From: Albugo candida
Lineage: Eukaryota
Direction of reading: 5' to 3'
Assembly: GCA_040437565.1 (NCBI GenBank)
Contig: JBDOQK010000015.1
Location: 186,001-250,000, forward strand
Length of the DNA stretch: 64,000 nucleotides
Part shown: positions 1 through 64,000 of the stretch, piece after piece
How the letters are laid out: every line of letters starts with the position of its first letter
Position numbering within the stretch: position 1 is the first letter of the stretch
The notes under the pieces: model-generated
The model's database searches: none
The model's input: the letters and a program-made list of their open reading frames with translations, nothing else
Told to the model about the DNA's origin: nothing
Program-made: the position numbers and the translations under genes

Positions 1-288
1 TCCTTCTTTATCCTAGATGACGTGACGATCGATCATGGCCTCCTCCATCAGATCTCAACAATATGTAATCAGCTTCCGGCAATGGGCTCTAATTCCTTTG
101 AGCTTGCGTCGATAAAGGTACTTGGAGTACACATAATGATAGAATTCAAGTAATCATCTGCTTCTCAGGACCATGTTGACGCCAAGTGCGTTGCATATCT
201 GGCTGCGTTGACGAAGGGTGCACAATCAACCAATACTGTGACCGAGCGCTTCTCGAGCATTAGCTCCCGGGATACAAAAGGATGTTAA
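1..288 (+). CDS. CSN6: 3' end of a gene, probably COP9 signalosome subunit 6 (partial, one intron)
   Basis: Manual translation gives DHGLLHQISTICNQLPAM, then an intron (about 118-169), then YLAALTKGAQSTNTVTERFS and TAA at 286-288. This resembles the CSN6 C-terminal helices. Confidence 0.55.
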
Positions 289-352
289 TGCAACATAACG
301 AATAGGAATAACTTAACACAATAATTTGGCAGCCATTGATTAGATAAATTCG

Positions 353-1717
353 ATGCCTATTGACATAAACCGCCTGCGCGTTGAGCGAGGTGGTGATCCT
401 GTGAAAGTAAAAGAAGACCAACGAAAACGATTTGTATCAGCTGATCTAGTTGATGATGTTGTCGCCCTTGATGAGCAGTGGCGGAAGAAGCAAGGTCAGG
501 TTGAGACTATGCAAATGAATGTGAATACCATACAAACAAAAATTAAAGAATTAAGTAAAGCCAAAATGGATTTCAAGGACATCAGTGAAGAACGTAAGCA
601 TCTCGCAGCACAAATTCCAGGCCTGAAAAAAGAAGCTGACGCGCTGAAAGAACAAGTAGACCGAAAATTGGCCACGATCGCAAATACTGTGGATCCAAGC
701 GTCCCGATCTCTCAAAATGAGGACGACAACCAAATTATTAGAACATGGGGACAGCGAACCAGCAAAGAAGGGCTATTGTTTCATCATGAAGTCTTACATC
801 GAATTGACGGCTATGAACCAGAACGGGGTGTTCAAGTTGCGGGACATCGAGCTTATTTTCTTACCGGTTATGGACTGCTACTGGAACAAGCATTGTTGCA
901 ATACGCCACAGCGTTTCTGATGCAGCGTCAATACAAGATGATCAAACCTCCTTTCTTCATCAACAAAGACATCATGGCTGGAGTGGCTCAACTCGACGAT
1001 TTTGATGAACAATTATACAAAGTGGAAGGGGAAGATGAAAAGTATCTAATCGCAACATCAGAACAACCTCTTTGTGGATACCACAAAGGTGACTGGATCC
1101 AGGAAAGCTCCTTGCCTCTTCGCTATGGCGGGCTATCGACCTGCTTCCGCAAAGAATCTGGATCTCATGGAAAAGATACGTGGGGCATCTTCAGAGTGCA
1201 CCAGTTTGATAAAGTAGAACAATTTTGTATCACTGAACCCGAAAACTCGACGGAAATGCACGAAGAAATGCTCAAGCATGCTGAAGATTTCTACCAATCG
1301 CTCAACTTGTCATATCGAGTGGTGAACATTGTTTCAGGAGAACTCAACAATGCGGCTGTAAAAAAGTATGACCTTGAAGCCTGGTTCCCTGCTTACAAAG
1401 AGTATCGTGAACTAGTTTCATGTTCGAATTGTACGGATTATCAAGCGCGAGCAATGGAAATACGCTGTGGCATAAAAAAGGAAAATCAGCGTGAAAAGAA
1501 ATACGTACACATGCTTAACTCCACGCTATGTGCATCCACTCGTACCGTGTGCTGCATATTAGAAAACAATCAAGATGAGAATGGAGTCAAAGTCCCGCAC
1601 GTATTAATACCCTTCATGGGTGGGGTCACATACATGCCTTTTGTACGAGAGATCAAAAAGAATTTGCAAGCAATCAAGATGAAAAAAGCCGCTAAGAAAA
1701 AAGGCGAAATGAATTAG
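353..1717 (+). CDS. SARS: Cytosolic seryl-tRNA synthetase
   Basis: N-terminal coiled coil; class II motifs LIATSEQP, CFRKESGSHG..GIFRVHQFDKVEQF, ELVSCSNCTDYQ and HMLNSTL. Confidence 0.97.
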   Translation: MPIDINRLRVERGGDPVKVKEDQRKRFVSADLVDDVVALDEQWRKKQGQVETMQMNVNTIQTKIKELSKAKMDFKDISEERKHLAAQIPGLKKEADALKEQVDRKLATIANTVDPSVPISQNEDDNQIIRTWGQRTSKEGLLFHHEVLHRIDGYEPERGVQVAGHRAYFLTGYGLLLEQALLQYATAFLMQRQYKMIKPPFFINKDIMAGVAQLDDFDEQLYKVEGEDEKYLIATSEQPLCGYHKGDWIQESSLPLRYGGLSTCFRKESGSHGKDTWGIFRVHQFDKVEQFCITEPENSTEMHEEMLKHAEDFYQSLNLSYRVVNIVSGELNNAAVKKYDLEAWFPAYKEYRELVSCSNCTDYQARAMEIRCGIKKENQREKKYVHMLNSTLCASTRTVCCILENNQDENGVKVPHVLIPFMGGVTYMPFVREIKKNLQAIKMKKAAKKKGEMN

Positions 1718-1866
1718 GTCACATTTTTNNNNNNNNNNNNNNNNNNNNNNNNNNNNNNNNNNNNNNNNNNNNNNNNNNNNNNNNNNNNNNNNNNNNNNNN
1801 NNNNNNNNNNNNNNNNNNNNNNNNNNNNCAAGAAAGCTGCCATAAATCACTACTGTTTTGTTCACC

Positions 1867-3414
1867 ATGCGCTACAAGATAAGCATCGTAGTAATGATCG
1901 TCCTAAGTACCTGTTTTGAGAGCACGCTTCTCAACATAGCTACTGATGTTGATGAGCAGAAAGGTGCTCCCACACATGAGTACCTATTTGGCAGAGATAT
2001 GATTGATTTTCTGCAGTATCAGGTTTGCCATACGCCAGACCTCAGCGGGAGCGTAGAAGATTCCGGATGTAACTATGAGACCGTAGATAAGGCCGTCTCC
2101 GAACACTTTCATCCACTATTAGAGGAATTATCTCAGCTACGTTTTTTTCGCTACTTTAAAGTGAATTTGGGAAAAGAATGTCCATTTTGGGTTGATGATG
2201 GCATGTGTTCCAGCATCGACTGTGCTGTTTGTGAATGCCCACAACATGAGATACCTCACACATGGTCTAAAGTGGAAAAAACCATTCTGGCGACTTTGAA
2301 ACCCAAAATAGAGACCAAAAAGTCGGATGGAACCACATCCGATGCTCTTGGTAAACCGTGTTCAGATCAAGCAGGAGAAAGCGCTCTCTCTTGGGTAAAC
2401 AAACACGATGCATTTTCTGGTGAAACCTACCAAGAATGGGAGGATGGAGACGAATCTGAAGTTTGGAGTGAGTCTGAAGATGACACTAACATGGTCTACA
2501 TCAATCTATTAGAGAATCCGGAGAGTTATACTGGATATAGTGGATACCAGGCTACACGGATTTGGGACGCAATTTATAAGGAAAACTGTTTTGTCCCTTC
2601 AGTAGGAATGTGCTTCGAAGAACGCGTGTACTACAAACTGATCAGTGGTCTACAAGCTTCCATCAACACTCACATTGCCTTGAAATACAAATATGGAGAG
2701 TCTTGGGGACCAAATCCTTCTTTGTATGTAGAACGCGTTGGAAAGCATCCTGAGAGATTGCACAACTTGTATTTTGTACACTTGTTCGTTATGAGAGCAC
2801 TCGGTAGATACCGAGATGAATTACTGCAGTATGATTTTTCTACTGGCGATGTAAAAGAAGACAAGCGTGTGGTGGAGATTCTGCGTCGTGTGGTTCTAGA
2901 AGAGAAGGAAAAAGCAGCTTGTCCCGTGGAAGGCCAATCTGTGCTAACGGGATTTGATGAGCAAGCTCTATTCCGAGTGAAGCGCGGTAAAATGAGCGCG
3001 GAGCAATATTTGGTTGCTCAATCAGAAAAGCGCCGCATTGAAAATCAATTTCGCGAGAAATTCAGAAATGTCACTCGAATTATGGATTGCGTGAGTTGTG
3101 AGAAGTGCCGGTTATGGGGGAAGCTTCAGATATTGGGACTAGGCACAGCAATCAAAATTCTTCTCGCTGAAGACATCAAACGACTTCCAAAACTACAACG
3201 TAATGAGATTATCGCTCTGATAAATGTTGCCAACAAACTTGCTCAGAGTATCAAAGGAGTAAAACTGCTTCGCCGACTCGAGCTTTTGGACACCCTCAAG
3301 ACGTTTGGGGTCATTGTTGGCATAGCAATCGCCTTCGTCGCATTGATCATTCTTTACAAGCGAAAGCGAGTAAAGCGATCTGAAAAGAGAAAGTCTAAAG
3401 AGAAGTCACAATAG
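1867..3414 (+). CDS. ERO1: ER oxidoreductin 1 with signal peptide and C-terminal TM helix
   Basis: FFRYFKVNL..ECPFW, LLENPESYTGYSG, MDCVSCEKCRLWGKLQ (CxxCxxC). First ATG is at 1867. Confidence 0.95.
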   Translation: MRYKISIVVMIVLSTCFESTLLNIATDVDEQKGAPTHEYLFGRDMIDFLQYQVCHTPDLSGSVEDSGCNYETVDKAVSEHFHPLLEELSQLRFFRYFKVNLGKECPFWVDDGMCSSIDCAVCECPQHEIPHTWSKVEKTILATLKPKIETKKSDGTTSDALGKPCSDQAGESALSWVNKHDAFSGETYQEWEDGDESEVWSESEDDTNMVYINLLENPESYTGYSGYQATRIWDAIYKENCFVPSVGMCFEERVYYKLISGLQASINTHIALKYKYGESWGPNPSLYVERVGKHPERLHNLYFVHLFVMRALGRYRDELLQYDFSTGDVKEDKRVVEILRRVVLEEKEKAACPVEGQSVLTGFDEQALFRVKRGKMSAEQYLVAQSEKRRIENQFREKFRNVTRIMDCVSCEKCRLWGKLQILGLGTAIKILLAEDIKRLPKLQRNEIIALINVANKLAQSIKGVKLLRRLELLDTLKTFGVIVGIAIAFVALIILYKRKRVKRSEKRKSKEKSQ

Positions 3415-3446
3415 TGTAAATCCTTTACACTATGGTAACGAGTTTA

Positions 3447-3471
3447 CACCGGTGGACATTTAAAATGGCCC
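3447..3471 (+). repeat. Terminal inverted repeat (Fanzor/guide-proximal end)
   Basis: CACCGGTGGACATTTAAAATGGCCC, preceded by TA. Confidence 0.93.
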
Positions 3472-3580
3472 AGCTAAAGTCGGCAAATCAAAGTCCCTCC
3501 GTCAGGCATTTCAGCCCATGTGTAAATTGTGATTTTATGCTGTCGATGCAACAGCACTGTCCGCCTCAGGCGGTGTTGCG
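3447..3580 (-). ncRNA. Putative Fanzor omegaRNA scaffold (5' boundary uncertain)
   Basis: Lies between the Fanzor 3' end and the element end. Hairpins at 3548-3579 and about 3504-3517; 7-bp complementarity between 3520-3526 and 3443-3449. Expression is not shown. Confidence 0.6.
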
Positions 3581-5486
3581 GCTCTACTCAGGTATGTCGG
3601 GCGGCTTCTGCCCGCCAGTGATTCTCTTGTAAGTCGCGCGGTGTTGATGGCTGAGTTGACATCTCTGTTCCATAGCTTATTGCACTTTTTGCAAGCCAAT
3701 AAACCATGTACTAAGCGGAGACGTCGCTCGTTTTCTGCCAGTTTCTTCTTGGGCTCTAAGCGAACTCGAAACTTCTCACACTTTGCATCTTCCTGCTGAC
3801 AGTGCGAACACTGACAACTCGTCCTGAACTCATCGACCAAGTAGACTTTGTAGCCCCCATTGCGAAGCAGATTGCGAAATCCCTTTCCTTTCGTTGGTTC
3901 TTTAAACTTCCGATGTTTCTTCTGTTCCGAGTCAACAATACCGATGACGACCTCTTCAGGCTTTTTTAATTTCTGAGCCAAGCGATGTAGCATTTTCTGT
4001 TCGGATTTGCGAGTGTTCCAGAACCTGTTCAGTTTCAGTTTGCGGTAGATTCGAGCTTTGTAGGAAGTTTCTATTTTGGAGTTGACCAGGAGCTTTGCCT
4101 GCACATATGCCTTGAATCCTTCAAACGACAAAGTTTTATGGTTGTAGACCGTCAAATCAGTCTCCCACTGTGTGATACTGCGTTCCTCGACATACTCGTG
4201 GTTCTTGGCGTTCTGTATGATCTGGTCGTATTTCTTCTTTTTGGTCTCTTGTCGGCGCTGATTCTGCGTGTATCTGAATTGTTCACTTGCGTCCTCATTG
4301 GCACAGTACAGTAGGTCGCTCATATTGGGATCGATGCCGATGACTTTGCGCTTCGAGAGCTCATCTATTTCGCTTCCCGTGATGTCATCAATGTACTGCT
4401 CTGGTTGCACTACTGCTTTCCTCTTCGGCGTCTTCTTACCATACAAATCACTCCTGATGAATAGTAAAGAAGCCGAAACGCCATCAGTGTCAATCATATT
4501 ATTGAACCGATACTTCTTCATAGCAAACTCTTTCTTGTTGACATGAAAGAAAGTGCCCCAAATCATGGCTTTGTTCCTGACGAGTTCTCCTGCTGTCAAG
4601 AGCTTCGACTTTGCTCCTTGATCCCACAATAGATGAACGAGAGTGGTTGTATCCAATGTGATATGCTTCGGAATCAGGCTGGTTCTCAGAGGACAGAAGC
4701 TTCGGGGTCTTCGATTCGCTTGTTCAACAAACGCTGTCATCTTCAGCATAGCAGGGTAATAGTCTTGTGGCTTGCACTGAATGTCGTAATAGATTAAAGT
4801 CTTCTCAAAGCGGCTCTTCGACGGGAGAATAATTTTCTTGTGATCACGAATCCATAAGTGGTAACACACATGCTATTTGAATGGCGAATTGTCGACACTC
4901 AATAGATCGTTTTTGATATCCCTCAGGGTCGGCGTCATTTTCCGAATCGATGCATCTCTTTCTCTATTGGTTTTACGAATCCGACGAATGCGGCTTTCTA
5001 GGTCATGTTTCTGCTATGCTGTGTTCACGTAGGATTCCACGTATTCAACATAATACGCCTTGATATTAGTCTCGAAAATGGTCACGACTTGAACCGCTGC
5101 ATAATCTAAGACAGTGCTCAGGTATTTGTAAGAGATTGCGGTGTGTTTTCGGGTAGCAATGGAGCAAAATGTTCATTGTAAAAAGCTGTCAGAGTGTTTC
5201 GCAAGGCTTGCATCTTTGCTGAAGGAGGCCGACCGAGCGGAGTCTGCTGGTAGACAGTTTTGAAGATCGTATCCACCAGCTTGAGGTCTACTTTGAGACT
5301 ATCATCGATTCGATGAATCAAATACAGCTTCAAGAAGAACAGAGATCTGCTGACTATCTTGTCGACAGTACAAACAGATGAGGTGATCGTTTCTCCTTTC
5401 GACTTGAGTTTGATGATTGAGGCCAGACTGGTCTTCAAAGATTTGTACTGGGGTAATCAGGGATCTGGTGGGTCTACAAATTCCAT
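3535..5486 (-). pseudogene. Fanzor1 (TnpB/Cas12-like RuvC nuclease), about 650 codons, disrupted in the N-terminal third
   Basis: RuvC-I VIGIDPN, RuvC-II VYLVDEFRTS, zinc finger CSHC...CKKC, RuvC-III WNRDVNSAIN. Reconstructed from ATG 5486 (MEFVDPPDP) through stops at 5457-5459, 5014-5016 and 4873-4875 and one frameshift near 5135. Confidence 0.9.
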
Positions 5487-5900
5487 ATGTTGTGTGTTTT
5501 TCTATATTGTTCCCCGGGGTTTTATTATCAGATTTGAAACGCACTTAGTTTTTCTGCAAATAATATCGAGGAAGCCGTTTAGGATCTTTTTGCTGATCTT
5601 TACTGCACCACGTGTGGTGATCTTTTGTGACGGCTTTGGCGATAGACAGCCACGGACGAGCCAGCTTTCCAGGAGTGTTTGCTCCGGGTATGAGGGTATA
5701 TGAAAAATATGTCCTTATATCCGGTATCAACTCTAGTAATTGGCGTTGCCTATCCGTGTCCTGATCCAGATCACCGAGCTAGACGCTAGAATGCTCGTCG
5801 AGACCAAGGATAGCAACAACTTTGTCACTAAGTTGGCGCTGTTCAGCAGCGTAAAGATCAGCCTTCGCTCTCATCTTATGCACAAGACATATATATATGT

Positions 5901-6933
5901 TTATGTTTGTTTATACTGCTTCGGCGACATGAGTAGAGTGGAATCGCGTGGTCTTCGCCTCTGAGGATATTCACGACGTCTATAAGCGTACCGAAAATAT
6001 TCTCGGTAATTTGATGGCTTGATCATGCTGATGACTCTCACTATGTCTGTACGAATACCCTGTATGTTGCGGGTGTGAGCTGTTGACATGTGATATTTGA
6101 ATTGATTAAACCACCCCTCTCTAGCGTTTGTCTGAGGGTTATAAGGCACACTGTTTAAGCCAGATGGTTCCCGAATCGGCTATCAAGGCACGAATAGAGT
6201 GACCTTTGTGAGCCCCGGCGTTGTCCATAAAAATAGATAGCCACGTGAACGGTTATCATTTATGAGTCTAGTCAAGAGAATGACCATTCTTTCTGTCGTT
6301 GGCTCCTTGGTCATACATTTCCCAACCCAACAAGCTGCGGCTTGTGATTGCCCCGACAAAAGTGTGTTTTGTGAATACCTGGTTGTTATTTGTGACCTGT
6401 ATGCATCGTTCACCCAAATCGCATCTGCTGTGTGCTCTATACATAAATGGCGTCAGCGAAGTTTCGTCAATGGATATGATTCGATCAATAGGATGTGCAT
6501 CCGTCAAACGGTAAAATGCTCTGAGTTGTTGACTTCAGTTCACTGGCTGCCTGTATCTTTGTCTGGGAAAATGACCATGACGCGTCCTTTTTCTTGTCAA
6601 ATTATTTTCCCTGTCGACTCGTGATAGGTGTCTTGCTGAAATATCTATCCTTGGAAAACGTGCTTGAATTGCACTCAACAGCTCTGTAGAAGATATAGTC
6701 TGATGAGTTCTGACATATTGAACCGCCCATGCGGCTTGCTCCTGTGTGATTTTGTAGGATATAGGATCACGGTTTTGACGCTTCAGAGAGTGAATATCAC
6801 GAAAACGACGCGTCCAACGTGTAAGTGAACGTTTTGGACAAGAAAAAGCCCTCGCGGTGACTTGCCGGTTGTGTGACTGATTCAAATAATGTTAAACAGC
6901 GGCAACTTTGTAATCCTCTGACTTATGCTTAAT
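5901..6933 (-). pseudogene. IS630/Tc1/mariner DD34E transposase, frameshifted
   Basis: Fragments KHKSEDYKVAAV*HYLN plus HTH region (6535-6933), IISIDET (D1), FMDNAGAH (D2 at 6223-6225) and VPYNPQTNARE (E at 6117-6119). D2 to E is 103 nt, i.e. 34 codons plus 1. Confidence 0.88.
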
Positions 6934-7092
6934 TACAACCTAGAATATACTGGCATTTTAACGGATTTCNNNNNNNNNNNNNNNNNNNNNNNNNNNNNNN
7001 NNNNNNNNNNNNNNNNNNNNNNNNNNNNNNNNNNNNNNNNNNNNNNNNNNNNNNNNNNNNNNNNNNNNNCTGGCATTTTAACGGATTTCACA

Positions 7093-7117
7093 GGGCCATT
7101 TTAAATATCCGCCGGTG
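7093..7117 (-). repeat. Terminal inverted repeat (transposase-proximal end)
   Basis: GGGCCATTTTAAATATCCGCCGGTG followed by TA. Its reverse complement matches 3447-3471 with 2 mismatches. Confidence 0.93.
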
Positions 7118-7149
7118 TAAAAGCAGTACTTCAACTTCAATTTAGAGCA

Positions 7150-9078
7150 ATGCGAGCAATTTCCCGCACGTGTTTACATTGCTCAGGCCCTATGAAAGCG
7201 AAGCCGCTACATCGCCATATCACCAAAGTTCTAAGCCCCTCCAAAGAGTATGTGAGAGTACCTTCGCATACGTATTGCAAGACTACTTTTAACGAGCTTT
7301 AGCAGTGTACTGCTAGATAATCCATATACCGGAGAGATATTAGCACGAATACCTTATCTCTCCAGAAACGAGGCTTTACACAAAATCGATAAAGCGATAA
7401 AGGCACAACGCGATTGGAAGCGTGTTTCTTTGCAGAAACGACAGTATCTTTGCCTGGAATGGATCAAGACTTTGGACAAAAATAGAGATAAAATTGCGTC
7501 TGAGATCACTCAGCAGATGGGGAAGCCTATTCAACAATCATATAATGAAATATGTGGAGCAATGGAAAGAACAAAGTGCGTGATTTAATGGATGCTAGGA
7601 ACTTTATTCATATCTCTTCATACTTTACGAATTAAGAATGATGGTGTATCTTTCGGATCAAGCACTTGGTACGGATACCTTCCCGGAAGAGAGTGGGATA
7701 TTTAGGCGCATTACACATGATCCGATTGGTGTTGTTTATGTCATTGTGAGTGTCATTATTTTATTGATGTACGAAGATGAACGCAGAGCCTTATTATTGT
7801 AGGCACCATGGAATTATCCTCTATTAACGGTAACGAATTCGATTATTCCAGCTATCCTTGCTGGTATGTGGACATCCGCTATGGAAAATATGTACAAAAT
7901 GCGGTGCACCATAACAGGAAATACGATCATTTTAAAGCATTCACCGAGAACACCCTTATGTGGGGACCAATTCGTCTGGACGCTTGAGGAGGCAGGATTT
8001 CCGAATCATATTATCCAACATGCCTTCACTGATCACGATGTTGCGGCTGATATTATTATCCACCCAGAAATTGCATCCGTAATTTTTACTGGTTCAGTAG
8101 AGGGGTACGCTTGGAAACAGTAAAGATAACTTGAACTGAGGCTGTGACTATCGCGTAGTGGGCATGCTGTTCAAAAATTGAACCCAGGAAAATTTATGGA
8201 TATGACGCTGGAGCTTGGTGGAAATGTAAGTATTCAAGCACGCAAGTTTTTCGTATCTTATCAATGTCGTCATCCCCAAGGATGCTGGATACGTTGCGTC
8301 CGATGCAGACGTCATTAGAGCGGTAGAAAGCCTTACCGATGGGGTATGCTACAATGCTGGTCAATCTTGTTGTGGTATCGAAAGAATCTATGTTCATTCC
8401 AACCACTATCAGCGATTCTTGGAGGAAGCAAAGGGATCGTTTGAGAATTATAATTTGGATGACCCACTCTATACATCTTGTACGCTTGGGCCAATGTCTT
8501 TGGCTACAGCACCGCAATCCCTGCAGGAGAAGGTGACTTGATCAAATTTCGTATAGTGCTACTCTTGATGACTGCGTTCATGTGCCAGGTCGAGGACGCT
8601 TTGACGAAAGGTGCTGCTTTGATATCCGGAGGAGGGCCGAAAACCGACCTAAAAGGAAAAGGCCGCTTTTTTTCTCCTACGTGTCTCGCTAGTTGCAACA
8701 ACACGATGAAGATCATGTGTGAAGAATCGTTCGGACCTATCGTCGGTGTCGAAGAAGTCTTTTCAGATGAAGAAGCTATCCAAAAGATAAACGACAGCAA
8801 GTACGGACTGACGAGCAGCATTTTCACAGCTTCCAAAGAGCGTGCACTAAAATTTGGCGAAGACCTTTCCTGTGGAACAGTTTACATGAATCGCTGCGAT
8901 ACTGTCGACCCTTTATTACCATGGTCCGGCCAAAAAGATTCTGGAAAAGGCATCAGCCTCTCCAAGTATGGATTCACTCGTTTCACCCGACTCAAAGCTG
9001 TACGTTTCTGTGAAGTGTTTCGGATAAAAGCATTTTTATGATGAAAGTTTTTTTTGTTAGTGGAATTTTTCTTTGTGA
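7150..9078 (+). CDS. Aldehyde dehydrogenase, multi-exon, possible mitochondrial presequence
   Basis: Exon motifs APWNYP, VIFTGSVEG, LELGG, NAGQSCCGIERIYVH, EESFGP and PWSGQKDSGKG. Exon ends are approximate. Confidence 0.9.
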
Positions 9079-9551
9079 ATGTATATTTTGGACCTTAGGA
9101 ATTTATCCTTCTTGCATCCATTGTTGTTTCAGTAAAATGAAGTCGCTTTATGCATTTTTTGGCAAGAAAAAAAAACGATTGTGCTCGCAACCTCATGAAC
9201 AATTATATTTATTTTCAACGCCATCTCTGATGAAATAATTCATCTTTCAGCGGCCAAATGCCAAAAATGCCTCGATAGATGGAACTCAGCATATATATCA
9301 AGAGCGTAGAGCTATGGGGATGATATTGAGTGATGCAAGCTGCGACGTTTGCGGTAATGAGCTTCCCAAATCATCCAGGTCTGTGCTTGCACATAGAAAC
9401 AACACGTGACGAAGCAAGAGTATAGATTGGTTTTGACAGCAATAGCCGTAGTGTCAAATCTATAGTTACCCAACTGTTCCGCTATCAACGAGAAAGCAGA
9501 ATGGTAACTCAACAAAGCCCCGAAGATCTTTGCATTGATGTCTCCCTTTGA

Positions 9552-12287
9552 CTAGGTATCCTGAAGTTGGGCTTTATGGGATTCAAAAGCTTGATTTAGC
9601 ACCATGAACAGCTCCTGGGCTTCAACTTGCTGCGCGATCGAGACATCACGCAGTTTGTCCGGATGAATAATTCGGATGATATTTCTACATGAAGAGCAAT
9701 CACTCACAAAGAAATGACATGTCCTGTGGTTGATAAGGGTAACAAACCTGTACGCTTTTTTCAAGGTATCATTCTCTGGCGAATGAGCGACCATTATCTG
9801 GTTTTCTCTCAGCGATTCCAGGGAAGAGATCTGATCAATTGTAAGAATCAATTGTATTAATCCTTTGCCATACGCCCATTTTTCAACGTGTCGATGCGTA
9901 TCGCCGCGAATAGCGTCAGCCTCCTGCGCTTCTTTCTTTTTCAACAGCTCCATCTCATGACGCTCACGAAGACGTGCTTGCTGGCGAATATGAAGTTCCG
10001 AATCTATTCCGCTGGATTGAGCGGCGTCAAAAGAGCCTGATCTAGCATCTTCCGCTGCAGTAACGGCGGACGCATTTTCAAAATTGTGATTGAACGTATT
10101 TCGATTTCGGCGGGTATCTTCGTCCTGAACATTGGCTTCCCTCTGTCCGAATGGCTTAAAATAGGTAGAATGTTGGTGTTGTGCCTGGAATTGCTGCTTA
10201 ACCTGTGAAAATCGGGTAGATTTCATGCTTGCGGGTCTTCGTCTACTCGTGCGCCTTTGTTGCTGCTTCTTCTTTCGTTCTCGTTCCTCTTGCGCAAGCT
10301 GTTCCCATTCTTTATCGTATTCTTCCTTTTGGCGGCTTTCAGCGGTAACTTTTTCTTCCTCTTTGCGGATATTCTCCTGATGCTTACGTGCACGTTTCTC
10401 CATGTATTTATTCATCCTGCTCTTACCCCTTTTTTCATGCGGAGAATCACGTCGAGAATCCTGGACCGATTCAGCGCCTTCATCTTCATCGCTTGAAGAA
10501 TTGGAATTTTCGGACACTTTACTATCCTTACTAAGAATCGCCGATTTTGAGCGTGATTTTAAAATATCGTCTGGATTTGGCGAACGATCTTGGTCGTTGC
10601 TCTCATCACTGGAACTGACTCCTCGTGAAACCTTGCTGATGTGAGACGCATGAACGCCATTCAACGATGGAGAGGATGGAGATGATGACAACGATGATTC
10701 CGCACGAGGCTTGATTTTCTCAAATAAGTGTCTCTGTTCGTCAGTCGGCGGTGGAGGAGGAGGAGGAGATGGTGGTGCTTCTTGATCCTCCGTTGCACAA
10801 TCTCTGGCACCAGAAAGGGAATGTGAAGACAAACGGTCATCACTGTCACTTCCAAACATGCTATCACTGGATTCGTCCTCTTTGCTCATCGTACTTAGTG
10901 GAATATGAAGTTTCGGGCGACGCGCAAGGTGTTCAAACTCGCTTCGAGCTGACGGCAAATTGGAGGATGAGGTCTCAAAAGAGGTAGCATTTTTAAAGGT
11001 TTTGTGTGTGCTGTTTTGTGGGGAGACATTTTTCTTGAATCGAAATGAGATTTTGTCGAAAAAATTGATGGAAGAACCTTTGCTTGGATGCCTTCTATAA
11101 GTATCCTCATGAATGTTTTTCTGTTGATCGTCGATTCCAGACTCGTTGGAAGCTACATGATTCTCGTTGTTCACTGATCGTTGCTCGGGATCTCGCGGGT
11201 GAGTACATCTTGGTAATTTGACTTCAAGGTTTTGGTCGAAATCAGAAGTATCCTGTTTATATATCGAATCCAGTTTCCTCTCCATAATCTCAATCATCTT
11301 TTGGCTCTCTTCAAGTTGGTGGTTATATCGAATATTCAAAGCTTCTGCGCGTTCACAGCGCAGCAAAAGATCCTGATACTCTTTTTTTTCTCTGGAATTC
11401 ATATTCAGAACTTTTGTTTTACGTTCTTGCTTCAGATTTGTAATTTGCATTCGCAGAGATTTAATTTTTTCGTCGTAAATTCTAGTTGATTGTACGAGCT
11501 TTGAATGCCAATCTTCCCGTTTCATAAGTTGTCTCGAGACCTCATCTTCCAAACATTTTACTTCCTTTTTGGCATTTTGTATCACATCTTCCTTTTTCTT
11601 TTCCATAACTGCAATTGTAGTATCACGTTCCTTGATGAGAGCTTCAATTTTCTCACTCGCCTTGATTAATTGTCTGTTCCTTTTTTCCACTGTCTTTTGA
11701 CAGTCCTTTAGACCCGTTTGTGCCTCGGCATTCGATTTTTCCGAACTTGCGAGTCGCATTTCAAGGTGCTGAATAGATTTGAATGCATCACCCAACTCTT
11801 TTTTCAATTTTTCAAGCTCGACTCTCTTCTGTACATGTCTTTCTTTCGCCTTCACTCTAAGAGCTTCCAATGAGTCGTTTTCATCATCAATTTCGAATAA
11901 ACCTCTCCTTCCAGCAGCCAAAAGGCTCTCATGATCGAAACGCTCGTCATTGGCGCTACTACGTGATATATCGGGATACTTATTCGGTAATGTATGCCTT
12001 CTAGATGAGTCAGTGGTCATGGAACTTGTGTTTTTTCTGCTTTTGCGACCAAATACGCGCTGTATCGCATGCATCTTGCTGGATGAAGAGCTTCTTGTCG
12101 TATCTGTCTTTTGCTGCTGATCCTTTTTCTCTTTCTGAATTTGCACAGTCATTGCAGAATCCGATCCCGAAGATGATGAAGAAAATAAGCTGCCTCGTTG
12201 CGTGGCGAACGCTTTGGACGCGCGCTTTCTCGCATCCAGATCAGAAATTGCGACTACATAAGATGCATGAGAACAAGAAAAGATCAA
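9552..12287 (-). CDS. Coiled-coil/low-complexity protein with C-terminal auxilin-like J domain
   Basis: C-terminal LKKAYR [intron] NIIRIIHPDKL...AQELFMVLNQAFE. The true start codon is uncertain. Confidence 0.7.
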   Translation of the reverse strand: MIFSCSHASYVVAISDLDARKRASKAFATQRGSLFSSSSSGSDSAMTVQIQKEKKDQQQKTDTTRSSSSSKMHAIQRVFGRKSRKNTSSMTTDSSRRHTLPNKYPDISRSSANDERFDHESLLAAGRRGLFEIDDENDSLEALRVKAKERHVQKRVELEKLKKELGDAFKSIQHLEMRLASSEKSNAEAQTGLKDCQKTVEKRNRQLIKASEKIEALIKERDTTIAVMEKKKEDVIQNAKKEVKCLEDEVSRQLMKREDWHSKLVQSTRIYDEKIKSLRMQITNLKQERKTKVLNMNSREKKEYQDLLLRCERAEALNIRYNHQLEESQKMIEIMERKLDSIYKQDTSDFDQNLEVKLPRCTHPRDPEQRSVNNENHVASNESGIDDQQKNIHEDTYRRHPSKGSSINFFDKISFRFKKNVSPQNSTHKTFKNATSFETSSSNLPSARSEFEHLARRPKLHIPLSTMSKEDESSDSMFGSDSDDRLSSHSLSGARDCATEDQEAPPSPPPPPPPTDEQRHLFEKIKPRAESSLSSSPSSPSLNGVHASHISKVSRGVSSSDESNDQDRSPNPDDILKSRSKSAILSKDSKVSENSNSSSDEDEGAESVQDSRRDSPHEKRGKSRMNKYMEKRARKHQENIRKEEEKVTAESRQKEEYDKEWEQLAQEERERKKKQQQRRTSRRRPASMKSTRFSQVKQQFQAQHQHSTYFKPFGQREANVQDEDTRRNRNTFNHNFENASAVTAAEDARSGSFDAAQSSGIDSELHIRQQARLRERHEMELLKKKEAQEADAIRGDTHRHVEKWAYGKGLIQLILTIDQISSLESLRENQIMVAHSPENDTLKKAYRFVTLINHRTCHFFVSDCSSCRNIIRIIHPDKLRDVSIAQQVEAQELFMVLNQAFESHKAQLQDT

Positions 12288-12436
12288 CCATTATACTTTC
12301 ATGTCCACCTGTTTTGTTCCGCACTCTCTTGCTGTTTAAATGTGCTTCTCGCATGATGTCGAAGAATTATCCGCGGCAAAGGATAATTCTCAGACTCCAA
12401 GTTATCAGAGCGGGAATCAGATTCTGATCAGTCTTG

Positions 12437-13264
12437 ATGAAATGCATCGTCCAAAAAACATCTCGCAACTTGAGCTTCTTTTCTACTAGTCAGAGCCTCC
12501 ATTGGCTTCAAAGGAGGCATCACAATGCCTTTGCTACCCTACAATCTCCTACACCTAACAAGCGGCCTTGTGTCGCTTATCATTTGGGCTTAGTCGACTA
12601 TGAAACAGCCTGGAGATGGCAAAAGCAGCTTATTGGGGACCGTGTACAACGCATGAAAGAATGTGAAAGTGCCATGGAGTTTCCTGATGCGATTTTAATT
12701 CTACAGCATCCCGGTGTATATACTCTAGGACGCAGAGCTAGTATGGCGAATGTTAAATTTGACTCAAACGCGAAGGAATCTTTCAAGCTCATCCGAGTTG
12801 ATCGTGGTGGGGAAGTTACTTATCACGGACCAGGCCAGGTTGTCGTATACCCAATACTCGACCTCAATCATCACCGAAAGGATCTTCACTGGTATCTACG
12901 TCGAATAGAAGAAGTGGTCATTGCAGTCCTCGCCAAGTTTGGTATCAGAGGACATCGCCAGACAGGGCTCACTGGTGTTTGGGTTCAAGATCCTCAGACC
13001 AAAGATATAAAAAAAATCGCGGCAATAGGAACACACGCGACAAAATGGATCACAATGCATGGATTCGCGATTAATGTGACGACTGATTTGACTTCATTTC
13101 ATCATATAGTACCATGCGGCATCGAGAACTATGGCGTGATCAATATGGCAAACTTTGATCATAAGATCGAGAGTCGTCAAGTTGAGACTGCAATTGTGTC
13201 CACCATTGAGGATATTTTTGCCCTGAAAATTACTTCTCTTCATCAGGAATCACCTTTTCTGTAG
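12437..13264 (+). CDS. LIPB: Octanoyltransferase (lipoate-protein ligase B), mitochondrial
   Basis: LQHPGVYTLGRR, DRGGEVTYHGPGQVVVYPI, KIAAIG, HGFAINV, IVPCGI; presequence-like N-terminus. Confidence 0.95.
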   Translation: MKCIVQKTSRNLSFFSTSQSLHWLQRRHHNAFATLQSPTPNKRPCVAYHLGLVDYETAWRWQKQLIGDRVQRMKECESAMEFPDAILILQHPGVYTLGRRASMANVKFDSNAKESFKLIRVDRGGEVTYHGPGQVVVYPILDLNHHRKDLHWYLRRIEEVVIAVLAKFGIRGHRQTGLTGVWVQDPQTKDIKKIAAIGTHATKWITMHGFAINVTTDLTSFHHIVPCGIENYGVINMANFDHKIESRQVETAIVSTIEDIFALKITSLHQESPFL

Positions 13265-13310
13265 TTTTGACACTGCTCACCTTTTGCACAAACAATATCA
13301 AAAATTTTCA

Positions 13311-14726
13311 TCATTGTGTAACTTTCGAACACTGTATTTCTTGATGAGTAAGGTGCTGCTTTGTCACTGTGATAATCTCATCGACTGTCGCAAGACCTCC
13401 GTTACCTACAGATACAAAGATTGACGGATCCACGACATTTTTCAACTTCATGCACTTGCCGACTACGCCACATGCGAGCTTTTTTCGGACAGGTGGTATC
13501 AGCACATAGTGAAGCTCCTCGGTCAACACTCGGAGATGTTGAGATGTGAAAGGATGATCCCACATGTCAGTGTTCATGGCCGGAGCTATTACAAATGGCT
13601 TAGTCGCAGGCCAGGCGCGGGTGATGCAGGTCTACGCATGAAACATGAATTGGAAGACAGACATATCACATGACTAAATCATTTGTGGCACACCAACAGA
13701 TTGTCTGCCAGACCATGAGCAACTTTTGCAAGAGTATTTGCAGATAAAGGAGCCAGTAAAATGAGATCTGCCCAGTCTTTGAGCTATACACAGACCACTG
13801 AGGAAGCTGGGGAAGACATCAATGTACATATGTGTCCTTACCTGGATATGCAAAACTGGATGACCCACTTCGGTCCATGATTCCCACTCATCTTGGTCTT
13901 GATAAATAGTAATTGCAGGTTTATCAGTCAACAAGTCTGCTGAGAACTTTGTCAACTCGAGAAGATGCATCCAGCTCGAAGGATTGTAATTTTTTGCACG
14001 CTGGAAGAAAAATTTGGCGGACTTGGTGAGTACTATTGTGACCTACAGAGATAATAATAACTGGAAATTCATGTCTTGTCGCTATGCGAAAACATAGTTT
14101 CATACATCAGCAAATCCGTATAGACGAACTACAATTTCTGGAATTTTGACTGTCGCTACGCTGCCACTTGCACCGAGTAATATACGTGGACGACGTGAGG
14201 CGGTCACCGGTCGGACTATCGGGTCTGTGGATTTCAAATCAGGGTTTCCGCCAGGATTATCGGAATCACCGAGCTTTCTTCGAAACAAGTAACGACTAAG
14301 CCATCCATTGGATGCTTTGAACCCGTGCAGCGCTTTTAATGTCTGCTCAGGTAAATCGTTTTTCAATTCTTCCACAAGCAGATTCCTCACTTCGATTGCT
14401 CTTGTCTTCAGCATTTCACCTGTCAGCTTGATTCCTGGGCATGCTTCTTCCACTTGCATATGCCAATCACTCATTCTATCATCGATAATCGATAAATGAC
14501 TGTGTTGTCGCAGCACTTTAAGTGATTTCTTTTTCGTTGTGGCCTCTCGCCGGATGACTTCTTTTTCTTTCATGATTCTCGTAACAGCTGCTCGAGATAA
14601 ATTGAATCGCGTCGAAGCTGTGGAATGCGTATTTTTGTCCTCAACGAAATTGATGATTTCGAGCTTCTCTGCAATCGATTTTCGCACTCGTTTTGATGCA
14701 TTCGCCTGCGCAGAATCTTTTCCCAT
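13311..14726 (-). CDS. PPCDC: Phosphopantothenoylcysteine decarboxylase (HAL3/CoaC flavoprotein) with N-terminal CENP-B/Tc5-type HTH domains, multi-exon
   Basis: [43 protein letters not shown] and KLACG. The N-terminus has SIAEKLEII...[11 protein letters not shown] in the same exon. Confidence 0.88.
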
Positions 14727-15742
14727 GACGGATTTGTAATCATTTCGACCAATCTCTATGCAGGCGAACGATCGAATAAATGGGCATGAAAACGCCGCAA
14801 CAATGAACGTCAGGCAAACAGAANNNNNNNNNNNNNNNNNNNNNNNNNNNNNNNNNNNNNNNNNNNNNNNNNNNNNNNNNNNNNNNNNNNNNNNNNNNNN
14901 NNNNNNNNNNNNNNNNNNNNNNNTTCCACTTGCATATGCCAATCACTCATTCTATCATCGATAATCGATAAATGACTGTGTTGTCGCAGCACTTTAAGTG
15001 ATTTCTTTTTCGTTGTGGCCTCTCGCCGGATGACTTCTTTTTCTTTCATGATTCTCGTAACAGCTGCTCGAGATAAATTGAATCGCGTCGAAGCTGTGGA
15101 ATGCGTATTTTTGTCCTCAACGAAATTGATGATTTCGAGCTTCTCTGCAATCGATTTTCGCACTCGTTTTGATGCATTCGCCTGCGCAGAATCTTTTCCC
15201 ATGACGGATTTGTAATCATTTCGACCAATCTCTATGCAGGCGAACGATCGAATAAATGGGCATGAAAACGCCGCAACAATGAACGTCAGGCAAACAGAAT
15301 GTACCCTTTTCAGCAATTACAGGGCTAGCATATAGAGCTCTACTGCAAAAACACTAGAGCTTTCAAACAAAGATATTTGGAGTATGTGATATCCGAACTA
15401 AGAGGGGAATACTGTGTCGGACTCGCTGCACAGTGCGTGACTAATTGCATGCAAATCACTATTGCTAGGACCGAGATGTTAAACAATAATATATTGATCA
15501 ATGAACAAGAATTTGTGCTGCAAAGTATAACATTGTATAATTTGACATGCTTGATGAATCCCAGAGTCAGCTGACTGCTAGCTAGTATAAAATAGTCTAT
15601 TTCGTGATGTGTGATTATAATGGACCACCTGATGTGAAGGTGTGCTATTTTATCCAAAAGTCGCAAAAAGGATCCACTTTCGCCACACAGCCATCCGTTA
15701 ATGATAGGAAATGGATCTATCCATTCATAATACTTTGATTGC

Positions 15743-18261
15743 TTGCTGACACAGTTATGCACAATAGACGAGACAAAAAAGCCGAGCATCAAAGAGTTCC
15801 GTCTTGGTGCTCAAATTGGCGTGGGAAACTTCTCAAGGATTTTTGTTGCAACTCATAAAGTTACAAAGGAGAAATATGCCCTGAAAGTAATCGACAAGTC
15901 TCGAGTTCGACGTTTGCAAGTTCGACATCATAACATATATAATGAAATTAAATTGGAAAAGCAAGTGCTCAATAGGTTGCGCCATCCTAATATAATTCGT
16001 TTGTATCATACCTTTCAAGTAAGCATTCTCCGTCCTTGATGGTATATATACGTCTGATTTTCGTTCTTGGTCTAGGACGAACGAAGTCTTTACTTTCTGT
16101 TGGAGTTATTGGAAGGTGGTGAGCTACTTGCAAAGCTTTTCAATGAGAAAACTCAGGTCGGCGTCGATGAGGAGCTCGCGCGGTTTTATTTTGCAGATAT
16201 GATCAATGCTTTGGAATATATGCACGCAAATAAAGTTATACATCGGTACGCATGCAGCTTGTCGGCTCCTTGTATCTATATGATTGTGACACCAAACAAA
16301 GTGACTTGAAACCAGAAAATATGATCATCGATCTGAAACAAAATGGTCACCTTTGTTTGATTGATTTCGGCACGGCAAAAGATTTAGATGACACGTCCTT
16401 AAACGGACCTAATTTCGTGGGTACTCCAGGTAAGATAGAACTACTTGGATATGAAGCCTACATTCACTCTCATCATAGAGTACATGTCACCGGAGACAAT
16501 CGATAATAAATCGGTTAGCCACACCACAGATTTGTGGGCTTTAGGCTGTATATTATATCAGCTTTTGACTGGAGAAACTCCTTATGGTGCTGGAAGTGTT
16601 TATCTCACCTTATTGAGGATCAAAGAGGGCACGTTCGATATTCCCAGTTTCATTACAGATGAGCCAAGGGATCTGATCGAAAAGTTATTAACTCGAGATC
16701 CAAATCAACGAATTGGTGCGGGAGATCGAGGAATGGCTGAAATCAAAGGCAACTACGTTACAGTCTCTGGCAGCCGAGTACTTCCAACAATAATCTGTTC
16801 GTAGAGCACCCTTTTTTACGTGGAATTGATTTTGAGAGTCACCAGCGTTCGCCAGCCCCCAAAACGTTGTATCCGAGTCCATATCTCCTCGAAATCATTT
16901 TAGATCTATCTCAAACAGAAAATAAGAGAGGCAAAACGGAAAGAGTCGATATCATTGGGGACATAACGCAAGCGAAAATTTTGTCGATGAGTCAGAACGA
17001 AAAGCACCAGGTGGTCCATCTTCTCAGACGAAAACAGCTTCTACACTTGCCAAGTACAGAAGCCCACTCGCTATCGACTATTGCTTGATGCGTTGTTTCC
17101 TCTCAGGTATATTCCCAAGATTCTTTGAGACACCGCAGCGAGGAAGGTGCATGTATGCTAACAGAAGAGAATACACTGGTTACACGCATCAACTCCAGAA
17201 TACTTTTGACGTGGGCTTTCAGTTTGCTGTGGTAACCAAGAATTCTAAGAGGATTTTGATCTAAAGTTGACGTATTTGTTTTATAGCTCGTTCTACCATG
17301 CCTGTCGAGTGGATGCGATACTGTTGAGAAGTCAATGGATGATGACGCGTGGAATCAACATCTCACTGATCTGCATCGATTAGTTGCTTCTATAAGCCAG
17401 ATGGATGTGGAGATTGTCGTCTTAATTGGTGACTCGGTAGAATCTTTCGTAGATGAGGCTAAAACCTGCACACAGATCGACCAAGTACAGGCTGTATTTG
17501 ATCAGTTTAGACCAGACATCCGCTTGGTATGTCCAGCACATTTTCTATTCGAATTTCCAAAGTTTTATCTCTCTTCAAGGTTTTTGTGCCCGGTCCAATA
17601 AGTAGCAAAAGCACCGAATCCCTGAAAGAGTATCAACAATGTTTCGGTGACGATTACTACACTTTCTGGTTTGCTCTTCAAATCATTGTGCTTTTGTTCA
17701 ATGCTAATAATGTTTATAGGTGCGGTGGTTCAAAATTTATCATTTTGAATTCGTCGATATATTTGTCACAAGAAGCTGAATTGATCGCCGACAAAAGGCA
17801 ACAACAAAGTGTGTAGACTCTATCATGAGAAATGACACCCGTGCTAACTGTAATCTCATCTTCCCAGCCTGGTATCAGAAGGAATTGGAGAATGGGCGGT
17901 TATGTGCTCGTGAAGTGTACGTAGTTTCGTATCACATGATTGCTAGCGCCAAAGAAACGAAAACAGAGGTAGATTGTGTACAATTGTTTGACTTCATCAT
18001 GACAGTTTGGCTTCGTGATAGCACGCTGAAGGAGATTGCAATTCGACTCCGACATCAGATCACGTTCGATTATGGATTAGTACAATAAATGGTCAGAGCA
18101 CGATAGATCCATTTTTTCCTTGCATTAAAATAGGCGACTCGGACACATCTACTTCATCGGAAAGAGTATTGTGTCGAATTTCAACATGTTCCGATGCTAT
18201 CATACATACAATCAGTGTCTCGCATGAGAATACTATCGTCAAAGAGCAGTCAATTGGATGA
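15743..18261 (+). CDS. AGC/PDK1-like Ser/Thr kinase with C-terminal degenerate metallophosphoesterase (CPPED1-like) region, multi-exon; first exon uncertain
   Basis: IGVGNFS, YALKVIDK, HR/DLKPEN, IDFGTAK, FVGTP/EYMSPE and DLWALG. Later exons have VVLIGD, FGDDYYTFW, KFIILNSS and VVSYH. Confidence 0.8.
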
Positions 18262-18908
18262 GAGTATATTTTTGGAGGAAGAGAAGCATGTGCTTGTATC
18301 ACATTACGATAGAAGACACAGCGTATTTTGAATGTTAATACAACTTCGCTACAATGCGAGAAAGCCAAAATACTACAAGTTTGTTCTTGCTCTGAATGGC
18401 GTACTGGTTAGATTGCACTGCTCTTTTCCATTATGTTGACAACGCCCACGCAAAGTACACGTGACGGAAAATCGACGCATCATTATTTGATCGGGAGAGG
18501 TGGGGATCATTCCAATGGCAGGACCAACGTTTACACATCCGGACATGAGATGCCAGAGTCTTAAGCCAGACTCGATATCTTGCAGCTAGATCGGAGGTTG
18601 GTCTTTGTGTCAATATCTACATTGATCTAACGCAACTGCATAGAGAAAATGTCTCTAAAGCCGCAGCATTCAAGAGGGAGCTGTGCGCGAAAGAAGCCCT
18701 TAGTCATCTAAGAGTGGAACTGCCTCGGTATTGCTGAGATCTTGTAGCTTAAGCCGCATATAGGATCTAATCGAAGTGGATATTCAATGTATCGCTTCAC
18801 TCAAAAACTCACTCCGCATTTCGTATATATTTCTTAAAGAGTCAAGATAAATCGGAAAGCGTGAGACCTAGTCGACATAGCACACTGATAAATGACTGGC
18901 TGACAACA

Positions 18909-20534
18909 ATGGATATCAAGAGTAGAGAAGCCAACATCATTTACGATGGCGATACAGTCATTTGCGAAGTGAGCGATGGTCGCATGTTTTTTCAAACGGT
19001 ATCGACAAAAGAGTAAGACGACATAAATTTGGATAATCATAATCATAATCACTGACTTTGCTCGTTTTAAGATGCATTCGAATAAGCAAAACATTGACAT
19101 CATTAGCACCAGTCATTGGTGCTGCGTACGGGTGAATAACATCGATCTGAATCGCGTTTGAAGCATCTGATTGATGATCTTTAGGTCGACGTTTGAGTAT
19201 CAAAACCAGAAACTCGTGAAAGTATCTGGTGGCCTCTTTCCTGATCCAGTGGCACCAGAATTTGGCGAAGCCATCGTACCGATATGCGATAATAGACATT
19301 ATACGGACACTAACTCGGCACAGAAATTATCGTCCGAGTCAATAGCAGAATTACGCTCCCAGGGAGCTACAGGAAAAGAAATCATTGAAGCTTTGGTGGA
19401 AAATAGCGCGACCTGGAACGATAGAACTGAATTTTCAAAGCAAAAATATCTGAAGAAGAAGCAAACAAAATACATGCCACGCGTGCGCGTTCTCAAATGT
19501 ACAGCCGAGTCACTTTGCAAAACGTATCGCATGAAAAATCCCGAGAAAATTCGGTAAGGAAAGTGATCTTGCTGTTGTTCGTCGAAGATTGTTACCATTT
19601 CTTAGTTATATGAGAGAGGATACCCTTGGGCAAATATTGATGTATGCCAACATTTACGCCACATCTCAAGCGCTTGTTCTCGACACTTGCATGGGTCTTG
19701 TCCTGGGAGCGATCGCTGAGCGTCAGGATGGCAATGGACGCATTCTAGCGCCGTACATCGGCCAGAATCCATGTGTGGATATCCTTCGGCGCTTCAATTT
19801 TGGTACTATGTGCGAGGTGTGCTCACTATTGACCCCTTTTTTCAAATCACTCTGTCGTAGACCGCAAATCCTTGGCGTCAATTCACTCCTTTCCATTCGA
19901 AGAATTTGCGCTTTTAGACGAGGTACATTATCAATAAATTATATATATGATAATTCTCACCCTAATGTGATTTGCGCTGGTAGCGTGAAGACGATATCAC
20001 CAAGGCAGAGTTGTCCGAGCCCAAATTGACAGAGGAAGAAAAACGTAAGATGGAGCAAGAACGTATGAAAAAGTATACCGAAGAAGAACGGAAAAAGCAC
20101 GAACTGAAGAAGTTACGCCGCGATCAGAATCGAATAGTTCGACTGCCGCGAGCCGTTATACGAAACTGGCTTCGTGATAAATCTGATCTGCTGATCCTCG
20201 CGTCCGAATACGATCCCGAAAGTACATTCATCACCTTGATGCCGTATCTTGGTGACTCAAGACCGTTTGTCATATACTCAGAGTGCCTTGAGGTACACCA
20301 TCATGGATTCCCCCTTCACGGTCCTCATCTTTTTTTTCGTAGCCTTTAACCAAAGCATTCAGTTCCTTTCAGAAAATGAATTCGTTAATCGATCTCCAAT
20401 TGACAGAGACCTGGACGAGAAGGTATCAAATTTTGCCAGGAAGGAGCCATCCGGAAATGAACATGAGCGGCTGCAGTGGTTATCTGCTTACTGGCACCAA
20501 GATTGCCTGTAACTTGTATAAGGGCAAGAAGTGA
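18909..20534 (+). CDS. TRM6: tRNA m1A58 methyltransferase non-catalytic subunit (Gcd10/TRM6), multi-exon
   Basis: DNRHYTDTNSAQKLS, EIIEALVENSATW..RTEFSKQKYLKKK, MREDTLGQIL and YQILPGRSHPEMNMSG. Confidence 0.9.
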
Positions 20535-20830
20535 GCTTTACAAAACGAAAACTCTATGGTGTATCACAGACTTCTTGAATTGATAATACGTCGCAATAGA
20601 GCAATAGAGATTCTAGTTTACATATAGCTATGTGTTATTATATTAAGCGCTGTCGTCAAGGTACAAGGGTCATCCCAGTGTACGGCGCGGAGCATATTAG
20701 TCAGTGAAGATGAAACACGTGAAGCGGGGTGGCTGAGCTCACAGGTGTCAGGATGAGAATGCTATCATTATGACACGCATTATAACAAGAAGTTTTAAAG
20801 CGAATTACAAAGGTAGTATCATTATAACGA

Positions 20831-23103
20831 ATGGGAAAAAAGAATGCTCAAAAATCGAATGGGAAGAAAAGAGAGTTGAGTAAATCGGAACGAATAGAAG
20901 CAAAAAAAGCCAAACAGGCAGAAAAAAGTCTCAAGAAGGTCAATAAGCAGCAAGATGAAGAGAACATTGAGGCCATTTTGCAAGAATTCATGCAAAAAGA
21001 TGCTCAGAAACTTGAAATCACCATCGAAATAGTCCAACAACCGAGCCCACGAGGCAACTTTTCGATGACAATGCTTCCGAATGGAGAAATTATGGTTTTT
21101 GGTGGCGAGTATTTCGACGGAGATGTAAATGTCTGTTATAACGAGCTATTTCGCTGGAATTTGGACAGTAATCAGTGGCGATATATTTCTTCTCCCAATA
21201 CGCCTCCACCGAGATGTAGCCATCAAGCCGCAATATTTCGTGATCATCTGTATATATTTGGAGGCGAATTCGCCACTACCGATCAGTTTCATCATTATCG
21301 GGTATATTTAATACTTCAGATATCGATGTTCATGAAATTAAGTGTTATGTATAGGATTTGTGGAGAATCAATCTGAAAACGAATGCCTGGGAACAAATGG
21401 ACGAAAAGGGAGGTCCTTCAGCTAGAAGCGGACATCGTATGGTCGTATGGAGAAATTACTTGGTTGTTTTCGGTGGCTTCTATGAAGCTGCTCGAGAAAC
21501 AAAGTATGTGCTTTTTGAAACCATTTTCATCTCATCCAAGACTAACCATCTGTTCTTGCGGATGGATAGATGGTACAATGATATATATTTATTTAATTTG
21601 GTAGATTTCAAATGGAAAAAAGTGACTTACTCAATCCACAAATCGGTTCCAATGCCTCGAAGCGGATGCCAACTTGCGGTTCATCCATCAAAAGATATCA
21701 TTTTTATGTATGGTGGATATGCCAAAATCAAAGAAGTCGGAGTCAAGTCTCAAGGCAAAGTTTTCTCAGACCTTTGGGCTTTACAAATGGCTCCAGTACT
21801 GAAGAAACAAGATCCCACGTGGGAAAAACTGACCAAAAAGGGTCATGCACCCTCGCCAAGAAGCGGAGCAACCCTTGCTGTCCACAAGCAGCGATTCATT
21901 TTATTTGGAGGAGTCCATGACGAAGAGCAACATCGCCATACAATTCAAAGCACATTTTTCGCTGACTTGTTTGTGTACGATATGGATCGACGTCGATGGT
22001 TTGAGTTTCAACTTCGGCAGAAGAAAGCAAAGGATGCAAAAAAGCGACGTAAGCAAAAAGCTTTGGTCGCTGATCCTGAAACGTGCGACAGCGATGCTGG
22101 AAGTGACGAAGACGATTTTGAAAAAATGCTGGAAGAACAGTTTGGATATGTCGATGAAGAAGGAAATATAGTGTATATTGAAAACAGCGAAGGAGAAGAG
22201 GAGGAAAAGTCAGCAGAGAAGGAGCCTCAACATAATATCACAGGTGAAGTGATAGAGGACGAAGCGGTGCCGATGATATCGGAAGACATCCCTCCATCAG
22301 CCGAGGACAGTCAGGGGCTTGAAGAAACGATACCGGATCAGGTAGAAGCTCGAAAACCATGTCCTCGCATCAATCCTGCACTGTTCATTCGTGGTAGCAC
22401 CATGTTCGTTTACGGAGGAATGGTGGAAGATGGTGATCGTGAGATAACGCTTGATGATTGCTGGTCTTTGGATCTTAAACGGCTTGACGAGTGGAAAGAA
22501 ATTTTGCCAGGAACGGTATCAGATCAAATCTGGAAAGGTACGACCAGTGAGACAGAAGACTCTTTTGACGAGGAAGATAGCGAAGAAGATGATGACCAAG
22601 GATCAGAACACAATATTGACATCGATGTTGATGGTCTGACCGCACAATCAAAAGATCTCACGATCGATGAAAGTGTACCACACGTGAATACCAAAAAATC
22701 TCACGCAAAGAAGGACCGAAAAGCGATCCGGGCCGAGATGGAAAAGCTCCAAGAACAACTCGATCTAGATGACCGGGACCGAACACCGCAGCTAGGAGAG
22801 AATCTGCGAGACTTTTTCGCACGTACATGCCACTACTGGGCCGAACAAATAGCCAATTTACCGGATGCTGTTGAAAGACAACTCACCGTCAAAGAAATGA
22901 AACGCGAGGGATTCGATCGGGCGGAGCAACGATATAACGAGCTACAAAACGGTATGATTCATCGTTGATATTGCCAACCAAACTTTGTCTCACTTCACTC
23001 ATCCACACTAGTATTGGAACGACTGAATGAGCTAGAATTGCAGCAAAAAGAAGCTGAAGAATGCCAACAGCATAAGAAGAAGACCAAACAGCGCCGATCC
23101 TGA
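20831..23103 (+). CDS. KLHDC4: Kelch-domain protein, KLHDC4/Kel3-like, multi-exon
   Basis: PSPRGN, FGGEYFDG, PPPRCSHQA, FGGEF...QFHHY and PSARSGHRM; acidic tracts; C-terminal TPQLGENLRDFFART. Confidence 0.88.
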
Positions 23104-23129
23104 AAGAATTAGAATAATCCTCGATCTGT

Positions 23130-24132
23130 TTAGCCGAATAATCTTTTTAAGAAACCAAAATTTTGCTTTGGCTCCAAAAATTTCATCTCACGTGTATCGC
23201 CTAAAAATCTTGCAACCGCATCATCAAAAGCTATCGCTGCCGGTTCACCAGTTGCAGTTATCACGGGTTGGCCCATATTAGAAGATGTGAGCACATGAGC
23301 GCTCTCGGGTATGACGCCTAAAACAGAGAGTCCGAGCATCTCCTCGATATCCTAAAACTCAACGTAAGTCATCACAACTTGCACGAAATGCGTGATTATC
23401 TCACATGTACTGACAGACATTCATCACTCTTGACACGATTGGCATCATAGCGATTGATCAGCAATGTTTGGTGCACAGGTTGACGATTTTCGATAGCCCG
23501 TAGAGAGCTGCTGGATATGTAGCCAACCATTTTATCCGAGTCTCGGCAAGAAGATATTTCTGGATTCGTCACAATAATTGCCTCGTCTGCAAAATACATG
23601 GCATGTCTAGCGCCCGACTCAATGCCTGCCGGCGAATCACAAATGATATAATCGAATTGCTGCTTCAAATCGTCCAATACTTTCTCCACACCAGCCTCTG
23701 TGAGCGCTTCTTTATCGCGAGTCTGACTTGCCGCGAGGAGGGATAAATTTTCTAATCGTTTATCCTTAATCAATGCTTGATTTAATCGACAATTTTTTTC
23801 AATAACGTGAATAAAGTCGAAAATAACTCGGCGCTCACATCCCTTTCCAAAGTAGTAACATGAGAAAACAAATAAAGCTGGCAAATGATCAAATATTGTA
23901 CCAAATGCAAATCCAAGTTACGTAATCCAATGTCGAAATCGATCAGACATGTTCGGTATCCGCGCTCGGCTAAACCGTACCCGATACTTGCAGTTACTGT
24001 TGTCTTCCCAACACCACCTTTGCCAGAAGTTACAACAACTACACGACCGGACTGCGTATCCGCTGTTATCGTACTTGACAGACGCGCCAAGCGAATGGAT
24101 TTGGCAACAGTTGAATGCGCAAATCGACGCAT
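23130..24132 (-). CDS. minD: Septum site-determining protein MinD, nucleus-encoded, with mitochondrial-type presequence (3 exons)
   Basis: [59 protein letters not shown]-terminal amphipathic FGFLKRLFG. Confidence 0.95.
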
Positions 24133-24225
24133 ACTTGTTCGTCCGAATTTAACCTAATTTGGTGTGAATAAGCATGTTTAGGATCGAGTACATCATTCTG
24201 CAAACCCGTCAAAGGCAACTTCAAC

Positions 24226-26902
24226 ATGCACGTCACGCCCAATCGCATTGGAAGCTGCAAGACACGATCGCCTGTCTGGGCTTATTTTGATAACTCGGGC
24301 TATGATACCAATGGAATTTCATTGAGAAAAGTGAGGCGCTGTCGATGTCTGTTCTGCAATCAAGTAATGAAAGCCGCACCTGATCGAATGATGCGACATA
24401 TCATCAAAATTTGCCCAATCGTCGATGAATTTGACCGAAAAGCATTACTTTCTGGAGATGAAAATGCGTTACTGTCTTCGAGAAAGGCTAGGCTGGGCGA
24501 TTCTATTCAGTATCACACCAGTGATTCGCAGTTGGTGGCTATCAAGTGTGAGCGTGATGGTGATATCGAAGAGAAAAGTTTTTTCCAAAGTAAACAAGAA
24601 GAAATATCCGCTCCTTCTCGAAATGCGCTCCAGAAAATTGATATGAACATTGGCTTTCAGCGGGCTCCTGAAGTCGAAGTAGGCGAGCTAGCGCGTTATA
24701 CAACTGTCAATGGAGAAGATGACGTCAGCAATCAACGCAACAATGTCGTTGATAAAGAGTACGATTGTACTATTGAACCAGATAATGCTTTGCATAAGAA
24801 AAGACCGAAAGAATGCGTTCAGGAGGCGCAAAATGTGCTATCGAAGAAGCGTCGTACTGATGCTTACGTGCCAAGATCTTTGAACGTCAAAACTCGGACA
24901 TTAGCACCTTTCCATTTGAGAATGACTTCTGATAAAAATAATGATCAAAATGGAGGATCCTTGTTGGAGTCACTGATTCTAGCATGCATCTCAGAGAATG
25001 TCTCGTTTGACTTTTTATCGAATGGGCACTTCTGCAAAGCTTTACATGATCACTTTGGCGTATCCAGAAATTTGGAGCTGTCCACTCACATCAAGTTGTT
25101 CACCCAACAGCTTTACTCTCGAGTTGAAACTTCAGTGCGTTCGATCAAAAGTAATGGTGCATTCCTCACACTTGTTTGCTCCAAGGAACTACAGAACAAT
25201 AGTGAGACCTTCCTCAAGTATGTTTTGATGGATGAGAAAGGAAATAATGAATTGGTTTACTTCGAGCCAATAGCAAATTTGGAAGGAGCATCCGACACTA
25301 TCCAGAATATCACAATCTCTGTTTTAAATAAGCGCATCTCTGGAATTGCATTTAGTTGTCAGAAGGCGGTTCATGTTTGCCTTCGGGGATTTCCAGTTAG
25401 CTTTACAAATCAGCTTCCCTGTACGCAGGTGCCGTTCTCAAGTGTTCGATTCGGTGGTGTCTGCATGATCCAACATACAAATTGTCTGCTCAGAGATACA
25501 TTGTATCCTGCTAAAGGTTTCGCAAGCGTCTTATCCATAGCGACCCAGCTTGCTTTGCTGACGAATGACCTCAGGCTCAGTACAGATTTGAGACAGTCTC
25601 CTGTCCCGCTTCTAATGGTACCTCAGCCTTCGAAATATGGATGGTTTGGATATTATCTGCTACTTCTTCAGGTACAACAATCTCAAGCAGATGTATTATC
25701 AAAATTGCATCAATCACTTTCAATTGACGACGACAACTTAGCGAGACAGAAAATTCGTAGCATTCAGCGGAAACACGAGCATTTTTGGCAAGAATTACAC
25801 ACGTATGTCGAAGTTCTACGACCCGTTGCAGTAGCCGATGTTCTTAATCACATCAGTACATTCCAGAGATGTCTCAAATCAGAATGGGACATCGTACGAA
25901 ATCTTGACTCACGCGGATTGGGTACGTTGTCCTGTGGGATATACCTATGCATCGATTTATGGATGTATATCGTGGTACACATGTGTGAGCATGTCAACGA
26001 TGAGTTCAAACTTGGGTGGAAACGAGTGTTCTGGAGAAGGTTGAAATCTGAGATTACCGAACATCATATCGCCGCTCTGGTATTAGATCCTCGAACACGT
26101 GGAGTTGGCCTCAGTGGCACTGGCCGTCGTGCAGCTCGATCTTGTGTGATGAATATAGCTCGAAGATTTTGTCAAAGTAAGGGTGAAACTCTAGATATTG
26201 CCGAGATCGTAAACCAGTTATCAGATTATATGAGCAAGAAAGGCATTTTTGCGGATTCAAGCATTTGGCAAGAAGTTTTTACAATGCAGCCCATGGCATT
26301 TTGGAATGATTTCTCAGACGCACCACAATTACAATCGGTGGCACAACTTGTCTGTGGTTATGTACCTTACAAGCCTCTGTCTGCATCCTTCATAAATACG
26401 GATCTCTTGTGGAAAGGAGAAGATATTTCAAAGATGGAGCAGATTCGATATCATATCAGCATGAAATGTGAACTGGAGTCAGATATGCTGAAGTATTTCG
26501 ACTCATTGAAAAACATTTTGGGCTACCTGCTTTCGCCCCATTCAAGTGCACACTCTGTAAGACTAACGCCTGTTGACTCACATGTATTTGTTCATCGTGT
26601 TACTGCAGGAATACGCAGCGCCGGACATCTCTTCTTTGGAACAATACTGTACAGGAGAAGTGGAAGTGGACGATTTTGAAGCACTAGCGGAAAATTACAC
26701 ATCAAGTTTCACAAAACAGTTAACGGCAGTCGATAGCATGTGCGCCAAAATCGGATACTGTGAAAATACCGAAGTAAATGCATCCGCTGATCAGCAATTC
26801 TGTGAGTCTTGGGTGGACCTCACCAATCTCGGACTCTGCAATATCGCTGACACATTTTCGAGCATTTATCGATACCTTTCTGCGTTCAATTTAGGTGGAT
26901 GA
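24226..26902 (+). CDS. BED zinc-finger protein with degenerate hAT transposase-like body (probable intron near 26570-26608)
   Basis: RSPVWAYF...CRCLFC...RMMRHIIKIC (BED), AALVLDPR, and PMAFW...PQLQSVAQLV (hAT C-terminal-like). Confidence 0.7.
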
Positions 26903-26978
26903 ACCTTTGCTGAAGTATTTTTTTGTTGTCAGGAATAGAGTGGGGCTTTTACAACTCAATCACTCAAACTTTGATGTA

Positions 26979-28064
26979 TTATTTTACCTTCGATTTTTCC
27001 AGTTTCCAAGCAGCTGGAAAGTTGTACAGTTGTCGAATTATGTTGAGGTCCCCAGGGCTCAACCGAACCCGCTGCCCAAGCGATTCCGTTTTTGTCTTAT
27101 CGCAGTCTCCTTCCTTCGCTGGTCTGCAATTAGTATCGTTGATACCACAGATCTTCTCTTTTGGGTTAAGGCAATTCCCTGCTTTCATGTCTTCATTTGG
27201 TTTACAATCCCTTTTCCTAACACACACTCCCTGGCTTGCTGGATACATCTGTACGCTTAGCAAATCAAAAGGTCCACCTATTGATTGATAGTCTTTCACA
27301 AGATCTGGCCACATTTCGGGCTTGATCTTATCTAGAAAGAATAGAACTGTTCGAAGCGGGTGCTGGAGTTCATGAAGCATTTTGAGGGAATGACCAAGTT
27401 CGTGCAATGCTGTCCCATAAGCTGCTCTCATGGGCAGAGCCTCTTCAAAACATCTATCAGATAGATTCATCACATGGACTCCAAGACCCTTATTGTAACC
27501 AACGACACTATTACAATCTCTTCCAGACTGAGGACGTCTGAGTTCTATATAGTCTCTACACTTATTACAGTAATCAACCGGTTCGTTCTTGCAACCATCG
27601 CGTGGAAGGAAGCGTACAGCAGTTGGGCTTTCTATCATTTTCATAGCTTTGATGATTTGTTGACGTTGGAAATCGTTAAATAGAAGCTGCTGACTGAATT
27701 GATAGCATGCAACACCATGCGGCCATATATTCGCAGGGGATCTGGTCGCAAGCGAAAGTTTGCGACGTTCGCTGTTGCTGCTTGTCTTATTGAGGAGTTC
27801 GTGCAAATTATTTGGGCATTCTATGGCTTTGCCATGAGACTCGAAGCTTCGTTTCTGAACACATGTAAGGACTCTGTTTCGGCATGTGACAAATTCCTCC
27901 GGCGCATATGTTTTAATGTTGTAATTTTGCATCAAATGTGAGCCTATTCGGCAATGATAATTCTCTCCGATGTTTGGCGATTCGCCCTCAGCGTGAAGAC
28001 CTCGTAAGCACACAAAAAGCATCAGTAAGCAGAAGCTACGACAGCCTGGTGTACTCATAGCCAT
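26979..28064 (-). CDS. Secreted astacin-like (M12A) metalloprotease
   Basis: Signal peptide, IWPHGVACY, CNSVVG, HELGHSLKMLHE, FDLLSVQMY and LGQRVRLSPGD; no introns. Confidence 0.85.
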   Translation of the reverse strand: MAMSTPGCRSFCLLMLFVCLRGLHAEGESPNIGENYHCRIGSHLMQNYNIKTYAPEEFVTCRNRVLTCVQKRSFESHGKAIECPNNLHELLNKTSSNSERRKLSLATRSPANIWPHGVACYQFSQQLLFNDFQRQQIIKAMKMIESPTAVRFLPRDGCKNEPVDYCNKCRDYIELRRPQSGRDCNSVVGYNKGLGVHVMNLSDRCFEEALPMRAAYGTALHELGHSLKMLHELQHPLRTVLFFLDKIKPEMWPDLVKDYQSIGGPFDLLSVQMYPASQGVCVRKRDCKPNEDMKAGNCLNPKEKICGINDTNCRPAKEGDCDKTKTESLGQRVRLSPGDLNIIRQLYNFPAAWKLEKSKVK

Positions 28065-31000
28065 ATTTTAAATGTTTATTATGGATCACTAGAGATAATC
28101 CGTTTATAATCGATCAAACTTTGGGGCCTTGATTATCGTTCAAGAAGTATAAAATAAAATAACCAAATTTAATAGTGCGGGCTAGACACGTCACGTCCCT
28201 CCTTTTGCCATCTGACTACGTGACACGATTCCGTGGACAACCTCATGATGCAGGGATCGAAGGGTGTACCCTTTTCTAAACGTGTAGAATTAGGTCCTAA
28301 CCAATCAGGTACGATTGTTGTGTACATTTATGCGTCAGCAATACGCAAACTCAGTCAAGTAAGCGGTTTGTAAATATCGTAAAGAATCGGTGCTGATACG
28401 CCTGCTAGAGCATGATCTGTCGCACACCTGATGATGAGATGGCAGTCATGCATTCAGACATGAAAGAAAAGCTATGAGGTTGGCCGCGACAACACGCTCA
28501 TTTGCTTGTACTGTTTCCAGTATATAGGTGTCCATCATTCAATAACACGCGTTTTGTTACCGGATACAGCAAATTATATGCAATTAAGACCTAATATTAT
28601 CAACCAAGTTCATTCAGATTGTCATGCATTAGTCAGAAACTTCCCGGTCATCACGAAATTGCGGTGGCCACGTTGCCAAAGTGATGCACCTCCGCATGTG
28701 CATTGGATTCAGATCTTACACATCATATACAATCGTCAGTTGTGCTGAACACAAGCGCAATCTGATGGATCCTAGCCAGCTTTGTACACGTGTCGGTAAA
28801 AGCGCAAGACGGAGCAGGACGTCCCCTATTCCCAGCGTCTAGATCTGACGCTATGGAAGCTTCACTGTGAAGAGAATAATCGTTTATTCTAGTCAGTACT
28901 TTCATGCTCGTGAATGCGGACACGTTTTGGTGCAGGTCAATACAAGAAACTCTGTCGACCGGCTCGACTTCGATTCCAAGTCATCGTAACTCAACATCGT
29001 TAGTTTGTTAAAACGCTCAAACGAATTCATCCAGCAAGTAACGTACGTCACCATCGCATGCTGCTCGTGGAACACACCGAGTATAGACGTGGACACATGA
29101 TCTTGAAATGATAGGTCTGATATCGATCTCAGTGTAAGGCAATGCTGAATCTTCCATATTTGAGCTTTATTGATCTTGGAGAACCTCAGACACGTACAAT
29201 GCACGCCTGGACGTCATTGTGAGCATCCAAGCAAGATTTTTACGTAAATTTATCCGATTAATATTAGCGGTATTGTTCTCATTTGCAGCGCCCTCCTTCA
29301 TTTAGACTGCAGGGAAAAAGTGCCACATAATTCGATACATCTCTACAGAAATGAGTTTTGGAAAGTTGCATCTCATTTGACTCAATAAAAAAAACTACGC
29401 AAGCCGCCGATATCAGCGAAATTCTCAACAGCTGATCATTTAGACGTACTTCGACGACACATAAATAGTCTTTGCTCTAGCAAGTCTCTACGTCGCATTT
29501 TAGACCCCTTCGACGGGTAACACCGCCCCCACGAATGCACCCCCAGTGATAAGGCATAAGCAGACATTCTCTGACAAGGAACGCACACGTTTTGCAACAG
29601 TATCAGGCTGTTCTATTAGCAAGGTCACGTAGGTATTATGGTGAAGGTATACCTTTACCGATCAGAGAGGATGAGTCATCAGGAGCATAGATAAGACTCA
29701 TTGGGATGGGTGTACGTGTCATGAACACTGACCCTCCGTTCTCACTGCTACAACTGATTGTTCTTGCTACTTTATGGATCAGTCGAGTGTTTTCTCTGCT
29801 GATTCGAGTCACGCTTCCACCATTTCTATTGTCCGAATTATTCAGCGCAGAACGTTTGTATCTAAACCATCCAAAATACTGCACGAATTTGATAACCTAA
29901 GGTCTTGTATCCTCTTCCACATGTAGCTTATCTTGCCTGGAGAACACGCTTTCGCCATCAAGGTGTGCCACTAGAGAACATACCACGCCGATAAAGTTGG
30001 AACGATTTTATTCCGGTTGCATGTTCGAACAGGAAGAAGCAGCACCGCGCTACGATACAGATGCTTACCGAGCATTTTTGGAAATGCTGGATTGACCGAA
30101 TATGACAATGGACTTGCGACTGACTTCGCCCAGCTTCTCTCTCCCGTTCCATTTTGAGCGAAGAAGCGATTTTATTGTGTCCACAGTGATCATAATCTGC
30201 AGCCGCTTTACAGTGTGTATGGTGCGAAATGTCTTGCAAGTGTCTAGACTAGAGATACTCCNNNNNNNNNNNNNNNNNNNNNNNNNNNNNNNNNNNNNNN
30301 NNNNNNNNNNNNNNNNNNNNNNNNNNNNNNNNNNNNNNNNNNNNNNNNNNNNNNNNNNNNNGATTGACCGAATATGACAATGGACTTGCGACTGACTTCG
30401 CCCAGCTTCTCTCTCCCGTTCCATTTTGAGCGAAGAAGCGATTTTATTGTGTCCACAGTGATCATAATCTGCAGCCGCTTTACAGTGTGTATGGTGCGAA
30501 ATGTCTTGCAAGTGTCTAGACTAGAGATACTCCATCAGCTGCGTCTAACAGAGATCTAGATAAGAGCAAGAAAGCAACAGCCTTACGCTTCATTTGTGCG
30601 ACTTACCACAAGCTATACCCTTGCTGTAGACTACAGGTCGATTCTTGCTCAATTATCTGTACTTTTACTGTGGCAAACAATAAAAACTATGCGTTCGTAC
30701 ATCAATTTTGATTGAAATAACCATGTGTTCTTCATGGGATACTTTCCTGTCTTTATGTATTGGGGCCGATTCTGGACATGAGTCGCTCCATCAATATCTT
30801 TGTATGCATTGACGAGGCACGACAGATATAAACCGCGAGTTTCGCACGTGAAAGCGAAGTTCGCAGCACGGAGCCAGGCCTCATCTGAAGGACACCCTGA
30901 CAATCGGCTGAATCAAATCAATTGATATAGTTCGTCGTAAACCTCATCACATTCATACGAGATGAAGGACAGCCTCGTAATGTAATTGCGATCTTGAAGC

Positions 31001-32799
31001 TGTGGAACGTAAGCGTAAATCTCGCAGTCAATGAATGATATCGAACACAGGGAAGAAGGTAGCAGTTCTGGAACAAGAATCTGAACTCAATATCGCTTTT
31101 CAGGCCATATCGAATTGGTTGGCAAAGCTGTGATGTATCTCTACTGACAAAAATAAATAGTCTCATTATCTTGTTGATTTCAATGATGTCAAAAGTTTTC
31201 CGTATTGTCTATGCGTTTTTTACTATTTCCAGCAAGAGAAAATCAATGGTAATGCTTTGAAGTCTTGGTTAATATGGCAGGGATTTTACCTCATCCAGCA
31301 CTCAACTCCACATATCACCATCGCAACTGCTTGCATTGTCTATTAAGCAAGACATTATCGTATTGATAGAAGAATTGTACGCTATCGAAGATTCATACTC
31401 GCCTGAACGAGATCCATAATAGGCACCATCCAGAATGACTTTGATGTGGTTATGTACAACCATATGCATGTCGTTGTCAACTTCCTAGATTCTTTTTGCA
31501 AACACCTCCACAACACTGGAAACTTTGTATACGAGATGACCGAGTCAGCTCGCCTGCGACATAATACGACTTGATATCAGCATCACTCAACGATTTCTCG
31601 TGAACGTCTGCTATTCCTGATCAGCCACATGCGCAATTCTGTTCCAGCATCAATTCTTTTTTCAAACAAATTCGTTCATGCTTTTGTACGTCTAGTGGCA
31701 CCATTTATATCTCCTCAACCACAAATCGCTAAGCGCGCCGGCTGCGTAGAACATTAGATTGCTGACAAAAGTAAAGTTGAAGCGCTTTTGTAAATATAAA
31801 ACACCCTTCACGGACTCTACCACTTCGACGATGTCTTCAATGGATCAAGCTGGCCACTACGATAGAAATGTTGTGAACTCTTCGACGCTGTCGTGCTCGG
31901 GTATCGGCTACCAAAAACGAATTGACTCTCGATATAGCAAAGACCTTTCGACAAAGCAAGATTGTAGCACTTCTCCATCTCAATGAAGTGTCAGATCGCT
32001 AAGTCCGAGGTTCGCATCCATTATAGTATGACGGAGCCTTTAGACGCACTTGCCAAGTGCGTGTGTACTCAGAAGAACGACAAATACCATCGTTAGCGGC
32101 GGCAGCTACAGAGGAACATCGGAGTATCGCTGGATGTTTCCTGTCCTAGAGCAAAATCACGGCTTGTTTCCAATCACTGCATGTGGTCTGCGTGAACTAC
32201 GAGGAGAAATTGTACCTCAGTACCAGCGTTAAAGCACAGTGTTTTTTTAGCTTGGCGCCCGAAATACGAGGTACAATCTCTGTGTTGCGATCGTTCCGAT
32301 TACAGGGTAGCGTTTAAATGCCATTTTGTATCGACTACTTCTTTCGCGCACGTTGCGTTAGACAATAAGTCGCTTGTCAATAAGCTGAACCATAGATCTT
32401 ACTCACGCTTATAATAGTATCCAGTATCAGGAACAATATTCCTCTGCAAAAATCACCTTTTAGCACCTGAGCTTAGGATTGTTTGATTTTAGCCGATTAA
32501 CGCTATGACAGAATTGGCAGACACCGGATTCATTTACATTACAGAGCCGGTAAAGCACGTAGAAATATCTATTCGATACAATGACTCGCCTCTAGTCTCC
32601 GATTTTTACTGAGGCTCGGTGCGACTTGGAAGCATATTTTTGCTTCTGGACCATTGCATTCTGAATGACTCAAGTATCATACCCGCCTCATGATGCGATC
32701 CCCGTGCCTCCTTACGTCACGCACACTCAAATATCTGCGGAGCGCATCTATTATTCCATCTTGATAATCAAATGCGAATGAAAAAGTGTGATAACTGAT

Positions 32800-33676
32800 A
32801 TGGAATCGACGGCTTTGGTCCAATTGTTTCCCAGCTCCCACGATAGCACCAATCTCAATGAGAAAGCGGAGGTGTTGGTGTTTGGAACGACTAAATTGAC
32901 TCTCTCATTGCTGCTAGTACGAATTGCTACTACTTTGATTGTGTTTATTTAAAAGTGTTGCATTCTATAGAAAGAAGAGGAATTAGCACCACTTTTCTCT
33001 GGGGCTGCATGGGCGGGCACGGTCGTGTGGGATGCTGCGATATATCTTACCCGTTACTTCCTGCATCACTATGGCACGGAGCTGCGCAATGCATTGCGAT
33101 CCACGCGAGTCCTAGAGCTAGGAGCCGGCATGTACGTGTTCTGCTCCAACAAATTTGTGATTCTCGATGCTTTTCTACTCTAGAGGCGTTCCTGGAATGG
33201 CCGCGCGAATTGCTGGAGCGGATAGTGTCATTTTGACAGAGCAAGAAGATCTTGTGGATCTTATTCATCGCAATATAAAATCCAATGCCAACGCTTTAGG
33301 CGTCCACCCCGCAAACGACAAAAAAGAACAAGCAATTGTCGGTCGTGTTTTATCGTGGGGGAAAGAATCGATAAATACTTATCTGAAAACATATCATGAC
33401 GAGCAAATTGACTTTGTTCTTTCATGTGATTGCATCTTCGAACCACTATACGGTGATTCGTGGAAGGCTTTGGCGATAACAATGCAGGAAATCTGTGAAT
33501 TAAATCCCGAGTGCAGTGTGTTTCTATCTGTAGAGCGACGAAAAGAAGATGGCGTGGATAGATTTTTAGAGCACGTTGATGCAAGCACCAGTTTAGTCTC
33601 AAAATTGCTGGAAAAGTCTATTGGATCAGCAGAGAATTTGTTAGAAATCTATCAACTCAAGCTGCAAAAAATATAA
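32800..33676 (+). CDS. METTL21/family-16 protein lysine methyltransferase, multi-exon
   Basis: WAGTVVWDAA, RVLELGAG, VILTEQ, LSWG and VLSCDCIFE. Confidence 0.85.
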
Positions 33677-33734
33677 ATTCCGTGACTAATTACACACAAA
33701 ATGATAACAGCAAGTGCCGATCAGAGCCTATATT

Positions 33735-36004
33735 TTACATCGGATGGTGCCAAACTTCTTCGCATTGATACGCTTTCGGTGTCACTTGAATGACAACATG
33801 CAGAGGAATGTTGATTGTTGGACATTCAGATGGGTCTTTATTTGTGAGATATGCATACAACACCCGCAGGATAGCCTGATGAGCTACTATCAAAACCGGT
33901 TGATCCATTCGCATCAATTCTGTGATCACTGGTTCGAGTCGATGGATAACGTCTTGATATGATTCTCCTCGCGGATAGCGATAGTGCAATTTGTTATTTT
34001 TTCGTGCCAAATACTCTTCCGGCATCTCCTCAGCAACCTGCTCGTATGTCATTCCATCGCAAATACCTGCATCAATCTCATCCAATTGTTTCCATTTCAC
34101 CACAGCACGGCCACGAGCAGCAATTCGCTCTACTGTCATACCAGTGCGAAGCATTGTAGAGGTCCATACAGAAAGGTTCGTGTTGGGTGTGGGGTAATAA
34201 GTATTGATAAATCGATCCAGCTGCATAGCGTACTGCAGTCCTAAAGGGCTGAGCGGTGAATCCCCGCCAATTCGTTTCTGCGTATTGAACATGCTTTCTC
34301 CATGCCTCGTCAGCCAAATTGGACGTGGTCGAAGCTGTAAATTTGCCAGTAAGAACATAATTCGGGATTGTAAGTACCCATACACTTGATTGCAGAATAT
34401 TTGACGACCAACGTCAATCACTTTGATGAAAGGCACGTCCTCTTTATCCGCATTCATAGATTCATACGAATCTTGATAATGTGCGATTCGATGATAATAA
34501 TCTACGGCAGCTTCTTCAAGCGTTTGTGAAGCATAGTCTGCAGAGTTGAGTTTCATGTCATTAATTGTTGTCTTCAGTAACTCGACAGAATCGCAAACGG
34601 ACTCAATAAAAAGCATTTCGCATGTCGTTTTCTGTGCGACTTGATCCCTTAAAATGTTTCGACGTTCGACAGTCGCATTGGTTGCATCAAAAATGACACA
34701 GTGACACTCTTCGTGATTTAGTTCTGAGATGGCGTCTTCCAGGCAGCAATTTATAATTTCCAATCGTTTCTGATACATTTCTTCATTCTGTGGATCCCAA
34801 AATGCATGATTGATATTCGATCCCACAATTTTTCGACGATATTCGCCAGCATTAAACACTTTAGATTGATGACCCATCCAAGTCAGATGTCTCGCCAGAA
34901 TGTGGCCAATAAATGTTTTCCCACGCCCTGGCAAGCCGACCAAAAACAGCATCAGCTTACCAGCCGAGCGATTTCTTGTCTGCTTATCCGAATCCTGTGG
35001 AACCGCAATATATGACCGATGACCCCCTTTCTGCGCTCGACGATTATGCTCGTGTGTGACGAGATCACCACCAAAATGCTGTGTAGTAGCTGCTAATAAG
35101 ACGGAGCTAGAAATGACACTTTCGAGGTACCGAGAATAACGACGAGTAGTAGCCGGTGAGGTAATATCGCTATCATCATCTATTGCAGCCATAGCCGCAA
35201 GTGTCTGCTCACTTTTTGAACGCGTCATAGTTCCAGATCGTGAGCGGCCAGCGCTTGAGGCGGCTGTAACTACCGCTTGTGTTGGTGTGGATGTACCATT
35301 GGTTCCCACAAGAGTTTTCTCATCAATTGGTAGACCATATTCCGAGTCTTCATTCGTGTCTGTGGGCTGTGGTGCTGCAAGATTTATAGACGGCAGATCA
35401 TTAAGTGCGGTAGAGGTCGATTCCGTAGACTGTAAGTAATCATCTGGGGAGCTTGATAGTTCCGCGCGTACTTTAAAAAGTTCCTCTGTCGCTTGAGGGT
35501 TCATCGTTGGTAATTTGAGTCCATCTCGAAGTATCGTTTTAATTGGTGTCTGAAGCGCTGTGGACTCTCCCTGCGAAAACGCATTTTCCACACGTATGAA
35601 ATTATTCAAATTACCAAACTGATCCGGTGCGAATACAATTTCGGGATCGTATTTCCAAGCTCCATCCACGCAATATTTAAAGAAATGTATACCAGCGGGT
35701 AAAAAGAGCGTTATCTCGAATTTTGTAGTATTACAATGAAGCGGTATCTGTGAGCCCCAGCTACATGTGATGATATTAGAGACATTATCTTTATTATCAA
35801 AATTACATACTTATTGAAAGTACCAGTGATTCCAACCGATGATGCATCTGGCTGAGACCAGTGAAATTTGCAGGGATAAAGACCTTCTCCAGCACTTTGT
35901 ATGCTTAGAGAGGGTTCCATCTGGTCTGATACCAGTTTTTCCACTACTTCACCCCTTTTACTGTCAGCTTCATCCGATAGATTTTCAATGCAATCCCCGT
36001 TCAT
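33735..36004 (-). CDS. PFKFB: 6-phosphofructo-2-kinase/fructose-2,6-bisphosphatase with N-terminal AMPK-beta-type CBM48
   Basis: VGLPGRGKT, FDATN, WLTRHGES, LDEIDAG and YPRGESY. The N-terminal exons have VGITGTFN..W and FKYCVDGAWKYDP...GNLNNFI. Confidence 0.92.
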
Positions 36005-36344
36005 AATCATACTAAAGCAAAAGCCAGCGCGTAATAAGCCCGAAATTAGAGAGAATCAAAGTACCGTAACCGGAGAAAGTATTCATCCTACATCTCATCG
36101 TATGCGTAAGGGATAGGGCTTCAATTTTCTATATTCAAATATAGAACAAAACGACCTGTCCTTGAAATAAATTCAGTTCATACCTGATCCAATGAGCATC
36201 TGCAATTATAGGAACTAGGGGATAGGCACCCACCTCCGTTTTGTGATTCATCCTTCTTACTAAAAGCTGACTATAATCAGACCCACTTTACGATAAGAAT
36301 TTACGTTCGCATCTGAGGCTGTTGTTTTCGATTTTCCTCTTAAG

Positions 36345-38679
36345 ATGCAGTCACCGAGGAATCAGAACATGAATACGTTCAATGAACCGCCCTCTGAACG
36401 AGTTTGGAAGGATACCACTGCTGGTGAGACATACGGGTCTTATTTTGCTGATCAAAATGAACAGATGCGCCGATCCAACCGAACTACTTTTTCGGGGACC
36501 AATGGTGGAGCTCACCACGCTGATATCGCAGTCGGGCTACTGGATTCAGGGGAGAATGTGCTTCGTAAACCGCATTATACTGGGCGCAAACGTACTTGGC
36601 CGGGAGCTTTATTTTTGCTTCTTCTCATTTTCACATCGCTGGCATTGATCACGTACTATGGAATACAAACGCATTCCGAATCTAAAGAGCAAGAAGAACT
36701 TTCTCAGGAAATCATTGGAAGAGGACGAAGGAGAAAAAAGGCCCTTCCGCCAAAAGGTAAGAGTTTGTGCACAATGCAAAGGTTTTTATATGCTGATCGA
36801 TTGTATTAGTTTGTGTGGTACCAAATTATGTCACTTCGGGGACCAAAATATACGCGAAACATGGATCAGTCAAACATGAAGTCCATTTCACAGGTGTCAA
36901 TTGGAGTGGAATGGAAAACATAGAAGGTATACCGCACGGTCTTGCCTACAAACAAAGTGATGTGGTACGTGGCTTCAAGTCGTAAACGGTCGATTGCATC
37001 GTTTAACATTGAATGAGTAGGACACTATTGCGCAAAAATTGGCCAAGCATAAATTCAATGCTGTGCGACTCCCACTGAATGCGAAAATGATTATTGAAGA
37101 TTCACCTGTAGACACAAAAGACTTTTTGAATGTATATCAGAATCCGGATCTTGTTGTGGAAACTTATGTCGATATGATTAAGAAAGTTGTTCAAGCACTC
37201 GCAAAACAGCAGATTGTTGTTCTATTGGATATACACAAAATTGATCCTGAGTTCAAAGAGGACACTTCCGAGCATCTGTGGTACACGAAAGAATTTCCCA
37301 TCGAAGTTATGCTGAAAATGTATCAGAAATTAGCGTCCGAATTGTGCAATGAATTTTACTACAACATTGTCGGAATCGACATCAAAAATGAGCCGATTGG
37401 AGGATGCTGGCCTGCAAAAGCAGGATCCAAAGAATGCCCTCCGAATAGAGACTGGCCACGTGCAGTCGAAGCAATTGGTAATGCGATTCTAGAAGTCTGT
37501 CCAAACTGGCTTATTGTCGCTGAAGGTCTGTACGCTCAGAATATCAAGGCGACAATCAATGGAAAATCTGTTGTATACAGCGACTGGTATGGAGCCAGTG
37601 CTTCGAATGCTACTCTCAACCCAATCGTGCTAAGCATACCAAACAAGGTTGCATTCGCTGTACACTGGTACTCTCCGAGTGTGTACCCGACAAGTGTTTA
37701 TTTCCAGTCGCAGAAAACCGAGAAGGATGGAAGCATATCAGTGGTTGAATACCCTACGACACCTGCTGGAGATGCATTGTTGCACTCAGGCATGAAGACG
37801 ATCATGGATAAAGCATTTGGCCAATTGCTTGATTTAGCAGAAGCGCCCGTCTTCTACGGTGAGTTTGGTGGTATTTATGGCAAGGCCGAATTACTTCCTG
37901 GGAAAACAAGTACCAGAGCAATCGAATATATGATGGAGTACGGGTCAGCAAGAGGTATGGTCGGAGGTTTTATCTGGTCTTTGAATCCCGATGGGCATTA
38001 TGCATTCAATGACAAATATGAGACGGATGATCCATTCCAGTACGGTCTTTANNNNNNNNNNNNNNNNNNNNNNNNNNNNNNNNNNNNNNNNNNNNNNNNN
38101 NNNNNNNNNNNNNNNNNNNNNNNNNNNNNNNNNNNNNNNNNNNNNNNNNNNGGTGGTATTTATGGCAAGGCCGAATTACTTCCTGGGAAAACAAGTACCA
38201 GAGCAATCGAATATATGATGGAGTACGGGTCAGCAAGAGGTATGGTCGGAGGTTTTATCTGGTCTTTGAATCCCGATGGGCATTATGCATTCAATGACAA
38301 ATATGAGACGGATGATCCATTCCAGTACGGTCTTTATGCCGATAAAACCTACCAGGATTTCCATGACGATTATTCTGTAGCCCTCCAACAGTTAGAAGGG
38401 AATGGAGTCATCCCCTGTTTTACAAGGGATGGATCCATCAGTAAGTCAGCAAAGAGCAATGGTACGACAACTGCGGTCACAAGTTCTGATGATGAGACAC
38501 CACCGGCTGTAGCCACAGCGTTACCAGCGGAAGGCGTGCCAGCAACGTCCACAGCATTACCAGTCGGAGGCGTACCAGCAACGTCCACCGTGCTACCAGC
38601 AGCTCCATTAGCAGCCCAACCACGAGCTGCAGCCCCTGTGACCCCTGCAGCCCGTGCAGCACCTTTACCAGCTGTATAA
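36345..38679 (+). CDS. GH5 glycoside hydrolase (cellulase-like), type II membrane anchored, multi-exon
   Basis: TM helix near residues 87-105; GVNWSGME, FNAVRLP, LLDIH, IKNEP (acid/base Glu) and YGEFGG (nucleophile Glu); Pro/Ala/Thr-rich tail. Confidence 0.9.
38512..38601 (+). repeat. Coding tandem repeat, 36-bp unit, about 2.5 copies
   Basis: Encodes ATALPAEGVPAT/STALPVGGVPAT/STVLPA. Confidence 0.8.
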
Positions 38680-38778
38680 GGTTTCGGCCACACAGACGGT
38701 GTCATGAAGAAGAAATACAGCCTGTGTAGTGCACTACACATTTTGTAAATAAATTGAATTTTTTAAACCTCAATTTTT

Positions 38779-39571
38779 CTATGCGATTGTTTTCAGACGC
38801 TTGGCACTTCCCATTTCGTACGCTTTACAAGCCATTTCAATCTCATGATTCTTTTGCAACAACTGTTCGTATTTGCGTCGATACGAAGTCAGCTTCTTGC
38901 TATTCAGGAGCTGAAACTGCTTCCTTTCTTGATTTAATTGGTCCAAAGCTGCTTTACGGTTTGTATGCTCATTGGTGTATCTACAACACGATCATTAGCA
39001 CCATAAAGAGAACACACTTTACAAAACGCAAAAACGTAACTCTTTTTGTAGCTGCTCCAACACTGCAACCTTGCATTTCCATACATTTGAGACGTATTTC
39101 TGCTCCAATTCTAAATTCAAAACTCTAAAGGAAACCGCGTCGTTATTACTGATAAAATGTGACGAATATCACCCACTCATTGTGTCGATGCTCAATGAGT
39201 ATTTTCATTTGATCATTCGCCTGCTTCCAGGCCTTGGCACTACCGGCATTTTTCCTGCTTGGTTCATAGATAGAGTGCTGATTGTATCGATTCATATCTA
39301 TCGCATTCAGCGCAACTTGAGCTTGCACTCGTTTCCATTCTTTTAACAATCTCGCTCGATTTTGGAACGTCGGAGTGTAATCCGGCAAAAATGCGATGTA
39401 TTCATTTAAGTTTGGAGTGAATGTGTTCATTTCTTTCTCTATTTGGCGCTGTGCCTTAATACGAGCTTCCGCATCGTTCCATTCCGTGTCGATATACCCA
39501 AGAGCGTCAATCAAAGACTTATTTTGGAGAAGCAGCGGGCATGTTGTTGGGCTTTTAAGCACTTTGGCCAT
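38779..39571 (-). CDS. BCAS2: Pre-mRNA splicing factor SPF27/BCAS2, multi-exon
   Basis: IDALGYID, IEKEM, AIDMNRY, and C-terminal KNHEIEMAC. Confidence 0.85.
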
Positions 39572-40006
39572 TTTAAGCGATATACGGATNNNNNNNNNNN
39601 NNNNNNNNNNNNNNNNNNNNNNNNNNNNNNNNNNNNNNNNNNNNNNNNNNNNNNNNNNNNNNNNNNNNNNNNNNNNNNNNNNNNNNNNNATTTTAAGCGA
39701 TATACGGATATCAACCAATCGCCGCAAAATGCTGATTTGGGCCTTCCACGAGCCTAAATTATCGACGCAAGCGCGTTTTAGTGGGACAAAATAGGTGATA
39801 ATACCTGCATTCTGATGTATTAGTGGGCGTGAATCTTTAGCGCTATTGTATACATTTATGGCTTGAGTATGACATTACAGTAAAAAATGAGATTTCCAGT
39901 CCAATCACATTACTGGCGACAGTTGAGTGAGGTGACGGATCGAGTGTGCGACACCTCACGACATAAAGGTTTGCATATTTCTCATTCATTCCTAGTTTTG
40001 TTTCGA

Positions 40007-40447
40007 ATGGCGCATCTTTTAAAAATCGCAAAACCGGTGCTCGGCCGAAAGCCTTATTGTATTATCAAGTATGCTCATGTGGAACACTTAGGAAGTTCCA
40101 CCCTGCTTTCCACTCAACGTTTTGTATCGATTTTGCTGCCCGGGAGGACACAGGCTCTTGATACTAACAATTTAGCTCGTACTTTTGCAAATAAAGCAAA
40201 GGGTGAAGGGTATCAAGGAACGAACAAGTCAAAGGAGGAGCTTGAAATGGATGAAAGTCGACAATACTCTGCAAGTAATGCTCAGGTCGACAAAAAGGGC
40301 GCTGATTCCTACCCGGAGAAACTCAAATCATCGCACAAAGTGTCAGCAAATGAGGAAAATAATACAGACACCGAATCATCTGATACAGGAAAATCGAGAA
40401 CCGCCAAAAGCAAAGAGAAAGAATCCTCGCTACCAACTTATAGCTAA
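40007..40447 (+). CDS. Hypothetical protein, presequence-like N-terminus with hydrophilic disordered tail (may contain an intron)
   Basis: ATG at 40007 and protein-like composition only. Confidence 0.45.
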   Translation: MAHLLKIAKPVLGRKPYCIIKYAHVEHLGSSTLLSTQRFVSILLPGRTQALDTNNLARTFANKAKGEGYQGTNKSKEELEMDESRQYSASNAQVDKKGADSYPEKLKSSHKVSANEENNTDTESSDTGKSRTAKSKEKESSLPTYS

Positions 40448-40784
40448 TTACCGATATTTAGCCTCAAGATTCTTACTTGTCCTAAAATTTTAATTGAAAG
40501 CGTAGTTGTACCCCGGTTACTATAGTGAGGCCTCTATCTCTTGCATTCTTTTTGTGTGTCTTCAAAAGAGCTGAGGGGTTCAAGGTAATTTTACGAGACT
40601 TGCTGTCGACTCTAAAACAAACAAGATTTCCTTATTTTAGCTTCAAGTTGTGAATGAATACCACGATTACGAAAAGCTAAAAAAGTCTTCGCGTGTCATA
40701 CCTTTGCGAACGTCACTATGATATTATACTATATTATAAAGGTTCAGCGATTCCAAGGTGGTTGGCCAACCATTCCACATCCGC

Positions 40785-42623
40785 ATGGATTCCTCTGAGG
40801 TTACTTTGAAACTCCGCGATGGGAAGAATCCTACTCCCCAAATGGTTGCATTAGAGCTACCTCTGTACGTACAGCAATTAGATCGCGTCCAAGAACTCTT
40901 TGGAGGTGTAGAAACAATGCAGAAAAAGCATCAATCTAAATCGCGTTTTTTGCCCATTAAACTCCGGCCATCCGAGGCTTCCTGTAAACCACTACATGCA
41001 GACTTGAGTACAACGCAGTCCATTGTATTGCGCATTAGACGGAAAAAAAATCGATCAGAACCGTCCAATGTGAATGTAGAGGTCGTAGGAATCATGCACG
41101 ACAAATATATGTGTCAGGGAATGGCCGATTTCCAGTATCTGACAGCAAAGCGATTCGTTCCTGCTCCACCGTCGAAAATACCCGATGATGAATTGAAAGA
41201 TAGAAGCAAACGTTACGAGCACCGTCTTGACGAAAGGAAGCGACAGTTGAGCCCATATTTGAACGTTAAACAACAAAAAGACTTGGAGCTGCTTCCTGAA
41301 GTATTCTCTAGAATCGATGTACCGCTCAAATATCAATTCAAACAGCGTCCAGGATACAAAAGTGCCGATTGCGAGAAAAAGAAGTTTTCGGGTGCAATAG
41401 ACTTTCTCGACTTTCATGACAAGGCAGACGTTCCCATGCCACCAGATCCAACCGAAAAACTTGAAATCAGAATTCGTACGGTTGGTGAAATAGAGTCTGA
41501 GATTGTCAGCGATGTTCTCGACAATATACAGCGTAAGTTGGTGAAAAAACCGATCTGGCTTCGTTCTACCATGCTCGACGGTTTTGGTCCCTTAGAGTGC
41601 CGTGTAGCCCGTCATATTCTTTGTCGGCTCTGTTATGTTTTTCTCGACGGACCATGGCGATGGTCTTGGATCAAGAAAGGTTATGATCCCCGTCGTACAC
41701 AAGAAGGTGCGCGTTACCAGGTGGTCGAAATGAGAAGTGCCCAGCAATTACTACAGGGCAAAGTGAATCGTCATGGTAAAGTTCGTGGACGGAACAGGGC
41801 AAAAGTCCATAGAGGAAACGCTAGAGAACCACTGGAAATGGAAGAAGATACTGAGCCTTCGAAGAGAATGAGAGCGAGACTGAAAAAAGTTATCAAATAC
41901 TCTGATGAAAGCACGGCAGCAAGCGCCCATCCGCGACGAAAGGATCAGAATTCAGTCGTCAAATTGGACCACATTGCGATTGGCGCAACTTCCTCAACTG
42001 AAAATAGTGAAGCAAAAGAGCCTCGGGCTGGAGACTTGCTATATAAAGAAGATGCTTCTGGCCTTCCAGCACAAACAATCTTTGGTATCCCGATCCGAGT
42101 AGGGAACCTATGCTTTCAGGTGAGCGAGGTTGACGATCCAGAGATCAAGGCGTGGATCGACAAATTTGATGTGCTACAAGAAAAACCGAATATCACTCAC
42201 GGATGGTATTCACCTCACATGTTTACAGCACTCCGGGAAATGATCCGATTTCGCGTTGCTTGTATGGTACAACGTCCCCGAGAAGAACTTGAATCTATGA
42301 GAAAAAGCATTGGACAATTACAAAGCGACGCTTTGGAGAATTATGAAAAAGCACTCAAGTCTGGCGGAAAGTTACATCAAACTGAGAGTTTGCGGCAAAA
42401 TATTGGAGATATAGAAAGTATCGATGATATGGACATCGATAAAGTTGGAGGGGAGGGCGAAGAGGAGGAGGAGGAGGAGGAGGAGGAGGAAGAAGAAGAG
42501 GAAGACGCACCAATTATACTTGATGGCGATGAAAATTATGATATGGACCTCGATAACGGAGATATTAGCGATAATAATGTGGAGAGTGTGAATAATGTTG
42601 AAGGAGTAGAATACACTTTTTGA
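40785..42623 (+). CDS. GTF3C5: TFIIIC subunit tau95 (Tfc1/GTF3C5)
   Basis: ALELPLYV, GMADFQY, PEVFSRIDVP, KPIW, YVFLDGPWR.SWIKKGYDPR and an acidic tail. Confidence 0.88.
   Translation: MDSSEVTLKLRDGKNPTPQMVALELPLYVQQLDRVQELFGGVETMQKKHQSKSRFLPIKLRPSEASCKPLHADLSTTQSIVLRIRRKKNRSEPSNVNVEVVGIMHDKYMCQGMADFQYLTAKRFVPAPPSKIPDDELKDRSKRYEHRLDERKRQLSPYLNVKQQKDLELLPEVFSRIDVPLKYQFKQRPGYKSADCEKKKFSGAIDFLDFHDKADVPMPPDPTEKLEIRIRTVGEIESEIVSDVLDNIQRKLVKKPIWLRSTMLDGFGPLECRVARHILCRLCYVFLDGPWRWSWIKKGYDPRRTQEGARYQVVEMRSAQQLLQGKVNRHGKVRGRNRAKVHRGNAREPLEMEEDTEPSKRMRARLKKVIKYSDESTAASAHPRRKDQNSVVKLDHIAIGATSSTENSEAKEPRAGDLLYKEDASGLPAQTIFGIPIRVGNLCFQVSEVDDPEIKAWIDKFDVLQEKPNITHGWYSPHMFTALREMIRFRVACMVQRPREELESMRKSIGQLQSDALENYEKALKSGGKLHQTESLRQNIGDIESIDDMDIDKVGGEGEEEEEEEEEEEEEEEDAPIILDGDENYDMDLDNGDISDNNVESVNNVEGVEYTF
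42459..42503 (+). repeat. (GAG/GAA)n coding microsatellite, poly-Glu
   Basis: Directly visible in the sequence. Confidence 0.9.
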
Positions 42624-42955
42624 GCGTTAGATTACGTACTCAAGTAACGACAGAGGTAATGGGTGCAACACCGTGCTAAACGACATGAACATACGGAATA
42701 AAGTCGTTTTGTTTTGTATCTGTTTGATTAAGTGAATGATTGTTGCGCTATCTGACGCGCAAATTACACGAAAAAAGAGGAGCATGTTATTTATAAATGA
42801 TAACCCTGCGATCGTCGCGTAACTCAGGGTTTGGGGGAGAAGGCATCAACCCTGACTATATCACGACAGATTAGGGTATAAATATACCGTTGAAATCATA
42901 GACAATTGCAATTACGCACTCTTTATGTTTTGACGTAAAAAAGTAATCACACGAA

Positions 42956-45900
42956 ATGGAAGACGGCAGCAGCTCGAGCGCAACTTTTTTGAGACTCACC
43001 GAAACAGAGGGAATAAAGACTGATCATGAGCCAATCGAATTACGAAATGCAGAAACAGAAACAGAAGTAACAGAGATTTCAGAGAGGCAAGCGAGTCACA
43101 AAATCAGCAAATTTGCAGGACTCCCACTCAACACAATCGAAACCAATGGGCACAATCTAGATATCATACTCGAAAACAGTCAGAGTACCATACATACGGA
43201 TGACATTATCATGAGAGGATATCTGCGAAAGAGATATCGAAATAATTATTACATGGGCTCCTATCGGTTTTGCGTTTTGAGGGGAGTCTGTTTACGTTGG
43301 TTCATTTCTGAGGAAGACGCGACTACTGGAACTCGATGGCGAGGAGAAGAGTACGTAAAAGCAATAGAGCGATGGTCTGGATTCGGATCCATCCGCACCT
43401 ATCCTCACGCTTTTGCCATACACACAGAGAGTGGGAGAGTACTTTTATGCTCTGCATCGACTTTGAAAGAAAAGAAGAATTGGGTGGACGCCATTGAAAC
43501 CGCACTTAAGGCGTCCGGGTCGCGACATACATCAGCAACTTTTGGCATGCTGGAAGGGAACCCCGATGGAAGACGAATCGTGCCGGAAGATATTATACGT
43601 AATCATCAGAGATTGGGTTATGGTAACACCTTCTTGGGCAATGCCGACCAACCGATTCCTTCATCGGCAGATACGTCCAGTTTGGGCTTATCCACCGCAA
43701 ACAGTGCACAGACACAAGCTCCTCGAGAATGTTATCAATGCAAACATCACTTCAAGAAGTTTGTATCACGACGTATCGTATGCAGTTCGTGTAATTGGAC
43801 GTTTTGCAGACGCCACTGCCGTCAGTTTATCAGTCTTTATCACATTGAAAGTAACAACTCTTTCTTACGTCGTTGTTGTAATGGCTGTGTGATCCGACAA
43901 GATTTTTTAAAATATTTGGACTCTTTTATCAAATTTTTAAACGCGTTGGTACAAAAACGGCAAACTGTTAAAATGCTTATTGAAAGCAAGCTGTCTGAGG
44001 CAATAAGAGGAGATGGAACACCGAATCAGTTTCAATCCGAGTCGTACCCCTCCGTAGTGGAACGATTACGTACGGATCCAATGAGTCTCATCCGAACTAT
44101 TAAGATATTGTATCGGAGTCGTCGTGATCCGTGTTTATTTCGAATCGCCTGTGAACGACTTCCGTTTTATATTGAAAATAGTATTGATCGTGTGGAAACC
44201 TTATGGTATCAAATATTACATCTGGTTCAGTGCTTGGAAGACGACATTGACGTCTCTTTTATCCAAATTTTCTATCTTAAGCGATACATACGAGCTGTTT
44301 GCAGAAGGTCTCCGCGTATCGCATTACAAACAATTTGGAACACTCAAGCATCACTCAATGATATCACCTCACATAACTCCAACTTGTTACTAGAAGTACT
44401 CGCGTTTACTTTTCCTCCCACCAGATTGAGGCTCACCTCAGACAATGACATCGAATGTCCAGACTTGTGGTCCGATATGATTTTAATGGACAGTCCTGAT
44501 CATCAGAGATGTGCGATCATCGCGAGGTTGATGCATGTCAGTCGATATGTGGAGGGAATAATCCAGGAAGACGGAGAAGAGGCCTGGGTCGATCGCTGGC
44601 TCAATGCGAATTCTCCTCAAGAATTTCAAAAAAGTGCCAAAGAACTCCATGAAACAGGGATATCGCTATGTGAGCAGCAAACGAGCATCACGTACGAGTC
44701 GTTGGATGTTCCAAGTCTGCAGAAAGATGCTGAGAAAATCAATGCCGGCTCACTAGTGTTTGAAGACTTGGTCATGAAACAGGTACAATTTGTCAAGTCT
44801 TTGGCCGCAATTAGCGATGGATTGCGTGGTGTGTACCCGGAGAAACGTCGATCTGTTGTGTTGGAAGAAGAATTGATCCGACTGAATGAGCAATTGCATG
44901 ACACTTTATACCCATTGAGCAGTGCATCCGACGAGCTCTACAGAGTACTTCGAGTTCCTCCGACTGAAGGAAAGGTCTTTATGACAAAAGAACGAGCGCC
45001 TACAATGCTCTTGGTGGAGACAGTACCGCTACATGCAAGAGATGAAGCTGTTTATGGTGATGATGACCGCATTTTACGTCCATTTCTCAGCTCGTCACGG
45101 CTAAGTTGTACGATTTTGGATTTTGAAATGGATGAGAAAAAGTATGTGCCAGAAGCACCAACGTCACTGCATTTGGATGAATTGGATGATGAAGCGAGTC
45201 AATTCACGGATTCTCAGTGTTCTGTGAAGACAGCGCCGTGGTTGACTCCTTGTGCACGCAGTACATCCGCACGAGCTCAAAGAAGCACGGAAATGTGGAG
45301 AGAGTTCTCAACCGATGTGGAGGACGATGGTCCCGAGTATAGTCAGACTATGATAAACACACACCCAGCACGTTCCAGCGTACATCACGACAGCAGTCAT
45401 TTTCGGGAAGCAGAAGGAGATACGGGCTCTTTTCGTCGTAAAAGTCATCACGACGTTGGTGAGAGTCTGGTGTATAACTGCAACGTCTACGGCGAGAGTT
45501 GGAAGGACAAGCAGGAACGTATACGCAGGAATTCACCCGTGGGTAACTTACCTGGCTGGAAGCTGTTCACTATCATCGTGAAAACCAATGATGATCTGAG
45601 GCAGGAAATGTTCACCATGCAGATCATACAAAAGTTTCAAAGTGTTTTTCAACGCGAGAATCTGCCTTTATGGCTTCGAACGTATCGTATCGTTGCAACT
45701 GGAGCGAATATCGGTCTATTGGAAACGATCACGGATGCATGCTCGTTGGATCATTTGAAAAAGAGCTTTGGAAATGGAGAGAAAACACTTTACGAGTACT
45801 TTCAGGCAGCTTATGGAGACACCCGATCGATGACTGTGTCGAAATACGTCGCCGAGGTTGGGCTCGAAGAAGCGCGGAATAATTTCATCAACAGTATGGC

Positions 45901-46411
45901 TGCATACAGTTTGGTCTCCTACATCCTTCTGCTGAAAGATCGGCATAATGGTAACATTCTACTGAACGCCCAAGGCCATCTCATTCACATTGATTTTGGC
46001 TTTATTCTCGGAATCGCTCCTGGAGGTGCCTTCAGCTTGGAAGATGCTCCTTTCAAACTCACACACGAAATGGTCCAAGTGATGGGTGGATTAGACTCGG
46101 ACGGGTACCAGCAATATCGTCGGCTTTTATGTGACGGCTTTGTAGCCGTTCGAAAGTATCAACGCGAGATTCTCGCTCTTTTGCAAACAACCGGTCAACA
46201 ATCTCCATTCCCGTGTTTTTCACCTGGAAAAAGCAATAAGAAGAAGCATTTGGCTCGCTTACTTGCAGGTGTTCACGACAGACTACATACCCCGAAATCC
46301 CGAGAAGAGCTGGAGAAAAAAGTAGATTATCTCTTGCGTAAGAGCTATAACGCATGGGGAACCCGTCGATATGACGCGTATCAGTTACGAAGCAACAACA
46401 TCTACCCTTGA
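42956..46411 (+). CDS. Phosphatidylinositol 4-kinase (type III-beta-like) with N-terminal PH and FYVE-like domains
   Basis: PH: MRGYLRKR...WVDAIE. Eight-Cys finger: CYQC..CSSC..C..HC..CNGC. Kinase: IVKTNDDLRQE, KDRHNGNIL, HIDFGF, FKLT. Confidence 0.92.
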   Translation: MEDGSSSSATFLRLTETEGIKTDHEPIELRNAETETEVTEISERQASHKISKFAGLPLNTIETNGHNLDIILENSQSTIHTDDIIMRGYLRKRYRNNYYMGSYRFCVLRGVCLRWFISEEDATTGTRWRGEEYVKAIERWSGFGSIRTYPHAFAIHTESGRVLLCSASTLKEKKNWVDAIETALKASGSRHTSATFGMLEGNPDGRRIVPEDIIRNHQRLGYGNTFLGNADQPIPSSADTSSLGLSTANSAQTQAPRECYQCKHHFKKFVSRRIVCSSCNWTFCRRHCRQFISLYHIESNNSFLRRCCNGCVIRQDFLKYLDSFIKFLNALVQKRQTVKMLIESKLSEAIRGDGTPNQFQSESYPSVVERLRTDPMSLIRTIKILYRSRRDPCLFRIACERLPFYIENSIDRVETLWYQILHLVQCLEDDIDVSFIQIFYLKRYIRAVCRRSPRIALQTIWNTQASLNDITSHNSNLLLEVLAFTFPPTRLRLTSDNDIECPDLWSDMILMDSPDHQRCAIIARLMHVSRYVEGIIQEDGEEAWVDRWLNANSPQEFQKSAKELHETGISLCEQQTSITYESLDVPSLQKDAEKINAGSLVFEDLVMKQVQFVKSLAAISDGLRGVYPEKRRSVVLEEELIRLNEQLHDTLYPLSSASDELYRVLRVPPTEGKVFMTKERAPTMLLVETVPLHARDEAVYGDDDRILRPFLSSSRLSCTILDFEMDEKKYVPEAPTSLHLDELDDEASQFTDSQCSVKTAPWLTPCARSTSARAQRSTEMWREFSTDVEDDGPEYSQTMINTHPARSSVHHDSSHFREAEGDTGSFRRKSHHDVGESLVYNCNVYGESWKDKQERIRRNSPVGNLPGWKLFTIIVKTNDDLRQEMFTMQIIQKFQSVFQRENLPLWLRTYRIVATGANIGLLETITDACSLDHLKKSFGNGEKTLYEYFQAAYGDTRSMTVSKYVAEVGLEEARNNFINSMAAYSLVSYILLLKDRHNGNILLNAQGHLIHIDFGFILGIAPGGAFSLEDAPFKLTHEMVQVMGGLDSDGYQQYRRLLCDGFVAVRKYQREILALLQTTGQQSPFPCFSPGKSNKKKHLARLLAGVHDRLHTPKSREELEKKVDYLLRKSYNAWGTRRYDAYQLRSNNIYP

Positions 46412-46474
46412 TCCTTGAAACGTTTGCCTATCAATAGATTCACACGCTGTGCATGAGCTCTGACGAGAAGGTCG

Positions 46475-49400
46475 ATGAACGCTTTGATCGACGTGGAATG
46501 TGAGTTTGCAGACCACAATGCTGCCATACACACAATGTGTTTTAATGAACGGCAAAACACTTTTGTCTCGTGTGATCCCAACGTACTTCGATTATGGAAA
46601 GCGGGTCAAATGCCTGGAGGAAGCAGTATGGATGGACACAGTTGTCGTGCGACGCAATTGCGTCGAGTCAAATTACCTTCCAGAACGAATTGTCACATCC
46701 AAGCGATTGTTTATATCGAATCGCGCGACCTGTACATCGCCTCAGCTCAAGATGGAACGTTCCGAGTGTACGACAACATGCTGGAAGAGCTGACGTCTAT
46801 CCATACGTCTCGCGGACACATTCAGTGTCTCGCTTTCGATTCCAAGCACCAGCTGCTCATTGCCGGAGGATTGGATGGATGCACAGCTTGGCGTGTACGA
46901 GAGTCGACCCAGGATGCTGGATTCAATCCGCTGTACGAACTCTTTCGACTCGATACATACTTCAAATCCTCTTGCAAACATTTGCAAGCGCATTTGGCAA
47001 ACTCTGATCGGCTTTGGATCACTTTTTTGAAAGTCGATACGCACGAAAACAAACTGTTCACACTCTGCAAAGAGCATGTTGAGGTATTTGACACAGAAGA
47101 CGGTCGACTCGATGAGACACTTTATAATTTCTACGCAAAAGATTTGGGCGCATTAAGCAGTTTGGCTCTCATCCGCAAAGCGCAAATGATGGTTCTTGGA
47201 ACTTCAAATGGAGCGATTATGATCGTATCAATTCATCCGACATCGGTTTTGAACGTTTTCAGAGAACATGGAGGCGCGGTAACGAGTATGATGGTGCATT
47301 ACGGGTCGTCGTTCTTACTCTCTTGCTCCCTGGACGGAACGATTCGTGTCTGGGATCTGGAAGTACGACAACATGTCCATTGTCTGACGACAAATGAACA
47401 CATGTATGAGCTTGGAGAATGCAGTGGATCATCATCAAGTCGCTTTTACACTCGATTTCGGAACAGTATACGAGTGTATCGCATCTATTCCGCAGTCAGA
47501 GAATTCTTCTCGAGTCTCGCTCGTATCACGAGAATCGAGCGCGTGAGTGTGAGTTTCTTAGCGTCAAAATCGATTCGCGAGCGTAACGAAATGGAATGCG
47601 ATCACAAAGCACTGGTTTTAATCGCTGCTGCTGACAATACGATTCATATTTTGGATGGAGAACGAACGCGACAAGCTCCATTGTATTCGTGGATTCCTGG
47701 CACTAAAGCATCAGAAATCATCGACGTATCGTTCCATGTCGAAACGCGTCATCTGTTTCTTCTCCACAGGAATCAAACAATAGCAATGACTGACACTCAG
47801 CAGCCCAATATCGACAATACGCGCAATATCTATCGTTCGATTGACTGTAGCCTGAATCCAGCAGCACGAAATGGCGTCCGCATGATCTCTCCGACTCGAC
47901 CGATGGAATGTGACATTCCAGCCGAGATCAGGTCGGCTCGAAGAGGTCGAGATAGCTTTTTGTTTGCGAATTTGACTCCGGAAGGGAATGTTCAGTGTCT
48001 CTGCTGTCTTCATTTCACACCGATTTTGGAAACGCATATTCAGAAACCAATGTGGCGGAACGACACAGTCGATGCGAAAAACTCTTTTCGCGCTGATGAG
48101 ATACTTTTCTGCACCTCACACAATCGTCAAAGTCTGGTGAGGCCTCGAGTCACGTGGGAAGAAAGGAGAATGGCTGGTGTACGAGCACCTTTGGAATGGA
48201 TTGTATGTGGCACTTCGTCAGGCGAACTCGTTTTTTGGAACACGGAATGTGAGCCAATTGACTGTATGCTTCCATCGGCTATCGTCAAGCGCGTCCACAA
48301 AGATCCTGTGACATATATCACTGCGAGCATTGCTACTCCGTGTATGGTGAGTTGCAATACATCTCATCAGTACTATATATGGCATCTACAGCCGTCTTTC
48401 GATCTGAAGCAAATCGTCTCCTTCCAGCCTGCAACTCCATTCTCATGTATTGGATTTTCGCCCATTTCCGAGTCGATGGTCGCTGGATATGACGATGGAT
48501 TGGTGCTCATGATCGAGTACAGCGAGCTGCGTGAAGCGAAAGCTGTTGATGACGTTGCGAGGTTCCAAATTGCAAGCGAATTGACTCCCGCTGATGAGGA
48601 TCACGACACAACCGTCGTGGCGGTCGATTTTCTGGACGAGAAAGCGATTTTTATCACTGCAAGTGCCGATGCGATACTCAAAATTTGGAGCTCGCAGAAA
48701 GTGTTATTACGACAACTAATGACCGCAATGGCTGTATCATCAGTTCGCTTTATAAACACTCGTGGTGATTTGCTGGTGGCTTCCGAGAAACGAGCGTACA
48801 CGCTGATTCAGGATGAGATAATACCTGATCATGTACGAGTAATGACGCTAGAGCAGATTGGGATCGCCAAAGAGAGACGCCGATGCGAACTGAAGCGAGA
48901 ATTCGCTACTGATGAAATGGATCAAAAAGTAGCGCAAGTCGATGCTCCTGTGCCCGAAATGGAAAAAATTGCCAATACAGCAATTCTTTCGTCATCGACC
49001 AGCAAGCAATTCCAATCTTTGTGCATGGAACACGTGAAATATCATTTAGCGTCTTTGGAAACTCCGATTCTTCGACATGCATCCATTGAGACCGGACCTC
49101 TGAATGCAGACGTCATTACGTGCAAACAAGTGTCAGCGAATATGGTACGGAGGCTGCACATTGAAAATGAAGTCACTGAATATCTCGCTGTAGTGTGAGG
49201 CTGAAAGTATCGTGCAGGAAGAGAGAATCACGTCCGATGATGTAAAAGTTCCATCTCAAACATCCATTAGACTCGCCTCAAGTATCGAGAAAAGTGGCTC
49301 GATAAAGCCTCGACAACAAACTTTGAGCGCAAGTGAAAAGATGGCGAAATGTGACTCTGATAACAGCAAACTCGCATTCAAACCAAAGGAATGTATTCAT

Positions 49401-49526
49401 CTTCCACATCTTCCGTCCAGTAATTGCAAAAAACAAAATTCAATTCACGTGAAGACGCCGCGAATTTTGTGGAATGCAATTGGCGGCAATCAAAGAAGAT
49501 CAATTGCATCCTTTCGACAGTCATAA
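46475..49526 (+). CDS. WD40-repeat protein (last exon after a probable intron at about 49145-49193)
   Basis: WD motifs HGGAVTSM..LLSCSLDGTIRVWD and HDTTVVAV..ITASADAILKIW. Confidence 0.8.
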
Positions 49527-49937
49527 CAGCTCACAAATGACACCGAGTAGCAATACCAGTGCCAGAACACGAGACGCATATGGACGGGATGCGATACTGC
49601 AGCCACAACGGGCGGCAGCTACACGAATTGAAGCGATCTGATCGCCCCAATATCCATACAAGCTCTTTGATGGATCAAAGTAGTAATCTGGTGGGGTGTA
49701 AACACCTCGACATGATTTTGACATTGCGTGTAGAAGAGATTGGCATCCAGCTGGACAAATCTTCAGAACTGGATCGCACGCTAAACACGATCCTGAAGTC
49801 GTTCCATTGCCTCTATCCCCAATTTTCTCGACTATTTGCCCACAGGAGACCCAGGATGCACCCAGAGGCTTTGGCATTGTACTCGCGGCATCCACAAGCA
49901 AACACGGCAGGAAGACGCAGAATTTCGGTCTCATCAC
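49521..49937 (-). CDS. Small secreted cysteine-rich protein with hydrophobic C-terminus (possible GPI anchor)
   Basis: Hydrophobic N-terminus, 8 Cys in the core, and C-terminal VLALVLLLGVICELL. Confidence 0.7.
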   Translation of the reverse strand: MMRPKFCVFLPCLLVDAASTMPKPLGASWVSCGQIVEKIGDRGNGTTSGSCLACDPVLKICPAGCQSLLHAMSKSCRGVYTPPDYYFDPSKSLYGYWGDQIASIRVAAARCGCSIASRPYASRVLALVLLLGVICELL

Positions 49938-49997
49938 AAGGCAGGAAGTTTGCGATTATATTTAGATGATCATATAACCGCTAATGAGATCAGTTGA

Positions 49998-52094
49998 TCA
50001 GTAGCTTCTTCCCCATAATGTCCAGGTTTTCGCCGGTTTCCCACTGATAAAGCATCGGAGGCTTTCATCGAACGGCTGTTTATTGTTGTCAAAAGGATTG
50101 CACAATGTTTTTGCTGCCGCACTCGTCGCTGTGTTCTCAGCTTCATCCTCTAAACCCATCAGCGCCAAAGATTCTTGACGGCTTTTTGTCTTGACAACTT
50201 CCTCCCATTCCACTTCATTGCAAAATGGCGTCAAAATCATATTTCCTTGACTCAGTGCCGACACGAAATCATTCCATTCCGTCACTGTCTGGATGTGTGA
50301 ATCTCGCTTATGTCGCGCACGGGCAAGCATGTCGCTTTGTATCTCTTCCAGGAGTGCCGGGATCAACGTCGATAGTTTTGAGACTGGAACATCGGTCTTG
50401 ACGCCATTGTCTCGACGAACAACACGCACTTGATGGCTCATGAGGTCTTTGGGTCCGATTTCGAATCGAAGAGGGACGCCTTTGAGCTCCCAGAAATTGT
50501 ATTTCCATCCCGGCGTGTAGACTTGTCGATCGTCCACCTGAACTCGGACACCTACAGACTTTAAAAGCTCGCACACTTTGTTCGCTTGATTCGATATCTC
50601 GTCAATCTCTTGTTGGTCCTTGTACGGAATCGGGACAATGATCACCTGTAGTGGTGCAATTCTCGGTGGTAGAACCAGTCCTTTATCGTCACCGTGAACC
50701 ATGATCATGATGCCGATCGAGCGGGTCGTGAAGCCCCATGAGGTTTGAAATGGGATCAGTTTCTTCCCATCTTCGTATTCAGCTGCAATGCCAAACATTT
50801 TTCCAAAATTTTGACCTAATTGATGCGAAGTCGCAGCCTGGATGCCACGTCCGGTAGCAGGAATAAAGCCTTCAATGGTCGTCGTGTAATCGGCTCCAGC
50901 AAATTTTTCCTTCTCGGTCTTGATGCCTTTGATCATCGGTACAGCTAATAGCTCTTCATAAGCAGCTGCGTAGAAATCAAGAATTTGGTAGACTTGCTCA
51001 TCGGCTTCTGCTTTCGTCGCATGAGCCGTATGACCTTCTTGCCATAAAAATTCTCGGGTACGAATAAAAGGTGTTGGATTTTTGAATTCCCAACGTACAA
51101 CATTATTCCACTGATTCAGCTTTAAAGGAAGGTCTCGATGACTTCGTATCCAGTTTTTGAAGGCTGGGTACATGATCGTCTCACTTGTGGGGCGAATGGC
51201 GATCGGCTCTTTCAGGTCGGAGCTTCCAGACTTTGTCACCCACGCGACTTCAGGTGCAAAACCTTCCAAATGATCTTTTTCTCTCTGCAGTTTCTCACTG
51301 GACACGAAAATTGGAAAGTAGCAATTCTTCACGCCAATTGATTTAATACGAGAATCAAGAAAATCTTGAATATTTTCCCAGATTTCGTACGAATACGGCC
51401 GTAAGATATAGCAACCAGAGATGTCGTAGTAATCGATCATGCCAGATTTTGTGATCACTTCGGTGTACCATTCTCCGAAATTCTCAGTTTGTGTATAGCT
51501 GAGACCCTCGTGTGATTTCTGCTCTGTCGATTTTGCAGCTTTCACGCTTTTTTTCGCCACGATCCGAGTTGGTGTGCTTTCACTCAAATTATCCACAAAG
51601 TCGATAAGTATGGGTTCATGTTTGAATGCCGTAGCGAATGCCAAGAGAGCTTTTGGCGTTAAAGAGAGTGTGATATCATTCCTTAACGGATGACAATGAA
51701 TTCTGTTGGTCTCTAACAGCAATGTATCCATCACAAAACGAACTTGTTGCGTTGTATCGTGCATGACACAAAGAGGGGATACAGAGCCTTTTTGAACGTT
51801 TAGCGCCGTTTCCAGTACATCTTCGCCAGCAAATCGTAAATTATACTTTTTACCACTACCTACAGCACTTAATTTTTGACCGAGAAGCTTTGTATCGACC
51901 TTTGTAGATGCTGCAGTAGTGACTAAAAACACTCCTTCTTTCTTGTCTTTAAACACGAGATTTTTCGTCAAAATACCATCGAGATGGCCTAATTCCGTCA
52001 CTAAATCCTCTACTGTCGGAAGTGGTTTATGCTCATGACGCTCATACGTCAGCGAAAGCCGCTCGAGCGCCGCGATCACAGCTACCTCACTCAT
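49998..52094 (-). CDS. PARS: Prolyl-tRNA synthetase (eukaryotic type) with N-terminal YbaK/ProX editing domain
   Basis: IRPTSET, WNNVVRWE, REFLWQEGHT, QAATSHQLGQNF and C-terminal WGRSY. N-terminal TKNLVFKDKK...GSVSPL; start at MSEVAV. Confidence 0.95.
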   Translation of the reverse strand: MSEVAVIAALERLSLTYERHEHKPLPTVEDLVTELGHLDGILTKNLVFKDKKEGVFLVTTAASTKVDTKLLGQKLSAVGSGKKYNLRFAGEDVLETALNVQKGSVSPLCVMHDTTQQVRFVMDTLLLETNRIHCHPLRNDITLSLTPKALLAFATAFKHEPILIDFVDNLSESTPTRIVAKKSVKAAKSTEQKSHEGLSYTQTENFGEWYTEVITKSGMIDYYDISGCYILRPYSYEIWENIQDFLDSRIKSIGVKNCYFPIFVSSEKLQREKDHLEGFAPEVAWVTKSGSSDLKEPIAIRPTSETIMYPAFKNWIRSHRDLPLKLNQWNNVVRWEFKNPTPFIRTREFLWQEGHTAHATKAEADEQVYQILDFYAAAYEELLAVPMIKGIKTEKEKFAGADYTTTIEGFIPATGRGIQAATSHQLGQNFGKMFGIAAEYEDGKKLIPFQTSWGFTTRSIGIMIMVHGDDKGLVLPPRIAPLQVIIVPIPYKDQQEIDEISNQANKVCELLKSVGVRVQVDDRQVYTPGWKYNFWELKGVPLRFEIGPKDLMSHQVRVVRRDNGVKTDVPVSKLSTLIPALLEEIQSDMLARARHKRDSHIQTVTEWNDFVSALSQGNMILTPFCNEVEWEEVVKTKSRQESLALMGLEDEAENTATSAAAKTLCNPFDNNKQPFDESLRCFISGKPAKTWTLWGRSY

Positions 52095-52842
52095 TTTAAT
52101 TTCTGGCTCAAAATCACCAAACGCTAATTCAAGGTCAAGATGAGAAGGAATAGGATCGTANNNNNNNNNNNNNNNNNNNNNNNNNNNNNNNNNNNNNNNN
52201 NNNNNNNNNNNNNNNNNNNNNNNNNNNNNNNNNNNNNNNNNNNNNNNNNNNNNNNNNNNNATAGAGATGATATTCCCTTGATCTTCGACAATACTCATCC
52301 CCACTGCTTCCGACACACTCACAGGCTGCTCCAATGGAGCGCGTGGATCCACATATCCCTGCTGAGCGTTCGGACGTCCTTCCACAACTCGCGTTTCATT
52401 ACCAGCTCGAACGATTTCGGCTTCTGTCGCAGACGGCGTTCCATGCAGAGCATAGCTGGTGTCTTCATCCTCGTACATGATGTATCTGTATTCAAAAGGA
52501 ATCTGCTAGCGACCAGTCTGGTTTAAGAGTGAAGAGACAGCATTCAAATTCTTTCACCAAGTAACTGATTAGAGCCCGTTCAAGCCGAGTTACAAATAAC
52601 ATGTGCTTTAGTGCTACTTTCCGCATAAACTCAGCTGAAGTATCGTCTTGGGATAAGGTGAGGCAAATGTAGCGAGTGGGAGAAGAGTTGGCGGTTAGTG
52701 GATACTTTGTGGCACTTGCTACCCGCACGATCAGTGTAGACTGCCTTTTGTGCCACATACTCGACGACAGACATTTTCTCCTTCGGCGTTTGTAGCAAAC
52801 ATTCGTTTGTATATATGTAAAGGATTTATAGCTACTTTCAAG

Positions 52843-55387
52843 TTAGGATTTAACAGCCAAATTCATCAAATGCTCCATAAACACTTTGAGGCTAACATCG
52901 TCTGTGAAAATAACTTCCCCTTGGCCGTCCATACTGTTATGCGTCACTGATGGATTCAATTTTGCCATCAAGAATCGAGATTGACTCTTGTGTTGATCGC
53001 AGACAATGTAACGCGGCACTGGGAACCTAGAATCCATTATTAGTTGAGCATCGGCTTGGGGAGCTTCCAGTAGATTTTTAAAATTGATATGTTGCGGGTC
53101 ATCTTGGAACTTTTGGTCACGCCAGGCGGCGATTGTGTCGCCGTGGAAGACAACGACGTAGAAGAAGGAATCCAAAAGCAAAATTGTATCAGGTCGAACG
53201 CTTGCAGCATCCAAAAGAGCCGGGACGGGTGGTCCATTGAATGAGTACGATAAAAGGGATGGCTGAATCATGACCAGCGAATTCGTTGTGCTTTCACGCA
53301 AGAGACAATGTCGAAAGTATGTGCTTTCATCGGGTGAGTACCCAAATACAGTCAGAAATTGTGATCGTCGGAGGTGGAACATAAATTGCGGGAATATCGC
53401 AAATTCGGGTGACAAACGAAAGCTCGATGGATCATCTTTACGATACTCTGCAAACCGAGTCGCTAAGCGAATCAACGAGCGGTCGATCCAGCGCATGATA
53501 TCCAATTGCTCCTCACCTTTTTCAGATCGATGGACTGCAACTCGAGCTAGCAATACAGCAGCTGCTTCCTGGTCGAAACCTCTTCCTAGAGAGGTTGTAT
53601 CGTTTGGATCAACTGTCCAAGGTCCACAAACTGTAGTGACACGAGTGCGATAGCGTCCACTAGCGTGCTGGTAGCGAGTTATCAATTGAATAAATCGACT
53701 TTTTCCGGGAGCTAAAGCCACTTGGTTTGCCACATCAAAATAAATCGCAATAGTCGTATTCGGATCAATCCCGCCCATTGACCAGATATTAGTTCCACCA
53801 ATTCCGATCTCCGTCTCGGAGATGTTTTTCGGTGCTGCTCCTTGACGCTTTGTTGCAGCACAGTGGCCAATAGCCCCAGCAACTTTAAATTCACGACTTG
53901 TCAATACTTCCACAGACGCAGCAAACGCCATTGTGAGATGATCTTTATCGCACTCTGCAGCTTCATCTGAGAATTTGCTAAACATACGCCGAAAAGACTC
54001 GCGAAAAACGGATTGACCGAAAGAGTCCGCCAAAACGATTACCCCGCCAGTCTTTTGGACACAGGACTTCATTTCCAGCACTCCACTTTGATCCAAGGAA
54101 CAAGCAAAGATGTCCACAACGTGGTTGGAAGTCACACAGCGATTTGACAGTTCCTGATAAAACGCCACTGCTTTCTTGGACAAAGGAGCGTTGTCTTTCT
54201 GAAGATCGGTGTGAGAACGAATGTCCTGTTTTCGATCGCGATTCACAATTGCTCCGGTTCCAATTGTTGGAGGACCTCCAACAAACATCATGATACGAGC
54301 TCCTTGGCCTCGATACGCTGATTCCAATAGACCCACACAGACGGATAAGGCGACTCCCGTGCATCGCTGTGGGCGTTGGTCTGCGCTAACCGGCCAAGGA
54401 TCTTTTTGCAAGTCTTCTAGAATAGATTCTAATGTGAATCCACACTCAAAAACTGGTAAGAGGAAGCGTGAGACCGGATGCTGCTGTTGTTGCTGTGGAT
54501 TTGCCGCATTGGGTTGCGGACGATTTACAGACGTCAAACCCAGCATATCATGCACTTGTTGCACTGTGAAATCTTTACTTCCACGAAAGACGTACGATTT
54601 TGGAATTTCCGGAAATCCTAGCTCATGAACATGCACCATAGTGCCAAATGTAACGAGTCCAATTAAAGCATTAGGAGGCAACTGATTCAAAGTCTGCTGA
54701 ATCGAGTCCTTCAGTTCTTCCAATTCATCTTCTGGTATACAAGTATCGATGCAAAATACGAAAATTGGCGGACTTGCCTGGTAATTTTGCCGCTCATATT
54801 CGAGTGTCGTGTACTGCGGAATCAGCTCAGCCGGAAGATTTTCTTGGGTAATATTCTCGGCGTAATGCGGTGGAAAATGATTCCGAGTCACGCAGAACGG
54901 ACATACCCAAATTTTGGAAACAAAATCCACCTGGCAGAATGGGTTGAGGATAGCTGCACAGCTTTTACAGTGAACTGGATCATATTCCAAAGCGGGAGGG
55001 ATCCCTTCGATAGGCTTCAGTGGCTGGTATAAGCATCCCACAGGTACAACAGATCGAGTCTGTTCCAGTTTGGTACAGGGCCAGCTATTCCATGAAAATC
55101 GAATGCCATCTTTGGACTCCATTTCATGAAAGTCCCATTCCTGTGCCGGAACGTTTTGGTAGCCTCCGGCTTGTTGCTGAGCGTACTGATCGAACTCGAC
55201 TGGTTGCTGCTGGGCATATTGGTCATATCCCGCGGCTGGTGCTGGCGCTTGCGGCTGTGAGTACTGTTGGTACTGATCATAACCTTGTTGGCTATATTGC
55301 TGCTGAGGTTGCGCAGCTTGCTGGTGTTGACCGTACTGTTGCTGCATGTATTGTTGTTGTTGATCATATTGACCATACGATTGAGGC

Positions 55388-55422
<35 letters not shown>

Positions 55423-55464
55423 ATCATAGGCAGCGTTGTAATTTGCAGCGTAACCACCGTGCAT
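52843..55464 (-). CDS. SEC23: COPII coat protein Sec23 with Gln/Tyr-rich N-terminal extension
   Basis: [11 protein letters not shown], zinc finger [37 protein letters not shown] and IFTDDVSL. Confidence 0.97.
55387..55422 (-). repeat. CAG/CAA repeat, poly-Gln (12 codons)
   Basis: Directly visible in the sequence. Confidence 0.9.
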
Positions 55465-57347
55465 TTTAGTGCGGAGACTTTTGGATGGCGACACGCGTCG
55501 AAGAATCAGATTTTAGAGCTTATCCTATCTTAAGGTAAATGTCTGAAAATAGGTGTTCGGATCCATCGAATCTCATTTATTTTAAGTACTTTATGTAAAG
55601 CTACACATGTTTTATGCAAGTGGAAGCCTACGAGTATGAATGAGGCCAACAGGAAGGTGGCTTCCCGAGTGATAGTCATTTACCACTTTAGAATGTCACG
55701 TAGTGGTTGACTAACTCATCACTGGACACACGAATGAGAGAGTACGTGTAATGCTCAAAGCTCTTGGCTCATGCTCTTGACCTTGGCAAAACGCGCAGCA
55801 ACTCCTTTGACTTGAACGTCTTTCCGCGTCGAATTTATGCAACAGGTTTCCGAATGTGAATTTGGGATTCCACTTTGCAGCGGAATTTATGGCACAACTT
55901 TGATCTTTGACTCAACTTCGATGGTATCAGGCACATCCATCTGCGAATTGTTGGCTGACAAGCACAAGTGCATTCCTATATCAGCTGTGCTATGTGGAAT
56001 CAGCAGCTTCGTATCGCCGTTAATGAACTTTGCCCCACCAACGGCGGCATGTGGCGAGCCAAAGTCGTAACGGTAGGAATACGACGGGAGTCCCTATTTT
56101 TCATGATATATTGCATTTGACCGCCATCGAATATGAGGATACAGGAACGCATCTGCGTGACATCTAATTGGCAAACGCTTCTATCATATCCTTTGATATT
56201 CACATGCCAAATCAATCGAACATTACCTTCCGTACCGCATGCTCGTTGCACGATGAGAGTGTGTTGCCATAGTCGACCGCAAGCTCTCATTCAGATTTAG
56301 ATCTGAGAATGAGCCAGTAAATTCAGTATGTACTGAGTCGGTACGATAGCAAAGGGTAAAGATCATTATGATTTGAATTCTTGGCTGATTGACGGCTCTT
56401 ACACCACGCGATTGGCTCTGTTCACAGAAGGATAAAGTAGAAGCTAGCATCAGTTGGGCCATCAGGATCGACCTCTACTCATCACTAAAGGCACTTCATC
56501 CGAAGCGACTCATTCTGCGTACTTCCGTACGGTAACATGCACAGCACATGTTTAATTGAAACGGAGCCTCCATTTGCATCGGCAAAAATAATACTTGGTG
56601 CAGGAAAATGGAGGCCATGTCGATTGGCTAGCCAAGTCTCCAACTTGAATTCCATTAGAAGTGCAAATGTGGACAGTACGATGGTCGGGTGCTTGATCAC
56701 TGTGTATGGCGGTATACTGATTCCAAAATGAGCAACAACGTGAGGAACGCTGGCTAAGCCACAACTGAATAGGGTTCCTACCAACTTGAATTATAGCTGC
56801 AGTGCAACGATGGGCAGCTGACGCTAGCGGAACTTCTATCCATGTATACATGGTATCTTAACACTTTTCTCTCTCTCGGTCTTACAACTTGTGAATTAAT
56901 AAGTTGTCTTGCAATCTGATATTGGAAAGATGGATACTAAAGTATATGATAGCACTCTCGAATATATCTGCAACAGAACAGCGATATTATCATTTCAGCT
57001 GTCCATTAGAGCTGAAATCATGCTCAATTTCTCATAGTGGTAAATGAATCCGATCAAAGTGCTACGGCAAAGATGTCTATGGTAGTCGTGTGTTGCTTAT
57101 TTGAGTGTGATGATACTATAAGCAAAGTTTGCTTCCAGATCAATTTATTCTTTCTGCTGACTCCAATTGCACCTGGAAATGCCTCATTACACCTCTGAGT
57201 CGACTTGTTCTGGTTATTCGTGTAGTAATTCATGTGAGAATTCACCCAACTCTGAGAGCTCAATGGTCATTCGCGCGTCTAATAACAGTCAGGCGCACTT
57301 TATAGAAACAATCAGATCCCGTACCTATAAGCTCGTACGTCACCAGT

Positions 57348-59567
57348 ATGCCGAGTGAGTCGACTGTGCCTCCTGCCGCTTCAAACGAACAAACCGAATC
57401 CTCTTCACCACCTTCCTCCACTACAAACATTCCTATTGACGATGCCCCAGCACCACGCTGGCATCATGTCGGTCACCATCGTACAACAATTCGCCCGGAA
57501 TCAACTTTTGACTCTTCTCAGACCTCCATCCAACTTGAGATTCTTGGAATGATCGCAGAGTATCTCCAGTCAGAAGGATTTCCATTATCAAGTGCCGTTC
57601 TTCAAGACGAGTCTAATGTCCGCTTAATGGAGAAATTCCACGATAAGGAAATGTTCCATCGAATGTCGAAAGCGATACAAGATGGGAACTGGAATTTGAT
57701 CGCTAAGCTGATCACCAAGCATTTCAAGACGATTAGTGCGCAACAAGGCTTATTGTATGCGATTTGTAAGCAAGAGTACCTCGAGCTCATTGATCGTCAA
57801 GAGTATCAAAAGGCGTTCACGTTTCTTATGACACATCTGAAGCCTTTGGAACGCGTGAGTAAAATGTATCACCACAATGAGTTTCAAGATCTTTGCTATT
57901 TGCTGACGTGTAAATCTGTCAAAGAAGCTCCCTGCTTTCGTTCATGGGAAGGCGTATATAAGTCTCGCCAAAAGCTGATTGAGCAGCTGAAGTCAACTTT
58001 TGAGATGGACGATTTTATGATGATAATGTCTGTGCCGATGTCCGTATCGACGAACAACGAATGCCCACAAAAAAGTAATAATGAGACAACAGAGAAAACC
58101 GTGACGAGTGATGACAACCCTTCCGATAACGACTCCGTTGTACATGTACCAGAAGATCGTTTACTCACATTGCTGCATCAAAGTGTTGCGTACCAAATGG
58201 AATTCAGTCGATATCACCCCAAAATTGTGCCCAAGGTCACCACGCTGCTGCGAGACTACGAGTGTGAGGTTGTTCCAAACGTGGTCAAGGTCACGTACGA
58301 GGGTCATATGCAAAATGTAAAGTATGTCACTTTTCTCGGTCACGATGGTGAATTCCTTGCCTCTGGATCGAGTGATGCAACCATTAAAATTTGGCCCGTT
58401 GAACCTTCAGATGACGTTAAGCGGAAGCCGAGGGCTACGACCACGGATGATGTGACCGAGAACAACCAGAAAGGTATGATCTGCAACAAGTGGGTTCAGG
58501 AACTGCGGGGTCATGCTTCCCGAATTTGGTACCTGAGCTCCAATCATGCTGGATCGAGATTGTACTCAGCATCCGGTGACGGTACTGTGAAAATCTGGGA
58601 TCTTCGCTCCACGATCGACACATTGACATCATCTGCATTTCGAGATGAATCGCTTGATGATTCGATTTTCAATACAGCCGTCTTGTCCAGCGAGAAAGAT
58701 CTTTGTGATTCGAGCTCCCACCAGCGACTTTGTATAGCGACCTTGGACGCGACACAAGCGCGTACAGAGTGCAGTGATGCTGACGCCGCTATCTATAAGA
58801 ACCATCTTGGGGACATTTACTCGGTAGCGTTGCATCCACACGAGCTACATCTTGTCACCGGAGGATACGACCAACGTGTTCGCTTGTTTGATATCGAGAC
58901 AAATACAATGGTGAAGACTTTCCGCGGGCATGCTGCCTCCGTCTGTGACGCTCAATTCAACCGCCACGCAAACTTGATAGTCAGTGGGTCCAAAGACGGC
59001 ACCATTCGATTTTGGGATATTCTCAGTGGACTCTGTGTGCATACCTTGCGCCAGACACTCGGTGAAGTAACTTCCATCTCATTGGCGTCCAATGGCTTCC
59101 TTCTTCTCAGTGGCTCTCGAAATAATAGCAATCGACTTTGGGATCTACGAATGCTTCACGCGCCTCGTTCTCACTTACAAATGTCGAGTACAGCTCCGCA
59201 GAAACCAACTCGGAATCTGTACACAACAGCAGGGACGTCCACGAGCGAGCATTCGACGCTCTCAACTCATCCACGTCATCATCAATGGCAAGAATCACGA
59301 CCTGTGCAGCGCTTCAAAGGACATCAAAACACTGCGAAAAATGTCGTCCGAGCTTCATTTGGACCACGTGAAGCGTTTGTGCTAGGAGGATCAGAAGACG
59401 GAGCAATCTACATTTGGGATGTCACCACTGGAAAGCTTCTTGAGAAACTCTGCGGACATTCTGGGGTCACATATAACGCAATGTGGCACGAGAAACAAGC
59501 TTTGATGGCGTCAAGTTCGCATGATGCTACTGTGAAAACGTGGTGGTGGCGTGAGCAATCTCGTTGA
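57348..59567 (+). CDS. LisH/CTLH plus WD40-repeat protein
   Basis: ILGMIAEYLQSEGF (LisH), AIQDGNW...KQEYLELI (CTLH), and multiple GH...WD repeats. Confidence 0.88.
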   Translation: MPSESTVPPAASNEQTESSSPPSSTTNIPIDDAPAPRWHHVGHHRTTIRPESTFDSSQTSIQLEILGMIAEYLQSEGFPLSSAVLQDESNVRLMEKFHDKEMFHRMSKAIQDGNWNLIAKLITKHFKTISAQQGLLYAICKQEYLELIDRQEYQKAFTFLMTHLKPLERVSKMYHHNEFQDLCYLLTCKSVKEAPCFRSWEGVYKSRQKLIEQLKSTFEMDDFMMIMSVPMSVSTNNECPQKSNNETTEKTVTSDDNPSDNDSVVHVPEDRLLTLLHQSVAYQMEFSRYHPKIVPKVTTLLRDYECEVVPNVVKVTYEGHMQNVKYVTFLGHDGEFLASGSSDATIKIWPVEPSDDVKRKPRATTTDDVTENNQKGMICNKWVQELRGHASRIWYLSSNHAGSRLYSASGDGTVKIWDLRSTIDTLTSSAFRDESLDDSIFNTAVLSSEKDLCDSSSHQRLCIATLDATQARTECSDADAAIYKNHLGDIYSVALHPHELHLVTGGYDQRVRLFDIETNTMVKTFRGHAASVCDAQFNRHANLIVSGSKDGTIRFWDILSGLCVHTLRQTLGEVTSISLASNGFLLLSGSRNNSNRLWDLRMLHAPRSHLQMSSTAPQKPTRNLYTTAGTSTSEHSTLSTHPRHHQWQESRPVQRFKGHQNTAKNVVRASFGPREAFVLGGSEDGAIYIWDVTTGKLLEKLCGHSGVTYNAMWHEKQALMASSSHDATVKTWWWREQSR

Positions 59568-59655
59568 TACTGATGCAGATATCGAGCATCGAATGTCCAA
59601 CTTTGCAATGTATATTTATTGTGTCGTAGTATCAATCTGCATGCGTAGCAACGAG

Positions 59656-61159
59656 TCATCTACTTGCGGCTTCATGAGCTCTTGAAAGGGCCAAGTCGAA
59701 ATGCTCTTGACAAACGCACGTGTGTCCATGACGGACAGCTAATAAAGCAGCCTCATTGACCAGATTTGCTAATTCTGCACCGCTTTGTTGCCCCATGATC
59801 CCGCAATTTTCAGCGACACGATTTAGATCAACATCATCGCCCAGTTTCACACGTCGTGTATGGAGCTTCAGAATGTCCAAACGTCCTTTGTGGTCTGGTA
59901 GACCGACGTATACATGGCGATCAAATCGTCCAGGACGACATAATGCTGGATCGAGTACTTGAGGACGATTTGTAGCTGCAATCACAATAACGCTATTGGA
60001 TTCACTTCCTGCAAATCCGTCCATTTCTGTCAATAGCTGATTCAATGTTTGCTCGCGCTCATCGTTTGAGTTAATTCCCCCTCGAGCTTTCGCCAACGCG
60101 TCGATTTCATCGATAAAGATGATACAACGGTCGTAAGATGCCGCTTGAGTGAACAGATCTCTGACTCTTGCTGCACCTCGTCCAACCAGCATTTCAACAA
60201 AATCCGAAGCGGAGCAGAACAAGAATGCGACGTTTGCTTCTGCCGCCAATGCTCGAGCCAACAGCGTTTTCCCAGTTCCAGATGGTCCACAAAGTAAGAT
60301 TCCTTTGGGCACTCGTGCTCCAATTGCTCGATATCGGTCAGGATTATGCAAAAAATCGACGATTTCTTCCAACTCTTTGCGTGCGCTATCAATTCCTCCA
60401 ACATCTTGGAAGCTGACACTCTGTTGCGTGATGTCATTTTGCTCCTCATTGGCTTTACTTTCGCCTATATCAACGCCCAATAGTGTGCGGTTTTTAAAAG
60501 TTTTCCAGAAGGCCCACCATTTGGAGCTGTTTCGATTCAAAAAGCGTTTGTCTCGTCCATTTTTTCCAACGCCATCAGAACCCGTTCCAGGAAGAATTGT
60601 CTTGAGCATGCGATAGGTAAAGATAAGGTATCTAGGTGGAGATGGTGAGAGGTTTTGTCAGCTTTCGACACCTAATTTGGACTCACAGAAAAGGAAAAAG
60701 CGCCAGTAAAATCGATCCTAATCGCTTCGGTGTAGGCCGAAATACTTCAAAGGAAATGTTGGACTGCAACATCAACTTATAGAGGCTCCATGGATTCATT
60801 TGTGCGGGGATAAGAACTCTACAATATGATAGTGGTGTGCATCAAAGATTGATTTTTAGAATGAAACGATGCACGTACTTGTATGCAGGCTGCAAGGATG
60901 AGTCTATGGGTTTCACACATATGAATGTGGGTGCCATCCATACGTGCTGGATCTTTTGTGCAGCGATATGGTGAATGAACGTGCTTAGATGCTGCGTAGG
61001 TAATGATCCGGCGTTAGGACGTGAAAGAAGCGATTTTGACGCAATTTTGGATGAAGCGATGGATTTCAGCAATGTCGTCAGATGATTAAATGCTTTTCTT
61101 GAAAGGAGGAAAAGCGCGATGAAATATAGCGTTCGCCGGGCAACTTGATAATGTGTCAT
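59656..61159 (-). CDS. FtsH-like AAA ATPase lacking the M41 protease domain, multi-exon; start approximate
   Basis: [48 protein letters not shown] and RPGRFDR. Stop follows directly after the AAA lid. Confidence 0.85.
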
Positions 61160-61716
61160 TATTGTGTTCCAACGAGCGTATCCGTTCCTGATAGCTACGC
61201 TAATACCGGTTTTATCAGCAGTAGCGGAATCGATTCGAAGTTTGTGCGAGTTGAATTCACAACGAATCCTTGACCTAAATCTCTGCGCAACGGATGGGTG
61301 AATCGTTACTATAGTAGCGATGCTGTACTGGTAAGAAGTGGTACAAAATAGCTTGCTGTTATGATCCAAAAATCAAAAGGAAGCTGGTGTAAACACGGCA
61401 AGATCTTGCTCAGTACCGCTATGAATAAATCACGTAGTTGCTAAAGTACTTCAGCGTTCTTCGACGCTATGGAAGCTAACAAACTTCAAAGGCAACGCTT
61501 CTGCAATTCCACCGAACGACAAATTCGGGATTGCTCTTCCATTCCTTTTCCAGGCTTCCCAGTTAGCGTTAAAAGGATCCGTGTATACTCACTTCCATCA
61601 TCTTTGATAAATTCCCACAGAGTCTCTCTTCGTATCGTCTATATATATCTGCCTTGATCACCTCTCCAACCCGTTCGACCATTCGACAAGAGCCACTCGA
61701 GCGTTAAATTTTCCCA

Positions 61717-62620
61717 ATGGAGCGTCTGACCCAAACGCAAACCGTGACGGAAGAGCAAATTTTCTGCGATCTGATCGATGATATTTCGTGCTTTGACCAA
61801 GCTTTGGCCCATCAGAGTGTTACTCAAGGTTTAGGCTCTCTTCCCAATGCCGCTTTGTTGCCATTTTTGAAAGACCGAACGTCCCGAGCTTCCAATTCGC
61901 AAACACTTTCAACCGTTTGGAATTTTCTTTCCGATTGGGTTCGAGCTCAGGTGATGGATTAGTAGGCTTCGTTTTCATTCCAACTATGCACTGAGCACGT
62001 AATTAGTAGTTAGCCATGGATGCGCCAGCCTCGATTCCAGGCTTTGGCACAATTACGCAACAATCTGAAGAAGTATTATTGTTTGAACCCGATCCGACAT
62101 TCTTAGACAGGCATGCTTTAAAAGTTGAAAGAGATTTTCCTTTTCTTGAAGGGACCAAAAAATCGCCAAACATTTCGTTCGAGGACCAAAGAGAGTATGA
62201 TGCAGATTTGTTTTTGTTCAATTTTGTTGAAATGGCTGCATGTTGTGCTTCCGACTCTGGTGGACAAGCAAAAGCCTGGTTAGATGTTTTACTACAGACA
62301 TTGGGTTTTGCGTTGAGAAATCATGACAAGGTAGACGATCTACTATGCGAATATACTTTCTCATTGATTTCTGTCAAATAGATTGAGCTGGATATCGGAA
62401 GTGGTATCATTTGTTGTGATAACAAAAAGATATCACGGCATATGAAGCAAAAAGAGGTACAAGGAATGCAAACGATCTGGTTCTATCCGTCTCCTGGTGA
62501 ATATCCTTTGGCTTTTAGATGCGTGATTTGGATGCTCTTCATGACGATTTGTTCACAAAGTACGTACTTGACCTCTGTCAAAGGACTTTGTCATCTGATT
62601 GCAGGCTTTGACTAAGAGCC
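61717..62620 (+). CDS. Hypothetical multi-exon protein (boundaries approximate)
   Basis: Consecutive protein-like ORFs at 61717-61962 and 62016-62381 separated by GT-AG-like gaps. It could be the 5' part of the downstream gene. Confidence 0.4.
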
Positions 62621-62692
62621 GATAACTCTGATTGTAGAATTCGAATTCCACGTCGCCCTTCAGCATTCGATCACGTAAAACATTCAGATGCG

Positions 62693-64000
62693 TTGCCGAC
62701 GCGATCTCATACAAGAAAACTCAAAGATTCCGCCCCTCAGCGGACAGAATCACCTCGTCAGATAAAGCTCAACCGGAGCTTTGAAAGTGTCAGAAAACAG
62801 CAAAATTTGTGCACACATAGCACGAGTTGTGACGAGCCATCAGGCATTTTTGTTCCTCTATTTGACAAGATGGGGCAGACGTTGTGCGTAGAACCAGACA
62901 TGCGCACGGCTATGGCTCCATCTAATAGAATAGGCTCCAATTACACGCCGACGGCTCTGCAATTATGCATGCATAGAGGTCTAACATCGGCGGGAATATC
63001 TTTGAATAATGAATCTTTCAATCGGGGAGAGGTTCATGAGTGGTCTCAAGCGGTAATAGCTGATGAAGTTGAAGCTTCCGACAATCGATATATGAGGTAT
63101 CTGAACGAGCTGGATGAATATGATCATCTACAGTGGCAAATTCCGCCCCCTTCGTGTGACTTTATCGATTCTATTTTTCAAGCTTCAAAGAGGCACCTCA
63201 ATGTATTACTTGATCACCCAAAGACTTTCAATGATCAGCTTATTTCTACATTGAGGGTGGAGCTCGCGAGAAGATACACTCGCAGCACACGAAAGGCTGT
63301 TCTCAACTACATATTACTTCGTGATACAACGAGAAAACGACTTCAAATTTATCATGGATCTCCTTCGTCGATGGTGCTTCCAAACAATTTTGTCTGGAAT
63401 AATCTGACCGGAGACGAATACGGATGCCTGTCAGATCTAAAGGCTCTGATCTCAAGCACCCCGACCAAAGCACTTACTTCAAATTTGAGGCAGACTGAAT
63501 GCATGATAAAAGATTCTACTTCACCTCGTTCGCTGATAAATCTACNNNNNNNNNNNNNNNNNNNNNNNNNNNNNNNNNNNNNNNNNNNNNNNNNNNNNNN
63601 NNNNNNNNNNNNNNNNNNNNNNNNNNNNNNNNNNNNNNNNNNNNNTGGAATAATCTGACCGGAGACGAATACGGATGCCTGTCAGATCTAAAGGCTCTGA
63701 TCTCAAGCACCCCGACCAAAGCACTTACTTCAAATTTGAGGCAGACTGAATGCATGATAAAAGATTCTACTTCACCTCGTTCGCTGATAAATCTACTATG
63801 GATACTGTCAAAACCACAAGCGTATACTGTTCTGAAGACGTCATACGCTATGCTTGAGTCAATTCAGCTATTTGATTTACCATCATTAGAAGCACTTTCA
63901 AATTTTAACTCGTACGGCTCTCAATCGCAAGGCACACGGCCTTTGTACCTGCTTGGGTTCAAGGCGAAGCAAATTCATCACGCAGAAAAATCGAAAGAGA
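62693..64000 (+). CDS. N-terminal part of a large gene, probably an axonemal (inner-arm type) dynein heavy chain; runs off the window
   Basis: YTRSTRKAVLNYILLRDTTRKRLQI resembles the Y..S.KKAIVDY.L...E..RL.I motif of DNAH N-termini. No motor domain lies within the window. Confidence 0.5.

Follow-up and report, generated by a model that had tools for sequence, protein, structure and literature searches.

Right end of a mariner-type transposon encodes a predicted omegaRNA scaffold

In the window (the 64,000-nucleotide stretch of Albugo candida contig JBDOQK010000015.1 analyzed here), the minus strand from 3560 to 3443 very probably specifies the omegaRNA scaffold of a Fanzor1 nuclease carried by a mariner-type transposon, as judged from sequence comparison. 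One predicted fold is common to the right ends of 137 related loci; it consists of a hairpin (SL1), an A-rich linker, a closing stem (P1), a small hairpin (P2), and a stem (P3) that runs into the terminal inverted repeat (TIR). The closing stem of this predicted fold reaches two host bases past the target-site duplication (three in the sister group) and covaries with the flank.

The host element and its genes

The element (3447-7117) is a single-copy, decayed IS630/Tc1/mariner transposon with a broken Fanzor1 gene. Its 25-bp right TIR (3447-3471) and left TIR (7093-7117) are identical at 23 of 25 positions. Both are bordered by TA (3445-3446, the right duplication, which is paired in P1, and 7118-7119) in a TT-TA-AA context. 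A run of 100 Ns at 6970-7069 is a false gap that arose from a 20-bp overlap written twice (window 6950-7089); contigs from two sequencing runs join 6949 to 7070 and bridge it, so that the true element length is about 3,550 bp. In run X20, a 90 to 99% relative resembles the window up to 3443 and then continues into a different flank. It represents an independent insertion and thus an independent check of the boundary at 3443. TA lies on both sides of the window element and in 50 of the 51 sites of relatives for which both ends were available. The 55 both-end loci of relatives yielded 0 empty sites, and the length of the duplication therefore rests on symmetry and on the published record of PGv-1.

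The Fanzor1 pseudogene (3535-5486, minus strand) retains the TDG motif (TDGVS), the RuvC D-E-D motifs (IDPN, DEFRTS, NRD), and a zinc finger, and its protein matches PF07282 above the cut-off. With a profile built from 18 homologs, the best solved relative was SpuFz1 (E 4.5e-67), followed by PpFz1 and then GtFz1 (E 9.8e-30). The gene is interrupted by one frameshift near 5127-5142 and by three premature stops (about 5458, 5015, and 4874). Its in-frame stop is TAA at 3537-3535; 88 nt separate it from 3447, the final base of the element, which is the distance originally noted. The decayed transposase gene (5910-6933, minus strand) is 35 to 37% identical to intact open reading frames (ORFs) in related elements (E down to 3e-62), and an intact ORF from a related element is recognized as Pfam DDE_3 above the cut-off.

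Within its own genome the element gave one match in a DNA search, and two matches in a TIR search, both of them this element. Eight more Fanzor-like matches (25 to 59% identity) are short or contain stops, and the RNA model described below matched none of these eight loci. No intact Fanzor gene was found in the assembly, all such counts being lower bounds; the RNA-model check covered the Fanzor-like loci, and diverged gene-less copies could remain. Since both genes are broken and the assembly yielded no intact Fanzor, the window copy is probably inactive, a relic whose predicted fold is intact while its Fanzor and transposase genes are not. The locus itself is an ordinary relic.

The element is flanked by host genes for ERO1 and aldehyde dehydrogenase. 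The ERO1 reading frame (1846-3414, plus strand; Pfam ERO1, E 4.5e-112) has its stop 32 nt from the element end, and because the element begins this close, the ERO1 3' untranslated region probably crosses the omegaRNA in antisense. A contig of presumed RNA spans 3163-3646 and gives neither strand nor ends.

Predicted fold of the right end

All motifs named in the original prediction were recovered on the minus strand (a slash marks the element boundary): GCAACA and TGTTGC enclosing CCGCC-TGA-GGCGG and the 7-nt ACAGTGC at 3579-3548, TTTACAC at 3526-3520, GGGC-TGAAAT-GCCT at 3517-3504, and GTG/TAAA at 3449-3443. The minus strand of 3443-3580 folds at -45.9 kcal/mol (z -3.57), and 0 of 200 shuffled sequences were as stable. 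This fold closes TTTACAC on GTG/TAAA and includes the small hairpin; it contains two hairpins instead of a long bulged stem at the 5' side. An Rfam search returned two chance-level matches only.

On the basis of minimum free energy, pair probabilities, and covariation in relatives, the predicted scaffold (3443-3560, minus strand) begins with a CAG leader, the 5' end being placed by conservation. SL1, an 8-bp hairpin (3537-3557, minus strand; pair probabilities 0.92 to 1.0 in the window fold), overlaps the last seven Fanzor codons and the first stop base. It is followed by a single-stranded, A-rich linker of 10 nt (3527-3536, minus strand), whose length and CA.A motif are conserved, and by a three-way junction. 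In P1, the 5' strand UUUACAC (3520-3526, minus strand) pairs with 3449-3443, that is, with the final three bases of the TIR, the TA duplication, and the two host bases AA beyond it (3443-3444, minus strand). The small hairpin P2 (3504-3517, minus strand), which is backed by covariation, is missing in a few relatives; the 5' strand of P3 (3493-3501, minus strand) pairs with TIR bases 3457-3450, its first three pairs having probabilities of 0.98 to 0.99 in the window.

The 5' domain had originally been drawn as one long bulged stem (3579-3548), which we now regard as very improbable. The 6 plus 5 bp of complementarity do exist in the window, and the inner hairpin CCGCC-TGA-GGCGG (3561-3573, minus strand) has a pair probability of 0.7. 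The outer GCAACA/TGTTGC pairs, however, are complementary without being used in the predicted fold (probability 0.0), and the long stem reaches -14.1 kcal/mol as against -19.2 kcal/mol for the two-hairpin alternative. Across 26 rows, in a poorly aligned region, the outer helix is paired in 50.0% and the inner one in 36.4% of cells; the whole stem, at 43.6%, stays within its controls (39.9% when shuffled and up to 49.4% when slid). Among 155 proteins, the six outer pairs could be encoded in only 2 of 19 distinct close protein tails, both of them near-identical copies of the window element, while the seven SL1 pairs could be encoded in 14 of 19, which is an upper bound. SL1 (3557-3537) excludes the long stem; it is the conserved 5' element. 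The inner hairpin, a stable counterpart of which occurs at that position in 2 of 25 relatives, probably lies outside the core scaffold.

Relatives and covariation

Because the window element is single-copy in its own genome, covariation was measured across relatives. From 420 confirmed viral loci and 420 metagenome loci, the 80 best of each set were fetched; 159 of the fetched loci matched the C-terminal part, and 139 of these gave a TIR-like end and 20 no end call. Two calls (L104 and L137) were dropped as false, leaving 137 of 159 loci with a TIR-like right end. The motif used for calling ends included the flank and tolerated up to three substitutions; when the other 22 loci were searched without regard to the flank, no further credible end emerged. 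Thinning to less than 90% identity left 71 representatives, of which 51 belong to group A, the group with P2, and the other 20 to group B. Alignment A3, made from sequence only, combines the window sequence with 50 ends of group A; L100 was omitted for its long insertion. The relatives compared as DNA are 32 to 64% identical to the window element in protein, whereas those at 57 to 67% were compared as proteins, by the upper bound on pairing used above. Neither a single-protein scan of viral contigs nor a scan with a degenerate SL1 motif found anything, and two loci obtained from prokaryotic genomes were left out of the analysis.

The covariation check across homologous ends that accompanied the original prediction was run, and P1, P2, P3, and SL1 all covary. 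Overall, 89.6% of A3 cells are paired, compared with 79.0% after shuffling; the covariation score is 0.322 versus 0.134 (0 of 500 shuffles reached it), and slid controls gave at most 0.095. These cells count related sequences and not evolutionary events. The complementarity of TTTACAC to GTG/TAAA holds up well, 97.8% of P1 cells being paired in the 51 ends, with compensatory changes at two of the seven pairs (C-G to G-C in three rows, and U-A to A-U or G-U in five). On a quick tree, the five rows with a TATA flank amount to three changes in two places, of which well-supported branches, set against the labelled groups, force only one; neither P1 swap is forced to more than one origin. P2 is paired in 87.9% of cells, with both-side changes at all four pairs and the window row one column out of register there, and P3 in 82.4%, with both-side changes at five of seven pairs. 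RNAalifold recovers P1, P2, and P3 unprompted.

For SL1, 26 rows (the window and 25 insertion-free ends) were used: 93.7% of 207 cells are paired, and seven of the eight pairs show compensatory changes. When rows with inserted hairpins are included, the four basal pairs of SL1 are formed in 177 of 192 cells (48 of 51 rows), with shuffles reaching at most 131. About half of the group A ends (among them L108, L018, L114, and L129) carry extra hairpins inside the 3' side of SL1 with its basal pairs kept. The scaffold is therefore modular, through these extra hairpins and through the loss of P2 in L048 and L124. An RNA model built from 25 group A ends detected all five of the untrained loci with known ends on which it was tried (L018, L108, L150, L143, and L035).

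A check allowing for pseudoknots had likewise been proposed. A blind scan of all column pairs found nested helices and one stray pair only, and no pseudoknot. In TnpB and Fanzor2, the reRNA has a pseudoknot at the 3' end of the scaffold (PMC10711439), and here that end is a nested stem.

The nearest named proteins (59 to 63% identical; clusters P0005, P0009, and P0017) come from Coccomyxa green algae, and the window element shares its TIR with giant-virus elements; taken together, the algal protein kinship and the viral TIR hint at horizontal spread. Among the fetched loci, the closest DNA-level relatives, L093 and L094 (64%), have a longer and different right-end region ending in GAG/TAAAA, and the RNA model did not match the right end of L093, the one of the two on which it was tried. 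Four viral loci (L075, L025, L049, and L077) hold a third ORF of 220 to 340 amino acids on the opposite strand between transposase and Fanzor, as cargo; such an ORF would not fit into the window element. Directly after the L096 element the end-junction 7-mer is repeated, the sole case among 118 flanks.

Pairing beyond the duplication

Of 120 flanks, 111 could be anchored. All 72 anchored group A flanks have both host bases beyond TA paired to the internal strand: the +3 pair is UA in 66, AU in 5, and GU in 1, and the +4 pair is UA in every case. Position +5 is paired in 18 of these 72, whereas group B has U-A there in 35 of 39 flanks. Flanks become variable from +5 in 79 distinct group A flanks and from +6 in 41 group B flanks.

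In 34 of 45 sites, the left flank shows the right one in mirror image, and much of the flank pairing is therefore attributable to the target choice of the transposase. Among asymmetric sites (45 of 47 sites were anchored), the right flank pairs where the mirrored left flank would not in 10 and the reverse holds in 1 (sign test, p 0.012); visual inspection shows the single exception (L142) to be mis-anchored and places the unanchored L091 with the majority. In our reading, selection through the stem or through the target-adjacent motif (TAM) explains this orientation bias, which may also stem from asymmetric target capture by the transposase. We consider it an even bet that the scaffold of mariner-borne Fanzor1s extends over the duplication and on to the end of the right half-site favored by the transposase (TA+AA, TA+TA, or TA+AAA), that its internal strand tracks the host sequence there, and that this sequence filters insertions: at asymmetric targets, only those oriented so as to complete the stem and the TAM would have a functional guide and be retained. 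If so, selection would act on the host flank as a portion of the RNA, and each member's closing stem would reveal its TAM. In the literature consulted, no account of flank covariation or orientation bias was seen; one may be contained in figures (among them the supplementary figures of PMC11423790) or in subscription papers.

The same RNA might instead have its guide directly after TA (from 3444) and a TAM of TTTA, with the two extra pairs formed only in free RNA and reflecting the palindromic target preference of the transposase. We think this doubtful, yet it has some weight, as a preference for TT-TA-AA alone yields most of the pairing, given the mirrored left flanks, and the SpuFz1 scaffold ends at TA when its sequence in Table S3 and the target oligonucleotides of PMC11423790 are compared by eye. 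Against it, the internal RNA strand changes with the flank (the five AU and one GU at +3), and the +5 pair is gained in group B and not in group A. Moreover, GtFz1 has paired bases at the last four scaffold positions, TAAG, which match the end of its TAM, TTAAN, again by eye. By eye, too, SpuFz1 pairs its TA (PMC11423790).

It is highly unlikely that the complementarity is a signal at the DNA level, namely the end junction repeated internally in inverted orientation for use by the transposase, with no RNA fold involved. TTTACAC does equal the left-end junction, TTTA/CAC; but G-U wobbles are common in P1 (UG in 15 rows at one pair), covariation also occurs in SL1 and P2, which have no relation to the TIR, and the layout agrees with experimentally defined Fanzor1 RNAs.

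Proposed function of an active copy

Under the preferred reading, an omegaRNA scaffold that includes the two host bases, the transcript would pass the Fanzor 3' end and the element end and fold into SL1, the linker, and the three-way junction. By analogy with tested Fanzor1 systems, SL1 would be the protein-binding hairpin, contacting RuvC/TNB, and the transcript would be trimmed to the scaffold and about 15 nt of flank. P1 would adjoin the guide, for which the next 15 or so host bases, starting at 3442, are the candidate (3428-3442, minus strand; the length follows the 14 to 15 nt of SpuFz1). Were the element active, its complex would cleave empty sites that present the TAM (T)TAAA followed by a guide match, and repair from an occupied copy would restore the element (restorative homing). 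We infer transcription, protein binding, the guide start at 3442, the TAM, and homing from such analogies. Guide-like matches elsewhere in the genome were no commoner than in a reversed control (19 versus 69).

Beside the element, 3405-3439 forms a hairpin with 16-bp arms (14 matches) that spans the ERO1 stop and contains the sole perfect 10-bp hairpin found in the window as well as both window matches to TTTACACTA (0.3 expected). In a longer transcript it would, according to the predicted fold, sequester the guide. Two sites in it, TA-GTG-TA (3412-3418) and TA-CAC-TA (3426-3432), resemble 3-nt mariner-type excision footprints of this element. Their sequence suggests local hopping of the element, an inverted duplication being the alternative; the footprint-like 11-mer showed no genome-wide enrichment (32 versus 95).

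The analysis provides a covariation-backed scaffold for a large mariner-Fanzor1 group found in giant viruses, green algae, and the window host. It also offers a way to locate the guide boundary and to predict the TAM, which would be useful for reprogramming these nucleases. If it holds, the orientation bias would be population-level evidence that Fanzor activity decides which insertions persist, and it bears on the question of what Fanzors do for their transposons.

Comparison with known systems

The elements and their RNAs have been described before (PMC10432273, PMC10530073, PMC3627910, and bioRxiv 10.1101/2024.09.03.611062), and the comparisons below follow the available parts of the published descriptions. 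That a right-end Fanzor omegaRNA scaffold includes the TIR and pairs with the target duplication, the core of the original prediction, is borne out by the P1 covariation and was already published. Fanzor1 scaffolds have been predicted to incorporate TIRs and duplications and have lost the pseudoknot (PMC10711439); reported structures place the 3' duplication within the scaffold (PMC13565253); and three solved Fanzor1 complexes each contain an SL1 of about 7 bp (PMC11423790).

The omegaRNA of SpuFz1 (Spu-1 of Spizellomyces punctatus; PMC10432273, PMC11423790, PDB 8gkh), the closest solved protein, resembles that of the window: it lies between the stop region and the right inverted repeat, and SL1 is followed by a terminal stem that pairs the TIR end and TA beside a 14- to 15-nt guide. 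Its scaffold has 75 nt with one stem after SL1. The window scaffold is longer, at about 115 nt, and branches into a three-way junction; its SL1 lies within the final Fanzor codons, it pairs two additional host bases, and the element carries a transposase gene in cis. The compactness originally ascribed to the window RNA is not borne out by this comparison, and a stop-to-end distance of 88 nt or less is found in 41 of 51 relatives. The GtFz1 omegaRNA (Guillardia theta) also overlaps the last codons (17 amino acids) and has a multi-stem junction, and by our own reading its scaffold ends in TAAG with TAM TTAAN. It differs in its length of 150 nt, in loci reported without inverted repeats and transposase, and in a more distant protein.

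PGv-1 and PUl-1 (PMC3627910) and the giant-virus families in Chlamydomonas (bioRxiv 10.1101/2024.09.03.611062) combine the same IS630/Tc1/mariner transposase with a Fanzor1 and have TIRs of 24 to 29 bp and a TA duplication, as do elements of the window type; PGv-1, with its TA duplication on record, begins with CACC like the ends studied here (PMC3627910). In contrast to them, the window copy is chromosomal, single, and decayed; no RNA structure was seen in the descriptions of those families. The SfAV Fanzor1 reRNA (PMC10711439) has a three-stem fold with TIR and duplication in the scaffold and no pseudoknot, and it extends about 15 nt beyond the duplication, as predicted here. It belongs to another transposon family, and the available description mentions neither pairing beyond the duplication nor flank covariation. 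A Fanzor1 scaffold that holds TIR and duplication and lacks a pseudoknot is thus already published, and the detail added here is the stem reaching host bases, its covariation with the flank, and the orientation bias.

Follow-up and report, generated by a model that had tools for sequence, protein, structure and literature searches.

A decayed Tc1/mariner transposon with a Fanzor1 gene and an omegaRNA-type end between two genes of a eukaryote

The segment from 3447 to 7117 of the 64-kb stretch of DNA analysed here (the window) is, as judged from its sequence, a TA-flanked Tc1/mariner (IS630) transposon with a Fanzor1 gene and a 3′ end of the omegaRNA type. Positions follow the numbering of the window, and statements on copy number and chance matches refer to the same 64 kb. 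This copy is very probably fixed, mutationally dead and structurally full-length (approximately 3.55 kb once a gap artefact is removed), and it lies between the ERO1 and aldehyde dehydrogenase genes of a eukaryote. The second Atlas cluster of the ERO1 neighbour is most frequent in Oomycota, at a score of 0.81 against the 0.9 line of the tool, a hint to which no weight is given here. An initial annotation of the same DNA classified the element correctly, as a Tc1/mariner element with a Fanzor1 gene and an omegaRNA-type end, but was wrong in calling it complete and a full mobilisation-plus-homing unit, as both genes are broken by lesions common to the contigs of four runs.

Ends, target site and assembly gap

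Both genes and the guide-RNA end read on the minus strand, in the order transposase (6933 to 5901), Fanzor1 (5486 to 3535) and an 82-nt tail (3528 to 3447) which reaches the terminus. A repeat search placed the terminal inverted repeats (TIRs) at 7094–7117 (plus strand), on the transposase side, and at 3447–3470 (minus strand), which is the right end in the element's own orientation and at the same time the 3′ portion of the omegaRNA-like scaffold. The dinucleotide TA, taken as the target-site duplication, can be read directly at 3445–3446, on the side of the Fanzor 3′ end, and at 7118–7119, on the transposase side, within flanks of the form TTTA-element-TAAA. When TA and the adjacent 24 nt were searched as a 26-nt pattern, exactly two matches were found in the 64 kb, at 3445–3470 (plus) and 7094–7119 (minus), and none in 100 shuffles, confirming the paired repeats and flanking TA dinucleotides of the initial annotation, with a TIR length of 24 nt. 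The two TIR copies differ by 2 mismatches and a looser 45-nt match (80%) continues inward; in run X13 they match perfectly (26/26).

These features are shared by the family, as TA is present on both flanks in all 40 unique complete elements. We also considered 160 related loci from giant-virus MAGs and metagenomes, some of them duplicated between both collections: 99 contained a related TIR motif, with up to 6 of its 24 positions mismatched, and 75 had a co-oriented transposase no more than 3 kb upstream. For 80 loci there was no transposase match at all, and 53 of these have less than 3 kb of upstream sequence.

Within the window there is one copy of the element. Its site is occupied in all four public runs compared, and none of the four yielded a contig which skips the element, as expected of an empty site.

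Positions 6950–7069, which comprise 100 N and a duplicated 20-mer, are an assembly artefact. An exact 20-nt duplicate stands on either side of the N run, and contigs from three of the four runs omit the 120 positions, joining 6949 directly to 7070, whereas no contig of run X4 spans the gap. Once the gap positions are removed, the distance from the TIR to the transposase start codon is 64 nt, compared with 62 nt in the related locus L003. The initial annotation had allowed for the two TIRs not being on one molecule across the gap at 6970–7069; the gap-spanning contigs of the three runs place them on the same one.

Two broken genes

The IS630/Tc1-type (DDE_3, probably DD34E) transposase pseudogene at 5901–6933 (minus strand) was traced by tblastn with an intact relative of 344 aa (P0157; Pfam DDE_3, 55 bits), whose match spans 6933 to approximately 5905 on the minus strand and which is 74% identical to the N-terminal transposase fragment of the window. 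The triad of this relative is D156, D238 and E273, the last two separated by 34 residues. The window retains the three matching motifs, but in three different frames, with three frame changes between approximately 6300 and 6170. In addition, the start codon position (6931–6933) reads ATT, the ATG having been lost, and premature stops are found at 6892–6894 (TAA) and 6535–6537 (TGA). The transposase recognised in the initial annotation is real, but broken, and probably of the DD34E type. A spacer of 414 bp (5487–5900, minus strand) separates its stop from the Fanzor start; in relatives this spacer measures 331 to 2834 bp, several loci clustering near 455 bp and one giving −6 (an overlap of two matches).

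The second pseudogene, at 3535–5486 (minus strand), was assigned to Fanzor1 by phmmer, Pfam, Foldseek and alignment to intact relatives. It carries stops at 5457–5459 (TGA), 5014–5016 (TAG) and 4873–4875 (TAG), as well as a frameshift around 5137–5169, and the intact reading frame of approximately 650 aa, with its N-terminal REC/WED part, is absent from the window copy. The longest open part (3535–4872, minus strand; 445 aa) covers part of WED/REC, the RuvC domain and the zinc-finger TNB domain. It contains the motifs GIDPN, DEFRTS and NRDVN, and the residues D181, E348 and D404 are invariant in a 26-sequence alignment, as are the four cysteines of a C4 zinc finger (C355, C358, C394 and C397). 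The Pfam TNB domain (PF07282) was found between RuvC-II and RuvC-III with 33.7 bits, against a cutoff of 26.3.

Comparison with PDB chains by phmmer gave SpuFz1 (8gkh) as the best match, with an E-value of 3.8e-36 over residues 28–432, ahead of PpFz1 (1.3e-30) and GtFz1 (3.4e-13). D181, N183, E348 and D404 align to SpuFz1 D383, N385, E541 and D606, described as the Mg-coordinating residues of that protein (PMC10432273). An AlphaFold model of the fragment (pLDDT 72.3) likewise retrieved 8gkh in Foldseek (E 4.4e-17), then 9cf0 (1.2e-15) and 9cer (8e-11), the order being SpuFz1, PpFz, GtFz, Cas12f, Fanzor2 and TnpB; TM-scores were only 0.38–0.48, because the model is of a fragment with flexible parts. 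The identity of the protein as a Fanzor1 is thus decisively established. A RuvC/zinc-finger protein with three catalytic acidic residues, co-oriented downstream of the transposase, had been proposed from the sequence and was borne out, and the HMM and structure searches suggested as a check of that proposal both match the Fanzor fold.

Given that the catalytic residues, the zinc finger, the inverted repeats and the tail fold are all preserved, and that the N-gap artefact lies close by, making local errors conceivable, it could be argued that the element is still active and that what look like stops and frameshifts stem from errors in sequencing or assembly, from introns or from readthrough by the host. 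We regard this as extremely improbable. The four runs carry four different organism labels, and their contigs show no differing letter at any of the five premature stops, a result which speaks against assembly error. The stops and frameshifts fall where intact relatives carry ordinary residues, with no extra sequence, and are therefore not introns. An alternative genetic code was likewise rejected: the lesions include each of the three stop codons as well as four frame changes, and the neighbouring ERO1 gene, whose own stop codon is TAG, is normal under the standard code. As the window copy cannot yield either protein, what survives as sequence is no more than the repeats and the RNA end.

A different way of keeping part of the element in use would be domestication of the truncated 404–445-aa frame (RuvC and zinc finger, lacking the N-terminal REC) as a host protein, or use of the RNA end as a 'ghost' guide by a Fanzor whose gene lies elsewhere in the genome. 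A 404-aa product of the frame is predicted in several assemblies (a cluster of 8), the tail still fits the family covariance model, and guide-only 'ghost' loci are described in Spizellomyces (PMC10432273). However, in run X13 the same frame is disrupted by a 33-nt deletion with 2 inserted letters and by a 1-nt insertion, and since these indels shift the frame over approximately 48 codons, it is not under purifying selection. Moreover, the REC residues with which SpuFz1 reads the target-adjacent motif (PMC10432273) belong to the N-terminal part that is missing here. An intact close Fanzor able to act in trans did not appear among the 120 homologues listed either: those with 81–99% identity are all truncated (262–404 aa), and none of at least 600 aa exceeds 67% identity. 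Finally, three tail positions are changed in run X13 (3453, 3480 and 3489). Domestication or a ghost guide is therefore very improbable, and we read the locus as a dead copy.

The guide-RNA end

Based on a covariance model and on covariation in relatives, the tail at 3447–3528 (minus strand) is predicted to fold into a three-helix omegaRNA-like scaffold. In this prediction one hairpin is capped by a UGAAAU loop, a long-range helix pairs the outer 7 nt of the TIR with an internal segment, and the third helix is an inner hairpin. The model comprises 78 positions and was built from giant-virus and metagenome relatives only, leaving out the window sequence. It matched 3447–3528 (minus strand) over its full length with 30.6 bits and an E-value of 2.8e-4 (E-values of this model are rough, as calibration was shortened), the only match below E 1 on either strand of the 64 kb, and it recovered the guide-RNA end in 63 of 66 distinct relatives. 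The second-best match, at 63173–63259 (13.6 bits, E 1.4), had neither the TTTAAA core nor a TA flank and was dismissed as chance. No Rfam match was found between 3000 and 7600, even with permissive thresholds.

Because two classes of sequence place the first hairpin in different registers, the structure to be tested was named by eye on a 26-sequence subset; in these 26 relatives 89.3% of cells are paired, compared with 78.6% after shuffling, and both sides have changed in 10 of the 20 pairs. Across 65 matches, a count which also depends on the model-fitted alignment, the values are 88.1% and 73.1%, with 13 of 20 pairs changing on both sides and slid controls at 23–55%. RNAalifold predicted 0 pairs from a plain MAFFT alignment of 67 sequences, and hence the covariation counts rest on the structure named by eye. 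Folding of the window tail by itself gave no significant structure (z −1.27), with equally good folds in 21 of 200 shuffles. Of the short structured tail abutting the end, as it was initially described, the contact with the terminus is thus real and the predicted fold is supported at the level of the family, but not by the single sequence. The window sequence can still form 6 of the 7 pairs of the TIR-pairing helix, although 3 of the 7 have been swapped on both sides relative to the consensus, which makes this lineage the most extreme case among those compared.

Tc1/mariner elements can carry internal repeats of their own ends, and one strand of the long-range helix is supplied by the outer 7 nt of the TIR, a repeat that has to be recognised by the transposase as well. 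Both points would fit a constraint at the DNA level, in which the pairing reflects subterminal transposase-binding repeats rather than an RNA fold. Yet the feature is one-sided, the transposase end giving only a partial model match of 11.1 bits which corresponds to the repeat itself, and helices 1 and 3, in which this repeat takes no part, co-vary most strongly (4/4 and 5/5 pairs change on both sides). The tail also stays with Fanzor in 14 of the 40 complete elements, which at 2.4–2.7 kb are too short to encode a transposase. A purely DNA-level origin of the pairing is accordingly extremely unlikely, and we favour the RNA fold.

It is conceivable, with slightly less than an even chance, that across the family the outer 7 nt of the TIR and the internal scaffold segment form a co-varying helix, and that the transposon end is doubly constrained, as DNA by transposase binding and as RNA by the Fanzor scaffold. 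If so, comparing lineages such as that of the window would show how transposase, DNA end and captured guide RNA co-evolved after capture of the nuclease.

In SpuFz1 the guide is described as the 14–15 nt beyond the 3′ inverted repeat (PMC10432273). By analogy, the flanking DNA at 3427–3446 (minus strand) would be transcribed past the element end as the guide. Among the runs listed for this region none is recorded as RNA, and the contigs of two whose RNA label is a guess resemble genomic DNA. In a live member of the family, the DD34E transposase would bind the inverted repeats and move the element by cut-and-paste into the TA of T(T/A)TA(A/T)A; the target-site pattern was observed at the family level and the chemistry is that expected from the superfamily. 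The 3′ tail would then give rise to an omegaRNA of approximately 80 nt, whose scaffold includes the inverted repeat and whose 3′ end reads into flanking DNA as a guide of approximately 15 nt, a step in which the fold is supported by covariation, and transcription and guide length are extrapolated from SpuFz1. Loaded with this RNA, Fanzor1 may cut an element-free copy of the site next to a TA-containing target-adjacent motif, and repair from the occupied copy would restore the element, as suggested by work on TnpB and Fanzor.

Relation to known systems

Mariner elements which have TA duplications and encode Fanzor1 along with a transposase have been known since 2013 (Bao & Jurka, Mob DNA 4:12, PMC3627910). 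The guide-RNA mechanism of Fanzor followed in 2023 (Saito et al., PMC10432273), and full-length Tc1-mariner elements with Fanzor and a right-end guide were reported again in 2024 (10.1101/2024.09.03.611062). The element in the window is a decayed example of this kind, not a discovery. It illustrates that a family familiar mainly from giant viruses and algae, mariner-Fanzor1, has also inserted and then decayed in the chromosome of a eukaryote, and it offers a clean anatomical example, with ends, TA, both genes and the guide-RNA scaffold within one 3.55-kb unit. The covariance model of the guide-RNA end, for which Rfam gave no match, may be more useful than the locus itself.

Compared by description, PGv-1 (from Phaeocystis globosa virus) and PUl-1 have, like the window element, a single pair of TIRs, TA duplications and Fanzor1 downstream of a transposase (PMC3627910). 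PGv-1 is described with a third gene, for a GIY-YIG nuclease, which is absent from the window element, and the window copy is dead. Fanzor-only derivatives with the same repeats are represented by PUl-4 in that description and by the 14 short elements among our complete relatives. Fanzor families A–C of a giant endogenous virus of Chlamydomonas reinhardtii also combine an IS630-Tc1-Mariner transposase, Fanzor1 and a right-end guide, and their description includes Fanzor-only and gutted derivatives (10.1101/2024.09.03.611062). According to the same source, however, their copies are over 99% identical to each other, expressed and located in a virus, whereas the window holds a single decayed copy between host housekeeping genes.

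The closest solved structure is that of SpuFz1, from the Spu-1 element of Spizellomyces punctatus (PMC10432273; PDB 8GKH), which has the same catalytic residues and a TA duplication. Unlike the window element, Spu-1 encodes no transposase, and protein identity is only approximately 25%; the target-adjacent motif of SpuFz1 is CATA, whereas the flanks of the window family would suggest T(T/A)TA. More distant are TnpB and the omegaRNA of IS200/IS605 elements such as ISDra2, which likewise combine a RuvC and zinc-finger nuclease with an RNA guide from the right end of the transposon, and for which a homing-endonuclease role at vacant sites has been proposed (PMC10690162). The similarity of TnpB to the window Fanzor is distant (Foldseek E 4.7e-4 to 8h1j), and IS200/IS605 elements differ in using a Y1 TnpA transposase which acts on single-stranded DNA, with neither inverted repeats nor a TA duplication.

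Ends, sequenced joins and neighbourhood of the element

The element spans 3447-7117 and is bounded by inverted repeats. At its borders, TA and the adjoining 24 nt form a pattern (26 nt in all) that has just two matches in the 64 kb, 3445-3470 (+) and 7094-7119 (−), and none in 100 dinucleotide shuffles; the two repeat copies mismatch at two positions, and a looser repeat match continues inward over 45 nt at 80%. TA is found on either flank, in the context TTTA-element-TAAA. The coding content lies entirely on the minus strand; read in this orientation, the element opens with the left repeat (7117), continues through transposase, spacer, Fanzor and tail, and closes with the right repeat (3447).

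A run of 100 N at 6970-7069 is flanked by an exact 20-nt duplicate. We compared Logan contigs from four public sequencing runs (X3, X4, X5 and X13) over 3300-7300 and found that 6949 is joined straight to 7070, omitting 120 positions, in X3, X5 and X13; X4 has no contig over that place. Subtracting the 120 positions leaves 64 nt between repeat and transposase start codon, against 62 nt in the related locus L003. These joins and this spacing place both repeats on one molecule and give a true element length of about 3.55 kb. The site is occupied in all four runs, with contigs extending into both flanks. Among the 25 positions at which X13 differs from the window are 3453 and 7107, the positions of the repeat mismatch; as the X13 repeats are identical (26/26), the mismatches of the window lineage arose recently.

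On one side of this dead copy lies ERO1, on the other an intron-containing gene for aldehyde dehydrogenase (7256-9041, +). The latter comprises three or more open frames, which match Pfam Aldedh at positions 13-96, 150-216 and 323-461; this is consistent with introns and shows the setting to be an ordinary eukaryotic chromosome. Further along is a 912-aa open frame (9552-12290, −), for which Pfam gave nothing at an E-value of 0.001 or below. Directly past the ERO1 stop codon, just outside the element end, lies an inverted repeat of 16 nt with a 3-nt spacer (3405-3439). Its core, TA-GTG-TA and TA-CAC-TA, combines TA with the last three letters of the element's ends. It resembles a Tc1/mariner excision footprint and could equally be due to chance or be a 3'-end hairpin of ERO1.

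A Fanzor1 gene and a probable DD34E transposase gene, both broken

The longest open frame (3535-4872, −, 445 aa) matches the Pfam Cas12f1-like TNB domain at 33.7 bits, above the cutoff of 26.3, and, among PDB chains, the Fanzor1 proteins of Spizellomyces (E 3.8e-36, residues 28-432), Parasitella (1.3e-30) and Guillardia (3.4e-13). Its GIDPN, DEFRTS and NRDVN motifs align with D383/N385, E541 and D606 of Spizellomyces punctatus Fanzor1 (SpuFz1, PDB 8gkh), which coordinate two magnesium ions in the structure (PMC10432273), and an alignment of the frame with 25 relatives shows no variation at the three acidic residues or at four cysteines. Foldseek searches with the fragment as modelled by AlphaFold (pLDDT 72.3, pTM 0.59) returned SpuFz1 at the top (E 4.4e-17), PpFz and GtFz next, and then, with far weaker scores, Cas12f, Fanzor2, Cas12j and TnpB. 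The PDB-chain, active-site and Foldseek matches thus agree in aligning the protein to the TnpB/Fanzor RuvC fold. Among the matches listed, the closest named protein relatives belong to Coccomyxa, a green alga (57-64%).

When intact, Fanzor relatives have about 650-675 aa. Tblastn with five of them showed the gene to occupy two frames and to extend from 5486 to roughly 3520 (−). A codon walk located premature stops at codon 10 (TGA, 5457-5459), 5014-5016 (TAG) and 4873-4875 (TAG), as well as a change of frame somewhere within about 5137-5169. Introns were ruled out as the source of these stops, because each aligns to an ordinary residue in relatives, without surrounding extra sequence. In X13, a T is inserted behind 4584 and 4407-4439 is skipped, with two other letters in place; both changes fall inside the longest open frame, which is therefore not conserved. 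Among the 120 of 1210 homologues listed, no protein of at least 600 aa exceeded 67% identity, and every homologue at 81-99% was truncated (262-404 aa).

The transposase is similarly decayed. A 118-aa fragment (6535-6891, −) gave only sub-threshold helix-turn-helix Pfam matches, and a search for longer relatives yielded four proteins. The intact relative P0157 (344 aa, 74% identical to the fragment) matches Pfam DDE_3 at 55 bits and carries the triad D156, D238 and E273, with 34 residues separating the last two. By tblastn the gene runs from 6933 to 5901 (−); its start codon reads ATT, stops interrupt it at 6892-6894 (TAA) and 6535-6537 (TGA), and three frame changes fall between about 6300 and 6170, so that the DDE motifs are kept, spread over different frames. 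Across the five premature stops of the two genes, the contigs of the four runs showed no altered letter (30/30 bins covered), in a comparison where a missing difference row is not proof of identity. The initial annotation had described a complete Tc1/mariner-Fanzor composite: the kind of element stands, as do the features it observed (repeats, TA, transposase, Fanzor motifs and a tail at the end), whereas completeness is contradicted by the stops and frame changes of both genes and the ATT start.

An omegaRNA-like tail

The tail, from Fanzor stop to repeat end, measures 88 nt, and its single-sequence fold is not special (z -1.27). RNAalifold found no structure in 67 tails aligned plainly with MAFFT, since the tails fall into two sequence classes between which one hairpin is shifted in register. 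We therefore named a shared structure by eye. It consists of a AATTTACA motif and, after it, a 4-bp hairpin whose loop is of the UGAAA type; a segment that pairs, with an A/U extension, to the 7 outermost nt of the repeat; and an inner hairpin that takes its 3' arm from the inner repeat portion. Among the 66 unique tails, 26 (those of the 75-79-nt class) served as the test set, on which the structure had 89.3% of cells paired, versus 78.6% in shuffles and 27-49% in slid controls, with both-sided change in 10 of 20 pairs.

From the same 26 tails, with the window left out, we built a covariance model, which recovered 63 of 66 distinct relatives and matched the window over its full length at 3447-3528 (−; 30.6 bits, E 2.8e-4), the next match within the 64 kb reaching 13.6 bits (E 1.4). 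The model-fitted alignment had 88.1% of cells paired versus 73.1% when shuffled, and both-sided change in 13/20 pairs, figures that the fitting makes favourable, since it leans toward the structure. The window retains 6 of 7 pairs in the repeat-pairing helix, even though three pairs differ on both sides from the consensus.

A 9-bp hairpin over the last Fanzor codons (3529-3557, −), immediately upstream of where the modelled scaffold lies, is predicted by RNAfold; many relatives have, by eye, a hairpin of differing sequence at the matching place. In one related locus, the guide-RNA model matches a second time (L147:3623-3706, 28.8 bits), toward the opposite end of that element; this match may represent a derivative that is nested or guide-only.

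The element family and described systems

Scanning the Fanzor alignment against giant-virus contigs and metagenomes confirmed 380 and 426 relatives, respectively, from which the best 80 of each were used (160 loci, 42-48% identity, some in both collections). A co-oriented transposase lies at most 3 kb upstream in 75 of the 160 and in another placement in five; the remaining 80 have none, 53 of these with less than 3 kb of upstream sequence. A repeat related to that of the window (at most 6 mismatches in 24, TTTAAA core) is found at 99/160. Forty unique elements have both ends, all with TA at both sides, and 38-40 keep the key positions of a wider insertion site, T(T/A)TA-TA(A/T)A. This wider target is palindromic, TTTAAA/TATATA-like, and the repeat itself carries TTTAAA. 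The 40 elements range from 2433 to 6300 bp, 14 being too short for a transposase (2.4-2.7 kb), and the transposase-Fanzor spacer varies from 331 to 2834 bp (−6 at one locus, where matches overlap). The variable spacer and the lengths of 2.4 to 6.3 kb point to a family with variable passenger genes between the core genes, plus Fanzor-only forms, and the window element fits it in size and order as well as in its ends and target site.

This kind of element is already known from earlier descriptions. Bao and Jurka (2013) described Fanzor1 captured by Mariner elements, with TA duplications throughout; PGv-1 and PUl-1 encode a Mariner-like transposase and Fanzor1, and Fanzor-only elements share the same repeats (PMC3627910). 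Jiang et al. (2023) listed Mariner/Tc1 among autonomous Fanzor-associated transposons and described overlap of guide RNA and inverted repeat (PMC10530073), and a 2024 preprint on a Chlamydomonas endogenous giant virus described full-length elements that combine an IS630-Tc1-Mariner transposase with Fanzor and a right-end guide (10.1101/2024.09.03.611062). The window element is a new, dead member of this described transposase and Fanzor kind, with its tail in a position matching that of the experimentally defined SpuFz1 omegaRNA.
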